From positions 416,691-480,690 of the forward strand of contig CAWEPK010000012.1 of assembly GCA_963810935.1 (NCBI GenBank): a stretch of DNA of 64,000 nucleotides. The letters run 5' to 3'. A model generated the notes under the pieces. It made no database searches, had not been told where the DNA came from, and saw only the letters and a list, made by a program, of their open reading frames with translations. Every line of letters begins with the position of its first letter. The stretch's first letter is position 1. The translations under genes and the position numbers were made by a program. Source of the stretch: an uncultured delta proteobacterium (lineage in GTDB: Bacteria > Desulfobacterota > Syntrophorhabdia > Syntrophorhabdales > WCHB1-27). Shown here piece by piece: positions 1 to 64,000 of this stretch.

Positions 1-464
1 ACGACGCATTTGCGGCCAACCTGGCGCGCGTCAGGTACAAGAGGGGCAAAATCGCCTACGCTGCGAGGCGCCATTTCTTCACGGACTGGGCCTCTACGTC
101 GCACGTGACCGACGTTACGGCCGCAATCGGCGGCAAGCACGCCAGGACGGAACTCAAGGTGCTCAACCGCAAGGCGGACGGCAGCTTGTTCGTGCCGGGC
201 ATACCCGAAAAGCGAAGGCGGGTCGCCTACATCCCCTCGCCCGCCGCAGGCTTAGAGGCGGCGGCCGGGCTGCGGACGGGCGATTACATAGGCATATACG
301 CGGAAGATCCCGGACTCGACGTCACGCACACCGGCATTGCGGTCATTAAAGGGGGGAAGCCGATTTTCAGACACGCCTCGCAGGTCGAGGGCAAGGTGAT
401 CGACGTGCACTTCATTTCCTACCTCGCCGCCAAACCCGGCATCATCGTCCTGCGGCCGCGATAA
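1..464 (+). CDS. DUF1460 / N-acetylmuramoyl-L-alanine amidase-like protein (5' partial)
   Basis: Frame is open from position 3; contains RRHFFTDW and GDYIGIY...GLDVTHTG motifs typical of DUF1460. Confidence 0.8.
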   Translation, partial: DAFAANLARVRYKRGKIAYAARRHFFTDWASTSHVTDVTAAIGGKHARTELKVLNRKADGSLFVPGIPEKRRRVAYIPSPAAGLEAAAGLRTGDYIGIYAEDPGLDVTHTGIAVIKGGKPIFRHASQVEGKVIDVHFISYLAAKPGIIVLRPR

Positions 465-636
465 CATATCCGCAATTACAGCAACTTAGCGTACACTCCT
501 GCTCCACTGTCTCACCTGTGAACTCTATCTATTCAATTATACAGCAGTGCATCATCGTTGATAAGACGGGTGCTTTTCATTTCTTTCGGTTGTATAATTG
601 ATTTATATCGTCGTGCACATTACCGGAGGTGGGACA

Positions 637-1089
637 ATGAGACGGTTTCTGCTAATTACATTAATATTGACGGTCTGCGTCTCGGGCATCATGACCACCC
701 CGTCCCGCTCCTTCGGGTACGGTGGATGGGCCGCAGGATGGTTCGTAGGCGGGCTGGCCGCCGGCGCTGCCCTGGGCTACGCAGCCAGCAGGCCCTATTA
801 CTACGATTACTACCCGCCTGCGCCCGTTTACGTCTACCCGCCGCAGCCCGTTTACGCATACCCGCCGCCAACCTATGTCTATCCTCCGCCGCCATACGCG
901 GCGCCCGCGCCAGTCCAGTCTTATATGTCGCAGCCGATGTCTTCCGCCGCCGTCCCGCCGCCGCCGCAGGCAGGGCCGCCCCAGCAGGCAGGAACAGCGT
1001 CTCAGAGCGGTGAATGGGTCACGGTCCCGGCGCAGGAAATAGGCGGGAAATGGGTGCCTGAGCACAAGGCATGGGCGCCCTCGCAATAA
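637..1089 (+). CDS. Proline/tyrosine-rich exported or membrane protein
   Basis: GGAGG RBS before ATG 637; hydrophobic N-terminus, glycine-zipper-like segment, repeated YVYPP. Confidence 0.65.
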   Translation: MRRFLLITLILTVCVSGIMTTPSRSFGYGGWAAGWFVGGLAAGAALGYAASRPYYYDYYPPAPVYVYPPQPVYAYPPPTYVYPPPPYAAPAPVQSYMSQPMSSAAVPPPPQAGPPQQAGTASQSGEWVTVPAQEIGGKWVPEHKAWAPSQ

Positions 1090-1152
1090 TCATCTACCCC
1101 CGGCAAAGCCGGCGGTTTACCAGAATGAAATTATTGGGGCTCAGCGGTCCCT

Positions 1153-1623
1153 TCAATTGTAATTAGCGACTCTCCTGTCCATCGCGCCGGCGAGGATGTC
1201 GGACGCCTCGTCGAAGCGCTCTTCCGCAACGCACATCCAGAACAGCAGCCCGCCCTCCCCTATGCCGCTCTCGTAAAGCTCGGCAAGCTCTTCAGGCACG
1301 CCGGCCTGAGTCAGCGCGCCGGCCACGCTCGCCCCTTCCGCTTCCTGCGTAGAAGCGGCCGCATCCTGGGCTTCCGGGCCGGCTGCGCAGGTCTCGCCCA
1401 CGCCGGGCAGGTCCAAAATTTTGCATTCCGACATAAGTACATCCATGCCGCTGACGCGGCCGTTTCCAGCGAGATGGGGCCTGCGGGCGCCTGCGCGCAC
1501 CGCCGCCGCCTGGATTATTGCGTTCATCTCTTCCCGGTCGAATTCCCTGTCGACAAGCTCTTCCACGGCTGCGGCCGCTTGGTGGTAATCACCGAACAGG
1601 ACAAAGATCGTTCGCATAGGCAC
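1153..1623 (-). CDS. Hypothetical protein (general stress protein-like)
   Basis: 156-aa ORF with AAGGAG RBS; 'AAAAVEEL...GVPEELAELYESGI..GG' pattern. Confidence 0.55.
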   Translation of the reverse strand: MPMRTIFVLFGDYHQAAAAVEELVDREFDREEMNAIIQAAAVRAGARRPHLAGNGRVSGMDVLMSECKILDLPGVGETCAAGPEAQDAAASTQEAEGASVAGALTQAGVPEELAELYESGIGEGGLLFWMCVAEERFDEASDILAGAMDRRVANYN

Positions 1624-1995
1624 CGCTCCTTTCCCCGTTCGCGGCCTGCTACGGCCGCCCCTTACCGCCCCTTTTTACGCACAGTTACCGGGGCTCAGCG
1701 CCCCCACCGCATACACTCGCTTTACCCTGCTGCAAGCAGCAGAGTAATTAAATCGTGCCGATCTCTTCCGGCTGTCTCGCCGGATGAACCCCGACGCTCT
1801 TTCGGCGAAAATCGCCGTCTCGTCTTCCCAACGCGCTTTTGAAAAGGCAAGCCGCAGGATGAGGATATTGAAGGGCTGTTAACTAAAGGGCCGGTCTTTT
1901 CGCGAACGCTCCACCTTCAATATAAGTCTTCTGCACTGCCTGTCAATGTCGGGCAAAAGAATGTTCGGGACGGGGAACGGGTGTGCGATGCGCGG

Positions 1996-2433
1996 CTATT
2001 TCGGGCGGTCGATACGCGGAGAGGGGCGGCTGCCGGTTTTTATGAATTCGCGGTAGTCGGCGATGATCTCGCGGTGGTCGAAGGCGAGGTCTTCGGGCAG
2101 GGAATCAGGGGAGTAGACGGCTGCGCCTTTGGCGTCGTCCGCGGCTTCCAGCATGCCCGCGCCGGTTCCGGTGTAGACGATGCTGACCGTCTGGCCCCTC
2201 GGGTCCCTCGACGGCTTGCCGTAGATGTAGAGCAGCTCCCTGAGCGTCACATCAAGCGACGTCTCTTCGCGCGCCTCGCGGACTGCGGCGGTCTCAAGGG
2301 CCTCGCCCTCGTCGACGAAGCCGCCGGGCAGGGCGTAACCGAAGGGGGGGTTGCGACGCTCGATCAAAACGATGCCGCCTTGATACTCAATAATAACATC
2401 CACAGCGATGAGCGGAGTGACCGGACGTGGCAT
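1996..2433 (-). CDS. NUDIX hydrolase
   Basis: Nudix box GGFVDEGEALETAAVREAREETSL; RDPR and LAFDH motifs. Confidence 0.92.
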   Translation of the reverse strand: MPRPVTPLIAVDVIIEYQGGIVLIERRNPPFGYALPGGFVDEGEALETAAVREAREETSLDVTLRELLYIYGKPSRDPRGQTVSIVYTGTGAGMLEAADDAKGAAVYSPDSLPEDLAFDHREIIADYREFIKTGSRPSPRIDRPK

Positions 2434-2790
2434 ATATATGAGTATAAGCCCATACGCCAGCCATTCTCAATAGATTGAGTATCGGGGGGCCGGGATCTTT
2501 TCGCGGCCTTCGCGCCGTTTTCTCGGCGCGCCTCCTCGACGTACTTCAACTGTACAGTCTCGTCGGGCGCCTTCGAAAAGCAACGCGAATTCCACGAAAA
2601 CCTCCCGGCCCCGACCCTGTAAGACCAAAATGACAATCCCTGACCGGAATCACCATTCTGCACCTAAAAAGGGGCCTGTTTCAATAATATTTTAAAATTC
2701 AATCGACAAGAATGTTGGCCTCGGATAGAATTCAAGAGGCCCTTTTCTTGGCTATTTTCGGTGTCTTTTTAATTGCACAGGGGAGCAATT

Positions 2791-3357
2791 ATGGCAGCAA
2801 AACGAATATTGACTGAGTCTGAAAAAACTAGGTTAGAATCATCCACGAAGAGATGGCTGGCGGAGTGCGAACGTTGGATGAGGCACTTCAAGGCGCTGCG
2901 GCCCGACCCAATGGAACAAGGGTTTCCGTCCAATGTCGACAGTTTCTTAATCAGTGCTACCTATTTTATTGTCGCTGCGGGTTGCGTTTATTTACACTGT
3001 AAAAGTCTGCTTGAAGCCAAAACGGGTTCAAAACAAACGGCCGATAAGTGGCTTGCGGATCGTCTCAAAGAACGGCCTGTATTACAGGCCTTAGTCGATC
3101 GCCGCAACTGGATCAACCATGGAGCACTGTACAGAAACCCCAATTATACGCTAACGTTTGTCCAGGTGGAAGGCGTTGACAGAACGACGGCTGATCTTGT
3201 TTATGAGGCTGCCAAGAACAAAGGCTCCGTGATTTGGAACGCTGGCAATACCTTTTGCTGGATCGCAGAAGATGAGACTATTGAACATAGCGTTACTTAC
3301 TGGCAGGAGAAAGTAGTATCTGAACTATCAGAGATGGTTAGGGATATTGAGCAATAA
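2791..3357 (+). CDS. Hypothetical protein with HEPN-like R-X4-H motif
   Basis: GGGGAG RBS before ATG 2791; AT-richer than host genes; RNWINH motif. Confidence 0.55.
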   Translation: MAAKRILTESEKTRLESSTKRWLAECERWMRHFKALRPDPMEQGFPSNVDSFLISATYFIVAAGCVYLHCKSLLEAKTGSKQTADKWLADRLKERPVLQALVDRRNWINHGALYRNPNYTLTFVQVEGVDRTTADLVYEAAKNKGSVIWNAGNTFCWIAEDETIEHSVTYWQEKVVSELSEMVRDIEQ

Positions 3358-3449
3358 CTTGACTCCGATTCACAGATATTATCAGAGACTGTCATGGGGG
3401 ATAGTAGGGGACACGTCCCTGGCACACGCATCACAGCCGCCCGGAATCC

Positions 3450-3475
3450 GAATATTCGGTAGTGTCTCAGTTTGA
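3450..3475 (+). repeat. Left target-site duplication (GAATATTC, 3450-3457) plus left IR
   Basis: Read directly from the sequence. Confidence 0.95.
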
Positions 3476-3517
3476 CGGATTGTTTTGTTGTTGATGAGTG
3501 AAGAAGGCTACGGCCTA

Positions 3518-3526
3518 TGTTATAAT
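3518..3526 (+). promoter_or_regulatory. Extended -10 promoter (TGtTATAAT), probably giving a leaderless mRNA
   Basis: TATAAT at 3521-3526 with 7 nt between it and ATG 3534; no RBS. Confidence 0.6.
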
Positions 3527-3533
3527 AAATATT

Positions 3534-3764
3534 ATGCCTAAAGGACCAAGGGGGCAGAAGAGACCCGCCGATGTCATAGGCAATGCCATAGTGGTTGCCA
3601 AGATTGCTACCGGCGAGATTACTGAAGAAGCCAACGGCAAAGAGTATGCCCGCGAGGGTGGGCGGAAGGGCGGAGCACTCAGGGCTAAGAAACTATCTTC
3701 TGCCAGACGAAAAGAAATTGCTCAAAAAGCCGCCCAGGCCCGCTGGGGCAAGAAAGAAAATTAG
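3534..3764 (+). CDS. Small basic IS-associated protein (histone H1-like / KGG-type tail)
   Basis: MPKGPRGQKRPADVIGNAI..IATGE and GRKGG..RAKKLS..RRKEIA.KAA.ARW, a pattern I recognise from genes beside this transposase type. Confidence 0.8.
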   Translation: MPKGPRGQKRPADVIGNAIVVAKIATGEITEEANGKEYAREGGRKGGALRAKKLSSARRKEIAQKAAQARWGKKEN

Positions 3765-3909
3765 TCCCATTTCCCCGCATAAATAAACGATTTTTGCTTT
3801 CTGGAAAATTCTTAGGAAAAAAAGGACTTGCTTTTTACACTGCTTCTCATGCAGAATATATACAGTTCTGCTGTAGGGAGATAGAAAAGGTAAGGGAGGA
3901 GGTGGTTGA

Positions 3910-4515
3910 TTGCTAAACGAAGGTGACTTTACAAGGGTTATTGGGAAGTACTTCGAAGCGATTCAGGAGTGCATCGAGGCAGGGTTCAACCGCTGGTTTG
4001 CGGTACCCGCAGAGTTTAGGATCGCGGCGTCTCCACGTACAAGGGCAAATTTTATTCACGATTTCATTCGCGATGAAGCTCTGAGGCGTTTTTTGCATGT
4101 TCCAGAGATAGAGTTATTGGAAGTCCGGGGGCTGTTTTTGGTCAAGTTCGGGGAAGATGTATTATTGAGGTTCAAGAAGTTTGATAGGTATTTCCGTCCG
4201 CAAAATATCCCTACTGGTCAGACAAAATTGTTCTCACGGCAGGGAGTACAGGAATCCCTTTTTGGAGTTCCTTTTGCTACGAAGGTTATTGCCGGGTATC
4301 AAACGGATAAGGCACACGCTGAAATCCAATGGACGGGCATAACATGCCCCGAAGGAAAGCATCTACATTGGTACATTAACTTCGAAAAACCTTCCACCCA
4401 AGTTCTTCCTTTCCAGACTTATCAAGAAACAACACAAGAGTCTGGCCCCGTCGCAGAACCGAGGCCGAAGGAGAATTTGAAAAACAATGAGAAGAGAGGA
4501 GACAAAGAAATTTAA
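3910..4515 (+). CDS. Hypothetical protein, candidate toxin/effector
   Basis: Strong GGAGG RBS before TTG; overlaps the start of the XRE-peptidase gene; motifs RTRANFIHD, LRFKKFD, IAGY. Confidence 0.7.
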   Translation: MLNEGDFTRVIGKYFEAIQECIEAGFNRWFAVPAEFRIAASPRTRANFIHDFIRDEALRRFLHVPEIELLEVRGLFLVKFGEDVLLRFKKFDRYFRPQNIPTGQTKLFSRQGVQESLFGVPFATKVIAGYQTDKAHAEIQWTGITCPEGKHLHWYINFEKPSTQVLPFQTYQETTQESGPVAEPRPKENLKNNEKRGDKEI

Positions 4516-5563
4516 TCCAGACATGCTGATCATGGCGCGCAAATCAAGGGGGTTAACACAAAGCGATTTAGCAACTGCTCTTGCAATGACTTCATCTCAC
4601 CTATCTAAAGTTGAGGGTGGGATGACACCTTTTCCAGAATCGAAACTGGACGAATTATCGAATGCGCTCAAGTATCAGGAAGATTTCTTTTACAGGGGGG
4701 AAAGGTTCTTGGGGATAGGTCCGGCGTTTGTGTACCATAGAATGCGGCAAAGTGTTTCAAGCAAGCTAATAGAGAAGATCGAAGCACAGGTGAACGTCTA
4801 CCGTATACACATTGAGAGGCTTCTCCGTTCCGTAGAAATCGCGGAATGCAAAATCCCTTCTTACGATTTGGATGAACTGGGGAACAATGCGACACCGGAA
4901 GACGTTGCACGTAACATTCGTGCCTCTTGGTTTATTCCGAGTGGTCCGATAATGGACCTTGCCCAAGTCATAGAAGCTGCGGGCGGAATTGTCATTCCAT
5001 ATGACTTCGGTACGATGCAGATTGACGGTGTGAGCCAACGTGTTCGGCCACTTCCGCCTTTGTTCTTCATAAACAAGAATATTCCTGGCGATAGGTGGCG
5101 GTTTTCGCTGGCCCACGAACTCGGCCACATAATTCTTCACGATAGTCCACGTCACGATATGGAAAAAGAGGCTAACCGCTTTGCGGGTGAGTTTTTAATG
5201 CCCGCATGTGACATCGGACCGTCCGTGTGTTCACTCGGCTTCGGTAAGTTATTCGATCTCAAAATGTATTGGAAATGTTCGATGCAAGCGATCATCAAAC
5301 GGGCCAAAGACATGCAAACGATATCGGAACGGACTGCGTACTATCTTTTCGCCCAACTATCTAAGGCAGGGTATAGGACCAAAGAGCCGGGCGAATTTCC
5401 ACGAGAGCAACCTACGTTATTGTCAAAGATTATTGAGGTATATCTGAACAAGCTTGGATATACAGCAGAGGAAATGTGTAACCTGTTGGCGATTTACTCC
5501 GGGGATTTTAATACGCTTTATGCCGATACCTCAGAGAAGCGTCATTTGAGGCTGGCAGACTAA
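4487..5563 (+). CDS. XRE-family HTH + ImmA/IrrE (Peptidase_M78) zinc metallopeptidase
   Basis: N-terminal ARKSRGLTQSDLA...LSKVEGG HTH; RFSLAHELGH (HExxH) and EKEANRFAGEFLMP. Confidence 0.93.
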   Translation: MRREETKKFNPDMLIMARKSRGLTQSDLATALAMTSSHLSKVEGGMTPFPESKLDELSNALKYQEDFFYRGERFLGIGPAFVYHRMRQSVSSKLIEKIEAQVNVYRIHIERLLRSVEIAECKIPSYDLDELGNNATPEDVARNIRASWFIPSGPIMDLAQVIEAAGGIVIPYDFGTMQIDGVSQRVRPLPPLFFINKNIPGDRWRFSLAHELGHIILHDSPRHDMEKEANRFAGEFLMPACDIGPSVCSLGFGKLFDLKMYWKCSMQAIIKRAKDMQTISERTAYYLFAQLSKAGYRTKEPGEFPREQPTLLSKIIEVYLNKLGYTAEEMCNLLAIYSGDFNTLYADTSEKRHLRLAD

Positions 5564-5633
5564 GGGGGCACTTATGTAAAAAAATAGGGGTAAACGACCC
5601 GGTACCCAACCATCGCGTTTACCCCTGACCAAT

Positions 5634-5707
5634 ACCCCTGTAGCTCAAACGGACAGAGCGGCTCCCTCGAAAGACGCTGGCTCCGGGTTCGAGCCCCGGC
5701 AGGGGTA
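5634..5707 (+). tRNA. Non-canonical tRNA-like RNA (nominal anticodon CGA; possible pseudo-tRNA)
   Basis: Acceptor ACCCCTG/CAGGGGT, D-arm GCTC/GAGC, T-arm CCGGG-TTCGAGC-CCCGG; anticodon stem has 2 mismatches; 5-nt variable loop; no encoded CCA. Confidence 0.75.
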
Positions 5708-5762
5708 CTCCTATATTCTATACATATTTCTCGTGAAAAAAAAGTTTTTCTTAACCTGAAAA

Positions 5763-5797
5763 TTATGCTTGACACATAAGCATAAATTTCATATAAT
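5763..5797 (+). promoter_or_regulatory. Consensus sigma70 promoter for the transposase with an overlapping inverted-repeat operator
   Basis: TTGACA (5769-5774)-N17-TATAAT (5792-5797); TTATGCTT-N7-AAGCATAA (5763-5785); ATG at 5804 without RBS. Confidence 0.85.
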
Positions 5798-5803
5798 AAG
5801 AAC

Positions 5804-6640
5804 ATGCACAAGCTGCCCATATCAAAGCGAGTCCAAATCCTTCAGATGCTTTGTGAAGGCGCTTCCATGCGGTCTATCTCCAGAGTCGCGGACGTATCCA
5901 TAAACACGGTAACCAAGCTGCTTGTGGATGCCGGTAAAGCCTGCTCGGACTATCAGGACAAGGCCCTCCGTAACCTGCCCTGCAAGCGAATCCAGGCCGA
6001 CGAAATTTGGTCGTTCTGCTATGCCAAGGAAAAGAACGTCCCCGACGACAAAAAGGGCTGGTTCGGTTATGGCGGTGTCTGGACCTGGACGGCGATAGAT
6101 GCTGACAGCAAACTTATCGTTTCATGGCTGGTAGCCGACCGGGGGGCAAGGGCAGCGATGGAGTTCATAAGCGATCTGGCCGAGAGGCTTCAGAACAAGA
6201 TGCAGCTTACCACGGACGGCCACAAGGTCTATTTGAACGCGGTAGAAAGAACCTTCGGCGGCGAGATAGATTATGCGATGCTCCAGAAAATCTATGGGAC
6301 GGAACCGGAAGGCGAAAAGAGATACAGCCCTGCGAAGTGCTTAGGGGCAGACAAGTCGATCATCTGTGGACGGCCCGACGAAGAGCACATATCAACAAGC
6401 TACGTCGAGCGGCATAATCTCACCATGAGGATGAACATGAGTCGGTTTACTCGCCTGACGAACGGATTTTCTAAGAAGGTCGAGAATCATTGTCATGCCC
6501 TCGCCCTCTGCTTCATGGCTTACAACTTTGTGCGGATTCACAAGACCTTGAGAGTAACCCCCGCGATGGCCGCCGGAGTGACGGACAGACTGTGGACGAT
6601 GGAGGATATAGTAAATTTGATCGATGAGAATTCAAACTGA
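5804..6640 (+). CDS. IS1-family DDE transposase
   Basis: N-terminal HTH ([12 protein letters not shown]); QADEIW, TTDG and [13 protein letters not shown] catalytic motifs; RVTPAMAAG tail. Confidence 0.95.
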
Positions 6641-6657
6641 GACACTACCGAATATTC
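6632..6657 (+). repeat. Right IR plus right target-site duplication (GAATATTC, 6650-6657)
   Basis: Read directly from the sequence. Confidence 0.95.
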
Positions 6658-6704
6658 TTGCATAACGCCCCACAGTCATATGAAAATGAATGTTGAGTGC
6701 CGGG

Positions 6705-7586
6705 ATGAAAAAAAGAGACCGTATCGACCTGATAGGTTTTCTGATACTCGTCGGCTGCACGCTGCTGTGGGGGCTCAACTACCCGGTGGTGAAGGTGACG
6801 AATACGGGCCTGTCGCCTGTCTTCAACTCTCTGATGCGGTCCGTCATAGCGTCTATCTGCGGCATCGGCTACTGCATCTATATCAAGCAGCCACTCTTTC
6901 ACAGGGACATCAGGCTCTTCCACGGCTTCATCGTCGGCCTCCTTTTCGGCCTGGAGTTCATCTGCGTCTACGTCAGCCTCATTTACACGGACGCGGCCCG
7001 TAGCGTCATATTCGTCAACCTGTCTCCGTTCGTGGTCGCTATCGGGGCCTACTTCGTGGTGAGGGAGAAGCTGGGGACGTGGCAGATAGCCGGGCTGGTC
7101 CTCGCATTTGCCGGGGCATATTTAGTGCTGCAAGGCAAGCCGCGCTCGTGGACCCCCGCGATGCTGAAGGGCGACCTGCTCGCCATCGCCGGGGCCGTCT
7201 TCTGGGGCGCGACAACGGTCTATATCAAGAAATATCTCGCCGACCGCGTGCACCCGATCCATACGTTCCTCTACCAGCTCGTCTTCTCCGTGCCCATAAT
7301 CTTCGCGGCAGCCGTAGTCATGGAACCCAGGTGGATCATCGGGCTGACGCCTGCTATCGTAGGAGGCGTCTTCTATTCGTCGGTCATCGTCGCCTTTGCG
7401 TCGTATTTGCTCTGGTTCGAGCTGATACACGCATATCCGATAACGAAGCTCTCGGTCTTCACGTTCCTGATGCCCGTCTTCGGCACTGCGGCGAGCGGCG
7501 TATTCCTCGGCGAGCAGATGACCGCGGGATTGGTGATCGGCTTATGCTTTGTCTGCGCGGGTATCTACGCGACGAACCACAGGTAA
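6705..7586 (+). CDS. DMT/EamA family transporter
   Basis: About 10 hydrophobic segments, LLWGLN, duplicated EamA pattern. Confidence 0.9.
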   Translation: MKKRDRIDLIGFLILVGCTLLWGLNYPVVKVTNTGLSPVFNSLMRSVIASICGIGYCIYIKQPLFHRDIRLFHGFIVGLLFGLEFICVYVSLIYTDAARSVIFVNLSPFVVAIGAYFVVREKLGTWQIAGLVLAFAGAYLVLQGKPRSWTPAMLKGDLLAIAGAVFWGATTVYIKKYLADRVHPIHTFLYQLVFSVPIIFAAAVVMEPRWIIGLTPAIVGGVFYSSVIVAFASYLLWFELIHAYPITKLSVFTFLMPVFGTAASGVFLGEQMTAGLVIGLCFVCAGIYATNHR

Positions 7587-7614
7587 TAATTTTTGTTGAT
7601 TAAGGCCGCCTAAG

Positions 7615-9858
7615 TTACGTGAGCCCCAGCGCCAGGCCCAGATGGTACGCAGCCACGCCGCCCAGGAACGACATCACGAGCATCACCACGAACGACGCGA
7701 TAAACCACTTCCAGCTCCCCATCTCCTGCTTCATCACCGCCACCGTCGCAGCGCACGGCACAAACAGCATCAGCACTACCAGGAACGCTAGCGCCGACGC
7801 AGTCCCCATAAACCTCGGCAGGACCTCCCTCAAGCCTTCCTCGCCCACGTTGTAGAGCACCGCCAGCGTGGCTATCGAGTTCTCCTTCGCCACGAGGCTC
7901 GAAAGCAGCGCCACCATCTCCCTCCACCCCAGGCCCATCAGCTTCCCCACCGGCTCGAGCAGCCTGCCCATCGACGCGAGCACGCTCGTCTCGAGGCTGC
8001 CTCCGGGGATATTCGCCAGGCACCAGATCACAACAGACGCGATGAGGATCACGCTGCCCGCGCGCTTAACGAAAGAGATAATCCGCGACCAGACGACCGC
8101 AACGATCGTGCGCGGGTCGGGCTTGTGATACAGGGGAAGCTCCATGATGAAAGGCATCGGCTCTCCTTTCATCAGCACCTTGGCAAGGGTCATGCCGGTC
8201 AGCCCGAGAACGATGATGTTGAGCGCGACGAGCAGCCAGGAGACGAGCGACGCCTGCCGGGCAAAGACGGCCGCGCTAATAAAGGTGAGCACCGCGAGCC
8301 TTGCCGTGCACGGCACGAACGGAGCGAGGAACGTGGTAAGGATGCGCGCCTTTTTCGATTCGATGATGCGCGCCCCTATGACGGCCGGCACGTTGCATCC
8401 GAAGCCCAGGCACAAAGGCAGGAAGCTCTTGCCGTGCAGGCCGATCACGTGCATGAAGCGGTCCATCACGAAAGCGCCGCGCGCCATGTACCCCACGTCT
8501 TCGAGGAACGTCAGGCAGATGAAGAATATGAGCAGTATCGGGAAGAACGTGAGCACAGAGCCGGCCCCGGCGATCACGCCGTTGACGAGCAGCCCGATGA
8601 GCCAGTGCGGCGCGCCTGCAAGCGCCCCCTCGACGAGGTGCGCGAAAGCGCCCAGGCACCATTCGAGCTTGCGCTGCACGGGAAAGCCCACCTTATACGT
8701 CAGAAAGAAGACCAGGCCGAGTATCGCAAGGAGCGCAGGCACGCCGAAGACGGGGTGCGTCAGCACGTGGTCGATGCGGTCCGTCATGAGCACCTGACCC
8801 CTGCGGAACTGTGAGACGGCTATGCGCGTCACTGCCTCGATCCAGTCATACCGGCCGCCCACGACTGCGCGCAGCGCGTCCTCGTGCTCGCTTAAGAGCC
8901 CCTGTATCTCGCCCCATGCGCTGTCGGGCAGCAGTACCTGCACCTCCCTCGATACCTCCGGGTCGCCTTCCATCAGCTTCGTCGCCACCCACCGGTCCGT
9001 GTACGGCTCGGGCACGTGGCCTTTCAGGATCTCTATCAGCCGCAAATAGATCGCCCTGTGGTCGGCAGATACGTCGGGCAGCCTGGGGCTGAAATCGACC
9101 ATGTGCTGCGACGTGTCCGTTACAAGCGGGATAAGCTCTTTTATGCCCCTGTTCTTCGTGGCAATGATGGGGATTACGGGCATGCCCAGCGAGCGCTGGA
9201 GAGCGGCGATATCGATGTGGATGCCCTGGGCTTCCGCGACGTCCATCATATTGACTGCAACGACGATGGGCGCGTCAATGAGAAGAAGCTCGGAGAGCAG
9301 ATAGAGGCTCCGCTCCAGGACCGCGGCGTTGGCTACGAGGACGATGACGTCCGGCCGCTCGTTGATGAGGAACTCGCGCGCCGCCCTCTCCTCTTCGGAA
9401 AAAGCGGTAAGGCTGTATGTGCCGGGCAGGTCCACGATGCGCATCTGCGCGTCGTCGCTCGTGTAGATGCCTTCCTTCTTCTCGACGGTCTTGCCCGGCC
9501 AGTTGCCGACGTGCTGCGACAGGCCGGTAAGGATGTTGAAGACGGTCGATTTGCCGACGTTCGGCTGGCCCGCAAGCGCAACGAGAAGCTGCGGCCGCTC
9601 TTCGGGCCTGCCGACCCGCGATACGAAGACGCGGGAGGCCTCGACCCTGCCCAGTGCCAGGCGCGTGCCGGAGGTTAAAACGATCACGGAGCCGCCCGTG
9701 TTGGTGAGCACCTTGACGGTTGCGCCGGGGACAATGCCCATAGACGCCAGCCGGCTTGTCAGCCGCTCCCCGCCGCCTATGGAGCTGACGACCCCTTCCT
9801 CGCCTTCATGCAGGGTAGTTACCGCCGATACGACGTTTTCCAAAACGTCTCCCTTCAT
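7615..9858 (-). CDS. feoB: Ferrous iron transporter FeoB with N-terminal FeoA domain
   Basis: RLASMGIVPG (FeoA), GQPNVGKS, VGNWPG, DLPGTYSL, GFGCNVP, PFVPCTARL. Confidence 0.95.
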   Translation of the reverse strand: MKGDVLENVVSAVTTLHEGEEGVVSSIGGGERLTSRLASMGIVPGATVKVLTNTGGSVIVLTSGTRLALGRVEASRVFVSRVGRPEERPQLLVALAGQPNVGKSTVFNILTGLSQHVGNWPGKTVEKKEGIYTSDDAQMRIVDLPGTYSLTAFSEEERAAREFLINERPDVIVLVANAAVLERSLYLLSELLLIDAPIVVAVNMMDVAEAQGIHIDIAALQRSLGMPVIPIIATKNRGIKELIPLVTDTSQHMVDFSPRLPDVSADHRAIYLRLIEILKGHVPEPYTDRWVATKLMEGDPEVSREVQVLLPDSAWGEIQGLLSEHEDALRAVVGGRYDWIEAVTRIAVSQFRRGQVLMTDRIDHVLTHPVFGVPALLAILGLVFFLTYKVGFPVQRKLEWCLGAFAHLVEGALAGAPHWLIGLLVNGVIAGAGSVLTFFPILLIFFICLTFLEDVGYMARGAFVMDRFMHVIGLHGKSFLPLCLGFGCNVPAVIGARIIESKKARILTTFLAPFVPCTARLAVLTFISAAVFARQASLVSWLLVALNIIVLGLTGMTLAKVLMKGEPMPFIMELPLYHKPDPRTIVAVVWSRIISFVKRAGSVILIASVVIWCLANIPGGSLETSVLASMGRLLEPVGKLMGLGWREMVALLSSLVAKENSIATLAVLYNVGEEGLREVLPRFMGTASALAFLVVLMLFVPCAATVAVMKQEMGSWKWFIASFVVMLVMSFLGGVAAYHLGLALGLT

Positions 9859-9995
9859 CAGCGTTTATACCTGTATTTGCTGGAAAAGTCAACGCCGGCG
9901 GTGACGACGGAAGGTACAGCGCAGCCGGATATTTTCATTCCGGCTCTCTTGACATACCCCGGCCATCCTGCTTAAATATTTATTCGATACAGAGT

Positions 9996-10070
9996 AGGCG
10001 CGTAGCTCAACGGGAGAGCGCTACCTTGACACGGTAGAGGTCAGGGGTTCAACACCCCTCGTGCCTACCA
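9996..10070 (+). tRNA. tRNA-Val(GAC)
   Basis: Complete cloverleaf; anticodon loop TTGACAC; encoded CCA; upstream TTGACA at 9949. Confidence 0.97.
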
Positions 10071-10195
10071 TTTTTACCCTCGGCAATTCAGTACGGGCGT
10101 TTTTTGCGCCATGCTTCGTAATCTTCCCGACCGCAAATTCTCACATAAAAATTCTCTTGACAATCGTTATACAGTGTCATTAAAATGACCACAAT

Positions 10196-10302
10196 CTGAA
10201 AAAACAAACCATTGGCGGCCATGGGACGTAAAGCCAAGGGGCCTCTGATATACCCTTTGCGAAGTCTTCAGACGTACGGTCGAGTGGCCCGTGGTTACCC
10301 GA
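10196..10302 (+). ncRNA. GEMM-I (c-di-GMP-I class) riboswitch, A20 variant
   Basis: ACAAACCAT...ATGGGACGTAAAGCC...GGTTACC core motifs in the 5' UTR of a surface-protein gene. Confidence 0.75.
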
Positions 10303-10342
10303 CTGGTTATAGCAGCGGTACGGCCTTGCGCAGGGAGGCAAT

Positions 10343-11056
10343 ATGCCTGAAAAAGAATCCGTGATCAAGCTGTTTATCTCCGTTGCTTGCGCTCTCGCAC
10401 TGTTTGGTCTATCCACGCGGGCACACGCCGATTGGAGTGTGGTCGGTGATTGGGCCATTACTTCTAATCCGAACGGCCAGTGGACGTATGGCTACTCACC
10501 GACAGGAGCGTCCTCAGACTTCGCGGCATTTAACGCGTCTACAAACACCGGGATATCTACATCGTGGTATCCAAACAGCGTCGGCCCCAATACCGGGCCG
10601 GTCATTTGGCAGAATACGGCCTCGTACACCCAGTACAGTGTAACGTCCGGACAGGTATCCCTTCAGGCCGGCCCCAACGGTGAATACGCGGTCGTCCGAT
10701 GGACGTCGCCTATCGCCGGAACAATTACCATTAACGGCGCCTTCGGAGCGGGCGACAGCGGATCCGCAGCCTACTTTATCTACTTGAGCAACGTCCAGAG
10801 CGGCACCTGGACCACCGTTAACATCTTCTCTCAATCGCCTACATCCAACAGCGCAAGCTTCAACCTTACCGAGACGGTGTCTCAAGGGACAATGATCGAT
10901 TTCATGGTCGGCCAGTGTTACATCGACGGCAACACGCCGCTCGATGCGACCATTTCACTGGTTCCCCTCCCATCGGCAATGCTTCTTTTGGCTCCGGGTC
11001 TGATAGGATTGGCAGCAATCAGGAAACGATTTAAAACACCGACCGAGCGACAATAG
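10343..11056 (+). CDS. PEP-CTERM-like (VPLP-CTERM) exosortase-sorted surface protein
   Basis: Signal peptide (..AHA), Ser/Thr/Gly-rich body, C-terminal VPLPSAMLLLAPGLIGLAAIRKRFK. Confidence 0.88.
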   Translation: MPEKESVIKLFISVACALALFGLSTRAHADWSVVGDWAITSNPNGQWTYGYSPTGASSDFAAFNASTNTGISTSWYPNSVGPNTGPVIWQNTASYTQYSVTSGQVSLQAGPNGEYAVVRWTSPIAGTITINGAFGAGDSGSAAYFIYLSNVQSGTWTTVNIFSQSPTSNSASFNLTETVSQGTMIDFMVGQCYIDGNTPLDATISLVPLPSAMLLLAPGLIGLAAIRKRFKTPTERQ

Positions 11057-11733
11057 CGACAGAGACAGGATAAGCAAACCACAGGCAGTCAGCGGTAGCC
11101 AACTGGCCACGGGGCCGGCACATGCATTAAAAACCCCTCCGGCCTGAAAGGCCGAGTGGACGGAGTTTAGCTGTCTTTTGTTTTCCGGTACATCAAAGAG
11201 CGCGCGGTATTCTTGCCGACTTAGTCAACTACGTACCCTATAAAGCCTTACAGGGGCTTGGTTTTCAGGATTCGTTGATTGCCGCTTGAAGGACGCGAAA
11301 CGATTGAAACGACGGCCATAGAAACAAGGACAATCCTACCATTACGGTATGTGAACAATTGCACACAGCAAGATTGTCACCCTTTAGAGGCAAAACCAGC
11401 GATATAACAAGACTTTCAGGTAACAGTGAAGTGCAAAATAACACATTCCGACTAGCCGCAATCCGTCCGGCCCATGGTGGGGAATAGCGAAAAGAGAGCC
11501 AACAGACTTCATCATCGTAGGAAGCATGTGAAAGATTACACTATATTGCGTAAAGCCGCAACATAAATTTTTTTAAACCCCCTTGTTTCCCCCTCGCAAC
11601 CGTCGGGTCAGCCCGATCCATCTTCTGAGGGAACAATAATACGCTATCGCAAAGTAATGGAGTAACCCCCTTTCAAACCATAATGGACGTAGTTGGCTAA
11701 CGTGACCTGCCGGCAATTCCGCGGAATCTGGTA

Positions 11734-11762
11734 TTGACAATCGTTATACCCAGAGTTATCCT
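11734..11762 (+). promoter_or_regulatory. sigma70 promoter of the TA operon (leaderless)
   Basis: TTGACA-N17-TATCCT; ATG at 11769. Confidence 0.65.
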
Positions 11763-11768
11763 ATAAGT

Positions 11769-12017
11769 ATGAAGACTGCCATATCCCTGCCCGATGATAT
11801 ATTTAAAGAGGTTGACGAGTACGGTAAGGAGTACCGGTGCTCGCGGAGCCAGGTGTTTGTTATGGCCGTGCGGGAGTTCCTTGACCGTAGGAAATCGAAG
11901 AAGCTCCTTGAGGCTCTTAACAAGGCGTATGGGGAGGCTGAGACATCCGAAGAAAGGGCCTTACGGCGGCAGGCAAAAGCCTATCGTGCGAGGAAAGCCC
12001 GGACCGAAGCCCCTTGA
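11769..12017 (+). CDS. CopG/RHH antitoxin (MazE-like)
   Basis: MKTAISLPDDIF...SRSQVF ribbon-helix-helix; overlaps the toxin gene. Confidence 0.85.
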   Translation: MKTAISLPDDIFKEVDEYGKEYRCSRSQVFVMAVREFLDRRKSKKLLEALNKAYGEAETSEERALRRQAKAYRARKARTEAP

Positions 12018-12379
12018 GCATCCGGCAGGGGGACATATTCTGGGTCGATCTCGGCCCGCCGGAAGGGTCCGGGCCGGGGTTCAGGCATCCCTGCGTCGTT
12101 ATACAGAACAACGTCTTTAACACGAGCCGGCTGAGTACGGTAGTGGTCTGCGCCCTTACATCGAATGTCGAAAGGGCGAAGGCGCCGGGAAACGTCCTGC
12201 TCAAGGAAGGCGAAGGCGGCCTGCCGAAAGATAGCGTCGCCAACGTCACTCAGATCTTAACCGTCGATAAATCGGACCTTGTCGAGAAAATAGGCTCCCT
12301 GCGCCCCGCCAGGATCAACCGGATCATCGACGGCGTCGGGCTTCTCCTCACACCGTTAGAGCTGCCGGTGGATTTATAG
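12014..12379 (+). CDS. mazF: PemK/MazF family toxin
   Basis: IRQGDIFWVDL...RHPCVVIQNN..N...LTSN...DSVANVTQI.TVDK. Confidence 0.93.
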   Translation: MSIRQGDIFWVDLGPPEGSGPGFRHPCVVIQNNVFNTSRLSTVVVCALTSNVERAKAPGNVLLKEGEGGLPKDSVANVTQILTVDKSDLVEKIGSLRPARINRIIDGVGLLLTPLELPVDL

Positions 12380-12521
12380 GTCGCTTTGCCTTTACCCTGG
12401 CTCCCGTTGACGAAAAAAAAGCAAAGGTGTAGAGTGAGGATATGGACCGATACTTACCCGCCGGGCTGCTGACGGCTTATGGGCGCGAAAATGCGGGCAC
12501 TCAACGAAAAGGGGGAAAGTG

Positions 12522-12629
12522 ATGGGCGACAAAAGCAAGAAGGACAAGGATAAGGGCGCAAAACAAAGCGCTGTGAAACAACAGCAGAAAGCGAAAGCTA
12601 AAAGTGATAAACAACCCAAGAAATCTTGA
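12522..12629 (+). CDS. 35-aa lysine-rich small protein (not in the ORF track)
   Basis: TTGACG-N17-TAGAGT promoter (12407-12435), AAGGGGG RBS, MGDKSKKDKDKGAKQSAVKQQQKAKAKSDKQPKKS. Confidence 0.65.
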   Translation: MGDKSKKDKDKGAKQSAVKQQQKAKAKSDKQPKKS

Positions 12630-12735
12630 CAAAGATCATGGCGCCGCCGGGTTCACCTGCCGAAAGCGCCCATGATGAAACCGGAAAACGAATGGTTTCC
12701 CTCAGGCTGTACGTAGGCAGGTTGGGCAAAGCCGG

Positions 12736-12981
12736 ATGTCTGTCCATATAATTCCAATCGAAAAGCTGACCCCCGAAGCCCTGCGGGGCGTTATCGAGGA
12801 ATTTATTTCAAGGGGGGGCACTGATTACGGCGAAACAGCGGCCTCACCGGAAACAAGCTTCAGACAGGTAAAACATAAACTCGAAAAGGGATTGGCAGTC
12901 CTTGTTTATGACGACGAGACGGAAACCACCAACATACTCCGGGCTGATAATGCCGATATACGAAGGATCGAGGCCGAATAA
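12736..12981 (+). CDS. YheU (UPF0270) family protein
   Basis: IP...L.PEALRGVIEEFISRGGTDYGE. Confidence 0.88.
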   Translation: MSVHIIPIEKLTPEALRGVIEEFISRGGTDYGETAASPETSFRQVKHKLEKGLAVLVYDDETETTNILRADNADIRRIEAE

Positions 12982-13053
12982 GCAGACTCGTAAGTGAAGC
13001 CGGTAACTTTTTCCACGCAAACCTGCACGCCGTTTAGGGACGACTCTTTCGAA

Positions 13054-13449
13054 TTAAGTCTCAATCACCTTCAAACCCAGGAACCTGACCATCGGGTCGA
13101 AGTCGCGGTCATCGTGCAGTAACGGCAAATCGTGGTGGATGCAGAAAGTGCCGATCATGACATCGATTGTCTTCCGCACGGTCACACCCTTCTTGCGAAG
13201 GGTCCTGTAATTAATTGCAGCTTCCAAAGCCAGGGCGCGGCCGCCCATTGTCAGGAACGGCAGGCGATGAAGAAGGTCTCTTGCTGTCCTGAAGTCCTTA
13301 TCGTCCTGAAACCCCTGGAGCACCTCGGTCAGGACCAACTCGTTTATGACGAAAGGGACATTTCCGGCTGAGGCGTCGAGCCAGTCCGTACGGGACGTCT
13401 TTTTGCCGTTGAAATAGTCGATCCAGACCGGAGAATCGACGAAGATCAT
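13054..13449 (-). CDS. vapC: VapC PIN-domain toxin
   Basis: IFVDSPVWIDYF, EVLQG, KTIDVMI, LLHDDRDFD. Confidence 0.92.
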   Translation of the reverse strand: MIFVDSPVWIDYFNGKKTSRTDWLDASAGNVPFVINELVLTEVLQGFQDDKDFRTARDLLHRLPFLTMGGRALALEAAINYRTLRKKGVTVRKTIDVMIGTFCIHHDLPLLHDDRDFDPMVRFLGLKVIET

Positions 13450-13640
13450 TTATCCAGCCGCATTTCGTGCAGGTTGCCGGTCCATTTGAGCTTTCCCCGG
13501 AAAGCCCTCAGCCTTTCCTGGTCCTTAACCTGAACAAGCAGTCTCAAGCCCTCTTCTATGGTTTCCTTCTTTGTCTTCTTTCCCGACGCCTTAAGGGCGG
13601 ACGCCATCAAAACGTCATCTATTATCACGTTGGTTCTCAC
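13446..13640 (-). CDS. vapB: VapB antitoxin
   Basis: GTG start after GGAGG; RTNVIIDD.LM..AL..SG.KTKKE...LRAFRGKLKW. Confidence 0.88.
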   Translation of the reverse strand: MRTNVIIDDVLMASALKASGKKTKKETIEEGLRLLVQVKDQERLRAFRGKLKWTGNLHEMRLDK

Positions 13641-13827
13641 CTGTCGCCTCCCATGTGTATCACTATCATCTATTATACACATTATTGCAATTGTTTGAAA
13701 CACGGCGGCCCCTGCCGTCGGGTTTGTGGGCACCTGCCTCGCCCGCGCCGTGAAGGTGCGCCTGCCGTAGACATGCCCTATATTAGACCGTACAGAGCAA
13801 ACGTCTACGAACGTACGGAGGCGCTGT

Positions 13828-14184
13828 ATGAAAGGCATTGAGGTAAAGAACTTTGATGTGCCGGACGAGACGAGGAGATTCGATAAGGGCAAGGTCGAGT
13901 TAATCAATGTCAACGGGCGTACGGTCGGGCGGGCTACTTTAGAGCCGGGATGGAAATGGTCGGAATCGGTGAAGCCCCTGGCGAAAACAAAAAGCTGCGA
14001 GGCCCCCCATTTCCAATATCATCTTTAGGGCATCCTTCATGTCAAAACGGACGACGGCACGGAAAAGGACGTGAGAGCCGGAGAGGTTTCGATGCTTGGT
14101 CCCGGTCATGACGCATGGGTGGTCGGCAATCAACCGGTAATACTGATCGATTTTCAGGGCATGGTAGATTATGCCAGGCAGTAA
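13828..14184 (+). pseudogene. Cupin-domain protein interrupted by an in-frame TAG (14026-14028)
   Basis: PGWKWSESVKP..CEAPH before the TAG; same frame continues GILHV...PGHDAWVVG...DFQG to TAA 14184. Confidence 0.8.
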
Positions 14185-14225
14185 AAACAGTGGGTGTTAA
14201 TACGGTTTCACCGGTCCCGGGGATT

Positions 14226-14696
14226 TTAGTTATCCGCTTGCTTTCGGGCTTCCAGCAAAGTCTTGTCTGCTATGAGCTTCGCAAGGGCTTTGTCGTGGCT
14301 TGACCATAGGCAGCCGGGGTGGGTCGCCGTAATACCGAATTCGGTTATCTTATCGGTTATCTTGACGATAACGACCTTTACGGTCGTATCCTTGCTCTTC
14401 GCTTCTACGAGGCCCCCGTTTTCATGCTCCGTCCGCTTGCTCAGCGTGACATCGATATCGAGGCTCAGCAGGGCTGTTATGGACGCGTTCCATGTCTTGT
14501 CAAAAGATACGTCGATGGCCTCCTGGGCATCCGCCTTATTGACCTGGCCTTGCAGCTCCGCCCCTTTGAGGACCAGTCCGGCCCCGCCGATAACGGCCGT
14601 GGTTGCCGGGGCGGCAAGGTAGACGCATGCCTGTAGAGACAGGCATGCGCCGGCCAGCAACAGAGCACAACAGGTAGCTTTCATCATAGTTGTCAC
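14226..14696 (-). CDS. Lipoprotein (DUF3568-like)
   Basis: Lipobox LQAC followed by a glycine-rich segment. Confidence 0.6.
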   Translation of the reverse strand: MTTMMKATCCALLLAGACLSLQACVYLAAPATTAVIGGAGLVLKGAELQGQVNKADAQEAIDVSFDKTWNASITALLSLDIDVTLSKRTEHENGGLVEAKSKDTTVKVVIVKITDKITEFGITATHPGCLWSSHDKALAKLIADKTLLEARKQADN

Positions 14697-14983
14697 TTAT
14701 GTGCGTGTCCGTTTCGTTCGTCATTTTTGCTTTCTTCTTCCCGACCGCATCCAAAGACGGCCGTCGAGCCAACTATCCTAACCCACTGCAACTCATCCGT
14801 CAAACCGTTGCCCGGCTATTACTGCCGCCGAAGCGGTATATATTGATTATATGCCTCCCGGAGTCCAGCGCAAAGGTAAAGGCCGACAAAGCGGCCGGAC
14901 GGGAGCTGTACGCGCCCGTTTCCTCTTTCTTTCTTGCCGCCCGGCTGTTATCTTATAACAGACCCTTTAAGGAGACCTGAAAT

Positions 14984-15199
14984 ATGCCTATCTATGAATA
15001 CCGTTGCGGCAAATGCGCCGAGACATTCGAAGTGATCCATAAGGCGGATGACGACTGCAAAGACTTGCAGTGCCCGAAATGCGGGAGCGGCGCACCTGAG
15101 CGCCTCCTGTCCGTATTTTGTTCGGGGGGCTCGAAAGGCCCTGCCGGCGCTGCCGCAGGCGGCCATTCCTCGCCGGGCCATAGCTGAAGCTCCTGCTAG
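14984..15199 (+). CDS. FmdB-family zinc-ribbon protein; possible selenoprotein (TGA 15185 read as Sec; otherwise ends 15187)
   Basis: MPIYEYRCGKC...CPKCGS; TGA-AGC-TCC-TGC-TAG gives UxxC. Confidence 0.8.
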
Positions 15200-15219
15200 G
15201 GAGTCGTGACTCCCTTTTT
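15198..15219. terminator. Hairpin plus T-tract between convergent genes (also a SECIS candidate)
   Basis: AGGGAGTC-GT-GACTCCCT then TTTT. Confidence 0.6.
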
Positions 15220-15238
15220 CGTCGCCCGGTCGCACAGG

Positions 15239-15694
15239 CTACTCCAACATCTTCGCTACGGCCTTGCCGTACTCCTGGCAGGCCCGTATGCCGTCGGGCG
15301 TCTTGATTACATCGGCCATGACGTCGAACGGACCCAGGTCCGTCATCTTCATCCCGAGCTTCGATTCCATTACCTGAAAAATGCGCTCGGCTGCCCCGCC
15401 GTCGCCGCTGCTCGGATGGGACCGTGGGCTGAATGCGCCCCCCGCCTTGCCCTGTAAGCCGGCCCTTCCTGCAACGTCGAGTAGAGATGCAAAGGCCTGC
15501 GGCATGTCGAGGTGGTATGTAGGGCATCCGAAGATATACGCGTCGTACCCGGCTAGGTCACGTTCGGCCGTTACGCCGGAAGCCTTCCGAACATCCACTG
15601 CAAGCCCCGATATGCGCACCCCTTCCGCTATGTATCCGGCCATCTGCTCCGTAGTGCCTGATGCGCTCAGGTAGACGATCAGCACCTTTGCCAT
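15239..15694 (-). CDS. Flavodoxin-like protein
   Basis: KVLIVYLSASGTTEQMA..IAEG, GCPTY. Confidence 0.88.
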   Translation of the reverse strand: MAKVLIVYLSASGTTEQMAGYIAEGVRISGLAVDVRKASGVTAERDLAGYDAYIFGCPTYHLDMPQAFASLLDVAGRAGLQGKAGGAFSPRSHPSSGDGGAAERIFQVMESKLGMKMTDLGPFDVMADVIKTPDGIRACQEYGKAVAKMLE

Positions 15695-15791
15695 ATAAGG
15701 TCTCCTTGGGGGAAAAGTGGTCCTCAAAAGAAGTATAATGCCTTGGACGCTCAGCGGCTATTAAGCGGGGTCTCGTCGCCCGTCATGGAAA

Positions 15792-15827
15792 ACGGCCGGC
15801 GGGAAGCGCGCGCCTCCCGCCGGCCGT
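15792..15827 (-). terminator. Intrinsic terminator after the VIT-vWA gene
   Basis: 13-bp stem ACGGCCGGCGGGA/TCCCGCCGGCCGT followed by T residues on the minus strand. Confidence 0.7.
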
Positions 15828-15845
15828 ACTTGCACGGTTATCGGC

Positions 15846-18245
15846 TCATCCGCCCGCTGTCATGGTGAAGGTGACGACTGCCGCTTTTGCGTCGCCCGTC
15901 GGAGGGAACGTCCATTTCTTCATCGCCTCCAGGACGTCCTTCTGCCAGGCAAATGCACCCTTCAGGGCCTTCGCAGCCGTCACTGCGCCGTCCGGCCCTA
16001 TAGTGAGCCTCACCGTCAGCTTCGAGGCATTTGCCGCATCCAGGAGATACTTTTCAAAGCCTGCCGCCTGCTCGTTCAATATCTTCGACACCGCCTCTTT
16101 CACGAGTGCCCCTGATATCGCTACATCGCTCACGGCAAGCCTTGCTCCTGCGTTCGCGGCCCCGCCGCCTGTCCCCGCGTCCGCCTTGGCCTGCGTGTGG
16201 CCTGCCTTCGCCTTCAAGGCTCTATAGCGCGGGCCTGACCATCCACCCATATTGAGGCTTTGATCCATGGCCCCGCCGGGGGCGGGCGCATAGGCAAGCG
16301 CCGGGTAGGCCGGGCCGCCTGCGCCGACGGCATAGTCGGATACGCCTTCGGGCAAGGGAAGCGGCTGTTTCACGGAGACCGGCTTGCCGTCCTTCGAGCG
16401 CGTTTGCGTGTCCACGGCGACGAAGGATGTGTACGGCGTAAGCAGGTTGTACCGCAGGCCGAGGTCGGTCACAGTCGCTGTCCTGCCGGCGTCTGCGCGG
16501 AGCTTGTTGTAATCGGAAAGGAGCGTTATCCGGTGGCGCGCCCAAAGGTAGCGAAGGCCGGATCTCTCCGCCGCCGGCTTTGCCTTCGACACGTCTATCA
16601 CCTGCTTGTATGCTCCGTCGCCCGCGATGCCGCTGAGCGTGATGGTCCCGGCCAGCTTGCCGCGATACTTGCCGAACACGACCACGGGCCTCTCGGCGAG
16701 CACATCAGGCACGTGCGGCGGCTCTATGTCATATGCGTCGAAGCCTTTGAAATCAATCTTTATGCCGGTGAGCACGGGCGATTCGATCATGGCCCGGAAG
16801 CGGGCCGCCTGAAGCGGCGCGTCCTCCGGCTTGGTGATGACGAAAGGCTCGCCCATGCCTGCGGCGGCCATCCCCTCGATGATGTGGCGGTTCACGCTCG
16901 TCCCTATGCCGAAGGCAAATACGTTGGCCTTGCCAAGGTTCTTCCGCACGAGGTCGAACACTTCTTCCTCCACCTCGACGAAGCCGTCCGTGGCAACCAC
17001 TATCGTCCGCGAATAGCCTTCATGCCTCTTGAACCCGAGGGCCTCCTTCATGGCAGGCAGAAGCTCGGTGCCGCCGCCTCCCCGCTGCCTGTCGATGAGG
17101 TCTGCGGCCTTGCGGATGTTCTGTGCGGTTGCGGGCACGGACTGCTCGGCCATGACCGACGAGCCCCCCGAGAAGAGCACCACGTTGAACAGGTCGGTGC
17201 TGCGAAGCCCTCCGAGCAGGTCTTTGACGAGCTGCTTCGATATATCGAGCGGGTAGCCCCACATGGAGCCCGACACGTCCACGACGAAGACATATTCCCT
17301 GGGGAGCACCTGCGCAAGCGCGACCTTTTTGGGCGGCTGCACGTTAAGGAGAAAGAAATTCTCTTTTTCCCCTTCGTAAAGGAGCAGCCCCGACTCTATC
17401 CGGCCGCCGGCGAGCCGGTAGCGGAGTATGTAGTCCCTGTTGCCGCCGTTATCTTGCGATTTGTCGAGGTCGATCCGTGCAAGCGACGGCCCCTCGTAAT
17501 GCACGCTTACCTTGTGCGACGCGCAGGCAAGCTCGCTTATGGGGGTGCCGGCTGCAACGGACGCCTTTATGTCGAAGGTATAGGGCGGGGCCTCCTTCTG
17601 GTGGAGGTAGGGGTTCTTCACCCAGTCGTCGGAGGCGCCGGGCGTGTCCGGCCTGTTCGAGTAGCGGGGGCCGACCACGGTAGGATAGACAAACTCGTAA
17701 ACGCCGTCCGTAGGGACGAGCAGCTCCGTATATCTCAGCTCCACTTTTATCTCGTCCCCCGGCGTGATGTTAGCCACGCTCATCTGGAAGACGTTGGGCC
17801 TCTGTTGTTCCAGGAGAGAGGCGCTGTGCCCTGAATCCCTGGCCTGCTCGTATTCACGCCGCGCATCCTCGCGCTTAGCGACCCGCGCCTCGATGACGCG
17901 CGAGCCGATGGTCATCTTCATACCGTGGACCGCCGCCTTGGTCGAGGCTGGGAAGACATAAAGCGCCTCCAGCGGGTTCTTGCCCTCGTTTTTGTAAACC
18001 TGAGTAACAGTCACGTCGGCAATGGTCCCGGAGATGGAGACGCTTGCCGACATATCTTTGAGGGGCAAACGGTCAACGGATGCGTCTTTGCTTTTTACGA
18101 AGAAATACGGCGAAAGTGTTTTGTCCCCGGCCTCATCTGCCTGCGGCCGGGGAGGCTTGCCGAAAATAGGTGCAGGGAAGACAAACGCCGCAAACAAGAT
18201 CAGCGCCAACCCTATAACCACTGCCGATAGACGAGAACTTTTCAC
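15846..18245 (-). CDS. Exported VIT + vWA domain protein with C-terminal TonB_C/AgmX-like domain
   Basis: GTG 18245 after GGAGG; signal peptide; VIT (VTVTQVYKN...LEALYVFP); vWA MIDAS DVSGSM, GGGT, TDG; C-terminal TIGPDGAV...WTFP. Confidence 0.9.
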   Translation of the reverse strand: MKSSRLSAVVIGLALILFAAFVFPAPIFGKPPRPQADEAGDKTLSPYFFVKSKDASVDRLPLKDMSASVSISGTIADVTVTQVYKNEGKNPLEALYVFPASTKAAVHGMKMTIGSRVIEARVAKREDARREYEQARDSGHSASLLEQQRPNVFQMSVANITPGDEIKVELRYTELLVPTDGVYEFVYPTVVGPRYSNRPDTPGASDDWVKNPYLHQKEAPPYTFDIKASVAAGTPISELACASHKVSVHYEGPSLARIDLDKSQDNGGNRDYILRYRLAGGRIESGLLLYEGEKENFFLLNVQPPKKVALAQVLPREYVFVVDVSGSMWGYPLDISKQLVKDLLGGLRSTDLFNVVLFSGGSSVMAEQSVPATAQNIRKAADLIDRQRGGGGTELLPAMKEALGFKRHEGYSRTIVVATDGFVEVEEEVFDLVRKNLGKANVFAFGIGTSVNRHIIEGMAAAGMGEPFVITKPEDAPLQAARFRAMIESPVLTGIKIDFKGFDAYDIEPPHVPDVLAERPVVVFGKYRGKLAGTITLSGIAGDGAYKQVIDVSKAKPAAERSGLRYLWARHRITLLSDYNKLRADAGRTATVTDLGLRYNLLTPYTSFVAVDTQTRSKDGKPVSVKQPLPLPEGVSDYAVGAGGPAYPALAYAPAPGGAMDQSLNMGGWSGPRYRALKAKAGHTQAKADAGTGGGAANAGARLAVSDVAISGALVKEAVSKILNEQAAGFEKYLLDAANASKLTVRLTIGPDGAVTAAKALKGAFAWQKDVLEAMKKWTFPPTGDAKAAVVTFTMTAGG

Positions 18246-18281
18246 GATGGCCTCCTTTGGCGTCCGTTTCGTTCTAAAGTG

Positions 18282-18311
18282 ATGAGACAAAGGAGCAGCG
18301 AAAAAAGTTCC
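18282..18311 (-). promoter_or_regulatory. ECF-type promoter GGAAC-N18-GTCTCAT
   Basis: Same motif and spacing as at 25740-25769 and 22045-22074. Confidence 0.65.
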
Positions 18312-18566
18312 GTGAGGGGTGAGGATTTTTGGTGAGGTATAAAAACTATACGGCGAGCTGGGTGCGGGTGTAAGCTGGCAGAGGCGTAAAACCGGCTGCA
18401 TGTTATGCTTCAGGCAAGGCACTCGTCATTCTTTACTTCCGACTGCGCAAGAGGGATTAATGTATTTTGGAATCTACATAAAGGAAGGGCTTACATAGGT
18501 CGTTGCCTTCGCGTGCTACTCGTTGATAAGGGCGAGAGCCGAGAATCACGGAATGCCGCATAAAGG

Positions 18567-18631
18567 TTGCAACCAGAGAGCTAAACGGCGTCGCGCTGCA
18601 TTGCCACGTCCGCTTCAGCGCCTAGCTATAC
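18567..18631 (-). other. Degenerate integron attC-like site
   Basis: Minus strand GTATAGC...GCTGAAGCGGAC...GCCGTTTAGC...GTTGCAA; the upstream gene's stop lies in the R''-like core. Confidence 0.5.
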
Positions 18632-19435
18632 CAACCCTTCCCTTTTAGCCTCGGCATAACAAGTATACGTGAAGTTGCTGAATTCAACTTTGAATTCTGT
18701 TTCACTGCGCTTCCCTTTAAAGAACTGCACATTGGGATTTTGACCCTGAACAATAAGGCATACGATTTCAAGTGCCTGTCTTTCGATATCGGGACCGAAG
18801 TAGATAGCCTTAAGCACGTCTGGCTCGTAGGTAAACAATGTGCCCGCTTCAGAATGTATGGCTCGCCACTCCTTCTCGTATTTCCAGAAACTCGACTTAG
18901 TGCAGTACAAATCATCCAGCAACGTTTCGTAGTTCTTGCTCGCTATACAATCGGCAATATCTACTTCAGGAATAACATCAGCATATCGAACTTTGCGAAG
19001 CTTCGTGAATGGCTCCTTCACCGTAGAAAATCCTAAGCAGAGGCCTTTGTATTGACCGCCATAATGGCCCCACATGAGCAGGTCATCATTGACCTCAGAA
19101 AAGCATGTTACGCCTTTCGTATTCAGGAAGTTTTCACGGACCTCGGCGAGGCCCTTCTTAGCACCGCCCATCAACTTTCGCTTCAGTTCATCGAACGGCA
19201 TCAACTCAAACTCCTTCCGCATGGGCTCGGGGAAAACATTATCATTCGTATAACGCTTCCTAATACGTTCTACCTCATCATGAGAAGGGTCGCGTACGGT
19301 GGCTGTTATTGCACAATCGTAGGGATCATTGAAGTTGCGAGGAGAACCAAAGTAAAGTGACTGGGCTTTGAGATTGAGAAGGGATTGAATGTTACAACTC
19401 TCATATTTGTAAACCATGGACGGCCTATCTGCCAT
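18626..19435 (-). CDS. DUF2971-domain protein
   Basis: FNDPYDC, CFSE...LLMWGHYG...GLCLGF, KS..WKYEKEWR, IYFG; ATG after GAGGAGG. Confidence 0.88.
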   Translation of the reverse strand: MADRPSMVYKYESCNIQSLLNLKAQSLYFGSPRNFNDPYDCAITATVRDPSHDEVERIRKRYTNDNVFPEPMRKEFELMPFDELKRKLMGGAKKGLAEVRENFLNTKGVTCFSEVNDDLLMWGHYGGQYKGLCLGFSTVKEPFTKLRKVRYADVIPEVDIADCIASKNYETLLDDLYCTKSSFWKYEKEWRAIHSEAGTLFTYEPDVLKAIYFGPDIERQALEIVCLIVQGQNPNVQFFKGKRSETEFKVEFSNFTYTCYAEAKREGLV

Positions 19436-19754
19436 TGTCCCTCCTCTTTTGGTATAAAGCTCGGCATGATCCGCTCGTGTCCCTATCGGGCCACTCAGGG
19501 CCATGCCGAGCTTTAGCAATTCCCGCAGACTTTCGTGAATTTCGGTATCAGCCCTTCTATCTCATTATATATTTCATCAAGCGACTTTTGGGGACGTTTT
19601 TCCCTAACGTTCATTACCTGTTGCCTTCTTTTTTCCTTCGGCTGCCTTCCCACAAAACAAATCACATCAGGCAACAACGTCCCCAATTCACCTTAGCTGT
19701 CTGAAAACAAAACGAGCCTATCGACGATTCAATCAGCCCTTAACTTCTGCGGCT

Positions 19755-21814
19755 TCAGTTGTCATCGGGCAGAAGATGTATCTTCTCGTTGAGTCTGAGA
19801 AACGAACCACTTACTATGTCTTTCATAATCTTTGTTTCGTCATAATGGTCAAGGGTGGAATTAAGAATTTCGAGCGAAACACCGAATTGCGTGGCTACCC
19901 ATCCTCGTTGTCGAGAGAACTCTCTAAGGCCAACAAGACCGACAAACATTATGATATCAGTCATTACCTTTGCCACAGCTTCGGCGCCCTCCTCTCTTGA
20001 AGGAACCAAACTTGATAGTTCGCCGGCACCATCGATCGCTGCACGTTCAACTTCACATCTCAAGACATCGAAAAAAGCAATAACAACATCTCTGTCAGCC
20101 AAATCGCCGGATGTCGTTTCAAAGTACCTCACGCCCAGGCCAAAGGGTATGGCGAAGAAAGTCAAGAAAGCGGCTTCGCCGTTTTCCACCATGGGGAGAA
20201 CAAAAGGCAAATCGTAAAGAGGGTCTGCGGGGTTCCAATAGTCGGCAACGGGATTACATCCTCGAAAGGCAGCATACTGCGGCAAGAACTCAAGAGCCGT
20301 GACGCATTCTTCAATGCTAAAGGGTGAGATTCTCAGAGGCACTACGGGATGGATTTGGATCAATTCAAAAGTCTCGTCGAGAAGCCTCCAAGCCTCGGAT
20401 TCATTGTTTTCTTGCGCCTCCAACCGGACAAGCTGGCTTCTCGCTTCGTAGTCGAGTGGCTCCTCTGTCATTTGGGCCGCCCAAAACGCCGTGCCTCCTG
20501 AGGCACATCGGCGCCCTGTGCCTCCGCAAGCGACAGCGTAAGAATCTTCGACTTGAGTCTCTTGAGCGCCGGGCTGCCAGGCTGATGGCTCAAACCCTCC
20601 TCTACCCATTGAAGAGCACCTTTCAGAGAGCCTGCTTTGTAATGGGCATCTCCAAGCCAGTACCAGATTTGCGGCCAATGAGCCACCCAATCCGAATTGA
20701 ACTTCACCGCGGTTTCCAGTAATTCGGCAGCCTCCACCGGTTTTTGAAAATCGACGAGGAGACTAATAGCTTTCGAAACAAGGGCCTCCGGTTTCAGTGG
20801 ATCGATCTCCAACGCCCTGTCGAAACACGCCATTTCAGCCTTATGGTCTCCGACGACATGGTAAGCCGACGCGAGATTCTTCCAGATTTGCGATTCGTGG
20901 ATTTCGAGCTTCAGGGCCTCTTGGTAGCTTGCAATGGCTTCCCGATGTTCCCCCAAAGCGCTCAGTACGTTTCCTATGTTATAGAAGAGATCCCAAGTCG
21001 GAGTCGTTGCGGATCCGAGAAGCTGCTCGAACGAGCGTTTCGCCTCGAGGAGTGCGGCCTTGTTCCTCTCTTCGATTCCTTTCTCGGCTATTATGCAGGC
21101 CCTAAACGACAGGCTTTGCCGATCTTCTTTCAGCGTCAGGGAGCGGTTAATACTGGCGAGAGCCTCGTCGTAGTGGTAGAGGCGGTACTGCGACCATGCT
21201 AGGGCTTGCCAGGCCAAGGCGGACTCCGGTTGCACGTCAAGAAAATCTCTTAGCTCGGCGACGGCGCGCTCATAGGCACCCTTATCCAACGCAGCCCAAG
21301 CGGCAGACAGGCGTTCGTCTGGTGGAGTACCAAATCTAACAGTTGCTGATAGATGGTGCGACCAAGGAGGAACATCAACGTTCAAGTACTTTTTCGATAG
21401 GTCAGGATGCGCCTCTTCGAGTTGAAACCGCAACCACTCCCGGGAATAGACAACGAGTTTCCAACCGTATGCTTCACGTAGCTCGGTTGCCAACCCGTCG
21501 ACGTCTATTTGCCGCGCTCTTTGGCTGGTAACAAAAACAAGCGTCGAAAACGCCATCCCTCTCTCGGCTAACCTGCGCGTGTCACGGCGTAGTTTGGCTT
21601 TCCAGTCTTTCTCAAGGCTGAATTGAAAAAACACCGCGTCTCCCGCTCTGCTTCGACCACGTCTGGGCAACTCCTCCGCATCCCGTCCCCCGTCTTGAGG
21701 CTCGACCGGGACAACGTCCCTGTATCCGTTGCGATAGAGCAAGTCGATACAAAGTCGCTCGAAACTCGCTCCGTCAAGTTCATTGTCTATTGTCCATAGA
21801 ACTTGGTTTATCAT
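19755..21814 (-). CDS. Mrr-like PD-(D/E)xK nuclease + TPR protein; probably one gene split by a frameshift near 20484
   Basis: FERLCIDLL...DGGRDA...FQFSLEKDWKAKL then multiple TPRs; one extra T in the T4 run joins ORF 20468-21892 to ORF 19755-20690 (RRFWAAQMTEEPLD). Confidence 0.7.
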
Positions 21815-21975
21815 TGCTGATCTTCTGACATATGCCATTTCAACAATACCACTTCTGTCATAGCTGTGTAAAACGGAAAACAGAATTATCAACGCCGGGA
21901 AGCACTCCCACCCTAAGGATCACGAATATTCGACGCCCGTTACACCTCCAAACCAGCACCCCAACGTCCAGGCAA

Positions 21976-22162
21976 ATAATGTCACCCCCCACCCCCAAAA
22001 CCCTTGACACGGCACGGACGTGCAGATGGTAGTATGCTGAAAGGGGAACAAACTGCTTGTTTAAAGTGTCTCATGAGATAGATGAAGCCGGGCCTGCTGA
22101 TGAGGATTTGGAGCTTGTCGCGGCTTGCCGGAAAGGGGACGTCGAGGCGTTTGGGTGCTTGT
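21976..22162 (+). repeat. Diverged partial copy of the ECF sigma promoter and 5' coding region (25666-25858)
   Basis: Long shared blocks such as GGAACAAACTGCTTGTTTAAAGTGTCT and GTCGCGGCTTGCCGGAAAGG. Confidence 0.9.
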
Positions 22163-22221
22163 GATCTATTCATCAAACTGCGATGATGTAATGTATATTT
22201 GAACCAAGAGGGGGAGTAAAG

Positions 22222-22650
22222 ATGAAAAAGGCAATCGTATGCGTGATGACCGTTGTCGCTTTCCTGACTTTTACTGTATTAGCATTGGCGGATCAAAAGA
22301 GCCAGCCGCAGAAGGCAAGCAGTCCGCCTCCGCAGAGAAGTGTGCAGCCCAGCCCAGCCCCCGCTCCGCAGACAAGCAGTCCGAGCGTACAACCGAGCAC
22401 GGGGACCGCACGGGGCTTAGCAACACCGTCCGGACAGGCGCTCAAGGACCTGTCATCAGGCGCCAGGACACCCGGGCAGGTATTCGATGGCAGTCGTGGT
22501 CCCACCACAGCGCCTGCAGTAAACGCTTCAACGGGAACCGCTCGTACGCCGCAGCAGGCAATCGACCAATACAAGGCTTCCGGACCACAGAATCCGGGTC
22601 CTCAGACGCTGAAGATCAAGGAACCGCCTCCCCCTGCACCGGCGAAATGA
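22222..22650 (+). CDS. Secreted Pro/Ser/Thr/Gln-rich protein
   Basis: GGGGAG RBS, signal peptide (..ALA), low complexity. Confidence 0.7.
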   Translation: MKKAIVCVMTVVAFLTFTVLALADQKSQPQKASSPPPQRSVQPSPAPAPQTSSPSVQPSTGTARGLATPSGQALKDLSSGARTPGQVFDGSRGPTTAPAVNASTGTARTPQQAIDQYKASGPQNPGPQTLKIKEPPPPAPAK

Positions 22651-22751
22651 GGTTAAGGCTTCGTCTTTAAGTCTTTGAGGGGCGGGCGATAGGGCGGCCG
22701 CACTGCCTGTTTTTTGGGGTTGCTGTGTAGAGTGCTAAAGTACCACAGGGA

Positions 22752-24323
22752 TCACGTCGCCCGTTCGCACGTGCGCCCCCGGTGGTCGCGGCCCAGGAAG
22801 TAGTTCGCCCACGAAGATGTCTGATCCAGCGCCCAATCCCGGGGACGGATATAATTCCCCTTGAGGGAGACCTCTTCCCCGCGGGAGGCGAGCCGCCCAT
22901 AGGCGCGGACGAAGATACACTTCCGTTTTCCCGGGAATACCTCGCACCAGCCTTCGAGGGAGCCGCCGCACTGGCCGTTGAACAAGAATTTAGGACACTG
23001 CGATTGTGGGCAGAGGTAAGCAACTTCCGCCAGGGTGCAGTCGCCGCATCGGCGGCAGCGGGACGTGATGAACTTGAGCCAATACTCTGCCTCGGTTAAC
23101 GCCTCTTCCAGCGGCGTACGGTCGACGAGGCGGAAGAATGAGCATAAGGTCCGATAGAGGGGTGCGCCCTCGGCAAAAGCTGCCCGGTGGAAAGCACGCA
23201 TTACGGTATACCCCACCGTCGCGCGGGGACGGGCCTGAAGCGGCGCAGGCGTTTCTCTGTTGAGCCCCGTAGCCGGGTCTTTTTCGTAGATGTAAAAACC
23301 GCCCTCCTGAGGGAAGTCGAACTCAGGGACGAAAGATCGCCATTCCTCTTTGAGTTCCTCCGACCTCCCTATGATCTGCTCTATCTCGCCGTAGGACAAC
23401 CCGGGACCGCCGATGTGGGCGCCATTGTAACCCATGCCGCGAAGCACGGCCACGAGCCGGGCGGCCCTCTCGAGACTGGCCGACCTCCCTCGGTCTTTCG
23501 CTCGGGATTCCCCCTCGACCGTCGAGAACAGCTTGTTTGTGACGACGCAGCCAGGCACGCTGTTCTTGTTCATCGCCCTGGCCACCGGAAGGGTGAGGAC
23601 GTAGACGTTACCTATGATCGGGATGTCAATGCCATACGCGTGTACGGTGACGAGGAGCTCATTGAACTTCCTCACGTCGAAGCCGACCTGTGTCACGACG
23701 AAATCGGCCCCAGCCTGGACCTTCTTCCACAGCTTGAAATATTGGGCCATGGTCTCCGATTCGAGCTGCTTGAAGGGCGAAATCGCGCACCCCTTGACCA
23801 TATGTATAGGCGGGGCGGCGGTACCGCCGCCAGGTGCCCTTTCGTCGATAGAAAGCCCCTGGTTCAGCCGATCGATGAGATGGATGAGCTGGACAGAATC
23901 GACGTCGTAGACAGGCTTGGCCTTGCCCTGGAACCCGTACAAGGGGTAGTCGCCGGTCATGGCAAGCAGGTTATGGATGCCGAGCCTGTCAAGGGCATAG
24001 AGGATCGATTCAATCTGGTTTCTGTTCTTATCCTTGCAGGTAAAATGGATAATGGGGTCGATCCCGAGGCGGCAGACTTCGGCGCCAATTACGTCCGGGG
24101 CCAGGGTCGGATGGCCGCCGGGATTGTCGGTGATAGAGAGGGCATCGATGAGCCCTCCCCGGGCAGCGTCCTGGGCAAGGCGCAGGACCTCGTCCTGCCT
24201 CTTTCCACGGGAGCCCCTGCCGGGGACAAGCTCCACCGTGTAAACGAAACGGTCCCTCCGGGCGAGGATATCACCTAAGCGCCTGGTGCGCGCCTTATTT
24301 GCCAATAGCTTCTCTTCGCTCAT
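22752..24323 (-). CDS. metF: Methylenetetrahydrofolate reductase (MetF) fused to C-terminal MetV-like Cys-rich domain
   Basis: ITDNP, HFTCKDKNR, MTGD, GADFVVTQ; C-terminal CRRCGDC...CPQSQCPK...NGQCGG...CEV...C. Confidence 0.88.
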   Translation of the reverse strand: MSEEKLLANKARTRRLGDILARRDRFVYTVELVPGRGSRGKRQDEVLRLAQDAARGGLIDALSITDNPGGHPTLAPDVIGAEVCRLGIDPIIHFTCKDKNRNQIESILYALDRLGIHNLLAMTGDYPLYGFQGKAKPVYDVDSVQLIHLIDRLNQGLSIDERAPGGGTAAPPIHMVKGCAISPFKQLESETMAQYFKLWKKVQAGADFVVTQVGFDVRKFNELLVTVHAYGIDIPIIGNVYVLTLPVARAMNKNSVPGCVVTNKLFSTVEGESRAKDRGRSASLERAARLVAVLRGMGYNGAHIGGPGLSYGEIEQIIGRSEELKEEWRSFVPEFDFPQEGGFYIYEKDPATGLNRETPAPLQARPRATVGYTVMRAFHRAAFAEGAPLYRTLCSFFRLVDRTPLEEALTEAEYWLKFITSRCRRCGDCTLAEVAYLCPQSQCPKFLFNGQCGGSLEGWCEVFPGKRKCIFVRAYGRLASRGEEVSLKGNYIRPRDWALDQTSSWANYFLGRDHRGRTCERAT

Positions 24324-24408
24324 TTCTCTCCGGGATGCCTTTCAAGCCGTCGCCATTCAAGTATGTACTATTAACGCAGAACGGGATTTAGGCGAACCGT
24401 CCGCAGGC

Positions 24409-24660
24409 CTATTGTTCGGCCTTCATCTGCTCTCCACAGCAGACGATGTCACATGTTTCAACGCAGCCACACGCCTCATCAACCGACACGACGAGCCCGC
24501 AGACCTCACAGGAATACTGTTCTCCAGCCTTCGCCTTCTCCTTGCCCGTACCAGCCCGTTTTGCCAGCTTGGCCGCCGTCTTCGCAGTCTTTGGCGCTGT
24601 CGGCTTCCTTGCTTTCTTAGGGGTTGTCTTTACCGCAGTTCCTTTTGATGTCCTCGCCAT
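24409..24660 (-). CDS. Small protein with Lys/Ala-rich N-terminus and desulforedoxin-like Cys cluster
   Basis: YSCEVCGLVVSVDEACGC...CCGEQM; GAGGAGG RBS. Confidence 0.7.
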   Translation of the reverse strand: MARTSKGTAVKTTPKKARKPTAPKTAKTAAKLAKRAGTGKEKAKAGEQYSCEVCGLVVSVDEACGCVETCDIVCCGEQMKAEQ

Positions 24661-24989
24661 CTGTTTACCACCTCCTCACGGTTATTAGGGTCCTCGCGGT
24701 TCGCCTAATCCCTCGCTTTTGTAACCTCTCCCTCAACGAAACGTGGTTTTCAAAAGAAGTATAATGCCCTGGCTGTCCCGTGTCACTGATAGGGAAATCT
24801 AAAGTCGCGAGGAGTGCTTGCCTGGGTCCGGCGGACGCCAGGTTGACTCAACGGCGACTCTATCCCAACACGCGAGTCCTTTTTTCTTGACATTGCACCT
24901 AATGCGGCAGATAAAATGGATGGTTGAAGCGAATATCCGCACCGCTGTGACCAAGACCTTCGATCGGTCTTTAAAGTGGGGGGTGAGAC

Positions 24990-25505
24990 ATGATTCCAGG
25001 CATCACGAAAATCCTGTACGCGACTGATCTGAGTAAAAACTCGGCTTATGCTTTTTTCTATGCAGTCGATATGGCGAAGGCGCATAACGCCCAAATCGTT
25101 ATTCTCCATTCCGTTGAACCCACTCGCCACATTACCGTGGTAGAATCGGACACACTGGACAAGATGGCGGAAGTCGAAAAGGAGAAACAGGAGATATACG
25201 CAGAAGAGATCAAAAAGAGGGTGAGCGGGTTCTGTGAAAAAGTGGAAAATAGTTACGGCAACGCCTGTGGTCAGTTAGTATCTAATATCCTCGTTCCCAT
25301 CGGTCATCCAGTAGAGGAGATATTGAAGGCGGCGGATGATGAAGGGTGCGACGTGATCGTCCTCGGTACTCATGGAAAGGGAGTTTTAAGGCACACCTTC
25401 CTCGGAAAGGTGGCCGGCTCGGTGCTTGAGCGAACCCGAAAACCGGTTTTTATCATCCCGCTGCCCTCGGATGATATAACCATAGATTGGGATAAAATCT
25501 CGTAA
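24990..25505 (+). CDS. Universal stress protein
   Basis: KILYATDLS, G.P.EEIL..A, IVLGTHGKG, FLGKVA. Confidence 0.92.
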   Translation: MIPGITKILYATDLSKNSAYAFFYAVDMAKAHNAQIVILHSVEPTRHITVVESDTLDKMAEVEKEKQEIYAEEIKKRVSGFCEKVENSYGNACGQLVSNILVPIGHPVEEILKAADDEGCDVIVLGTHGKGVLRHTFLGKVAGSVLERTRKPVFIIPLPSDDITIDWDKIS

Positions 25506-25739
25506 GACATATAAAAGACCCAACGACAGCCGACTGCTCCGAATCCGTGAGATAGGTGTGTCTGGAACGGCTATCAAGGAGAACAGGAAGCGTCTGTCGC
25601 GATTGCCGCTCATAATAGATCGTTTATGGCTACCGAATGTTGTGCTTAACTTACGGCAAGGCAACATAATGTATCCCGAACCCCCCGCCCCCCAAAATCC
25701 TTGACACGGAACCGACAAGCAGTGGTAGTATGCTGAAAG

Positions 25740-25769
25740 GGAACAAACTGCTTGTTTAAAGTGTCTAAT
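25740..25769 (+). promoter_or_regulatory. ECF-type (autoregulatory) promoter GGAAC-N18-GTCTAAT
   Basis: Lies at the 5' end of the ECF sigma gene. Confidence 0.6.
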
Positions 25770-26375
25770 AAGATAAATGAAGCCGGGCCTGCTGACGAGG
25801 ACTTGGAGTTGGTCGCGGCTTGCCGGAAAGGTGACGTCGAGGCGTTTGGGGTGCTTGTCGCCAGGTACCAGAAGAAGGCCTTCAATATCGTTTTCCGGAT
25901 GCTGGGAGACTATGAAGACGCTGCGGACGTGGTGCAGGAGGCGTTCCTGTCGGCATTCAGGTCGATAAAGAAATTTCGGGGAGACGCCAGGTTCTCGACT
26001 TGGCTTTACAGCATCTGCGTCAACCAGGCGAGGAACCGCATGACCCAGGCGCGCAGCAGGTCGCGTCACGAGGGGCCGTCTTTGGACGAGCCCGTGAGGA
26101 TTGCGGACGGCCTTTCCATCGTCGAGCCTGCGGGCGACGACCCGCCCGCCGACGAACAGGTCCGCACCAGGGACTTGCGGGCCGCGCTGCAGGAGTGCAT
26201 CGGCCGCCTCGAAAGGGAGCAAAGGGAAGTGCTCGTACTGCGCGACATACACGAATTTTCTTACGAAGAAATAAGTGATATCCTTAACATACCCAACGGC
26301 ACGGTGAAATCGAGGCTCTTCAGGGCTCGCGACGCCCTGCGGGCCGCACTTAAGGACAGGGTCGGAGATTTATGA
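25752..26375 (+). CDS. ECF RNA polymerase sigma factor (true start may be TTG 25803)
   Basis: DAADVVQEAF, FSTWLYSI, SYEEIS..L.IP.GTVKSRLFRAR. Confidence 0.95.
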   Translation: MFKVSNKINEAGPADEDLELVAACRKGDVEAFGVLVARYQKKAFNIVFRMLGDYEDAADVVQEAFLSAFRSIKKFRGDARFSTWLYSICVNQARNRMTQARSRSRHEGPSLDEPVRIADGLSIVEPAGDDPPADEQVRTRDLRAALQECIGRLEREQREVLVLRDIHEFSYEEISDILNIPNGTVKSRLFRARDALRAALKDRVGDL

Positions 26376-27334
26376 GTTTGTGCAAAGAGATAAAGCCGCT
26401 CTTGCCCGCGTACGCGGACGGGGAGCTTTCGGCAAACGACGCGAAGCTCGTCGCGGACCACGCCGCAGCATGCGCGGCCTGCCGCGCGGAGCTGGCCGCT
26501 TATCGGAAGACGCACGCCCTGCTGGCCGGCCTCGACGAAGTTGAGCCGCCTGCCTGGCTTGCCGATAAAATCATGGCCCACGTGCGGGATGAGGCAAGCA
26601 AAGAGCCGGGGCTTCTCAGGCGGATTTTCTATCCCCTTCATGTCAAGATACCCATTCCGGCCATAGCGACGGTATTCGTCGTCTGTCTCATCTTCTATCT
26701 CCAGAAAGGCGCCGCTCCCCCTTATGAGACGACGCCCGTCCTGCCGCCCGGCCATGCGGTGTATGAAAAAGCAAAGCAATCGCCGAAGGCTGCGAAGATG
26801 CGGGCGCCGGTCCCTGACACTGCGGCCTCAGAAAAGTCTCTCCCGGCTGCTCCCCCCGCGCCATCGTTTGCGCCCGCGCCCCAGGCGGCCCCGGCCCCGG
26901 CGGCTTTGCCCCCGCCCCGGGCAGCCGCGCCCATGGCAGCGCGGGCTTTTGAGGCTCCCGCTCCAGAGTCCGCCGTGAGACTGAGAGCGGAGGTGGAGGC
27001 GAAGGAGGGGGCGCACAGGTCGCTGGCAGCAAAAAAGGCAGCCGGGCAAGCCGCCCCTGCCTCGGTTGACGTTACGCTGCGCGCGGACGATTTGAAATCC
27101 GCGGCCGGGGAGGTGGAAAGCCTCCTGCACGAGACAGGCGCGCAGAACGTCCGGAGGAAGTCCGAGGAAGGCTCCGAGTCGGTCACAGGAGAGATCCAGC
27201 GTGAAGAGGTTGCCGCCTTTGTGGAAAAGCTGGACGACATCGGCGACGCAAAAGCAACGCAGCCCGCCGCCCCCGCAGCAAGCGTTCCCATCAGGGTCAA
27301 GGTAGTCCCCGTCTTTCCCGCGAAATTAAAATAA
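26372..27334 (+). CDS. ZAS (zf-HC2) anti-sigma factor, membrane anchored
   Basis: HAAACAAC (HxxxCxxC), one TM helix, Pro/Ala-rich linker. Confidence 0.85.
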   Translation: MSLCKEIKPLLPAYADGELSANDAKLVADHAAACAACRAELAAYRKTHALLAGLDEVEPPAWLADKIMAHVRDEASKEPGLLRRIFYPLHVKIPIPAIATVFVVCLIFYLQKGAAPPYETTPVLPPGHAVYEKAKQSPKAAKMRAPVPDTAASEKSLPAAPPAPSFAPAPQAAPAPAALPPPRAAAPMAARAFEAPAPESAVRLRAEVEAKEGAHRSLAAKKAAGQAAPASVDVTLRADDLKSAAGEVESLLHETGAQNVRRKSEEGSESVTGEIQREEVAAFVEKLDDIGDAKATQPAAPAASVPIRVKVVPVFPAKLK

Positions 27335-27437
27335 GGCTGCGTCATCGTAAGTAATTGACGCGCGGCGGAGAGATGGTATATATAATGAGGCAGCAACCAG
27401 GTCACTACATAACAGGGGCGGCAACGGATGAATTCTG

Positions 27438-28778
27438 ATGCTTAAAGTCCTGCTCTCTATCAAGAAATCCCGCGACGATATCATCGACCTTTTGAAAGGC
27501 CATAGTGTAGACGTTGACGACGGTGCAACGCCCCTTCCCCGGAAGATTGCATCGGGCAGCTACCACGCGGTGATCCTCGATGGAGCGCCGTCCGACGTAG
27601 CGGCCGTCAAGGCTGCGGACCCGAGGGCCGAGGTGCTCCTGGTCGGCGGCGACCCCACAGAGAGCGTCGAAGCGATACGGATGGGCGCCTGGGCGCACTT
27701 CCCCCTGCCCCTCGACCTTGTCCGCCTCGAAGGAACCATTGGCGACATTGCAGCCCTGTTCGATATGCGCGTCGAGACCGCGCGCCTCGAAAGGCAGCTC
27801 GATTCGCAGTACGTCTTTGCGGGGATCGTCGCGCGGAACCCGAAGATGCTGGAGGTCTTCTCTTTCATCAGGCGCGTCGCACCTTACTTTACGATTATCA
27901 CGATCACGGGCGAGACGGGCACCGGCAAGGAAGTGGTGGCAAAAGCCATCCACGCGCTCTCCCCGAAGCCCGGCGAGCCGATGCTCGTCTGCAACTGCGG
28001 CGGCTTCGTTGAGACGCTTATCGGGTCGGAGCTGTTCGGCCACAAGCAGGGGTCGTTCACGGGCGCGGTCAAGGACAAGGTAGGGCTTTTCGAGGCGGCG
28101 GGCGAAGGCACGCTCTTCCTCGACGAGATCGGGGAGATGCCGCTTTCCTTCCAGCCCCACATGCTGAGGGTGCTGCAGAACGGCGAGTTCAGGCCGATAG
28201 GCGCAAACAGGCCGCTCACCTCGCGCTGCCGGGTCATCACGGCTACGAGCAAAGACCTCGCCGCAGAGGTGAAGAACGGCACGTTCAGGGAAGACCTCTT
28301 TTACAGGATCACCCGCCTCGTGATAAACGTCCCGCCACTGCGCGAGCGCAAAGACGACATACCGCTTTTGTCGCGATATCTCCTCAACAAATCGAACGCA
28401 TCGACCGGCAAAAACATCCTCGGCATTGCGCGCTCCGCGCAGGCCGCCATGATCGCGCACGACTGGCCCGGAAACGTCCGCGAGCTGGAAAACGTGATCG
28501 AGCAGGCGGCGATCCTCGCAACCGAGCCGTTCATAAAACTGGAGCACCTCCCGCATTACCTCCAGGGGCCGCTGCCCAGCCGCCCCGTTTCCGGCGCGGG
28601 CCGCATGGAGGACGTTATCGCGAGCCACCTCGAAGCAACGCTTTCCGCCTGCAAGGGGAACAAGAGCGAAGCGGCAAGGCGGCTCGGCCTCACGCGGCGC
28701 GCGCTCCTGCGCTGGATAGAGAAATATTCGAAAGCCGCCCCCGGCCGCAAGTCCGGGCGCGCGCCAACCGAGCATTAG
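27438..28778 (+). CDS. sigma54-dependent enhancer-binding protein (degenerate receiver-AAA+-Fis HTH)
   Basis: GETGTGKE, SELFGH..GSFTGA, LFLDEIGE, FREDLFYR, WPGNVRELEN, GNKSEAARRLG. Confidence 0.95.
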   Translation: MLKVLLSIKKSRDDIIDLLKGHSVDVDDGATPLPRKIASGSYHAVILDGAPSDVAAVKAADPRAEVLLVGGDPTESVEAIRMGAWAHFPLPLDLVRLEGTIGDIAALFDMRVETARLERQLDSQYVFAGIVARNPKMLEVFSFIRRVAPYFTIITITGETGTGKEVVAKAIHALSPKPGEPMLVCNCGGFVETLIGSELFGHKQGSFTGAVKDKVGLFEAAGEGTLFLDEIGEMPLSFQPHMLRVLQNGEFRPIGANRPLTSRCRVITATSKDLAAEVKNGTFREDLFYRITRLVINVPPLRERKDDIPLLSRYLLNKSNASTGKNILGIARSAQAAMIAHDWPGNVRELENVIEQAAILATEPFIKLEHLPHYLQGPLPSRPVSGAGRMEDVIASHLEATLSACKGNKSEAARRLGLTRRALLRWIEKYSKAAPGRKSGRAPTEH

Positions 28779-28966
28779 CGCGCATTCCTTTATACCGATA
28801 TCGTCCTAAAGAGGCCGTAAAGCAAAAGGCGGACACCGCCTTGCCCGGCGCGCTGACATCCCCTTCCCTGCCCCCACGCAAACCCAACAGCCCCACGGCT
28901 TAGAAGGCTATCCGGCAGACGCCGTCTCCGCCTGTTGCAGGTGCATTTTGCGCACGTTTTTCGCCG

Positions 28967-28982
28967 TGGCATCCGTCTTGCT
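28967..28982 (+). promoter_or_regulatory. sigma54 -24/-12 promoter of the flp/tad operon
   Basis: TGGCATCCGTCTTGCT, GG and GC separated by 10 nt. Confidence 0.8.
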
Positions 28983-29098
28983 CATATAGGCTCCATGACC
29001 GTTCTCATCGCCACCCTGATAAAGGCAATCATACGAAGTGGGATCATAAGGCGGGGCGAACAACGGGACTATTTCAAAATCCTATGAGGAGGAAGAGC

Positions 29099-29269
29099 AT
29101 GGAAATGATCAAGAGGTTCCTGAAAGACGAAGAGGGCGTATCGGCAATCGAGTATGGCCTTATCGCAGCGCTCATCGCGGTCGCCATAGTGACTGCGGTC
29201 GGGCTCGTAGGCACGAACCTGACGGGCGTCTTCAACACCGTGGCCGGCAAGCTGACGCAGGCCGGCTAA
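29099..29269 (+). CDS. flp: Flp family type IVb pilin
   Basis: RFLKDEEG/VSAIEYGLIAALIA. Confidence 0.95.
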   Translation: MEMIKRFLKDEEGVSAIEYGLIAALIAVAIVTAVGLVGTNLTGVFNTVAGKLTQAG

Positions 29270-29430
29270 GAAAACGAAAAAGTGGAGGGCATCGTCCTGC
29301 GCACGCCCGGATAAGCGCGCAACGGCGCAACTTTCGTAAGCCGGGGACAATGCCCTCCATGGAGGCCGCGAAGGACCGCCATCGGGGCTCCGCCTGCATC
29401 GCACCATGGACATTGGGGGTGTCCGTTTAT

Positions 29431-29970
29431 ATGAACCCGATTTTTCTCCTTCTCGTCGCCATCCTGGTGGTCGGGGCATTATTCGACGTCCTGTGGCGGC
29501 GCATTCCTAACTGGCTCACCCTGCCCGCCATTGCGGTCGGGCTTATGTACTACCTGTGGGGAAGCGGCCTCAGCGGACTCCTCTTCAGCGCAGGCGGCGT
29601 CGCGCTCGCCCTCGCTATCTGGGCCCCCTTCTACGTTATGGGCGGCATCGGCGCGGGAGACGTAAAACTGATGGCTGCGGTCGGGGCGCTTCTCGGGCCT
29701 GCTGGCCTTTTCCGCTCCGCCCTCTGCACTGCCATCGTAGGCGGGATTTATGCTGCGCTGGTCCTTGCTGCGAGCCGGCCAGGACGGAAGGTTGCAGCCG
29801 AATACAGGAAGAGGGCAGGCGCGTTTCTGCACACCTTCGACCTCGCAGTCCTGCGCAGCAGCTCCGTAAAGAAAGGCCCCCTCCTCTATTACGGGGCGGC
29901 CATCGCCCTCGGCACACTGCTTTCTCTGCTCTGCAAAAGCCCCACATGTATGCTCGTAGGGAGAGGATAA
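29431..29970 (+). CDS. cpaA: Prepilin peptidase CpaA/TadV (A24)
   Basis: D...RRIPNWL, GAGDVKL. Confidence 0.92.
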   Translation: MNPIFLLLVAILVVGALFDVLWRRIPNWLTLPAIAVGLMYYLWGSGLSGLLFSAGGVALALAIWAPFYVMGGIGAGDVKLMAAVGALLGPAGLFRSALCTAIVGGIYAALVLAASRPGRKVAAEYRKRAGAFLHTFDLAVLRSSSVKKGPLLYYGAAIALGTLLSLLCKSPTCMLVGRG

Positions 29971-29974
29971 AGCG

Positions 29975-30865
29975 ATGGGAACGGGCAAAAGGGCAATAAT
30001 GCTCGGCGCGGCAGTGATGATCGCGCTTCTGGCCAGCCTCTTCGCCTACAGCCGGCTGGAAAAACGGTCGCACGTCCGCATCCAGGCGGGCCAGACGCAG
30101 CAGGCGGTCGTCGCTGCGGCCGACCTGCCGTGGGGTACGGTCATAACCAAAGAGATGGTGAAAGTCTCGCCGTTTTTGAAAAAGAGCCTGTCCGCCGGCG
30201 CCTTCGCCGACGCGGCCGCAGTCGAGGGCAGGACGCTTATCAACGCTGTAAAGGCGGGCGAGCTTGTGCTGGAGTCGCGCCTTGCCCCCACGACCTCGCT
30301 GGGGGGCGGCGTCGCAGCCATCATCACTCCGAAGAAGCGCGCAATGGCCGTCCACGTGGACAAGGTGGTCGGCGTATCGGGCTTCGTCCGTCCCGGCCAC
30401 CGGGTCGATGTCCTAGTGACGCTTTCCCAGGTGGGCGAGTACAGGAAGCCGATGACGAAGATAGTCCTCGAGAACGTGCTGGTCCTTGCAGCAGGCACGG
30501 ACCTCGAGAAGGGGGGGAAGCAGGACAAGCCCTCGCAGGTGGACGTCATCACATTGGAGGTGACGCCCGAAGAGGGTGAGAAGCTCGCCCTCGCGTCCAC
30601 TGAAGGGAAGCTGCAGCTCGCCCTGCGCAATGCCGCGGACAATGACGACGTCATCACCAGGGGCAGCACGTTCCCTGCCCTCCTCGCCTCTTACGGCACA
30701 GGCGCGATAGCAACAGACCAGCCCGGCCGCCCCGCAGCGCAGAAGGCGCAAAAGGCGCCCGCAGTGCGCCGCGCGCCCCAGGGCCTTGGCGGGCGCCCGC
30801 CCTTTGCGGTCGAGATGGTAAAGGGCACTGTCCTCAGCTCTGTGAAATTCAACGAGGGGGAGTGA
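29975..30865 (+). CDS. cpaB: Flp pilus assembly protein CpaB/RcpC
   Basis: SAF domain; GVSGFVRPGHRVDV; LQLALR. Confidence 0.93.
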   Translation: MGTGKRAIMLGAAVMIALLASLFAYSRLEKRSHVRIQAGQTQQAVVAAADLPWGTVITKEMVKVSPFLKKSLSAGAFADAAAVEGRTLINAVKAGELVLESRLAPTTSLGGGVAAIITPKKRAMAVHVDKVVGVSGFVRPGHRVDVLVTLSQVGEYRKPMTKIVLENVLVLAAGTDLEKGGKQDKPSQVDVITLEVTPEEGEKLALASTEGKLQLALRNAADNDDVITRGSTFPALLASYGTGAIATDQPGRPAAQKAQKAPAVRRAPQGLGGRPPFAVEMVKGTVLSSVKFNEGE

Positions 30866-32412
30866 GACCCGTGAAGCGAAGGATCAGGACTATCGCAATA
30901 TGCGCAACGGCTGCCGTTCTCGGAACCGCGATAACCTTCCTTGCCTGCATGGGCTCTGCCCTGGCAGCACCATCCGACGCCCGCATCAACGGCGTGCAGT
31001 CCCGGAAGATTGCGATCCCGGCAGGCAAATCGCTTGTCATCGAGATGCCCGCGTCTATGAAGCGGGTCTCCGTGGCGGCCCCGAACATCGCGGACGCCCT
31101 TATCCTGACTCCGCGCCAGATCTACGTCACCGGCAGGATGCCCGGCGTGACGAACCTGACGGTCTGGGACAGCCGCGACGAGGTATCGACAGTCTTTGAT
31201 ATCGACGTATCGCCCGACGTCGGCAGGCTCAAGGCGAAGCTCCATGAGATGTTCCCCGACGAGGCGTCCATAGGCGTGACCTCGACGAACGACGGCATAT
31301 CCCTGACTGGCTCCGTCTCCGGTACGGCAAAGCTCACGCAGGTGGCGGCCGTAGCCGCGACGTACGCGCCGCTCGACAAAGACGGCAGGGCGAAGGTCAT
31401 CAACCTTCTCGAAGTCGGCGGGGTGCAGCAGGTGATGCTGGAGGTAAGGGTCTCCGAAATGAGCAAGACCCTGGCGAGGAACCTGGGGATCAATTTCGCA
31501 GGCGTCGCCAGGACAGGCAACCAGTTCGGCGTCTCCCTCCTGAACGCCCTCACCTCGCTTAACGGCGGCGGGGTCTCGGGACAGGGCACAGCAACAGGCA
31601 TCCCCGGCACCATGCCCTTCAATAGCGGGTTCCCCGGCGCAGGCATCGGCGTCTCCACCAACGTTACCGCGGCGGTCAGGTTCATGGCGAACGGCCAGGC
31701 ATGGACCACCTTTATCGACGCCCTCGAGCAGAACAACCTGCTAAGGGTGCTCGCCGAGCCGACGCTGATTACCTTAAGCGGCAAATCGGCAAACTTTTTG
31801 GCGGGCGGCGAGTTCCCCATCCCGGTGCCGCAGGCCGGCGCGTCCGTGCCCGTCATAACGATCCAGTACAAGCCCTTCGGCGTGGCCCTGAGCTTTACGC
31901 CTACCGTGCTCGGCAAGGACAGGATCAACATGGTCGTAGCGCCCGAGGTCTCGGAGCTCGACTTCTCGCAGGCCGTCTCCCTGCAAGGGTACATCGTCCC
32001 CAGTATCACTACGCGGAGGCTTTCGACGACCGTAGAGCTGGCGGACGGCCAGAGCTTCGCCATCGCAGGGCTGCTCAAGGACGAGGTCAAGCACAACATA
32101 GCCAAGTACCCTTTCCTCGGCGACATCCCCATCATAGGGGCACTCTTCCGCAGCTCCTCTTTCCAGAGGGATGAGACGGAGCTGGTAGTCATCGTCACGC
32201 CTCATCTGGTAAAACCCCTCGACATGTCGAAACAGACCCTGCCGACGGACGGCTACGTCATGCCGGACGATTATGAGTTTTACCTGGAAGGCAGGCTCGA
32301 AAGCAGATCGGCGCCCGGCGGCCCGCTCCCGCGCACTCCCGGAAAGGGCGGCCTCGAAGGCAGCTTCGGATACATCGTGCCTGACGCGGAAAAGGAGGAG
32401 GAGAAGAAATGA
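30862..32412 (+). CDS. cpaC: Secretin CpaC/RcpA
   Basis: QVMLEVRVSE, LAEPTL, FLAGGEFPIP, PFLGDIPIIGALFRS, ETELVVIVTP. Confidence 0.95.
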   Translation: MRPVKRRIRTIAICATAAVLGTAITFLACMGSALAAPSDARINGVQSRKIAIPAGKSLVIEMPASMKRVSVAAPNIADALILTPRQIYVTGRMPGVTNLTVWDSRDEVSTVFDIDVSPDVGRLKAKLHEMFPDEASIGVTSTNDGISLTGSVSGTAKLTQVAAVAATYAPLDKDGRAKVINLLEVGGVQQVMLEVRVSEMSKTLARNLGINFAGVARTGNQFGVSLLNALTSLNGGGVSGQGTATGIPGTMPFNSGFPGAGIGVSTNVTAAVRFMANGQAWTTFIDALEQNNLLRVLAEPTLITLSGKSANFLAGGEFPIPVPQAGASVPVITIQYKPFGVALSFTPTVLGKDRINMVVAPEVSELDFSQAVSLQGYIVPSITTRRLSTTVELADGQSFAIAGLLKDEVKHNIAKYPFLGDIPIIGALFRSSSFQRDETELVVIVTPHLVKPLDMSKQTLPTDGYVMPDDYEFYLEGRLESRSAPGGPLPRTPGKGGLEGSFGYIVPDAEKEEEKK

Positions 32413-32711
32413 GATGGATGCGGTTTTTCGCCATCCTCGCCGCTGCGCTCGCGGCCAACGTCATCGGGTGCGCGCCGAAAGAGGCATGGCTGCAAAAGGA
32501 TTACGGCCGGTCGTACAGGCAGGCCATAGCGAGCCAGACCTTAGACCCGCAGGCCGGACGCACGCCGCGGCCGGTAGCGACAATGAACGCGCCGGAAGCG
32601 AACGAGGTCTACACGCAATTCCTTAAGGGCTTCGAGAGGCCGGCAAAGGCACAGTCCGGTTATATGATACCCCTGACCAGCCAGGGCGGCTCATTCAACC
32701 AGGGACAATGA
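32409..32711 (+). CDS. Tad-associated lipoprotein
   Basis: Lipobox VIGC; position directly after the secretin. Confidence 0.7.
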   Translation: MRWMRFFAILAAALAANVIGCAPKEAWLQKDYGRSYRQAIASQTLDPQAGRTPRPVATMNAPEANEVYTQFLKGFERPAKAQSGYMIPLTSQGGSFNQGQ

Positions 32712-33229
32712 AGATGAGTTTCATGAAAGACACGTGCGTTCGCAGACAGGATGGCGCAAACGGCAGGCGGGGCACGACAACGATCGAGCTCGCCTTTATG
32801 CTGCCCGTCCTCGCATTCCTCATCTCCGGCATGGCGGACATGGGTTACTACATGTTTGTCCAGCAGACGCTCCAGTTCGCGACAAGGGAGGGCACAAGGC
32901 TCGCCACTGTCGGCGGCACGCTCAACGGCCAGGGCGGCACTACATTGAGCAGGGCCGCATCGATAGTGGCGGAGATCCAGACGGAGGCTGCTATCGGCGG
33001 CATCTCCGCCTCCGCGATGCAGATCAGCATCTTCCCTATCACCGCAACCTACGGCGACCCGTCCGGATGGTCGGGCGAGCAGAACGCGGGCAACCCCGGA
33101 GACTACATGCGCGTCGTGACGGTATACACTTACACGTTCTTCACTCCCTTTATCGGCAACCTTTTCCCGGGCGGAGCTTCGACGATCATGGCGCAGGCGA
33201 CATACAGGAACGAGCTGTTCTCAAGTTAG
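32708..33229 (+). CDS. tadE: TadE-like pseudopilin
   Basis: RRGTTTIELA...P; ATREGTR. Confidence 0.85.
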   Translation: MKMSFMKDTCVRRQDGANGRRGTTTIELAFMLPVLAFLISGMADMGYYMFVQQTLQFATREGTRLATVGGTLNGQGGTTLSRAASIVAEIQTEAAIGGISASAMQISIFPITATYGDPSGWSGEQNAGNPGDYMRVVTVYTYTFFTPFIGNLFPGGASTIMAQATYRNELFSS

Positions 33230-33254
33230 GGCCAGGGAGGGCGAGGCAGGCCAG

Positions 33255-33830
33255 ATGCGCATTCGACCGGCAGCAAAGCATCCGAGAGGCACGGCAACCG
33301 TGGAGCTGGCGCTTATCCTGCCCCTTATCGCAGCTATGGTTTTCGCCATAATAGACATCGGCTGGCTGCTTGAGGCGCGCCTCGTGGTCACTAACGTGAG
33401 CCGCGAAGGGGCCAACCTTGCCTCCCGTGACCTCAAGTCGGGGACGGACCTGCTCAATTACCTTGTCTCTTCGTCTTCGCCGATAGACCTCGCAGGGTCG
33501 GGGAAAATCTACGTGACAACGATCATGGCGGGCACAAGCGCCGCGTCGCCCAATCCCGCCATTTCTTCGCAGATCAATACAGGCAACCTCAATGCAGCGA
33601 GCAGCATAGGCTCGGGTATGCAGAACCTGGGCCTATCCGCCGCCATGTACGGTCATCTGGTCTACAACGCCACGAACAAGGTGGCCGACGTCCTCGGCGT
33701 GAGCGTCATCGAGGTCTTCTACCAGTATACGCCGATGACGCCCCTTTCAAGCTTCGTGCCCGGCCTTCTGACCGGCGGCGGCGCGGTCATAGGCAGCAAG
33801 GCGGTCTTCTGCATCTCGGGGACCTCATGA
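33255..33830 (+). CDS. TadE/TadF-like pseudopilin
   Basis: RGTATVELALILP; SREGA. Confidence 0.85.
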   Translation: MRIRPAAKHPRGTATVELALILPLIAAMVFAIIDIGWLLEARLVVTNVSREGANLASRDLKSGTDLLNYLVSSSSPIDLAGSGKIYVTTIMAGTSAASPNPAISSQINTGNLNAASSIGSGMQNLGLSAAMYGHLVYNATNKVADVLGVSVIEVFYQYTPMTPLSSFVPGLLTGGGAVIGSKAVFCISGTS

Positions 33831-35158
33831 CGCCCAGGCGCCTGCACACTCACTCGCGCCGCGAAGGAAGCATCCTCGTCAGCCTGGCGATTATGCTCAC
33901 GGCGCTTATGGGCCTTATCGCCCTTTCCATCGAGGTAGGCTCGTGGTACCTGCTGCGGGCGGAGCTGTCGAAGGCGGTCGACGCCGCCGCCCTCGCCGGC
34001 GCGGCCAATATCGCCTCTCCCAACATCAACCTCAGCGTCCTGGCGCAGGACTTCGGGAACGAAAATTTCGCTGCGGGCTCTCTGGGCACACCCACCTCCG
34101 GCACAGGCGAGGTCGCCTACACAGTCAGCACGACCACGTCCACGATGACGGTGACGGGCAACGCCAGTGTCCCGGGAATTATAACGAAGATGTTCGGCGT
34201 GACCACAGTCCCCGTCCTCGCTACCGGCACAGCCCAGAAGAACCAAGTCGAGATCATGATGGTCCTCGACTGCTCGGGATCCATGTCGGGCTCGCCCATC
34301 TCGTCCCTGAAGACTGCGGCAACATCCTTTTTGAACTTTTTCACGCCGAACCAGGCAGACGACATGATGGGCGTAGTCACCTTCTCCACCGCGGCGACCG
34401 TCAAGGTGCCGCTTGAGACAAACTTCGCCACTGCCGTGCAAAACGTGATCAACGGCCTATCGGCCGGCGGGGCGACGAACCACGAGGACGCCATCGCGCA
34501 GGCAGGCGCGCAGCTCCCCGTCCAGACAGGCACGCCCAACGCGAGCTGGAAGCAGCAGTACATGGTCTTCTTCACGGACGGCGAGCCGACAGCGTTCAGA
34601 AGCACCTTCGTCCATTCGAACACCGCCTACGACGCTGTCGTTTATACGACGACGGACCCGCACAACAGCAGCAACCAGTGGTACGACGTAGGCGCCGACC
34701 TGGCGAGCCCGGTGACGGGCAACAACCTCTCGCAGAACGCGGTGCAGACAGGGAAAGGGCAGAACGAAACGACCTGCCGCGTGAACCAGGGCACGTCGCG
34801 CAACCCATCGTATGTTTACTCGACGAGCTGGGCTACCCCGTTCGCCGCGTACGCGCCGCCGACCCCTTACACTACGGCCGGTTACTGCGACATGAACATA
34901 TCGACGCCGCGCACCGCGCTCGCGGGCTACGTGCACACGACCGCGCAGCAGATGGCCCTGGACAACGCGGCCGCACTGAAGGCACGCGGGGTGATGATCT
35001 ACACTATCGGCCTCCAGGGCGACGGAGGCATCGACACAACTTTTCTGCTCAACCTGTCGAGCGGGGCGAATTTCGCATACGTCGCGCCGTCGCCCTCCCA
35101 GTTAGAGGCGATCTTCAGCCTGATCGCCAAGGACATCACCCTGCGGCTCGTACAATAA
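33827..35158 (+). CDS. tadG: TadG-like protein with vWA domain
   Basis: EGSI...AVDAAALAGA; DCSGSM MIDAS; FTDG. Confidence 0.88.
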   Translation: MTPRRLHTHSRREGSILVSLAIMLTALMGLIALSIEVGSWYLLRAELSKAVDAAALAGAANIASPNINLSVLAQDFGNENFAAGSLGTPTSGTGEVAYTVSTTTSTMTVTGNASVPGIITKMFGVTTVPVLATGTAQKNQVEIMMVLDCSGSMSGSPISSLKTAATSFLNFFTPNQADDMMGVVTFSTAATVKVPLETNFATAVQNVINGLSAGGATNHEDAIAQAGAQLPVQTGTPNASWKQQYMVFFTDGEPTAFRSTFVHSNTAYDAVVYTTTDPHNSSNQWYDVGADLASPVTGNNLSQNAVQTGKGQNETTCRVNQGTSRNPSYVYSTSWATPFAAYAPPTPYTTAGYCDMNISTPRTALAGYVHTTAQQMALDNAAALKARGVMIYTIGLQGDGGIDTTFLLNLSSGANFAYVAPSPSQLEAIFSLIAKDITLRLVQ

Positions 35159-35169
35159 AGAGGCTTTGA

Positions 35170-36354
35170 ATGGCGGAAGGCGACTACACTGTAACGATAA
35201 CGGCATCGGGCAAGACGAGGGCCGCGCTCGCAAGGGCGATAGGGCTCGCAGACGGCTTCAGCGTGCTTCCGGACGGGGCGGCAGGCGAGGCGGACCTTTC
35301 GATCATCGAGGTCGGCGACAACGTGGAAGAAGCGCTGCGCGCAGCAGGCGGCTTGCATTCCGCAGGGTCCACGGGCGAGGTCTTCCTTACCTCCGAGTCG
35401 CGCGCGGCGGAGCTGCTGATCGGCGCGATGAGGGCCGGGGCAAGGGAGTTCTTCTGCCAGCCCATCGACGAGCGGGAAGTGCAGGCTGCGCTACTGAAAT
35501 TCAAAGGCCGCGCAGGCCGCGCGCGCCCCGGCGCGATGCAAGAAAAAGACGGCAAGGTCATTGCACTGATCGGCGCGAAGGGCGGCGTAGGCACAACGAC
35601 AGTAGCCGTCAACCTCGCGGCAAGCCTCGCCGGTCTCGACGGCGGCGTCTCCACGGTGCTCGTTGACCTCGACCTGCCCCTCGGAGAGGCGCCGCTTTTC
35701 CTCGGCGCGAAGCCCGTCTTCGACTGGACGGAGGTCGGCTCCGACATCTCAAGGCTCGACGCCACTTACCTGATGAGCATCCTTTTGCGCCATTCATCGG
35801 GCCTGCACGTGCTCTGCGCTCCGCCGAACGCGGACAAAGGCAGCGGCCCCCTCCCCGCGACGGTCGATGCAGTCCTTTCGCACCTGCGCACTATGTTCGA
35901 CTTCATCGTCATCGACGCCGGGCGCGCCTCTTTCGACGGCGTCGCCCAAACAGTGCTCAAGGCGGCCGATGCGCTCCTTGTCGTCGCGAACCCTACCCTG
36001 CCGTGCGTCGTCAACCTGGGCAGGATCGTGGACGGCTTCCAGGCGCTCGGCTACCCGGCTGACGACGCAATCAGCATCGTCTTCAACCGGGCGAACCAGG
36101 ACGCAGGGATAACGCTTGCTCAAGCTGAGCAGACCCTGCGGAAGAAAATCTCCTGGCTCATCCCGAACGATTATAAAACATCGATCAACGCCATAAACAA
36201 CGGAGAGCCCCTGAGCGCATGCGCGCGCGGGAGCGAGCTGAACGAGCGCATCGGCCGCATGGCCGCAAGCCTCGCGGGCAGGTCGGCGCAAAAGGGCAGG
36301 AAAGGTTTTTTCTTCGGGCTCCTCTCCGACGGACACAGCCAGGCGAGAAGGTAG
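35170..36354 (+). CDS. cpaE: CpaE/TadZ pilus localisation ATPase
   Basis: AMRAGAREF, KGGVGTTTVAVNLA, IPND. Confidence 0.92.
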   Translation: MAEGDYTVTITASGKTRAALARAIGLADGFSVLPDGAAGEADLSIIEVGDNVEEALRAAGGLHSAGSTGEVFLTSESRAAELLIGAMRAGAREFFCQPIDEREVQAALLKFKGRAGRARPGAMQEKDGKVIALIGAKGGVGTTTVAVNLAASLAGLDGGVSTVLVDLDLPLGEAPLFLGAKPVFDWTEVGSDISRLDATYLMSILLRHSSGLHVLCAPPNADKGSGPLPATVDAVLSHLRTMFDFIVIDAGRASFDGVAQTVLKAADALLVVANPTLPCVVNLGRIVDGFQALGYPADDAISIVFNRANQDAGITLAQAEQTLRKKISWLIPNDYKTSINAINNGEPLSACARGSELNERIGRMAASLAGRSAQKGRKGFFFGLLSDGHSQARR

Positions 36355-36360
36355 GGAGAT

Positions 36361-37698
36361 ATGGAATTGATAAGACAAAAACAGGCAGGGCTTCAGGGAA
36401 ACCACGGGTATAACGAGCTGAAGAGCCGCGTCCACGAAAGGCTCATCGACATCCTCGACCTCTCGGTCATCGACTCGCTCGACAGGGAGCAATCGCGCCG
36501 GGAGATCAAAAAAGTAATCCAGGGGATACTAGCTGAAGACGGCTTCGCGATCCCCCTCAACTCGCAGGAGAGGGAACAGTTTTTGAGGGAGGTCCAGGAC
36601 GAGGTGCTCGGCCTCGGACCGATAGAGCCTTTCATGTGCGACCCGACGGTAACCGACGTCCTGGTCAACTCGCACAAGCAGGTCTACGTCGAGCGCAGCG
36701 GCAGACTCCACCTCACGGGCGCGCGGTTCAAGGACGAAGCGCACCTGAAGAAGATCATCGACAGGATCGTCTCGGCCGTGGGCCGCAGGGTGGATGAGTC
36801 ATCGCCTATGGTGGACGCGAGGCTTGCCGACGGGTCGAGGGTGAACGCGATCATTCCGCCGCTCGCCATCGACGGCTCGGTGCTCTCGATCAGGCGTTTC
36901 TCGGCAGACCCGCTCGAGGCCGAAGACCTGATCGCCCTGGGCACCATGACGCCCGACATAGCAATGGTGCTCCAGGGCATCGTCAAGGCGCGGCTCAATG
37001 TGCTCATCTCCGGCGGCACGGGCACAGGCAAGAGCACCATGCTCAACGTGCTCTCCCGCTTCATCCCCGCCAACGAGCGGGTCGTCACGATAGAGGACTC
37101 GGCGGAGCTTCAGTTGAAGCAGGAGCACGTCGTCCGCCTGGAGACGAAGCCCGCAAACATCGAAGGCAAGGGCGAGGTCAGCCAGGGAGACCTCGTCCGC
37201 AACAGCCTGCGTATGCGGCCGGACCGCATCATAGTCGGCGAGGTGCGCGGCGCGGAAGTGCTCGACATGCTCCAGGCGATGAACACCGGGCACGACGGGT
37301 CGCTGACCACGATACACGCCAACTCCCCGCGCGACGCGCTCCTTAGGCTGGAAACGCTCGTCGCCATGTCGGGCCTCACCATACCGAACGACGCGGTCCG
37401 CCGGTACGTCGCCTCCGCCCTCGACGTCATCGTCCAGGTCGCCCGCCTCCTTGACGGCAGCAGGAAGATAGTGTCGCTTCAGGAGATCACGGGCATCGAG
37501 GGCAACATCATTACGATGCAGGAGCTATTCCGCTTCGACCAGGCAGGCGTCGATGACCAGGGCAAGGTGAAGGGGTCGTTCCGGAGCACGGGCGTCATGC
37601 CGCAGTTCGTCGAGAAGTTCAAGGCGCTCGGCGTCACCGTGCCTCAAGGGGTCTTCGAGGGAGGGATGGCGGCCACGGGCAGGCGGGGCGCGCGATGA
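36361..37698 (+). CDS. cpaF: CpaF/TadA assembly ATPase
   Basis: [38 protein letters not shown]. Confidence 0.96.
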
Positions 37699-38666
37699 GC
37701 CTTATCGCCGCCGGCTTCGTCTTTATCTGCGTAATGTGCGCAATAGAGGGCCTTTTCCTTGCCGCGCAATCGAAGATAGACCCCACGGCGAAGAAAGTGC
37801 GCAGTCAGCTCCGGGCAGCGGCTGCGGAGCGCTTCGGGGGCGGCGGCGAGGGGCTGAGCGTCGTCCATCTGAGGGTCTTCAGCTCCGTGCCGGGACTCAA
37901 CCGCCTCTTAAGCGGCATCTCCATTATGCAAAAGCTCGACAGGCTGCTGCTCCAGGCCGGGGCGACGCGCCCCTTGGGTTTCTTTGTCCTACTGGGCCTC
38001 ATCCTCGCCGTCTGCGCGGCGTACGGGGCAACCCTCCTCACGCATACCGCACTTGCTGCAATCCCCGCGGCGGCAGCAGGCGGGTTTGCGCCTTTCATCA
38101 ATCTGCTCATGCAGAAAAAGCGGCGCATGAAGAAATTCGAGGCCCAGTTGCCGGAGGCGCTGGAGCTTATGGCCCGCTCTTTGCGGGCAGGCCATGCATT
38201 TTTGGGCGGCCTCCAGATGGCGGCGCAGGAGTTCGACGACCCGATGGGGACGGAGATGCAGAAGACCGTCGCCCAGATCAACCTGGGAGTCAGCGTCGAG
38301 CAGGCGCTCAAGAACCTCACGAGCCGCGTCGATTGCCAGGACCTTAAATTCCTCGCGGTCGCCATTATCATCCAGCGCGAGAGCGGAGGGAACCTGACGG
38401 AGATCCTGGAAAGCATCGCCACCCTCATACGCGAGCGGTTCAAGCTCCACGGGAAGGTCAGGTCGCTTTCGGCCGAGGGGAAGCTGTCCGCGATCATCCT
38501 TACCGCCCTGCCCTTCGTTATAACCCTCATGCTCGCGGTGGTAAACCCTTCCTATCCGAGGGCGCTGTGGGAGGACCCGTCAGGCAGGATGATGGCCTTC
38601 GCCGCGATCATGATGATGGGCGCCGGGATTGCCGTCATGAAGAAAATGAGCGCGATAAAGGTGTAA
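37695..38666 (+). CDS. tadB: TadB inner-membrane platform protein
   Basis: [33 protein letters not shown]. Confidence 0.93.
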
Positions 38667-38668
38667 CG

Positions 38669-39629
38669 ATGGACCTTCCTCCTTTCATGCAGGCAGCTAT
38701 AATCTTCTGTGTCCTTGCCGGCGCGCTGGCCGCAGGGGTCGCTTATCTCTCGCGCGCGGGCGAGCGGCGCAGACTGACCATAAGGATAGAGGCAGCCGGG
38801 GCCGCAGGCGTGCCGGGTTCCGATGGCGCAAATGACGCGACCCCCGCAAAGCCGGCAGTCATCGTGCAGTTGAGGCAGCTCGTCGCGCGCCTCGGCGACG
38901 CTGCAAAACCGAAGAACGCGGAAGAGCTGGGCCGGTTCAACAGGCGCTTCTCGCAGGCGGGCATCAGAAGCAAAAACCCGGTAGTCGCCTTCTTCGGGGC
39001 CAAGGCGTTATGCTCAGGGCTTATGGCTGCGGCCGCGCTCTCCTTCCAGTTGTTCTCGGCAAGGCAGATGAGCGCGACGGCCCTTATGCTCGCTTTCCTC
39101 GCTCCTGTCGCGGCAGGCTTTTACCTCCCTAACCTCTGGCTTTCGTGCAAGGTTTCCAAAAGGAAAGAACACCTCGCCCTCGGCCTTCCCGACGCCCTCG
39201 ACCTGCTCGTTGTCTGCGTCGAGGCGGGCATGGGCCTGGACGCGGCGATCAAGCGCGTCGGCGAGGAGATGCGCCTTTCCAGCAGAGGAGATCAGCGAGG
39301 AATTCGGGCAGCTCAACCTGGAGCTGCGCGCGGGCAAATCGCGGCGCGACGCCCTGAAGGACCTTGCCTCCAGGACCGGCCTCGACGAGCTGAACGCCCT
39401 TGCGACGCTGCTCGTCCAGTCGCAGAAGTTCGGCGCGAACGTCGGCCAGGCGCTGCGCATCCATGCGGACTCGATGCGGGGCAAGCGCTCGCAGCGGGCG
39501 GAAGAGCTGGCGGCGAAGCTCCCCATCAAGCTGCTTTTCCCGACGGTCTGCTTCATCTTCCCGTCCCTCTTCCTGGTGCTGATGGGACCGGCGCTCATCC
39601 AGGCGTACCGGATGTGGACCGTGCATTAA
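38669..39629 (+). CDS. tadC: TadC, with a frameshift near 39287
   Basis: LPDALDLLVVCVEAGMGLDAA in one frame; EEF..LNLELRAG...KLLFP in the other. Confidence 0.88.
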
Positions 39630-39673
39630 AAAGCAAAACCCGGCCCCTGCAATATGGCCCAAGGAGACCAATC

Positions 39674-40639
39674 ATGAGAATCCCGACGATCTTAGCAACA
39701 ATGCTGCTCGCTGCAAGCCTTGCCCTCTGCGGGTGCGCGTCGCAGACGGGGCAGCAACAGGCGGCAGCCTCGACGGCAGGCGAATACAAACGGTTGCTGG
39801 AGCAGCAAAAACAGCGCAATGCGGCTGTGGCGGCCCCGGATGAATCATCAAAGAAGCGGCCGCCTCTCGACGCGGACGGCCACGAGCGGGCCGGGGACAG
39901 CTACGGCAGGCAAGGCAACGGCCTTATGGCCGTAGTCGAGTACACGAAGGCCCTCGCCCTCGATCCCGACAGGAACGGGGTCCGCTGCAAGGCGGGCCGC
40001 ATCCTCGTGCAGCGCGGTATGGCGGCCGACGGAATAAAGCAGTTCGAGGAGGCCCTCAGGCGGGACCCTGCCAGCCCCCAAGCGCATTTCTGGCTGGGTC
40101 TCGCCCTCCTCTTATCAGGCAAACAGGAAAAAGCCGAAGAAAGCCTGCGCAGCGCCGCTAAGCTCGACCCGTCGCTCTGGCAGGCCTACGTCTGCCTCGG
40201 CATCATCTATGACCGGCGCAAGCTCTATTCGACGGCCATCACCGAATATGACAGGGCGCTTGCAATCAACCCCGCTTCCGCCGCGGTCCTCAACAACCGG
40301 GGCGTCTCCTGCTACCTGAACGACGACTGCGCCAAATCGGCCCGCTCGTTCATCGCCGCCCTGCGTATAGACCCGGCGAACGCGAAGTTGTACAACAACC
40401 TGGGCCTTGCCTATGCCTGCCTGGGGAAGTTCGATGACGCCCTGGAGGCGTTCAGGAAGGCCGGCAGCGCGGCGACCGCCCAGAACAACATAGGCTGCCT
40501 CTACATGGCGCAGGGGAGATACAGGGAGGCGGCCAGGGCCTTCCAGGAGGCGATGGACGCAAGTCCGACGTTTTACGTGAAGGCGCAGGAAAACAGGGAC
40601 AGGCTGGCTGCGGCGATCAGGGAACAGGAGCAGGACTAA
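39674..40639 (+). CDS. TadD-like TPR lipoprotein
   Basis: AAGGAG RBS before ATG 39674, lipobox LCGC, TPRs with NNLG/NNRG. Confidence 0.85.
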   Translation: MRIPTILATMLLAASLALCGCASQTGQQQAAASTAGEYKRLLEQQKQRNAAVAAPDESSKKRPPLDADGHERAGDSYGRQGNGLMAVVEYTKALALDPDRNGVRCKAGRILVQRGMAADGIKQFEEALRRDPASPQAHFWLGLALLLSGKQEKAEESLRSAAKLDPSLWQAYVCLGIIYDRRKLYSTAITEYDRALAINPASAAVLNNRGVSCYLNDDCAKSARSFIAALRIDPANAKLYNNLGLAYACLGKFDDALEAFRKAGSAATAQNNIGCLYMAQGRYREAARAFQEAMDASPTFYVKAQENRDRLAAAIREQEQD

Positions 40640-40671
40640 GAAGGAAGGCTATAGCTGAAAAATTGAATTAC

Positions 40672-40824
40672 TTACGGACGGGCCAGGCGCGTGGAGCGGC
40701 GGCGGTCGGTCTGTTTTTCGCGCTTGCTGCCCGTCTTGAAGCGGTCGAACAGCTTGCCTGCTATGAACGCGACGACCAGGAACACGGAAGCCATACCGAA
40801 AACGAGTATCTGCGCCTCGTTCAT
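40672..40824 (-). CDS. 50-aa single-TM small protein (not in the ORF track)
   Basis: GAGGGGG RBS; MNEAQILVFGMASVFLVVAFIAGKLFDRFK plus basic tail. Confidence 0.6.
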   Translation of the reverse strand: MNEAQILVFGMASVFLVVAFIAGKLFDRFKTGSKREKQTDRRRSTRLARP

Positions 40825-41082
40825 GCCTCTGCCTACCCCCTCAATTACTGCCGGGGCGCTGCGCCCCGCCTTACCAGTGCAGAAAGCCTCGTCGTCGACT
40901 GCTAAAGTAACGTTTGAGACATTCTACCACCTTTAGGACCGATCAAGTCAACAAAAATATTTACAACCGGGGAGGGCCGGAGCGAGCCTTCCGGGCGGGT
41001 CGACTGCCTGACCCATTCGTCGAGGATGGGCAAGTCTTATATTGAATAAAAACAGCGTTTAAGCCGTTGCCGGGGATGAGAT

Positions 41083-42642
41083 ATGCTGAAGAGTCCGTGT
41101 GAAGAAGGGCTGGGGCGCAAGGCCGGGGCGGGCAGAGGCAAGACCGTTGCCGGCCCCTGGATACTGGCCGTTACGATACTCGGGTCGAGCATGGCCTTCA
41201 TCGACGGAACGGTAGTAAACGTGGCCCTGCCCGTGCTTCAGAATGCGCTCCACGCGACGATGGCGCAGGTCCAGTGGGTCATCGAATCTTACGCGCTATT
41301 CCTCGCCGCGCTCCTTCTTCTGGGCGGCTCTTTGGGCGACCGGTACGGCCGCCGCCTTGTTTATATGACCGGCATCACGGTCTTCGCCACAGCGTCCGTC
41401 TGGTGCGGCCTTTCGCCGGATATACATCAGCTCATAGTCGCAAGGGCCTTTCAGGGGGTGGGCGCGGCCCTTCTCGTACCGGGAGGCCTCGCCATCATCA
41501 GCGCCTCCTTCAGCGAAGAAGACCGTGGACGGGCGATAGGCACATGGTCCGGGTTTACTGCCATAACGGCAGGCGTGGGTCCCGTCTTAGGCGGCTGGTT
41601 GGTCGAGCACCTCTCCTGGCGGTCGATTTTTTTCATCAATATTCCCATCGCCGTCGCAGTTATAGGGCTGTCGATCCTCCATGTCCCTGAAAGCCGCAGC
41701 GCAAAAGAGGGCGCAAAGCTCGACTGGCCCGGCGCCCTTCTGGCGACGCTTGCGCTGGGCCTGCTCGTGTTCGGCCTGATCGAATCATCGGCAAGCGGGT
41801 GGACCCGGCCCGTGGTATTCGGCCCGATCCTCGCCGGTCTCACGTTCCTTGCAGCTTTTATCGTATTGGAAAGCCGGTCGCCTTCACCGATGATGCCCCT
41901 GGGCCTCTTCCGGTCGAGGACGTTCAGCGGGGCAAATCTCGTAACCCTCTTCCTCTACACTGCACTTGGCGGGGCGCTCTTTTTCCTCCCCTTCAACCTG
42001 ATACAGGTGCAGGGATATTCGCCGACGGAGGCCGGCGGCGCGCTGCTGCCCTTCATCCTGCTGATGTTTTTCCTGTCGCGGTGGACCGGAGGGCTCGTCT
42101 ACAGGTACGGCTCGAGACGCCCGCTCGTAGCCGGTCCCCTCATCGCAGGCTGCGGCTTCGCTCTGCTTGCGCTGCCGGACGTGGGCGGAAGCTACTGGCG
42201 CACGTTCTTCCCGGCCGTGTGCGTGCTGGGACTCGGCATGGCAGTGAGCGTAGCCCCTCTCACAACTACCGTCATGGGTGCAGCCGGCACCGACAGGGAA
42301 GGCATCGCGTCGGGCATCAATAACGCCGTAGCGCGGGCCGGGCCGCTGCTTGCCGTGGCCGTCTTCGGCGTCATACTGGCGTACGTTTTCAGCGCGCACA
42401 TCGACGTAAGCTTATCGAAGATAGACCCCACAGTCTACCGGGCAATAGCCGAACAAAAGGCAAAGCTGGCCGCGATAGCGATCCCCTCCGGCACGTCCGC
42501 CGGCCTCGCCGCTATCGTCAGGCAGGACATTCTGCAATCCTATGTAGCCGGTTTCAGATGGGTAATGGCAGCAAGCGCCTTCCTTTCTTTCCTGAGCGCA
42601 ATGAGCTCATGGGCCTTCCTGCGGGGAAAAAGCCGAGGTTGA
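41083..42642 (+). CDS. MFS transporter, DHA2 (14-TM) family
   Basis: MAFIDGTVVNVALP, GSLGDRYGRR, GPVLGGWL. Confidence 0.93.
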   Translation: MLKSPCEEGLGRKAGAGRGKTVAGPWILAVTILGSSMAFIDGTVVNVALPVLQNALHATMAQVQWVIESYALFLAALLLLGGSLGDRYGRRLVYMTGITVFATASVWCGLSPDIHQLIVARAFQGVGAALLVPGGLAIISASFSEEDRGRAIGTWSGFTAITAGVGPVLGGWLVEHLSWRSIFFINIPIAVAVIGLSILHVPESRSAKEGAKLDWPGALLATLALGLLVFGLIESSASGWTRPVVFGPILAGLTFLAAFIVLESRSPSPMMPLGLFRSRTFSGANLVTLFLYTALGGALFFLPFNLIQVQGYSPTEAGGALLPFILLMFFLSRWTGGLVYRYGSRRPLVAGPLIAGCGFALLALPDVGGSYWRTFFPAVCVLGLGMAVSVAPLTTTVMGAAGTDREGIASGINNAVARAGPLLAVAVFGVILAYVFSAHIDVSLSKIDPTVYRAIAEQKAKLAAIAIPSGTSAGLAAIVRQDILQSYVAGFRWVMAASAFLSFLSAMSSWAFLRGKSRG

Positions 42643-42779
42643 ACGTTGCACTTCCGCGTATTCCCCGCCCGTTCCGCGAGTCCGGGAGCAATATTTGCTC
42701 GACCCGGACCCACTGCAAATGTTAGAATCGCTTATTGCATACCTGTCTTACGGGGACAAAATAACGAGGAGGGGTTTTC

Positions 42780-43633
42780 ATGAGCGTCAATACAATCGGT
42801 ATTGTAGGGATCGGCAGCATGGGGAACGGCATCGCGCAGGTCGCCGCGCAGTCGGGATTCAGCGTGATAGTCCGCGACATGGACGAGAAGATACTCGCCA
42901 AAGGCATCGGCAGCATCGATAAGTTCCTGTCCAAGAGCGTCGAGAAGGGCAAGATGACGGCGGAGCAGAAAGCGGCCGTGCTCGGGCAGATCAAGACTAC
43001 AACCAAAATCGAAGACCTGAAAGCAGCAGACTTCATCATCGAGGCGGCCTTCGAGTCGATGGACGTCAAGAAGAAGATCTTCGCGGAGCTCGACGAGCTG
43101 ATGGGGAAAGACGTCGTCCTCGGGACCAACACGTCGTCCATGTCGATCACGGAAATTGCTACCGCCACCAAGAGGCCGGACAAGGTCGTGGGCGTCCACT
43201 TCTTCAACCCCGTGCCGCTCATGAGGCTGGTCGAGATCGTCAGGGGCCAGCTTACCGGCGACGCAGCCGTTGCCGAGACTGCCGCGGTCGTGAAGAAGCT
43301 GGGGAAGGAATCGATAGAGGTAAAGGTCGACGTGCCCGCGTTCGTCGTCAACCGCCTCATGATACCCCACTTCATCGAGGCCATGAAGCTGCTGGAGCAG
43401 GGGATCGCGACGAAAGAGGACATCGACAAGGCCGCCAAGATGGGCCTCAACTACCCGATGGGCCCCTTCGAGCTGATGGACTTTACCGGGCTGGACATCA
43501 ACCTGATGGTGAACGAGTACCTGCGCAAGGAGCTGCCCAGGAGCTTAAGTGGCAGTCGTCGCTTGAGCTTAAAAACCTGGTAAAGGCCGGCAGGCTGGGC
43601 AGGAAAACAGGCGCAGGCTGGTATACCTACTAG
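42780..43633 (+). CDS. hbd: 3-hydroxyacyl/3-hydroxybutyryl-CoA dehydrogenase, with a frameshift near 43537
   Basis: GIGSMGNGIA, TNTSS, HFFNP, PMGPFELMD; conserved GRLGRKTGAGWY tail in another frame to TAG 43633. Confidence 0.9.
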
Positions 43634-43638
43634 AAGTG

Positions 43639-43690
43639 GGCGGCCGGGTTGATTTGGCGGCTATCCAAATTTCCCCCGGCCGCCTTCTTT
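43639..43690 (+). terminator. Intrinsic terminator
   Basis: GGCGGCCGGG/CCCGGCCGCC stem followed by TTCTTT. Confidence 0.7.
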
Positions 43691-43772
43691 TGCGCGAGTC
43701 GGCCTGTGATACGTGAGATATCCGGATGGAAAAATATCGGATTGCGCGCTATAATTACGCTACGGAGGAAGT

Positions 43773-43994
43773 GTGAGCATTCTGGCAGAAAAAGAAATCC
43801 TTTGCCTCAGCGTATCGGAGCGCATACAACTGGCCCAGGATATATGGGACAGCGTCGCAGAGGTGCCCGAGTCCCTCGCGTTAAGTGACCAGGAAAAAGC
43901 CGAGATTGACAGGCGGCTCGACCTCTACCACAAGGATCCGGCCGCAGGTTCACCCTGGTCGGTCGTTCGGGACAGAATCAGAACGCGATCGTGA
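43773..43994 (+). CDS. Addiction-module antitoxin (TIGR02574-like)
   Basis: LSVSERIQLAQDIWDS...EIDRRL...PW. Confidence 0.88.
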   Translation: MSILAEKEILCLSVSERIQLAQDIWDSVAEVPESLALSDQEKAEIDRRLDLYHKDPAAGSPWSVVRDRIRTRS

Positions 43995-44287
43995 ACCGCC
44001 AGTTGATAATCCGGCCCGACGCCGAAGTCGATATCGCGCAAGCCTTCGATTGGTATAACAGCCGGGTCCCCGGCCTCGGCGAACAATTCCTGCTTGCCCT
44101 GGACGCTGCTTTCAATTCCGTTCTCAGAAATCCGCTGATACATCCCGAAGTGTACAAAACCGTTCGGAGGGCGTTAACCAGAAGGTTCCCCTTTGCCGTA
44201 TTCTATCTGGTCGAAGAAACTGGCGTAATAGTTCTCAGCGTTTGCCACGTGCGGAGGAACCCGCAGACGTGGAAAACCAGGGCATAA
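43991..44287 (+). CDS. RelE/ParE family toxin
   Basis: AEVDIAQAFDWY...GLGEQF...RRFPFAVFY...H.RRNP. Confidence 0.9.
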   Translation: MNRQLIIRPDAEVDIAQAFDWYNSRVPGLGEQFLLALDAAFNSVLRNPLIHPEVYKTVRRALTRRFPFAVFYLVEETGVIVLSVCHVRRNPQTWKTRA

Positions 44288-44308
44288 TCCTTCCTTGCAA
44301 AGAGAGCT

Positions 44309-44988
44309 TTAACCGCCTCCCTTACTTTCGGCTATCCTGCGCGCGGCTTCGGTGAAGAGCATGTAGTTGGCGGCGGGGTCTCCTTTCAGGAATATCCTGC
44401 TGCCGACTGCCGCCGCGTCTGCGCCTGCGCGCCATATGTCCGCAAGGTTTTCGGGAGAGACGCCGCCGTCCACGGATATCTCTTTCGCCGGGAACATGCG
44501 GCGCGCATCGCGCACTTTATCGAGCACCTCCGGATGGAAGGGACTGCCGTAGCGGCCGGGGTCGACGGTCAAAAAAAGCAGGCTCCCTGCCTCTGCCGCG
44601 ATCTCCGCGTAATCCTCAAGCTGCGTCTCCGGCCTGAAGGCGACGCCCGCCTCCATGCCGCCTTGCGTGATGTGGGCGATTGCATCGAGCGGATCGGCCG
44701 CAGATTCGATGTGGAATATCACTTTTTTCAGGCCGGGGTTGTGCATCCTGCCGAGCCAGTCGATGGGGTCGGTCACCATAAGGTGCGCCTCGAAGGAAAG
44801 GCGCGTCTCGAGCCTCGCAAGCATCTCCGGCGCGAAGCTGCGCGACGGCACGAACGCGCCGTCCATCATGTCGACCTGGACGTAATCGGCAAAGACCTCC
44901 GCCTGCCTGATGCGGACTGCGAAATCCTCCCACGTCTCGGCGAGGACCGCCGGTACGATCCTTATCGGGCGGCGCTGCGCGCTATCAA
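44309..44988 (-). CDS. rpe: Ribulose-phosphate 3-epimerase (start uncertain; possible frameshift near 44968)
   Basis: IVPAVL, DMMDGAFVP, EAHLMV, VDGG, VGS. Confidence 0.85.
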
Positions 44989-46403
44989 TCCCACTCCGTA
45001 TGGAAGCTGCCTTCCTTATCCAATCGCCTGTAAGTATGGGCTCCGAAATAATCCCTTTGCGCCTGGGTGACGTTGGCGGGCAGGCGGGCGCTGCGGTAGC
45101 CGTCGAGGTAGGCGAGGCAGGACGCCATGGCGGGCGCGGGTATGCCGCTTTGGGCCGCAGCAATGATGACTGTCCGCAGGGCCGCCTGGTCCTCCGCAAC
45201 CATTCCGGCAAAAGCAGCGTCGAGGAGCAGGTTAGGCAGGTCGGGCCGCGCTTTGAAGGCTGCACGGATAGGATCCAGGAGCCACGAGCGGATGATGCAG
45301 CCGCCCCGCCAGATGCGCGCCACGGTCTCAAGCTTAAGCCCGTAGCCGTATACGGCCGATGCGGCCCGGAGCTGCGCCATGCCCTGGCTGTATATAATGA
45401 CCATCGAGGCGCGCAAGGCCCCTTCAAGCTCGCCGATGAAGGCGCGCTCGTCCTTCACGTCGCCGATATCGTATGCAGGGCCGGTCAGCAGGCCCGATGC
45501 CTCCTGCCGCTCTGCCCTGAGGTCCGAGAGGTCGCGCATGGCGACCGCCGCGTCGATGGCAGGTACGGGCACGCGCAGTTCCATCGCGTCCTGCGCGGTC
45601 CACATGCCTGTGCCCTTCTGGGCTGCCTCATCGACTATCGCCTCTACGAGAGGGCGTCCCGTCGCATCATCGATCTTTGCGAGGACTCGGCCCGTGATCT
45701 CGATAAGGTAGGCGGGCAGCGGACCGGCGTTCCATTTGTCGAAGACCTGGCCTATGCGCGTTTCCGTAAGGCCGAGCCTGCGCTTCATGAGGTCGTAGAC
45801 TTCTGCGATGGCCTGCATCACGCCGTACTCGATGCCGTTGTGCACCATCTTGACGTAGTCGCCAGCGGAGTGCGGCCCGAGCCAGGCGACGCACGGCTCT
45901 CCGCCCGCCTTCGCTGCTGCCGCCTCCAGGATGGGCCGGACGCGCTCCCATGCGCCTTCCGGGCCGCCCGGCATGATGCTCGGGCCTTTTCGCGCGCCTG
46001 CCTCGCCGCCGGAGACGCCGACGCCCATGTAGAGTATGCCTTTGCCTTCGATGCGGCCGGCTCGCGCATCCGTATGCTTAAAGTACGAGTTACCGCCGTC
46101 GAGCAGGACGTCGCCTGCCGAAAGGTGCGGCAGGATTGCGTCGATCACCGCGTCCACCGGAGGCCCCGCAGGCACGAGCATCATCGCTGCGCGCGGCAGG
46201 CGCAAGGCCGCCGCAAGCTCGCCCATAGAGGCTACGCCCCGCGCGGGCAGGCTGCCTGCCTCCTGCCCGAGCGCCGCGACCTTCGATGAGTCCGTATCGT
46301 AGCCGGCCACCGAGAAGCCCTTTTCAGCCATGTTGAGCGCCAGGTTGCGCCCCATGACGCCGAGCCCGATCATACCGATGTCGAATGTGCCTGGAGCCGC
46401 CAT
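44985..46403 (-). CDS. gnd: 6-phosphogluconate dehydrogenase, NADP-dependent
   Basis: GLGVMG, DGGN, VKMVHNGIEY, QKGTG, QRDYFGAH. Confidence 0.96.
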   Translation of the reverse strand: MAAPGTFDIGMIGLGVMGRNLALNMAEKGFSVAGYDTDSSKVAALGQEAGSLPARGVASMGELAAALRLPRAAMMLVPAGPPVDAVIDAILPHLSAGDVLLDGGNSYFKHTDARAGRIEGKGILYMGVGVSGGEAGARKGPSIMPGGPEGAWERVRPILEAAAAKAGGEPCVAWLGPHSAGDYVKMVHNGIEYGVMQAIAEVYDLMKRRLGLTETRIGQVFDKWNAGPLPAYLIEITGRVLAKIDDATGRPLVEAIVDEAAQKGTGMWTAQDAMELRVPVPAIDAAVAMRDLSDLRAERQEASGLLTGPAYDIGDVKDERAFIGELEGALRASMVIIYSQGMAQLRAASAVYGYGLKLETVARIWRGGCIIRSWLLDPIRAAFKARPDLPNLLLDAAFAGMVAEDQAALRTVIIAAAQSGIPAPAMASCLAYLDGYRSARLPANVTQAQRDYFGAHTYRRLDKEGSFHTEWD

Positions 46404-46446
46404 ATTTCACCTACACCTTATGCGTTAATACTTTAGCGTATCAGTT

Positions 46447-47052
46447 TCAATCAAGCCCCATCCCCGCAAGGGCTTCTTTCGTTGTCGCCATGTCCTTATG
46501 GACGATGCCCTTTATCCCTAAGGAGCGCGCCACCTCAACGAAGAGCGAGCGGTCGTCTATATAGATAACGTTCTCTTTTTGCGCGAGCGAGATGTCGAGG
46601 GCGATGCGCCAGACGTCCGAATCGGGTTTCCTCAGATGGATGAAGCAGGAGCAGATGAAAAAATCGATCACCCGGCCGAGCCCGAACGTACGCACCCGGT
46701 GGACGGTCAGCTCGCGCCCCTCGTTGCTCACTGCCGCGACCTTGAGCCTGTGTCGCTCCTTCAGCCCCGCCACGTAGTCGAGCATGCCGGGGAGCGGCTT
46801 CGACCGGTCGTACATGAAGTCGCTGAATTCTTTGCGGCTGAACGGGCGCGGCTCGTAGAAAACGGTCCTGTCGAGGTATTCCGTAAGTGTGAGCTTGCCC
46901 TGCTCGTAGATGTCGAACGTGAGCCTGTGGCGCTCGTTCATCTCGTCATGGTCGATCTTGAAGACGCGGCAGGCCTCCTTGCGCATAGAGCGGTCCCACC
47001 CGTTCGTGAGAAGGACGCCGCCGATATCGATGAAGAGATGGGTGAATGGCAC
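46447..47052 (-). CDS. HAD family phosphatase
   Basis: DIGGVL, SN, RKP, IDD motifs. Confidence 0.9.
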   Translation of the reverse strand: MPFTHLFIDIGGVLLTNGWDRSMRKEACRVFKIDHDEMNERHRLTFDIYEQGKLTLTEYLDRTVFYEPRPFSRKEFSDFMYDRSKPLPGMLDYVAGLKERHRLKVAAVSNEGRELTVHRVRTFGLGRVIDFFICSCFIHLRKPDSDVWRIALDISLAQKENVIYIDDRSLFVEVARSLGIKGIVHKDMATTKEALAGMGLD

Positions 47053-47112
47053 GTTTGCCCCCCTTATAGCGGTCCTTCTTACGTAAATCTCTTTGTTTCG
47101 CGGCCTCCTCCC

Positions 47113-48945
47113 TCAAGCCTCGTAGGCCAGCGCCCTGTCGAAAAGGCGTATGAGGTGTGCGAGGCCCTTCCTTACGCTGTCGCCGAGGTCAACGCGCATA
47201 ACCCTGCGGCCGTGGTGCATCAGCGCCTCCAGGTCGCCCAGGGCCTGCGCCTTTTTGAAGACGCCGAACGAGTACGGCTTGCCCGGTATCGAGATGTCTA
47301 TCGGGTCGCGGCACGTGAGCTGGATGAAAAGCCCCGTGTTCGGGCCGCCCTTGTGGAGCTGGCCCGTCGAGTGGAGGAAGCGCGGCCCGTAGCCCAGCGT
47401 AGCCGCCAGCCCGAGGTCGTCCCGGAGCCTCCGGCGTATCGCCTGGAACGTGTTGTTCGTGGCCGTCTCCTCCGGCAGGTATGCCTGGAAGGCGATATAG
47501 TCGCCGGGCTTCCCCTGCGACAAAAACGACCAGAGCAATTCCTCCGGGCTGTCCTTGCCGTCCCGCGCGAAGAATGCCAAAGGCCCGTGCATCATGACCG
47601 GCGCGGGCTCCGTGAGCGAGCCCTTCTGAGCCACGCTCTTCAGTATGCGGTTAGTCGCGTCCTTGCTCTCCTGCACGTTGGGCTGGTCGAACGCGTTAAT
47701 GCCGATCATCGCGCCCGCGACCGCCGTCGCCATCTCCCACCGGAAAAACTCCTGGGCGATGGAGCGGTTATCGGCAAGCTCGATGTAAACGATGGGCAGG
47801 TTGGCCGCCTGTATCGCCGAGACCGCCGTCTCCATCCGGTCATGACCGTGCCCCCTGACGTACGCGTGCACGAAGAAGCGGTCCTCGCCGTAGACAACGG
47901 GCGCGCCTTCCGGCTCTCCCGCGACAGGCACGATGCCCGTACCGTCCTTGCCCGTGCTCTCCGCGATCAACTGCTCCAGCCACATGCCGAGGGTCGAGAG
48001 GTCGTCAGGCAGAAGGAAGGTGACCTTGTCGCGCCCTGCTGCGGCCATGGCCCCCATCACGGCGCCAAGGACCAGGGCCGGGTTCTCCTCGGCAGGCACG
48101 GACGGCCCGCATGCCTCGACCATATGCATCGCTTCTTCAAGAAGGCGCTCGATATCGACGCCCAGGAGCGCGGCAGGCACGAGGCCGAAATTGGAGAGAG
48201 CGGAGTACCGCCCGCCTACGTCCGCAAAGCCGGGGAAGATACGGCGGAAGTTCTTATTGCGCGCCGATTCTTCAAGGGCCGAGCCGGGGTCGGTGATCGC
48301 GACAAAATTACGGCCCGGATGGGCGTTCACCGATTTTACCCTGTCGAAGAAATAATCCTCGAACGCCATGGGCTCGGCGGTCGTGCCGGACTTGCTGGCG
48401 ACGATGAAAAGCGTCTTCTCCATGTCGAGCTTCCGGTCGAGGGTCGCGATTATCGCGGGGTCCGTCGTGTCGAGCACGGTCAGGGGCAGGCCGTGCGTGT
48501 TAGGATGGAACATCTGCCTGAAAACGAGCGGCGCGAGGCTGGAGCCTCCCATGCCCATGTGGACGACGCGCACAAACCCCGCTGCCTTGACCTCGCGGGC
48601 GAACGCCATAAGGCCGGCCGCATGCTCCTTCATTTTTGCGGGCGCGTCGAGCCACCCCAGCGCCGACGGTATGGAGGCGGCCACTGCCTTGTCTTTCGAC
48701 CATAAGCTGCCGTCCTTCTCCCAGAGGCGCTCCACCAGGCGGTCGCCTTTCAGTTTCGCAATCGCCGGTGCGAGGTGCTTCGTCTGGAAGGAGGCTGCGC
48801 TTACGCTGCTTTCCACCATGGTCCGCCCTTCTTCGAGGCCGATCACCCCTTCCGTCCCCAGGTACAGGGTCTGGCGGTTGATGGGGACGCCGGGCGCGTT
48901 CTCTAAAAGCCCGGCTGCCGCTGCCGACTTATCCTTTTTACCCAT
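47113..48945 (-). CDS. pgi: Glucose-6-phosphate isomerase (Tal-Pgi C-terminal type)
   Basis: GMGGSSL, SKSGTT, VGGRYS, QLIAESTGK, FDQPNV, GPRFLHSTGQ. Confidence 0.9.
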   Translation of the reverse strand: MGKKDKSAAAAGLLENAPGVPINRQTLYLGTEGVIGLEEGRTMVESSVSAASFQTKHLAPAIAKLKGDRLVERLWEKDGSLWSKDKAVAASIPSALGWLDAPAKMKEHAAGLMAFAREVKAAGFVRVVHMGMGGSSLAPLVFRQMFHPNTHGLPLTVLDTTDPAIIATLDRKLDMEKTLFIVASKSGTTAEPMAFEDYFFDRVKSVNAHPGRNFVAITDPGSALEESARNKNFRRIFPGFADVGGRYSALSNFGLVPAALLGVDIERLLEEAMHMVEACGPSVPAEENPALVLGAVMGAMAAAGRDKVTFLLPDDLSTLGMWLEQLIAESTGKDGTGIVPVAGEPEGAPVVYGEDRFFVHAYVRGHGHDRMETAVSAIQAANLPIVYIELADNRSIAQEFFRWEMATAVAGAMIGINAFDQPNVQESKDATNRILKSVAQKGSLTEPAPVMMHGPLAFFARDGKDSPEELLWSFLSQGKPGDYIAFQAYLPEETATNNTFQAIRRRLRDDLGLAATLGYGPRFLHSTGQLHKGGPNTGLFIQLTCRDPIDISIPGKPYSFGVFKKAQALGDLEALMHHGRRVMRVDLGDSVRKGLAHLIRLFDRALAYEA

Positions 48946-48949
48946 CGCC

Positions 48950-49399
48950 TTACTCCTTTCTCTCTAACTGCCTGATCTTGTCGAGGCGGCGCGAGAAGCG
49001 CTCCGCCCCCTTGAAGCGGGCCGACAGGAAGGCCGCTGCCAGCTCCCACGCAAACTGCGCCGCGACCACCCGGCCGCCCAGGCAGATGACGTTCATGTCG
49101 TCGTCCTCTACACCCTGGTGCGCGGAGAAGGTGTCATGGACGAGGGCCGCCCGGACACCCGCCACCTTGTTCGCCGCGATGCAGGCGCCGACCCCGCTGC
49201 CGCAGACCGCTATGCCGCGCTCGACGCGCCCGTCCGCAACAGCGCGCGCCATGGGGACGACGTAATCTGGATAGTCGTCGCCCGGCGCAAGGGTAAGAGG
49301 GCCGAAGTCCTCTACCTCATGGCCTGCCGCCTTTACGAGCGCTGCAAGCTCTCCTTTCAATCCGAATCCGCCGTGGTCTCCCGAAAGGCCTACGCGCAT
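48950..49399 (-). CDS. rpiB: Ribose-5-phosphate isomerase B
   Basis: DHGG, DDYPD, CGSGVG, ANK. Confidence 0.93.
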   Translation of the reverse strand: MRVGLSGDHGGFGLKGELAALVKAAGHEVEDFGPLTLAPGDDYPDYVVPMARAVADGRVERGIAVCGSGVGACIAANKVAGVRAALVHDTFSAHQGVEDDDMNVICLGGRVVAAQFAWELAAAFLSARFKGAERFSRRLDKIRQLERKE

Positions 49400-49439
49400 A
49401 CCTGCTACCCCTTTATATGACCGGCCTTGCGGCCGGGCT

Positions 49440-50405
49440 TCACGTCCCGGTCCTCTCAAGGGCGAGGCTGGCCGCGCCTACTACACCCGCCTGCCTGCCG
49501 AGTGCTGCCGGCGCCACCTCGACGCCTGCCGCAGCGGCAGGCAGGGCATAAAGGTCGATATCTTCGCGCACCCTGCGGATCAGGCCGGGCACGCCCTCGA
49601 TGATCCCGCCGCCCAGTATCAGCCTGCATGGGTTGAACGCGTTTATCAGGCTCACGCAGCCCGCACTGAACGCCTTACCGGCTGCATCGAGGATGCGCAG
49701 GGCAAGGGCCTCGCAGCGGGCCGCCACATTTGCCACCGTCTCCGCAGTCACGGCCTCTATCGCGCCCCCGGCAGCCTCCAGCAGCGCATCCGACCCTTCC
49801 ACGCCCTCTTCTATCGCAGCCCGCGCAGCCCGGCCGATGGCCCAGCCGCCGGCGAGGGCCTCCATGCAGCCCCTGCCGCCGCACGTGCAAGGCGGTCCTT
49901 CGACCTCGACCACGATGTGGCCTATCTCGCCCGCCGTGTTCGTGCAGCCTTCGAGCATCCGCCCTCCGCTTACGATGCCGCCGCCTATGCCTGTGCCCGC
50001 GAAGACACAGACAAGGTCGTTAAACCCGCGCCCCGCGCCGTGCCGCCACTCGCCGAACGCGGCAGCCCGAACGTCGTTGGTCACTATAACATCAACGCCG
50101 AGGGCCGCCTTTAGGTCCGCAGCCAGCGGCACGTTCTTCCATTGCAGGTTCGGCGCGAAAATAACAGCGCCGGTCGCCGCGTCGATCTGCCCGGCCATGC
50201 CTACCCCGACACCCGCAGGGGCCGAGCCTGCCTTTTGTGCGAGCGCCCTTACCGCCTCCGCTATGGCGGACATGACGCCCTTCGGCCCTGAAGCCACGTC
50301 CGTGGCCGTCCTTATCGAGTCCCCAACGATGCCGTGACCATCGACCGAGGCCGCCTCTATCTTAGTGCCGCCTACGTCGATGCCCGCAGCCCATCGCCCC
50401 TTCAT
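49440..50405 (-). CDS. glk: ROK family glucokinase
   Basis: GIDVGGTK, NDV, GTGIGGG, GEIGH, CTCGGRGCME. Confidence 0.9.
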   Translation of the reverse strand: MKGRWAAGIDVGGTKIEAASVDGHGIVGDSIRTATDVASGPKGVMSAIAEAVRALAQKAGSAPAGVGVGMAGQIDAATGAVIFAPNLQWKNVPLAADLKAALGVDVIVTNDVRAAAFGEWRHGAGRGFNDLVCVFAGTGIGGGIVSGGRMLEGCTNTAGEIGHIVVEVEGPPCTCGGRGCMEALAGGWAIGRAARAAIEEGVEGSDALLEAAGGAIEAVTAETVANVAARCEALALRILDAAGKAFSAGCVSLINAFNPCRLILGGGIIEGVPGLIRRVREDIDLYALPAAAAGVEVAPAALGRQAGVVGAASLALERTGT

Positions 50406-50564
50406 GGCTCGCACCCCCTGTCTATAACTTGGAGCTTCCGCTTCTAAGTTGCAAGCACAAAAGAATATGCCTTCTGCGCGGGGCTATGTTTGTGTTGATT
50501 TTATGCTTCGCGCCGGCCAGCCGGGACCGGCGCGAAAAATGGATTTGCGAAACCCGAACAGCCC

Positions 50565-50993
50565 CTATCGTTGGACGACCCAGGCGAGGATGTTCTTCTT
50601 TGTGCCCCCGTCCCGCCTGTACTCGACGTCCCTGATATACCTCTTCATCACCTTGGTCGAAGGCGCCTCGCCCTCCAATCCGTGCACTTCCGGGAACGTG
50701 CTCAAAAGCAGCATATTGAAAGGCTCGCACGTGTCTATGATGTTGAGCACAATGGAGCCCATCTCGTGCGCCCGGCACGTTATCGTGATCTCCTCGGTGC
50801 CTGAAGTGCAGGCGAACCGGACGATATTTCCGAGCGCCTCATTGAGGGCCAGACCGATCAGGCCGATCCTCTCTTCCGTGAACATCAGGGCCCGCGCGTA
50901 CTCCGAGACAAACTCCACGAGCCGGGGGATGGACTCCCCGGCGGCCTTTACCGTGATCTCTTCAAGTATTTCGCCGCTGACTTCTTGCTTCAT
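50565..50993 (-). CDS. HATPase_c_2 (RsbW-like) ATP-binding protein
   Basis: LALNEALGNIV, D..EPFN; the G-box looks degenerate. Confidence 0.7.
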   Translation of the reverse strand: MKQEVSGEILEEITVKAAGESIPRLVEFVSEYARALMFTEERIGLIGLALNEALGNIVRFACTSGTEEITITCRAHEMGSIVLNIIDTCEPFNMLLLSTFPEVHGLEGEAPSTKVMKRYIRDVEYRRDGGTKKNILAWVVQR

Positions 50994-51205
50994 CTATAGC
51001 TCCTCAATAGTTGTGGTTGTCGATGGGTGATAGTCTACAACAGACCGGCCCCGCTTCTCCACATTGCGTCCCGTGGGACATTTTTTTGTTGCTTTTATAC
51101 GCCGGATATTGCAAGAATGTGTTGGGGAAGGGGGGAGTACCCATTGACGTGCGCATAGAAGCGAACGCCAGGGCTACAATTTCACAAAAAGAACAGGTCT
51201 TTTTC

Positions 51206-51523
51206 ATGAGCAGGGACGGATGGACGTTCCTGTATTGGGCGGATATCCCTGTCACGATGGCGGTAATGGAGTCGTCGCAAGGGGAAACGGCGTATGTCTA
51301 CCCCAAAGGGGACGTATCGATAAGAAACAGGCCCACGGCCGTTCGGGACTTGCGCAGCCTTTATTACCGGCGGACATGGCGGGAGGGCCTCAAGGGCCTG
51401 TTCTCCGGGGAAAGCCGGCGCATGAAAGGCGGACACGCGGAAAAGACGGCCCCGCGCGGTTCGATCGTGTCGAGGATCGTAGAGAAGATATCCGCCGAAT
51501 ATTTATTAATGTCCGGCCTATAG
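51206..51523 (+). CDS. Hypothetical protein
   Basis: ORF filling the gap; no recognisable motif. Confidence 0.45.
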   Translation: MSRDGWTFLYWADIPVTMAVMESSQGETAYVYPKGDVSIRNRPTAVRDLRSLYYRRTWREGLKGLFSGESRRMKGGHAEKTAPRGSIVSRIVEKISAEYLLMSGL

Positions 51524-51593
51524 CGGCTTTTCAGAAAAGTACCGGCCCAAAGCCGGTTTTCGCGCCTTAGCCAAACCGTTACAATCTGCCGGA

Positions 51594-51824
51594 TCATTTT
51601 CCAAGGATGGCGACCGTCATTTGGAACGGACGTCCCTGGTAATCCGTGTCCGTCTGCTGCCCCAGGTGGAGGAGCCTGTAGCCGTGGTCCTCGATATAAT
51701 GGTTTACCGACGCGGCAAACCCGTTCCCCCCGATGCGAAAATCACCGCAATACTCGCAGCCCCTGTTTTCGTCGCTGTTTACGCTGACGACATGGCTGAT
51801 GCCGTCGCAGAAACCGTTGTCCAT
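51594..51824 (-). CDS. Small hypothetical protein (CxxC...H...H)
   Basis: AAGGGGG RBS; CEYC, NHYIEDH. Confidence 0.55.
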   Translation of the reverse strand: MDNGFCDGISHVVSVNSDENRGCEYCGDFRIGGNGFAASVNHYIEDHGYRLLHLGQQTDTDYQGRPFQMTVAILGK

Positions 51825-51939
51825 TGCGATCCCCCTTTTTTGCTTTCGGTTTCCCCCGAAACCGGTGAGGCGTGCCGGCTCACCCTAATTGCATATCAGG
51901 AAGGGCCGGGCAGAGTCAAGATGATTCGTTATGAGTGTT

Positions 51940-53738
51940 TCAGCGGGTAATACGCCGCGAAGACCGCGAAAGGCTTACGGCCCCCGTCAAGACTATTACG
52001 AATAGCGCGAACGATGATGAAATAGGATATTCGGCGAACAGGACAACAGACGTCAGCAGACACCGCGTAGCCACCCGCGCCGTCTCATGGCGGGCGATAA
52101 AACGCGCGGCCGGGGGAGACCAGGCGTAGTACAACGCGATCACCTTTCTCCCTGCGGCATTGCCCGCGAGGCGCTTATCCCTGAAAACACGCAGGACCAC
52201 AACACGCGGGTCGAGGTACGAGCCGTAGGCCGCTGTGGCTATGAAGCAGCCTCCGCCGCCGCCTCCGCCTCCGCCACTATCGGCTCCTGCCCCGCCTGCG
52301 CTTCCAAAAGACGGCGGGGATGCAGGCCCCACCGGGTCTACGATTACGCCGTTCGGAACGCCGTCGGAATCGCCGGCGCCGCCGTCCTGAAGGGTAAGGG
52401 TCACGGTGTTCCCATTTATCACTGCGTTCGTATATCCATAGAAACGACTGGAGTTGACTTTGTAGACCGCTGTGCCCGAGGCAAGCGCGTTGGGGTACGT
52501 AATGGAAACGGAGGCCGTCTGGCCCGCCGTGGGTACTGAGAGCGAATACGTTACCAGGCCCTGGGAAAAGACCAATCCCGACGGCTTGCCCGTCTGGTTG
52601 AGGCTCGCGTCCGTATCGGAGAGGGCCGCGAAGCTCGTGAAATAGGCGCCGGACGTGGGCGTCGAAAGTGTGGCCGGCCCGGTGCCGGTAAATGTGTTGA
52701 ATACGACCCTGCTGGCTACATAACTGAAACTGACTGTCCTGAATTCCCTGGAATAAGTAACGGACCCGTTGTCGCATGCATAGTTCATGTTCATCTTCAT
52801 GTAAAGAAGGCCATCGGGACGCCCGCTTGTGGCCCCCCAGCTATTCATAAGCACCCAGTAGTGATTGTCCGGGTTCGCGTCCGTGTCGTCGTAGCCGACG
52901 AGGACGACCCCGTGGCCCGCGCCGCCCGCCGAATCGCTGTATGCAACACCGCAGTAAGTATCAGGGTCCCAGACCGTGCTCTCCGGCTGGTTGTCCCAGA
53001 AATCGAAGAAGGCGTTCCAGGCGGTGTTGTTGGGCAGGTAAAAATCGAATTCTATCGCCTGCCCCCCGTTCAATACGGTCTTTATGTTCGATACCGCCTG
53101 GTCCGTAGTTACGCTGTATGTCGATACCGTCTGCACCTGTCCGGGCGGGTTCAGGAAGGTGTAGCGCGGGGTGGTGGCGATTGCGCTGCACGCCCCGCAT
53201 ACGCTGGCGCTGCTCGCACTGTAAGAAGCGCCCGTGTTCGACCAGGGGACCGCGAATTGGTGCTGTGACCCGGCGTACCAGTTGCGTAAATCCGTTAAGT
53301 CGCCTCCGTTGCAGACCGAGCACGCGCTACCCTGTGCTCCCTGGCCCGTGCTGCACGAATCGTAGTACTGGACCGAGAGCCGGTCGGTAACGCCCGTCTG
53401 CCAGCCCAGGGCTATCTCCATCACGCCTGTCCCCGCCCAAACCCAGCAGTTGCCGCACGAGCCCTGGTTGCGATCGGCCATGTTCGACGCGTTCCAGGGC
53501 GAATAACCGAGAAGGTCGAAAGAGGTGCCCGACCCTGAGGAGACGTTTAGAGCAGAGACGGCGGCGATCTGATCGATAGTCGGCACGCGGGGCGCATTGG
53601 CGTAGGCGTCCATTCGCGCTTGCAGCGTGTCCGCATCGGGCCGCATGACTCCGTGCCGGTAAGGCGGGTTCTGCGCAAAAACGGGCAGCGCAAAAAGAAC
53701 GGCAAGGCAGACAGCGGCTGCTTTAGCGCGTTGCGCAC
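51940..53738 (-). CDS. Papain-like C1 cysteine peptidase with choice-of-anchor-U-like domain and CFI-box-CTERM (probable frameshift near 53723)
   Basis: QGSCGNCW, GHGVVLVGY, NSWG triad; DGGAGDSDG..NGVIVDP; GGGGCFIATAAYGS; GGAGG-GTG start at 53738 is one base out of frame. Confidence 0.85.
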
Positions 53739-53741
53739 GTT

Positions 53742-54134
53742 TTACCCTCCAGGCGCCGGGAAATCGAACAATACCGGGGTGCACGTGCCCTTGACGATGA
53801 CCTGCATGACGCCTTTAACCCGCGCGCCCGGCGTCAATCCGTATGCCTGCACGTCTTTTTCATCGGGCTGCCTGGTGAGGTCAAGAAGAAATAGGAATTG
53901 CCGGTCGCCGGGGGCGGCGAACGATTGGGTAACCTTGCGGTCGGGGTGGAAAATGAAGCGCACGTCAAAACGCCTGTGCGCTACGTCTCCGGCGGGCAGC
54001 TCTTTCACGGATACGATCTGGGCGAAGCCGGGGTAGCTTTCGTAGGCGCAGGCCCCGCCGACCTTGCCGGACGTCTGGCCGGACGCGGGGGCAGCAAGCA
54101 GGCAGGCGGCAGCGACAACCCACGCTAAAAACAT
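53742..54134 (-). CDS. Exported hypothetical protein
   Basis: Signal peptide; GGAC and GTCTP cysteines. Confidence 0.6.
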   Translation of the reverse strand: MFLAWVVAAACLLAAPASGQTSGKVGGACAYESYPGFAQIVSVKELPAGDVAHRRFDVRFIFHPDRKVTQSFAAPGDRQFLFLLDLTRQPDEKDVQAYGLTPGARVKGVMQVIVKGTCTPVLFDFPAPGG

Positions 54135-54437
54135 AAAATCACGAACCTGCTTCGGGTATGGTGCGTATCCCCACAAAGCTGATAACTCCAAATCCGGCTC
54201 ATTCTCCTATGCAGCACGCGGCGGTGTCAAGAAAAATCTTTGTAACCGTTTTACTTTGTGGATCCGTCAAGAAACGACCTGGGCCTCCCATATTATTATA
54301 CAAACGGACCCGTCCAGGCAACCGCTCATTGGTTTGAGCTTCTTTTCGTATATCGGTTCAGCAACCGATGGATGTCACACCGCGTATCATGCTAAAATTG
54401 GTCAGATACAAGGCACTATGACAACCACGAGCGAGCC

Positions 54438-55124
54438 ATGATCAAAGACATCTACCGCGTCGCAGGCGCAGATATAACCGACCAGCGGGACTGCAACGTC
54501 TACCTTATCGACGCAGGCTCCGACGCCATATTAATCGACGCGGGCTTCGGCGCCGCCCTCGACCGTACGATTGCCAACATCCGGGACGCGGGCGTATCCC
54601 CCGCCTCCGTCTCGCGCATCATCCTCACCCATTGCCATCTCGACCACATCAACGCCGCCGCTGCCCTGCGCGAGCGGCTCGGCTGCCGCCTCGTCATGCA
54701 CGAGTTGGACGCGGACATCGTGGAGGCCGGAGACAACCGTCTCACCGCCGCCTTTTGCTTCGACGTGGTCTTCCGGCCGCTCCATATCGACGAGCGCGTA
54801 TGCGGCGAGGAGGGCAAGATCCCCTTCGGCGGAGGCGACGTCTCTTTCATCCATATCCCCGGCCACACGCCCGGCTCCATCGCGCTCTTTATCGAGGACG
54901 GAGGCAAGAAGGTGCTCTTCGGCCAGGATATAGCCGCGCCGCTCCTCCCGGACTTCGACTGCGACACGGCCGCCTGGCGCGCATCCATGGAGAAGCTCCT
55001 CGCCCTCGATGCGGACGTCCTATGCGACGGCCATTCCGGCATCTACCAGCCGGCCCGCTCCGTCGCCGCCTACATCCGCCACTTCATCCGTCAAAACGGG
55101 GACAAGGGGACAGCGGGCAAGTAA
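54438..55124 (+). CDS. MBL-fold metallo-hydrolase
   Basis: THCHLDH, PGHTPGS, GH. Confidence 0.92.
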   Translation: MIKDIYRVAGADITDQRDCNVYLIDAGSDAILIDAGFGAALDRTIANIRDAGVSPASVSRIILTHCHLDHINAAAALRERLGCRLVMHELDADIVEAGDNRLTAAFCFDVVFRPLHIDERVCGEEGKIPFGGGDVSFIHIPGHTPGSIALFIEDGGKKVLFGQDIAAPLLPDFDCDTAAWRASMEKLLALDADVLCDGHSGIYQPARSVAAYIRHFIRQNGDKGTAGK

Positions 55125-55148
55125 GCCCGTAACCAAAGGAGGTTTCGC

Positions 55149-55820
55149 ATGACAAGGAAGATCATCGTGACGGCAATTGCCCTGGCGTGCCTGTGCGTAG
55201 TTTTCGCGGGCCGCGCGTACTGCCAGACGCCGCTAACAATACAGGACACGAAAGGATACCGGGGCGAGACGAAAGACGGCAAGCCTAACGGCCAGGGGGT
55301 ATATGCGTGGCCCGACGGGCGCCAATACACGGGAGAGTGGAAAGACGGCTCGGCCGACGGCCACGGCACGCTTACCCTCGGGGATGGAAAGAAGTACGAA
55401 GGCCAGTTCAAAAAAGGCATCCGCACAGGCCAGGGGATGTACACATGGCCCGACGGGATGCAGTATGCGGGTGAATGGAAGGACGATCTCATAGCCGGCC
55501 AGGGGGCGTTCAGGTGGCCGGACGGCAGAAGATACGAAGGCCAGTTCACGAACGGCATGCGCAACGGCCAGGGCGTCTTCACATGGGCGGACGGGAACCA
55601 GTACGCGGGTGAATGGAAGGACGACAAGCGCAGCGGTTTCGGTGTTCAGACCTGGCCTAACGGGCAGACCTATGAGGGCGAATGGAAGGACGAGAAAATG
55701 GAAGGCAATGGGATACTCACCTGCCCGTCCGGGTTAACCGTCTCCGGCGTCTGGCGCCAGGGCCTGCTGGATGGCGCATGGCCGAAGTGCGACGCCATGC
55801 CGGGGGTAAGAAAGTTCTGA
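55149..55820 (+). CDS. Exported MORN-repeat protein
   Basis: Signal peptide; repeated Y.G.WK.....G.G...WPDG. Confidence 0.92.
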   Translation: MTRKIIVTAIALACLCVVFAGRAYCQTPLTIQDTKGYRGETKDGKPNGQGVYAWPDGRQYTGEWKDGSADGHGTLTLGDGKKYEGQFKKGIRTGQGMYTWPDGMQYAGEWKDDLIAGQGAFRWPDGRRYEGQFTNGMRNGQGVFTWADGNQYAGEWKDDKRSGFGVQTWPNGQTYEGEWKDEKMEGNGILTCPSGLTVSGVWRQGLLDGAWPKCDAMPGVRKF

Positions 55821-55939
55821 GAGACAGCGTTCAACAGGATGATCGGAATTATAATTGAACGCTGTACGGGAACGGCGGGCAAGGATGCGGATGTTTGATA
55901 TCGACAAATAGAGCCGCTGCGAAGGCCAGGTGACCGTCT

Positions 55940-56558
55940 ATGAAAAACCCCATATATGGCTTCAGGTGTGTGATCGGTCTCTTGCTATTCATGCTTCTTG
56001 CGGGTCTTTCGGCCTGTAGCACGCCGCTTGAGAAAAGGCTCGATCTTACCGGATATCAGCCGGCCGTGCAGGCTGTGAAAGGGTCCGGTGAAGTCTATTT
56101 AGCAAGACCGGTTCTCGAGGAAAAACTTCCGGTCCTCCCCGGCGGTCGTGTCGTCCTGGGTTACGTTGAGGGGACCGGGGAGCGAGCTAGTTACGCAGGA
56201 TGAACTCTCCGCATGGGTGGCCGGGGCCCTTGCCGGAGAGCTGCAATCAGCGGGTTATGACGTGAGGCGGACGTCCAGCTTGCCGGAACGCGTTCGCAGG
56301 GGCGTCGTCGTGAAGATTGTACGCCTGTCGGTGCGCCAGAAGAACGGGCTTCTCCTTGCCACATCAACGGACATTAACCTGGCCGTCGACGTCTGGAAAG
56401 ACGGCCGCCTTATCAAAACGCTTACCGCAGGCGCAGACAGCAAGGACGAAGGGATCGACAGGTCGGGCGACTTCGCGGCCGCGTCCCTTAGAAGACAACT
56501 ACAGTCGGTCATGCAGGAACTAGTGCCGGACATCGTAAAGACGCTTTCATCTCCCTGA
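55940..56558 (+). CDS. Lipoprotein, with a frameshift in the G-run near 56178
   Basis: Lipobox LSAC; ORFs 55940-56203 and 56148-56558 join if one G is removed. Confidence 0.65.
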
Positions 56559-56665
56559 AGTCCGGGCCCGTTATCTTTTGCGGTCTTTGCATCCGCTTCT
56601 CCCCTTTATGCCGCCTTAATCCTGTGCCTCGGGACCGGCACCCGTCAGCCTGAGCAATCTTTTTA

Positions 56666-56745
56666 TTGACAATCGCCAAAACTCAGGAATATAGTTTGTA
56701 CACCAATTGTTTGTACACTGATATTATCCATACATATGGTATGGA
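56666..56745 (+). promoter_or_regulatory. sigma70 promoter with tandem operator-like repeats and a palindrome
   Basis: TTGACA-N18-TATAGT; GTTTGTACAC at 56694 and 56709; TCCATAC-N5-GTATGGA at 56727-56745. Confidence 0.65.
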
Positions 56746-56755
56746 AGGGGAACCG

Positions 56756-56836
56756 ATGAGGCAGACAGGCCGGGACTTCGAGCTTCTGGAAACGGTTCAA
56801 TCTCTCCGTCGTATCTTCAAGGCCATTCAGGATTGA
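56756..56836 (+). pseudogene. Truncated MarR-like regulator (first 26 aa)
   Basis: MRQTGRDFELLETVQSLRRIFKAIQD* resembles MarR helix 1; good RBS. Confidence 0.5.
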
Positions 56837-57014
56837 TACACGGGCTGAGAATTATGGAAGGCGCAGACATGCACCCGATCTATCGGTCTATAAAACAACC
56901 GGCGGAAATCGCGGAAGCCGAGAGCGTGCAGGTTACTTTCTTTTTCGACGAGGAATAAGCTGGTTCTGAGGAGATCGGAACCGAGTTGTCATCAAAAACA
57001 AAGGAGGCCAAGTA

Positions 57015-57560
57015 ATGAAGCTTAAATCGGTAGGGTTGTTCGTTCTTATTGTCCTACTCGCAGTCTCTCTGGGCGCTTGCAGCAGTTCTACCAAAGCCAC
57101 TAAGAGCCAGGCGTCCGTGCAACAGCCGGCGCAGGCATCGAAACCCTTTACAGGCGATACGGGGAAGTTCAAAGACTCGAAGCATCCGGCGACAATGGCC
57201 AAAGCGGAGCCGCAGGCTGTTAAGCTGACGGTCAGCGACGTTCACTTCGACTACGACAAGTACAACATAAAGCCGGGGGACGCCAATTTGCTGAAACAGG
57301 ACTACGCTTGGTTCAAGGCAAACCCCAGCGGTCATGTGACGATCGAAGGCAATTGCGACGAGCGGGGCAGTGTAGAATACAATCTGGCCCTCGGCCAGAA
57401 GCGGGCAGACGCAACGAAGAAGCTCCTTGAGACTATAGGGGTGCCGGAAAAGATGCTCAAGACGATAAGCTACGGCAAGGAAAAGCCGATTGATCCCGGC
57501 CACGACGAGGCAGCGTGGGCAAAAAACAGAAGGGCCCATCTCGCGCCGGACAAAATATAG
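57015..57560 (+). CDS. pal: Peptidoglycan-associated lipoprotein
   Basis: Lipobox LGAC; HFDYDK, EGNCDERG..EYNLALGQKRA, SYGKEKP, NRRA. Confidence 0.94.
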   Translation: MKLKSVGLFVLIVLLAVSLGACSSSTKATKSQASVQQPAQASKPFTGDTGKFKDSKHPATMAKAEPQAVKLTVSDVHFDYDKYNIKPGDANLLKQDYAWFKANPSGHVTIEGNCDERGSVEYNLALGQKRADATKKLLETIGVPEKMLKTISYGKEKPIDPGHDEAAWAKNRRAHLAPDKI

Positions 57561-57790
57561 TTCGAGGTAATAGACGGATATTCGTCAGCAGGTTTTGCCG
57601 GGTCGTTTGCTGGTGCAGGCCGCTTGGGGGAGGCCTGGCAGGAAGGTCTTCCCCAAGCCCCGGTTCTGGACGACCGTCATCCGGTTTTCGGCCGAATGTC
57701 GCCTTATTGTTCGATATACGAGACAACTTTAGCTGTTGCAAAAAGAGATACTGCCACGGCCCATACGTTCCTTATCGTTGGGAGACTTCA

Positions 57791-57952
57791 ATGGCAAATC
57801 AGAGGGATTCCGAGAATCAACCGCCCCGTGAGGAGGCCGAGGGTGCACATAGGACGCGGAAGGTGACTAAACGTGAGCTGGGCGACATGCTCCGGAAGCT
57901 AAAAGTGCAAAGATACGAGAGAAGACTTACATCCGAGAAGAAAGAAACCTAA
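57791..57952 (+). CDS. Small charged hypothetical protein (53 aa)
   Basis: GGGAG RBS before ATG 57791. Confidence 0.45.
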   Translation: MANQRDSENQPPREEAEGAHRTRKVTKRELGDMLRKLKVQRYERRLTSEKKET

Positions 57953-58140
57953 GCTCTTACGGCCTGTGACCAGGCGAAAGCGCGACGAGCGCCTCATATC
58001 TTTCGCTACTCGATTGCAGGCGGGATACGCAACTGATAAATAGTTCTTGACATTGGGTATAACACCGTCTAATACTATACCCAATCATACAACTGAATGT
58101 AAAACATACATCGACTGCGGAACCCGGTCTGGAGGGCCTT

Positions 58141-58440
58141 ATGTTCGTTCTTTGCACAGCGATCCTTGTTATCGTTGCGGCCGCTATTTGTTCCATCCAC
58201 AGCGGCGCGCCTGTAAGCGTACATTTTCTTTCGTGGAAGTTCAGCGCGCCCCTGCCCATCATAGTCTTCGTTGCGTTTCTGATCGGAGTGATCACGACCG
58301 CCCTCTTCCGTCTTGCGGGCCACTCAAGGCGGCAGCCGTGGCAAAGGAACAGGGACAACAGGATGGGCGACCAGAACTCGATCGTCAGCCTGCCGAAAAG
58401 CTGGAACGACTATCGCGTCTGGTTATCGGTAAAACAATAG
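58141..58440 (+). CDS. LapA-like small membrane protein
   Basis: Two TMs around PVSVHFLSWKFSAPL. Confidence 0.6.
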   Translation: MFVLCTAILVIVAAAICSIHSGAPVSVHFLSWKFSAPLPIIVFVAFLIGVITTALFRLAGHSRRQPWQRNRDNRMGDQNSIVSLPKSWNDYRVWLSVKQ

Positions 58441-58608
58441 CCCTCGGACGGGTCCGTCGCCGGACCCCAATAATGGCCGCCGGCGGCCATAAAGCAAGCG
58501 TAGCGCCGCGCCGAGCGGGGAGGCCGGGGCACCCGCCCGACGTAAGGCGGGAAGGGTCGCGGCTTCGCCGGTGGAGGGGGCGCTGAACCCCGATAATTGC
58601 CCGCACCC

Positions 58609-59889
58609 TTACCAGTATTTCATAGCGTCTTCGAATATGGCGGCCAGGTCTTCCGCCCCGACTGGACGGGGGGAGAGCTTGAGCAGGCGCTGCTGGGGAA
58701 GCGTACCTTCCACCAGGGCCGGGATGTCGGCCGACGTGTAGCCGATGGCGGCAAGCCCGTTGGGCATGCGCAGGCGCTTCATGAAGCCGATCACTACGTC
58801 CGCGACTACGCGGCCTGCGTCTTCCGGTTTTGCACGCGAGATGTCGGCCCCGAGGGCCTCCGCGGCCAGCAGGTGCCTGCCGGGGCAGGCGCGAGCGGTA
58901 AAGCGCAGCGCAGCGGGGGCGTTCAGCACAACGGCGATGCCGTGCGGTACGAGCGGCCGGTCCTGCGGGTATCCGGGCGCCCGGTATTCCCTCACCATCC
59001 CTGAGACCCCATACGACATCGCGTGCGGGATCGTCGTCCCGGCGTTGCTGAAACCGACGCCCGCGAACGAGGCGGCGAAGGCCATCGCGGTGCGCGCCTC
59101 GATGTCGTCCGCATCTTCCACTGCCCTGACGAGATAGGAAGCGAGCATGCGCATCGCCTGGAGGGTCCAGATGTCGCTGGCCGGATTGGCGCCCTGGAAC
59201 GCCGGGCGGAGGATCGGCCTTTCGGGGCGGGGCCGCGAGTCGTACGGGGCAGCCGTGTAAGACTCGATGGCGTGCGTCAGAACGTCGAGCCCGGTAGAGG
59301 CAACGACCATCGGCGGGAGCGTCCGGGTATTTTCCGGATCGACTATGCCGAGCGTCGGCTTCAGCCGCCTGTGCGAGACGCCTGTCTTTGCATGAAGCCC
59401 CTCGAGCCCCAGGACCGCGACCCCCGTAGTCTCGCTTCCCGTACCGGCAGTAGTGGGGATGGCGAAAAGCGGCTTCAACGGCCCCGGCACCGGCATGCCT
59501 TTCCCGACGGGCGCGTTCAGGTAATCGAGGAAATCGGAAGGCGGGTAGGTCGTATACAGGTTCACGAACTTAGCCGTGTCTATGACCGACCCCCCTCCCA
59601 CCGCGACAAAGGCATCAATTGGCTCTTTCCGCGCGTAAGCGATCGCCTTTTTTATCGATTCGTCCGTAGGCTCGATGCGGACCTCGTCGAAGACGGCATA
59701 ACTTATCCCCTCTTTTTCCAGGGATTCGCGCACTATTTGAACGGGCTTAGACGAGGCCAGGTTCCGGTCTGTCAGCACGAGCACCCGGCGGATCCCCAGC
59801 TCGGCAAGGTCCATGCCGACCTCGCTCGTTGCCCCCGATCCGAAGCGAAGGTTCGACGCAGCCATCTCGAATGCGTAATCGTGATCCAT
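58609..59889 (-). CDS. Hydroxyacid-oxoacid transhydrogenase (Fe-ADH family)
   Basis: FEMAASNLRFG, GGGSVID, PTTAGTGSETT, PLVPHG. Confidence 0.9.
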   Translation of the reverse strand: MDHDYAFEMAASNLRFGSGATSEVGMDLAELGIRRVLVLTDRNLASSKPVQIVRESLEKEGISYAVFDEVRIEPTDESIKKAIAYARKEPIDAFVAVGGGSVIDTAKFVNLYTTYPPSDFLDYLNAPVGKGMPVPGPLKPLFAIPTTAGTGSETTGVAVLGLEGLHAKTGVSHRRLKPTLGIVDPENTRTLPPMVVASTGLDVLTHAIESYTAAPYDSRPRPERPILRPAFQGANPASDIWTLQAMRMLASYLVRAVEDADDIEARTAMAFAASFAGVGFSNAGTTIPHAMSYGVSGMVREYRAPGYPQDRPLVPHGIAVVLNAPAALRFTARACPGRHLLAAEALGADISRAKPEDAGRVVADVVIGFMKRLRMPNGLAAIGYTSADIPALVEGTLPQQRLLKLSPRPVGAEDLAAIFEDAMKYW

Positions 59890-60073
59890 CTCAAAGGCCT
59901 CCTTTTAACCATTCGTGCCGTCTGTCCGACCCATCGACGGCGCCCGGACATCTTCCGCTGCTTTGTTTTTGCACGGAGCGGTAGATTTTGCAAGCAAAAA
60001 ACACATCCGTCTCTCCACTAAAGCCTTGCCTATGCCGTATAATTCTGCTAGAAATAATGTGGGAGGCCGGTGC

Positions 60074-61951
60074 ATGCCTAACGGCTATAACGGACGCATT
60101 CTGCGCGTCGATTTGAGCGCGGGTAAGACCTGGATAGAGGAGCCGCCGGAGCAATGGTACCGGACGTACCTTGGGGGCAGCGCAATCGTCGGCTACTACC
60201 TGCTTAAAGAGCTTGCGCCCGGAACGGACCCGCTCCACGCGGACAACCTCCTGATCTTCGCGTCGAACGTCATATCCGGCGCACCTGTATCCGGCTTCTC
60301 CCGGTTCACGGTCGGCGGCAAATCGCCCCTTACTAATGCTTTCGGTGAGTCGGAGGCAGGCGGGTGGTGGGGCCCCGAGCTGAAGCTGGCGGGCTTTGAC
60401 GCCGTAGTGATACGCGGCCGCGCCGCGAGCCCGGTCTACCTGTGGCTGCACAACGACGAGGCCGAAATCCGCGATGCCGCACACCTCTGGGGGCTCGGCA
60501 ACGGCGACGCGCGCGACCGCATCCTCAAGGACCTGGGCGACGAGCGCGTAAGAATTGCGTCCATCGGCCCGGCAGGCGAGCATCTGGTGCGCTTCGCGTG
60601 CATTATCAACGAGCTGCGCCACGCGAACGGGCGGACCGGCATGGGTGCCCTCATGGGCTCGAAAAACCTGAAAGCCATAGCCGTCCGAGGCAAGAAGAAA
60701 ATGACCTTCGCAAGGCCCGCCGAGGTGGCTGCCATCGCCAAGTGGCACAATGAGAGGATAAAGGTTCACCTGCCCAACATAGGCTGGCACCAGTTCGGTA
60801 CGCCGGGGCTCGTGCCCGGCCTCAACGCAGCCGGCATTTTTCCTACGAGGAACTTTTCTGACGGGTCGTTCGAGGGCGCAGGCAAGATCGACGGACAGGC
60901 GATGATCGATACGATCCTCGAAGGGCGGGAAACCTGCTACGCCTGTTCGGTGCGCTGCAAGCGGGTGGTCTCCTGCGAAGAGCCGTACAAGGTAGACCGG
61001 AAATTCGGAGGGCCCGAGTATGAGACGCTGGCGTCCCTCGGCTCTCTCTGCGGCATTGACAGCCTGCCCGCCATATCGAAGGGGCATCAACTGTGCAACG
61101 ACATGGGCATGGACACCATCTCCGCAGGCGCCCTGGTCGGCTTCACGATGGATTGTTTTGAAAAGGGCATCCTTCACGCCTCCGACGCGGGAGGGGCCAC
61201 CTACCGATTCGGCGACGCGGACGCGATGCTCGGCCTGCTGAACGATATCGCCTTTCGGAACGGCCTGGGAGACCTGCTCGCAGAGGGCGTCCGCATCGCC
61301 GCCGAACGGATAGGGGGAGGCGCGGAAAAGCTTGCGTTTCACGCCAAGGGTCAGGAGGTCGCCATGCACGACCCCAGGGGAAAGACGTCGGTCGCCCTGA
61401 GCTATGCCGTCTCCCCAACGGGCGCGGACCATATCGAGGCGCAGCACGAGACTGCCTTTCAGGCAAGGACGCCGGTTTTCGGGCAGCTTGCCCCGCTCGG
61501 CATCCACGAGCCCATGGACATTTTCTCGCTTGCCGCGGAAAAGGTGCGGAATTTCACCATTTTGCAGCGCGTCTGGAGTCTCTACAATTCGATAGGCATC
61601 TGCAACTTCGTCGCGGCCCCCAATTACGCTTTGACTTTCCCGAAACTCGTCGAGGCAATCAGCGCCATAACCGGCTGGGAAACAAGCCTCTGGGAACTGC
61701 TCCGGGCAGGCGAAAGAGCGAACGTAATGGCGCGCATGTTCAATATCAGAGAGGGCATAACGGGAGAGGCGGACACGATCCCGGCCATATTCTTCGACCC
61801 TCTGCCGAGCGGCACTTCCAAGGGCAAGCGCATCGACAAAACGGAATTCCGCAAGGCCCTGGAGCTTTACTACGACACAATGGGCTGGGACAAAGACGGA
61901 AAGCCGACGCGCGGCAAACTCGTCGACCTGGGTCTGGACTGGCTGCTGTAG
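60074..61951 (+). CDS. aor: Aldehyde:ferredoxin oxidoreductase (W/Mo)
   Basis: GYNGRILRVDL, KSPLT, GRTGMGALMGSKNLKA, CYACSVRC, GPEYET, GMDTIS, DPR. Confidence 0.95.
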   Translation: MPNGYNGRILRVDLSAGKTWIEEPPEQWYRTYLGGSAIVGYYLLKELAPGTDPLHADNLLIFASNVISGAPVSGFSRFTVGGKSPLTNAFGESEAGGWWGPELKLAGFDAVVIRGRAASPVYLWLHNDEAEIRDAAHLWGLGNGDARDRILKDLGDERVRIASIGPAGEHLVRFACIINELRHANGRTGMGALMGSKNLKAIAVRGKKKMTFARPAEVAAIAKWHNERIKVHLPNIGWHQFGTPGLVPGLNAAGIFPTRNFSDGSFEGAGKIDGQAMIDTILEGRETCYACSVRCKRVVSCEEPYKVDRKFGGPEYETLASLGSLCGIDSLPAISKGHQLCNDMGMDTISAGALVGFTMDCFEKGILHASDAGGATYRFGDADAMLGLLNDIAFRNGLGDLLAEGVRIAAERIGGGAEKLAFHAKGQEVAMHDPRGKTSVALSYAVSPTGADHIEAQHETAFQARTPVFGQLAPLGIHEPMDIFSLAAEKVRNFTILQRVWSLYNSIGICNFVAAPNYALTFPKLVEAISAITGWETSLWELLRAGERANVMARMFNIREGITGEADTIPAIFFDPLPSGTSKGKRIDKTEFRKALELYYDTMGWDKDGKPTRGKLVDLGLDWLL

Positions 61952-62353
61952 ACAGCGCGAGCGACCTCATAAGGATTTGCCGGGATAGTCCTGAAGGCGG
62001 CGGTGACCGGAACCCCTACGCGTAATCAGCACAGTTCCGTGAAGGGGGCGGGCCGAGGCCTGCTTCCTGAAAGTCTAGATTTTGCTCCCAGCCGAAAAAG
62101 ATCATCGTTGCGAACGGCATTCGTCAATAAAAGCAAGTTGACTAATGCCGAGCAATGCGAAAAATCGGGTATCCAGGGCCTCAAAGCACCCTTTCTTCGC
62201 ATCATTCGCGTATCGCCTTTGAATTCGCTCGATGTTCCAGGGCGGCCTGGTGATTATACTTTGAATGAAGAGCCGAGCCGGGAATGGCAAGGACCATCAG
62301 AAAACAACTAATGGTCATCAAAATCACGCGCCCAAATCACGGAGGTACTCGAA

Positions 62354-63274
62354 ATGAGAAAAAGCAGCTCTTTTGCAACGTTGATCTTCATCGTAATTTT
62401 CGGCATCGGCGTAGTATTGACATACACCATGTACAACGCTTCAGCGAACGTGCAAACCGCGTGGATCGGAGTCATTGCTTTTTTTGTCGCTCTCTTTGTT
62501 TCTCTCGCAATAAAGGTTGCGGATCAGTGGGACAAGGCGGTGATATTGCGGTTAGGCAAATTCCGCTCCCTTCAGGGACCGGGGCTGTTCTTCATTATCC
62601 CGGTCATCGACTCGATAGCATACTGGATTGACACCCGCGTGATCACGGCTTCTTTCAAGGCCGAAAAGACTCTTACCAAAGATACCGTGCCCGTGGATGT
62701 CGATGCGGTGCTCTTCTGGAAAGTTTTGGACCCCAAGAAGGCGGCCCTGGATGTAGCCGACTATCAAAGCGCCATAAGTTGGGCCTCCCAAACAGCTCTG
62801 CGCGATGTCATAGGCAAAACCATGCTTTCGGACATGCTGGAAGGCAGGGAGAAGATTAGCAGCGAGCTGCAAAAGATCATTGATGAGCGCACCGAGCCGT
62901 GGGGCATTAATGTTATTTCGGTGGAAGTCAAAGATGTACTCATCCCCTCGGCCCTGGAGGATGCGATGTCGATGCAGGCCCAGGCTGAAAGAGAACGTCA
63001 GGCCAGGGTGATTCTGGGAGATTCGGAGCGGCAGGTGGCGGAGAAGTTCGGAGAAGCGGCCAGAACCTATGCCAACGATCCCATCGCTCTTCACTTGAGG
63101 GCAATGAACATGCTTTATGAGGGTTTGAAGGAGAACGCCACGATCGTCATCGTCCCCAGCACAGCCGTGGAAAGCATGCAACTGGGCGGCCTTGCCGGGA
63201 TGACGGCCTTGACCATGGGAATCGGCCAGGAGCGGGCAAGCAAAGAGAAGGAAGGCGAGTCCATAAAACAATAA
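62354..63274 (+). CDS. SPFH/slipin (stomatin-like) protein
   Basis: GPGLFFIIP, LTKDTVPV.VDAV, QTALRDVIG, QAQAERERQAR. Confidence 0.93.
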   Translation: MRKSSSFATLIFIVIFGIGVVLTYTMYNASANVQTAWIGVIAFFVALFVSLAIKVADQWDKAVILRLGKFRSLQGPGLFFIIPVIDSIAYWIDTRVITASFKAEKTLTKDTVPVDVDAVLFWKVLDPKKAALDVADYQSAISWASQTALRDVIGKTMLSDMLEGREKISSELQKIIDERTEPWGINVISVEVKDVLIPSALEDAMSMQAQAERERQARVILGDSERQVAEKFGEAARTYANDPIALHLRAMNMLYEGLKENATIVIVPSTAVESMQLGGLAGMTALTMGIGQERASKEKEGESIKQ

Positions 63275-63324
63275 TGACTTCAATCCGGCTTCATCAAGAC
63301 TGCGAAATAACGAAAGAATTATCC

Positions 63325-64000
63325 ATGAAGCCGGCCGACCCACGTATCCTGACGATCAACGGCGGCTCGTCGAGCATCAAGTTCGCGCTGTTTGAGGCCG
63401 GCGGCTCGCTCCGACGGATTCTGGAGGGCGGGATCGAGCGGATCGGACTGCCGGAGTCCGTCTTGCGGGTGAAAGGTTTGAATCTGGCGGACAACTTTTC
63501 GCGGTCAGTGACGGCGCCGGACCACACCGTGGCGGTGGGCGCTTTGATGGACTGGATGGAGGAAAGAATCGGCATCGACATGTTGACCGCGGTGGGACAT
63601 CGCGTGGTGCATGGCGGGCCGAAGTATAGCAAGCCGCAGCGAATCACCCCGGAAATGGTTGAGGAACTGCACAGGCTCAGTCCATTTGATCCCGACCACC
63701 TGCCGGAGGAGATCCTGTTAACCGGGGCTTTTCATCGCCGGTTTCCCGACCTGCCTCAGGTGGCGTGTTTCGACACGGCTTTCCACCATGACCTGCCGCA
63801 CGTGGCCCGGCTCTTGCCGATCCCGCGCCGCTTTGAGGCGCAGGGGATGCGGCGGTACGGGTTTCACGGGTTGTCGTATGCGTTTCTCATGGGCGAGCTG
63901 GCCCGCCTGGCTGGACCGAAGGCGGCCCAAGGCCGGGTCATTCTCGCCCACCTCGGCAATGGGGCGAGCCTTGCGGCAGTGCATGGTGGGAAAAGCATTG
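63325..64000 (+). CDS. ackA: Acetate/propionate kinase (3' partial; not in the ORF track)
   Basis: ILTINGGSSSIK, VGHRVVHGG, ACFDTAFH, RRYGFHG, AHLGNGASL. Confidence 0.95.
   Translation, partial: MKPADPRILTINGGSSSIKFALFEAGGSLRRILEGGIERIGLPESVLRVKGLNLADNFSRSVTAPDHTVAVGALMDWMEERIGIDMLTAVGHRVVHGGPKYSKPQRITPEMVEELHRLSPFDPDHLPEEILLTGAFHRRFPDLPQVACFDTAFHHDLPHVARLLPIPRRFEAQGMRRYGFHGLSYAFLMGELARLAGPKAAQGRVILAHLGNGASLAAVHGGKSI

Follow-up and report, generated by a model that had tools for sequence, protein, structure and literature searches.

A probable RosmerTA-type gene pair with an Rv2016-like predicted toxin as cargo of an IS1-like element

A reading frame of 201 aa, which matches no Pfam or NCBIfam family and matches PADLOC only at chance level, overlaps the start of a gene for a metallopeptidase with an XRE-type helix-turn-helix domain in a 64,000-nt stretch of DNA from an uncultured delta proteobacterium (the window; genes and motifs lie on its plus strand unless stated otherwise). 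What does this reading frame encode, and does the tRNA-like RNA downstream of the pair belong to the same system? The sequence-only reading of the locus suggested a RosmerTA-like module, in which the reading frame is a toxin, possibly a nuclease, and the tRNA mimic could complete a three-part system. Herein, we conclude that the module, which is the cargo of an IS1-like element, is very probably a RosmerTA-type pair whose toxin belongs to the Rv2016-like family. Going further, we see about even chances that the predicted toxin would bind the sliding clamp DnaN and would be removed via ClpXP, in the manner of the RipAB pair but with a toxin of a different family, a proposal drawn from sequence comparison.

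The gene pair and its IS1-like carrier

The predicted toxin gene (3910-4515, TTG start) is preceded by a purine-rich ribosome-binding stretch at 3891-3903 and shares 29 nt, according to the list of open reading frames, with the gene for the 358-aa predicted antitoxin (4487-5563). The latter protein contains an HTH_3 domain at residues 16-67 (E 3e-6) and a Peptidase_M78 domain of the ImmA/IrrE type at residues 170-273 (E 8e-14), with the motif HELGH at residues 210-214 (5114-5128). Thus, the overlap of a 201-aa reading frame with the gene for an XRE and HExxH peptidase, as first described, has been confirmed. The peptidase is RmrA-like, matching 14 PADLOC RmrA models (best E 5.8e-57), and the 201-aa reading frame is considered a real gene because 1,900 related clusters and a confident structure model support it. 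The palindrome GCAGAA-N9-TTCTGC, noticed earlier upstream of the pair and possibly an operator, is present as an exact match at 3851-3871, but it is not conserved and may be a chance match: a similar match with at most one mismatch arises in 20/100 shuffles of the window, and the left arm is absent in the closest relative (locus L002). The palindrome was therefore rejected as a conserved operator.

The gene pair is cargo of a 3.2-kb IS1-like element (3458-6649); the sequence-only reading recognized the overlapping genes but missed this carrier and also, as described below, a motif in the toxin that resembles a clamp-binding motif and an SspB-like tail of the peptidase. The element is bounded by perfect 18-bp terminal inverted repeats (3458-3475 on the plus strand and 6632-6649 on the minus strand) and by the two copies of an 8-bp target-site duplication (GAATATTC, itself palindromic; 3450-3457 and 6650-6657), consistent with the ends expected of the IS1 family. 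It encloses a small basic ORF at its left end (3498-3764; 88 aa from GTG, with a probable start at the ATG at 3535), the gene pair, the tRNA-like RNA and an IS1-like DDE transposase encoded in a single ORF (5804-6640, 278 aa), just before which a perfect sigma-70 consensus, TTGACA-17-TATAAT (5769-5797), is overlapped by a 14-bp inverted repeat. The best NCBIfam family of the transposase was NF033558 (E 6e-18), although the score of 65.5 bits falls short of the curated cut-off of 100, and the match to Pfam DDE_Tnp_IS1 was above its cut-off. The element is single-copy, with a GC content of 48% compared with 61% in the flanks. In 8 loci, a homologue of the small basic ORF, which itself weakly matches phrog_2384, precedes the toxin gene, and the left IS end was also found upstream of this gene in L002, L006, L072, L093, L101 and others. 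Both IS ends were found in three toxin-bearing loci (L006, L080 and L101). Since a match resembling the inverted repeat (at most 4 mismatches) was found in only 11 of the 55 toxin-bearing loci, one of these matches being weak, the IS is one of several vehicles of the pair, the others including plasmids and temperate phages.

Several further observations were made around the element. Inverted-repeat pairs related to its ends are present elsewhere in the host genome (G000:C7 395579-396704, C12 272380-273218 and C13 5858); the approximately 1.1 kb and 0.8 kb between them contain no match to a transposase, and they are likely non-autonomous cargo derivatives. A transposase of 46% identity is encoded at C7 398024-398830 of the same genome. 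Just outside the left IS end, a 194-aa ORF (2773-3357, plus strand, GC 47%) without a family match carries an R-x4-H motif (RNWINH, residues 111-116), which we take to recall HEPN RNases, and this ORF is possibly another toxin or defence gene. Two more gene pairs in the window, at 11769-12379 (plus strand) and 13054-13913 (minus strand), have the look of type II toxin-antitoxin pairs, MazEF/PemK-like and VapBC-like, respectively, as judged by eye from their translations.

The toxin family, its partner and its published relatives

The toxin family comprises 1,900 clusters at 50% identity, as collected with a five-sequence profile at E<=1e-3. Among 150 diverse members, no meaningful match to Pfam, NCBIfam or PADLOC was found, and at E<=0.05 none of the 150 matched either a PADLOC RmrT model or NF052238, the RipA/spr1630 model of 246 positions. 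The sole match of the window toxin in the family libraries beyond this was phrog_15813, itself without a name; a PDB sequence search returned nothing credible, and the nearest clusters in the ESM Atlas were nameless, although DUF5986 appeared on 12-14% of one of these clusters, which is a lead only. To examine the neighbourhood, 101 loci were inspected (9 from GTDB and 92 from DNA patterns), of which 55 carried the toxin and 46 were dropped as false positives of the patterns; a few of the loci are near-duplicates, and the DNA pattern favours one subfamily. The XRE-peptidase gene was next after the toxin gene in all 47 loci with at least 300 nt of downstream DNA, and HExxH was kept in all 34 distinct complete partner peptidases. 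The converse linkage is looser, as a family member was upstream in four of eight loci chosen by their peptidase and absent in the other four, in keeping with the promiscuity of Rosmer antitoxins (PMC10440598).

Searches for the toxin gene returned no match in 21 genomes of the host family or 400 of the phylum, and tblastn with the window toxin returned none among plasmids and phages. The same search with a relative (P0066) retrieved four plasmid records and one phage record. In IMG/VR, no toxin relative was confirmed, and the single pattern match failed the family profile. The toxin-peptidase pair was found in three temperate phages, namely Acinetobacter phage OQ471969 (L158), prophiGD44-1 (L161) and Gordonia phage Howe (L162), near repressor or integrase genes. 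The genes upstream of the peptidases in two Firmicute phages (L163 and L164) did not align to the toxin family (0.3% probability) and did not belong to the spr1630 family either; one of them, in a Lacticaseibacillus phage (L163 1873-2529, before a similar peptidase), contains the clamp-motif-like string E-I-S-L-F.

A link to a published toxin was provided by a mycobacterial prophage member of the family, which retrieved a cluster from M. tuberculosis at 70% identity. This cluster includes the 191-aa protein O53462, which we take to be Rv2016, in agreement with its length. In a full-length profile comparison (HHalign), the family and the M. tuberculosis protein (P0265) were found to be homologous with 98.4% probability and an E-value of 9.7e-15 over 149 columns, although the relationship is remote, at approximately 19% identity in the aligned columns. 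In the TASmania study, Rv2016, of 191 aa, was robustly toxic in M. smegmatis and its rescue by Rv2017 was limited or weak (PMC6504116), and the available part of this report gave no mechanism for Rv2016. The two pairs have in common a homologous toxin, the toxin-first order and an HTH partner; they differ in that the basic motif reads R-I-K-R in Rv2016 and R-F-K-K in the window toxin, and in that the present pair is IS cargo accompanied by a tRNA-like RNA.

These results are consistent with a RosmerTA-type system. The XRE-HTH and ImmA/M78 architecture with HExxH and a tightly linked partner in a two-gene operon (the 29-nt overlap and the 47/47 loci) were both observed, as were the pairing of the antitoxin with a small unrelated gene and the carriage by phages and plasmids that are shared with RmrT/RmrA pairs. 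A match to a catalogued RmrT profile was not observed; RmrT toxins are heterogeneous, so such a match is not strictly required. The window toxin differs from RmrT-D5 of Kita, which is membrane-depolarising (PMC10440598), since a soluble alpha/beta protein is predicted here. With the constant presence of the peptidase after the reading frame and a homologue, identified as Rv2016, that has been published as toxic, the proposed toxin/antitoxin nature of the module is supported. Among Rosmer-type pairs, RipAB of S. pneumoniae (Spr1630-Spr1629) resembles the present pair, and the RipB (spr1629) model matches the window peptidase with an E-value of 3.5e-25, below its cut-off. However, the family has no match to the RipA model, and therefore the window toxin would resemble RipA in its action but not in its family.

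Fold, clamp-binding-like loop and peptidase tail

In the predicted structure of the toxin, an alpha/beta core extends from residue 1 to residue 160 at a pLDDT of 93-98, interrupted by a low-confidence segment at residues 101-120 and followed by a disordered tail. The suggested check by structure prediction and Foldseek thus yielded a confident core model but no Foldseek match at E<=1e-3 in PDB or BFVD, where the top viral row was a PD-(D/E)XK nuclease (prob 0.77). The best rows in VIA-align were the restriction enzymes NaeI, EcoRV, SwaI, SfiI and BglI over residues 2-163 (Z 5.9-6.2, rmsd 3.8-4.1 A, approximately 130 aligned residues), tied with human Rep15, and VIA-align itself notes that such a match may reflect no more than a commonly seen arrangement. 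Conservation is highest at R43, R45, D51, R87, F88, K89, K90, T102, Q104, Q114, G129, Y130 and W154. The nearly invariant basic motif R87-F-K-K90 on strand 3 (4168-4179) probably forms, together with R43, R45, D51, T102, Q104 and Y130, an active or nucleic-acid-binding site. Among 14 positions checked, D51 was the only conserved acid (95%), and an acidic metal-binding triad with (D/E)-x-K was not found, strand 3 reading R-F-K-K instead. If strand 3 corresponds to the (D/E)-x-K strand, as topology rather than a residue-level alignment suggests, an arginine would replace the metal ligand. A metal-dependent nuclease of the classical kind is thus improbable, given the lack of a conserved acidic triad and the arginine predicted at the ligand position. 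Accordingly, the description of the toxin as possibly a nuclease gains weak support from the restriction-endonuclease-like fold at Z ~6, the triad not being conserved, and the toxin may be a nucleic-acid-binding protein or a metal-independent enzyme.

Within the low-confidence segment, a loop (pLDDT 62-71) carries the pentapeptide Q114-E-S-L-F118 (4249-4263), which resembles the bacterial clamp-binding consensus QL(S/D)LF (PMC9690074). Of 150 diverse members, 95% keep Q114 and 73% keep L117, and the residue that follows this leucine is proline in 58% and phenylalanine in 5%. The broad pattern Q-x-x-[LFIM]-[FPL] was found in the loop of 90 of the 150 members (expected, 2.4 from other windows and 14.2 from shuffled loops) and a strict clamp pattern in 52 (expected, 0.2 and 1.3, respectively). 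The form Q-x-x-L-F is present in only 14 of the 150, most reading Q-x-x-L-P-G, and the L-P form presumably resembles the motif of Hda. These patterns and those for the peptidase tail were written after the alignments had been viewed, and thus their enrichment demonstrates conservation, not function; the loop could instead serve substrate binding or dimerisation. The same data bear on the alternative that the restriction-enzyme-like core of the toxin acts directly on DNA or on some other target, with no role for the clamp, and that the Q-x-x-L-P loop is a structural element. The restriction enzymes at the top of VIA-align, the viral PD-(D/E)XK row and the commonest ending of the loop motif, L-P-G and not L-F, argue for this explanation; however, the acidic triad of such nucleases is not conserved and the glutamine of the motif is among the most conserved positions despite the flexible, length-variable loop, and we therefore consider it unlikely.

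The peptidase ends in H-L-R-L-A-D (5543-5560), which we take to resemble the ClpX-binding tail of SspB. A C-terminus of the L-R-x-V type was observed with a broad pattern in 27 of 34 peptidases compared with 97 of 2,257 long host reading frames, and with a strict pattern in 19 of 34 compared with 17 of 2,257. In S. pneumoniae, RipA, the partner of an XRE-ImmA antitoxin, acts on the pocket of DnaN, to which suppressors map (bioRxiv 2025.09.02.673660; PMC12795458), and the action of the RipB antitoxin depends on ClpX (bioRxiv 2025.09.02.673660). The available text of the RipA paper contains neither "motif" nor "adaptor", and thus a clamp motif or an adaptor role is not mentioned there (PMC12795458). 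We infer that an adaptor role of the antitoxin would explain the ClpX requirement of RipB and perhaps also the weak rescue of Rv2016. In Caulobacter, the SocB toxin uses a clamp-binding motif to attach to the clamp (PMC9690074). The window toxin is similar to SocB in carrying the clamp-motif-like QESLF. The antitoxin SocA is a ClpXP adaptor and, to our knowledge, has no HTH or peptidase domain, unlike the window antitoxin.

Herein, we propose a mechanism for the pair that would combine these features. First, the Q114-ESLF loop would dock in the hydrophobic pocket of DnaN (the sliding clamp), which would bring the basic, restriction-enzyme-like core (R43, R45, D51, R87, K89 and K90) to the DNA at the fork; the core would block the replication fork and may nick the DNA, and replication would stall. 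Second, the XRE-peptidase would repress the operon through its HTH domain and would neutralise the toxin by cleavage, by delivery to ClpXP through the SspB-like tail, or by both. Third, the loss of the element, or a stress such as phage infection or DNA damage, would free the toxin, and therefore the pair would stabilise the element or abort infection. The tRNA-like RNA would be an optional passenger, not part of the core.

The tRNA-like RNA and the meaning of the locus

A 12-bp hairpin (5586-5626) lies between the stop codon of the peptidase gene and the tRNA-like gene (5634-5708), which ARAGORN calls Ser-CGA and which combines an Arg-type body with a CUCGAAA loop. The predicted RNA folds as a 7/5 cloverleaf whose variable loop is short and whose anticodon stem has two adjacent mismatches, and its Rfam score is 49.3 bits compared with 64.4 bits for the tRNA-Val of the window. 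tRNA-Ser requires a long variable arm, and a functional tRNA-Ser(CGA) is not consistent with the short variable loop and the two stem mismatches. Among the host tRNAs, Arg(TCT) is the nearest, with a modest lead (score 52 vs 49). From established tRNA identity rules, charging of this RNA as Ser or Arg is unlikely. The irregular tRNAs of Mukai et al. (PMC5389517) are similar in being stem-damaged tRNA-like genes beside toxin-antitoxin modules and transposon genes; allo-tRNAs, in contrast, have an 8/4 or 9/3 acceptor branch, whereas the window RNA is of the 7/5 Arg-type with a short variable loop. As for the host genome, three tRNA-Sec calls (C4, C6 and C11) and neither tRNA-Ser(GCT) nor tRNA-Arg(TCG) were observed among its 41 ARAGORN calls, and the IS-borne RNA is its only call with a CGA anticodon; since this genome is 93% complete and 7% contaminated, the odd tRNA set may be a matter of assembly.

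The association of such RNAs with the pair was examined in the 36 loci in which the peptidase is complete and DNA downstream of it is available, counting same-strand ARAGORN calls up to 260 nt after the peptidase. A tRNA-like gene was found in two of the 36 at the default score compared with 0/634 control windows, and in four at a relaxed score compared with 1/619, the two added calls being one duplicated tRNA-Gly with the look of an integration site. None was found in the 10 phage or plasmid loci, and the exact pattern of the window RNA was found neither in viral contigs nor in 400 genomes of the phylum. In L002 (5675-5790), the hairpin is kept with one compensatory pair, and the tRNA-like gene retains its 5' two-thirds, including the CUCGAAA loop, and then breaks off in the T-arm; no transposase follows. 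In L107 (4430-4503, oriented), an Arg-type tRNA-like gene with a CUCGUAA loop lies, after a strong hairpin, downstream of a distantly related toxin-peptidase pair, so that an Arg-type body with a CUCGxAA loop is common to two unrelated loci. In L004 (5674-5761), from an Acidobacteriaceae genome, a Sec-like tRNA with a UAU anticodon starts 10 nt after the peptidase stop and matches allo-tRNA(UAU), which has been reported near toxin-antitoxin systems (PMC5389517); indeed, irregular tRNAs beside such systems have already been described (PMC5389517, PMC7609411). The association is above chance but sporadic, and therefore the RNA accompanies the pair as an accessory without defining it, and the notion of a tRNA mimic as the obligatory third part of the system was rejected.

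These loci would fit a three-part system in which the reading frame is a metal-independent RNase, acting on tRNA, while the tRNA-like RNA serves as its decoy, replaces cleaved tRNA as a resistant substitute or works as an RNA antitoxin. The enrichment over the control windows, the loop common to unrelated loci and the UAU RNA of L004 are in its favour, as are the basic residues of the conserved surface (R43, R45, R87, K89 and K90) with one conserved acid only and the presence of tRNA splicing endonuclease chains among the weak fold rows (Z ~4). However, the RNA is missing in at least 32 of the 36 loci and in all 10 phage or plasmid loci, is truncated in the closest relative and is of differing types, two of the four relaxed calls being one duplicated tRNA-Gly, and restriction enzymes, which act on DNA, occupy the top fold rows; thus, this explanation is improbable. 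That the reading frame is no toxin in this host, the pair being an ImmA/IrrE-like stress-sensing switch on the transposase with the reading frame as an accessory DNA-binding factor, is very unlikely. In its favour, ImmA/IrrE peptidases do regulate mobile elements (PMC10440598) and several IS copies have the pair ahead of their transposase gene; against it, most loci carry the pair without this IS, the transposase has its own consensus promoter and the homologue is toxic as published (PMC6504116).

We thus return to the RosmerTA-type pair with a clamp-directed toxin. In its boldest and decidedly doubtful form, the family of approximately 1,900 clusters, including Rv2016, would consist of clamp-riding, metal-independent nucleases on a rewired restriction-enzyme fold with arginine for a metal ligand, the partner would unite in a single chain the roles of repressor, protease and SspB-like adaptor to ClpX, and mobile copies would repeatedly recruit damaged tRNA genes as an RNA control layer. 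The XRE-HTH/peptidase architecture of such toxin-antitoxin systems is already known (Millman et al., bioRxiv 2022.05.11.491447), and the 236 "D25" hits listed by NetFlax may already predict the pairing. A clamp motif, tail, fold or mechanism for this toxin family was not found in print in the literature searched, which covered subscription journals to a small extent, and SocB and RipA were the only clamp-targeting toxins of toxin-antitoxin systems found there.

Several implications arise from the present study. First, a very large toxin family, which includes a published toxin, carries no name in Pfam, NCBIfam or PADLOC. Second, the locus shows a complete toxin-antitoxin cassette moved by IS1-like elements, and the three temperate phage loci are ready candidates for prophage-borne defence. 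Third, the clamp motif in the toxin and the ClpX-binding-like tail in the antitoxin are two five-residue, directly testable predictions; if the tail works, it would account for the ClpX requirement of an XRE-peptidase antitoxin, a question that the RipAB paper leaves open. Antibacterial drugs are being aimed at the clamp pocket (PMC9690074), and for a large toxin family the clamp reading would provide a mechanism open to testing.

Follow-up and report, generated by a model that had tools for sequence, protein, structure and literature searches.

An arginine-type tRNA gene with a slipped anticodon arm in an IS1-like transposon and its relatives on mobile DNA

The locus is an intact IS1-like cargo transposon

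The window analysed here is a stretch of 64,000 nucleotides from the genome of an uncultured delta proteobacterium (contig CAWEPK010000012.1). It contains a carrier element of 3192 bp (positions 3458-6649), with 48% G+C against 57% in the flanks. The element is bounded by perfect 18-bp terminal inverted repeats (left end, 3458-3475 on the + strand; right end, 6632-6649 on the - strand) and by an 8-bp target-site duplication, GAATATTC (left copy, 3450-3457; matching right copy, 6650-6657). These ends and the duplication mark it as an IS1-family-like cargo transposon. They surround the tRNA gene at 5634-5707, bearing out the initial annotation, which had placed a tRNA-like RNA inside a transposon. 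All four open reading frames (ORFs), both ends and the target duplication are intact. Outside the element, we observed an imperfect palindromic, REP/MITE-like repeat of about 130 bp (2484-2612), present in dozens of copies genome-wide, and an ordinary host tRNA-Val(GAC) gene (9996-10070; ARAGORN, Rfam).

The genes of the element lie on the + strand. The first ORF (3534-3764) encodes a small basic protein conserved in these elements; its start was set at the ATG common with a relative, the longest frame beginning at 3498. The second (3910-4515) encodes a 201-aa protein, a putative toxin, and is overlapped by a gene (4487-5563) for an HTH and Peptidase_M78 protein resembling the antitoxin/regulator RmrA (PADLOC RmrA, E 5.8e-57). 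An A-tract with an 11-12-bp hairpin follows on the same strand (5578-5627; arms 5586-5596 and 5616-5626; folding z -4.8) and stops 6 nt ahead of the tRNA gene, with a U-tract on the - strand and none on the + strand. A pairing of this hairpin with the acceptor stem, seen by eye, was not supported by folding and probably reflects G/C runs.

Behind the tRNA gene, a perfect sigma70-type promoter (5763-5797, + strand; TTGACA at 5769, 17-nt spacing, TATAAT to 5797) ends 6 nt 5' of the transposase ATG and is overlapped by an 8-bp inverted repeat (5763-5770/5778-5785). The region 5763-5804 matches the promoter at 12 of 12 positions and would start a leaderless transcript at the transposase ATG; the inverted repeat over the -35 box could be an operator. 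The transposase (5804-6640) is an IS1-like DDE enzyme of 278 aa in a single ORF, with a Pfam match above the cut-off (PF03400, 28.1 vs 24.1 bits) and an NCBIfam IS1 match below it (65.5 vs 100 bits). Its residue 213 (6440-6442) is Ser (AGT), a position that is Arg in 96% of 97 relatives. This change may impair the enzyme, and the AGT codon could be read by an ACU-type sister tRNA, not by the tRNA of the window. The separate promoter of the transposase makes it more likely that the tRNA ends the cargo transcript than that it leads the transposase transcript. Integration bait, a use also raised initially, is unsupported, as the RNA is complete and lies within an element that has its own ends and a DDE transposase to move it.

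The 201-aa protein belongs to a large unnamed family (1900 clusters at 50%). It received no name from Pfam, NCBIfam, PADLOC or solved structures, the PADLOC toxin models gave no relevant matches to 143 members of the family, and no viral or plasmid loci were found in searches with it. The predicted structure is confident (pLDDT 89). Foldseek returned no match at E<=0.001, and VIA-align gave only middling restriction-endonuclease-fold matches (NaeI, Z 6.5, rmsd 3.6, 127 aligned; EcoRV, Z 5.4), a weak likeness in the model that would neither assert nor exclude a tRNA nuclease. The suggestion that the RNA is a decoy for this toxin is argued against by its distribution: the toxin/RmrA pair flanks only 2 of the 44 loci of the tRNA family defined below (at a third, a related HTH-peptidase is present), and the same slot of an orthologous element is occupied by a tRNA with an intact ACU anticodon arm.

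The tRNA gene folds as a class I cloverleaf with an irregular anticodon arm

ARAGORN called a tRNA-Ser(cga) at 5634-5708, and the Rfam tRNA model scored 49.3 bits on 5634-5707 (cut-off 29; E 1.5e-07), leaving 2 anticodon-stem positions unpaired; both results support a real cloverleaf. Together with family comparison, they define an arginine-type tRNA gene on the + strand. It has an acceptor stem of 7 bp (5634-5640/5700-5706), U8 and A9, a 4-bp D stem, a D loop with G18, G19 and A20 (5653), the loop letters CTCGAAA at 5666-5672, a 5-nt variable region, a 5-bp T stem with TTCGAGC and the discriminator A73 (A5707). The acceptor branch is 7/5, class I, and CCA is not encoded. The stems, loop, short variable region, A20 and missing CCA described in the initial annotation were thus all recovered.

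The missing CCA was rejected as a sign of decay. It is absent from 11 of 40 other tRNA genes of this genome, including 3 of the 4 tRNA-Arg genes, and the host encodes a CCA-adding-type enzyme, so its absence means little; an ArgRS is encoded as well. Elsewhere in the genome, tRNA-Sec is encoded by three near-identical genes on separate contigs (C4, C6 and C11) and one CCA/poly(A) polymerase gene is matched three times, both probably duplications in the bin (7% contamination); a weak Rfam tRNA match (30.5 bits; G000:C8:693639-693712) next to a tRNA-Arg(TCT) was missed by ARAGORN.

The anticodon arm (5661-5677, + strand) is irregular. In the standard register, only 3 of 5 stem positions pair and the arm has a folding energy of +1.7 kcal/mol. 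Alternatively, 5661-5664 pair with 5673-5674 and 5676-5677 to form 4 pairs with a bulged C5675 and an 8-nt loop, at -0.6 kcal/mol; the slipped form is thus favoured by 2.3 kcal/mol. Two triplets can be read in the arm, TCG at 5667-5669 (arginine reading) and CGA at 5668-5670 (serine reading). A Logan contig from one public DNA run spans 5451-5708 with no differences at a depth of 3.1; this run may be the source sample, so the identity rules out only a late assembly error in the arm. Among the public runs listed, no RNA run containing the region was found. DNA searches with the region against 22 family genomes, phages and plasmids returned only matches to ordinary Arg or other tRNAs.

The body of the tRNA points to arginine rather than serine

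The arginine identity set of bacteria and the dependence of serine identity on a long variable arm are established (PMC9976931). The RNA of the window lacks the latter, with a 5-nt variable region and A73 instead of G73, and the earlier view that no complete serine identity is present holds. It carries A20 (A5653) and an A/G73 discriminator (A5707), as a canonical tRNA-Arg does, and departs from one in its anticodon arm, where 3 of 5 standard pairs replace a 5-bp stem with a 7-nt loop. When the anticodon arm is left out of the comparison, an Arg tRNA is the closest host match to the window's RNA and to 26 of 32 family members, in agreement with the Arg-like body noted initially. A20 alone was rejected as proof of arginine identity: 47 of 80 viral matches with that D loop are Thr(TGT).

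The loop of the host's own Arg(ACG) is CTACGAA; without A34 it becomes CTCGAA. Judged from its sequence, the short-loop RNA is a tRNA-Arg(ACG) without its wobble base A34, or an Arg(UCG) lacking one U. The genome, 93% complete, yielded no Arg(UCG) gene. If numbering starts from the 3' strand of the stem, the triplet is U/C35/G36, and C35, G36, A37 and A38 take their normal places; standard numbering gives G35 and A36. Since the slipped register puts C35 and G36 in the arginine places, the serine call would be largely an effect of numbering. The initial statement that neither identity set is complete needs correction in this respect, the arginine set (A20, C35, G36, A73) being complete on paper in the slipped register.

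The irregular arm is shared with a related element

A homologous element, L014, was found in a genome of another family of the same order (1 of 95 other genomes searched). It has the same left end and proteins 71-76% identical, and its hairpin is that of the window with a compensatory change. Its tRNA keeps the same loop CTCGAAA and the same bulge, with U31 where the window has C31, and is truncated beyond the 5' strand of the T stem. Because this relative keeps the loop and the bulge, the odd anticodon arm is, on this comparison, inherited and not a decay of the window's copy. A complete orthologous element, L345, has the same ends, small ORF and A-tract hairpin, a homologue of the 201-aa protein (E 1e-40), RmrA (46%) and transposase (59%). 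Its tRNA slot holds an Arg-body tRNA with an ACU anticodon and a perfect stem. The hairpin is conserved 5-8 nt upstream of the tRNA in all three elements, with compensatory changes in L014 and L345.

A family of short-loop tRNAs pairs better in a register slipped by one base

We sought further members with a pattern consisting of a class I D arm and CTCGAAA. By inspection, the 26 matches in the genome collection comprised 9 A20-type tRNAs, 5 tRNAs of an array type located beside SPFH genes, 5 that resemble intron-split tRNAs and 7 lacking a tRNA body. The 9 are from records assigned by title to groups that include acidobacteria, Nitrospira, Gemmatimonadota, Gemmataceae, Alphaproteobacteria, deltaproteobacteria and Solirubrobacterales. 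With a related pattern, 48 matches were obtained from metagenomes; the statistics leave out 14 of them: 5 duplicates, 8 whose T arm or body was poor or absent (among them L188, which has a perfect slipped stem) and L171, which is array-like with a perfect standard stem. The remainder, the 9 genome loci and the window make up a family of 44, of which 32 are at <85% identity. The loop text, the spacing between loop and D stem, and the A at the last loop position were preset by the search itself, so constancy in these traits is no evidence.

The five array-type CGA tRNAs and L171 have perfect seven-base loops and were set apart as another class. The five (L021, L027, L028, L041 and L044; match at about 4001) are class I, with acceptor ends mostly unpaired, and sit in tRNA arrays upstream of SPFH/Band 7 genes. 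Among other irregular tRNA genes seen, group I intron-like sequence apparently splits L022-L025 and L036 directly behind U33; in L016-L018, which belong to phage tRNA arrays, a TCTCGAAA loop is combined with an inserted stretch in the anticodon arm.

Among the 32 non-redundant members, 113 of 160 stem positions form Watson-Crick pairs in the slipped register, against 89 of 160 in the standard one. Shuffled sequences pair less well than either register, whereas for shifts of -1 and +2 no clear excess over them was seen. Controls behaved in the opposite way: standard pairs prevailed over slipped ones in host tRNAs (176/185 vs 44/185), in phage or viral tRNAs with the same D-loop motif (150/190 vs 41/190) and in the ACU/GCU sisters described below (31/35 vs 11/35). 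Without exclusions, 28 of 45 distinct A20-type RNAs pair better slipped and 12 standard, with 5 ties. The slipped stem encloses a six-base loop, YUCGAA, or eight bases when 31:39 is open. Position 31 is T in 22 members, C in 7, A in 3 and never G. A viral scan for loops not followed by A gave two matches, closed by C31-G39 and A31-U39, which indicates that the base after the loop belongs to the stem; one of the two (L347) has a damaged acceptor.

Covariation was assessed in 17 of the 44 members, hand-chosen for diversity. Pairing reaches 98% in both the acceptor stem, where all 7 pairs show double changes, and the T stem, so the elbow and acceptor are preserved, as initially proposed, and under selection. 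For the anticodon stem, pairing is 67.5% and covariation 0.484 in the standard register, against 76.5% and 0.694 in the slipped one. The conclusion of the initial annotation that decoding has decayed was not supported: the arm is a family trait whose stem covaries one base out of register. The window's copy, with C31 opposite A and a bulge, ranks among the weaker members of the class. It is conceivable that the RNA has a second state that reads serine: YUCGAAA is a textbook loop for a CGA anticodon, many members are able to pair in both registers, and the standard overall length is kept by 26 of 45 distinct A20-type RNAs.

The class is not uniformly sound. Of the 45 distinct A20-type RNAs, 12 form fewer than 6 acceptor pairs and 18 have U or C as discriminator, and some members may therefore be inactive. 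A strong upstream hairpin is present in 12 of 30 members and absent in 18. In 310 further genomes of one phylum, no such short loop was found, which argues that the class is not a common decay of housekeeping tRNA-Arg. Viral contigs were also scanned for short-loop versions of other Arg anticodons. The 7 matches, too few to judge, comprised an amber-type tRNA in 4 copies, a possible Arg(CCU) variant, a member of the family and an odd match. A viral Arg-body tRNA at L216:2001-2032 is one base short before the loop, reading as Arg(CCU) with C33 or as an amber anticodon.

Irregular tRNAs occupy a slot upstream of IS1-like transposases

A transposase, the elements' small ORF or an integrase lies within 2.5 kb at 20 of the 44 loci, many of them on short contigs, and at none of 40 host tRNAs. 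IS1-like transposase or small ORF accounts for 11 loci, IS1595 transposase for 9 (one locus has both) and an integrase for 1. Other neighbours include DUF3800, PIN, Panacea, Schlafen, GmrSD, Vsr and XRE/M78 genes, and no partner toxin common across the family loci was found. The window's RNA is one member of a widespread class of arginine-body tRNA genes on IS1-like and IS1595 cargo transposons and other mobile DNA, which recurs in numerous bacteria of soil and sediment. Directly behind one short-loop tRNA and before an IS1595 transposase, a class II Leu-looking tRNA with a TGG (Pro) anticodon was observed (L035:4085-4183).

To survey the slot from the transposase side, IS1-like loci were taken from samples of four phyla (121 loci, 111 with enough upstream DNA). 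A tRNA-like match within 1.5 kb upstream was obtained in 30 of the 111; two were discounted (a normal Lys tRNA and a spurious call), leaving 28 elements with an irregular tRNA, 25 of them on the transposase strand. ARAGORN detected 24 of the 28, and a T-arm/acceptor rule alone the other 4. Eight are A20-type (ACU in 4, GCU in 3, a CCCGAAA loop in 1), and 5 of these 8 have a host Arg tRNA as nearest relative. Twelve are class I with a full D arm; 11 of them, from related and hence not independent lineages, have serine anticodons, 7 of these being ACU or GCU on an A20 body. By their sequences, these seven would satisfy the ArgRS rules outright. No anticodon outside arginine other than ACU and GCU has C35 and U36; their serine reading is thus dictated by the code and adds no independent support.

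Other occupants of the slot are class I tRNAs with GGA, UGA or AGC, Ser-like class II tRNAs with UAU or CAA, and forms that combine a short D arm with a stop-like loop. One of the last kind belongs to a second element of this genome, in which this tRNA-like RNA, with a UUA-type loop (G000:C7:397918-397987; L244:1395-1464), lies about 36 nt upstream of a second IS1-like transposase, with DUF3800-like and other cargo ORFs nearby. In these elements, the next gene upstream often resembles a coiled-coil and winged-helix protein; a Pfam DNA-binding or antitoxin domain was found in only 6 of 26 such genes tested. Recoding of the elements' own transposase was considered and rejected: no Ser stands at conserved Arg columns in 6 ACU/GCU elements, and the transposases of 7 CGA-loop elements show no shift in TCG or CGA use.

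Possible functions of the short-loop tRNA

Our best guess, tentative and held at slightly less than even confidence, is an arginine-charged, error-making tRNA, which would cause frameshifts at CGN codons or insert Arg at UCG. This assessment reflects the conserved stem and A20 and the make-up of the sisters, which seem designed for charging and miscoding; it is lowered by the poor acceptors, the missing trace of recoding in the transposases and the inactive tRNAs of Mukai 2017. Since only 70 nt, filled by the hairpin, separate the RmrA stop codon from the tRNA, the latter would be co-transcribed behind the toxin and antitoxin genes. RNase P would cut it out, with the hairpin guarding the new mRNA 3' end, the host would add CCA, and the host ArgRS would charge it through A20, C35, G36 and A73. 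On the ribosome, it could read the CG of arginine codons with a loop one base short, favouring -1 slips, or turn at its U and read UCG serine codons with arginine. Such an error-making or ribosome-hindering tRNA would be a regulated effector of the element's defence or addiction cargo, akin to same-slot sisters whose amino-acid identity and anticodon disagree. A broader extension, which we consider doubtful, is that wobble-less arginine tRNAs and their Arg-for-Ser, Ser-for-other and stop-reading sisters may form a mobile, regulator-controlled translation-sabotage kit, for example against infecting phage.

It is somewhat unlikely, but a serious alternative, that only the shape matters, the elbow and acceptor serving as an RNase P/RNase Z processing signal or as a decoy for tRNA-attacking enzymes. 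As a signal, the RNA would end and stabilise the cargo mRNA and shield the transposase promoter from read-through; as a decoy, it would be uncharged, or charged but unused, the slipped arm being kept since it bars translation. Very different bodies fill the slot (Ser-like class II, short-D-arm, U73 class I, Arg-type), with T arm and acceptor as what they have in common and a strong bias to the transposase strand (25/28). The hairpin is conserved in the window's element, L014 and L345 and strong in 12 of 30 members, and some of the tRNAs of Mukai 2017 are described as charged yet unused (PMC5389517). A processing signal, however, needs neither a covarying anticodon stem nor A20; the sisters have intact stems and non-random anticodons (11 of 12 class I serine, in related lineages), and the strong hairpin is missing in 18 of 30 members, with no partner toxin common across loci.

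We regard decay as improbable, whether of the window's copy as a pseudogene or of the class as inactivated descendants of ACU/GCU or ordinary Arg tRNAs. The weak arm (-0.6 kcal/mol), C31 in place of the U31 of L014, the transposase R213S change, the truncated L014 copy and the broken acceptors in 12 of 45 A20-type RNAs would fit it. Against it stand the perfect acceptor, D and T stems of the window's copy, the compensatory pairs in the slipped stem across many lineages, and the intact ORFs, ends and target duplication.

Least probable is an accurate arginine tRNA that tolerates the short loop and helps to read CGA, or all CGN, in AT-rich cargo. Engineered six-base loops (Anderson, 2002) can reportedly read triplets, and the slipped register offers a complete arginine identity in a genome where no Arg(UCG) gene was found; yet CGA is not raised in the element (4 of 66 Arg codons vs 5.8% in the host) or in transposases accompanied by this tRNA (12/139 vs 136/1387 without), and the sisters are mismatched tRNAs, not supplements. 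Anticodon stems of 4 bp are widespread and can work in bacteria, which usually read CGA with ICG (PMC13092985).

Comparison with known systems

Seven-base anticodon loops are near-universal, and a natural bacterial class with a covarying stem around a six-base loop would offer a ready test of short-loop charging and step size. The survey also gives the unexplained irregular tRNAs of Mukai 2017 a specific carrier and a position within it (28 of 111 sampled IS1-like elements). Annotation tools label such genes tRNA-Ser(CGA) or leave them nameless.

The RmrA-like HTH-protease relates the element to RosmerTA toxin-antitoxin and anti-phage systems, in which RmrA is paired with varied toxins (PMC10440598). 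The window's 201-aa putative partner differs in matching no PADLOC toxin model, and the element carries a tRNA, which the RosmerTA passages of that source do not mention. With canonical bacterial tRNA-Arg(ACG/ICG) and Arg(UCG), the RNA shares A20, C35-G36-A37-A38, A/G73 and the style of acceptor and T arm; unlike them, it is one loop base short or slipped in its stem and lies in a mobile context. The natural anticodon-loop exceptions named in passages of three sources are enlarged, none shortened (PMC7609411, PMC5009743, PMC11415595). With E. coli tRNASer3, the ribosome can accept a two-base codon and shift -1; this doublet decoding involves a normal seven-base loop at a near-cognate codon, not a shortened loop (PMC12202706). 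The literature search, with subscription papers and preprint supplements outside its scope, found no description of a short-loop class.

The tRNAProX of Streptomyces and Kitasatospora are proven natural mistranslating tRNAs, proposed to serve dedicated mistranslation (PMC10404621). They combine one amino acid's body with another's codon reading, as we propose for the window's RNA. They have proline bodies and normal loops and usually lie beside their own ProRS isoform (PMC10404621), whereas the RNA described here has an arginine body, an altered loop length and a transposon host whose four ORFs include no synthetase.

The closest parallel is the set of irregular tRNAs of soil and sediment bacteria in Mukai 2017, found near toxin-antitoxin genes and one transposon-related gene; several are inactive in translation, some being charged but unused (PMC5389517). 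They resemble the present tRNAs in this neighbourhood and in the disagreement of identity and anticodon. Allo-type UAU tRNAs, as in that study, occur in the same slot of the sampled IS1-like elements, and one 'tRNA2' entry of its supplement table has an ACU loop (PMC5389517). A string search of that table gave, among the matches listed, no GGATAGAGC or GGACAGAGC entry and no such D arm. Allo-tRNAs have an 8/4 or 9/3 branch and a long variable arm, whereas the window's RNA is 7/5, class I and arginine-type with a slipped arm. Irregular tRNAs near toxin-antitoxin genes are thus already known, and the short-loop class appears to be an addition to them. Overall, the sequence comparisons point to a real, conserved and mobile arginine-type tRNA with a slipped anticodon arm one base short, a variant of the irregular mobile tRNAs for which we propose a function.
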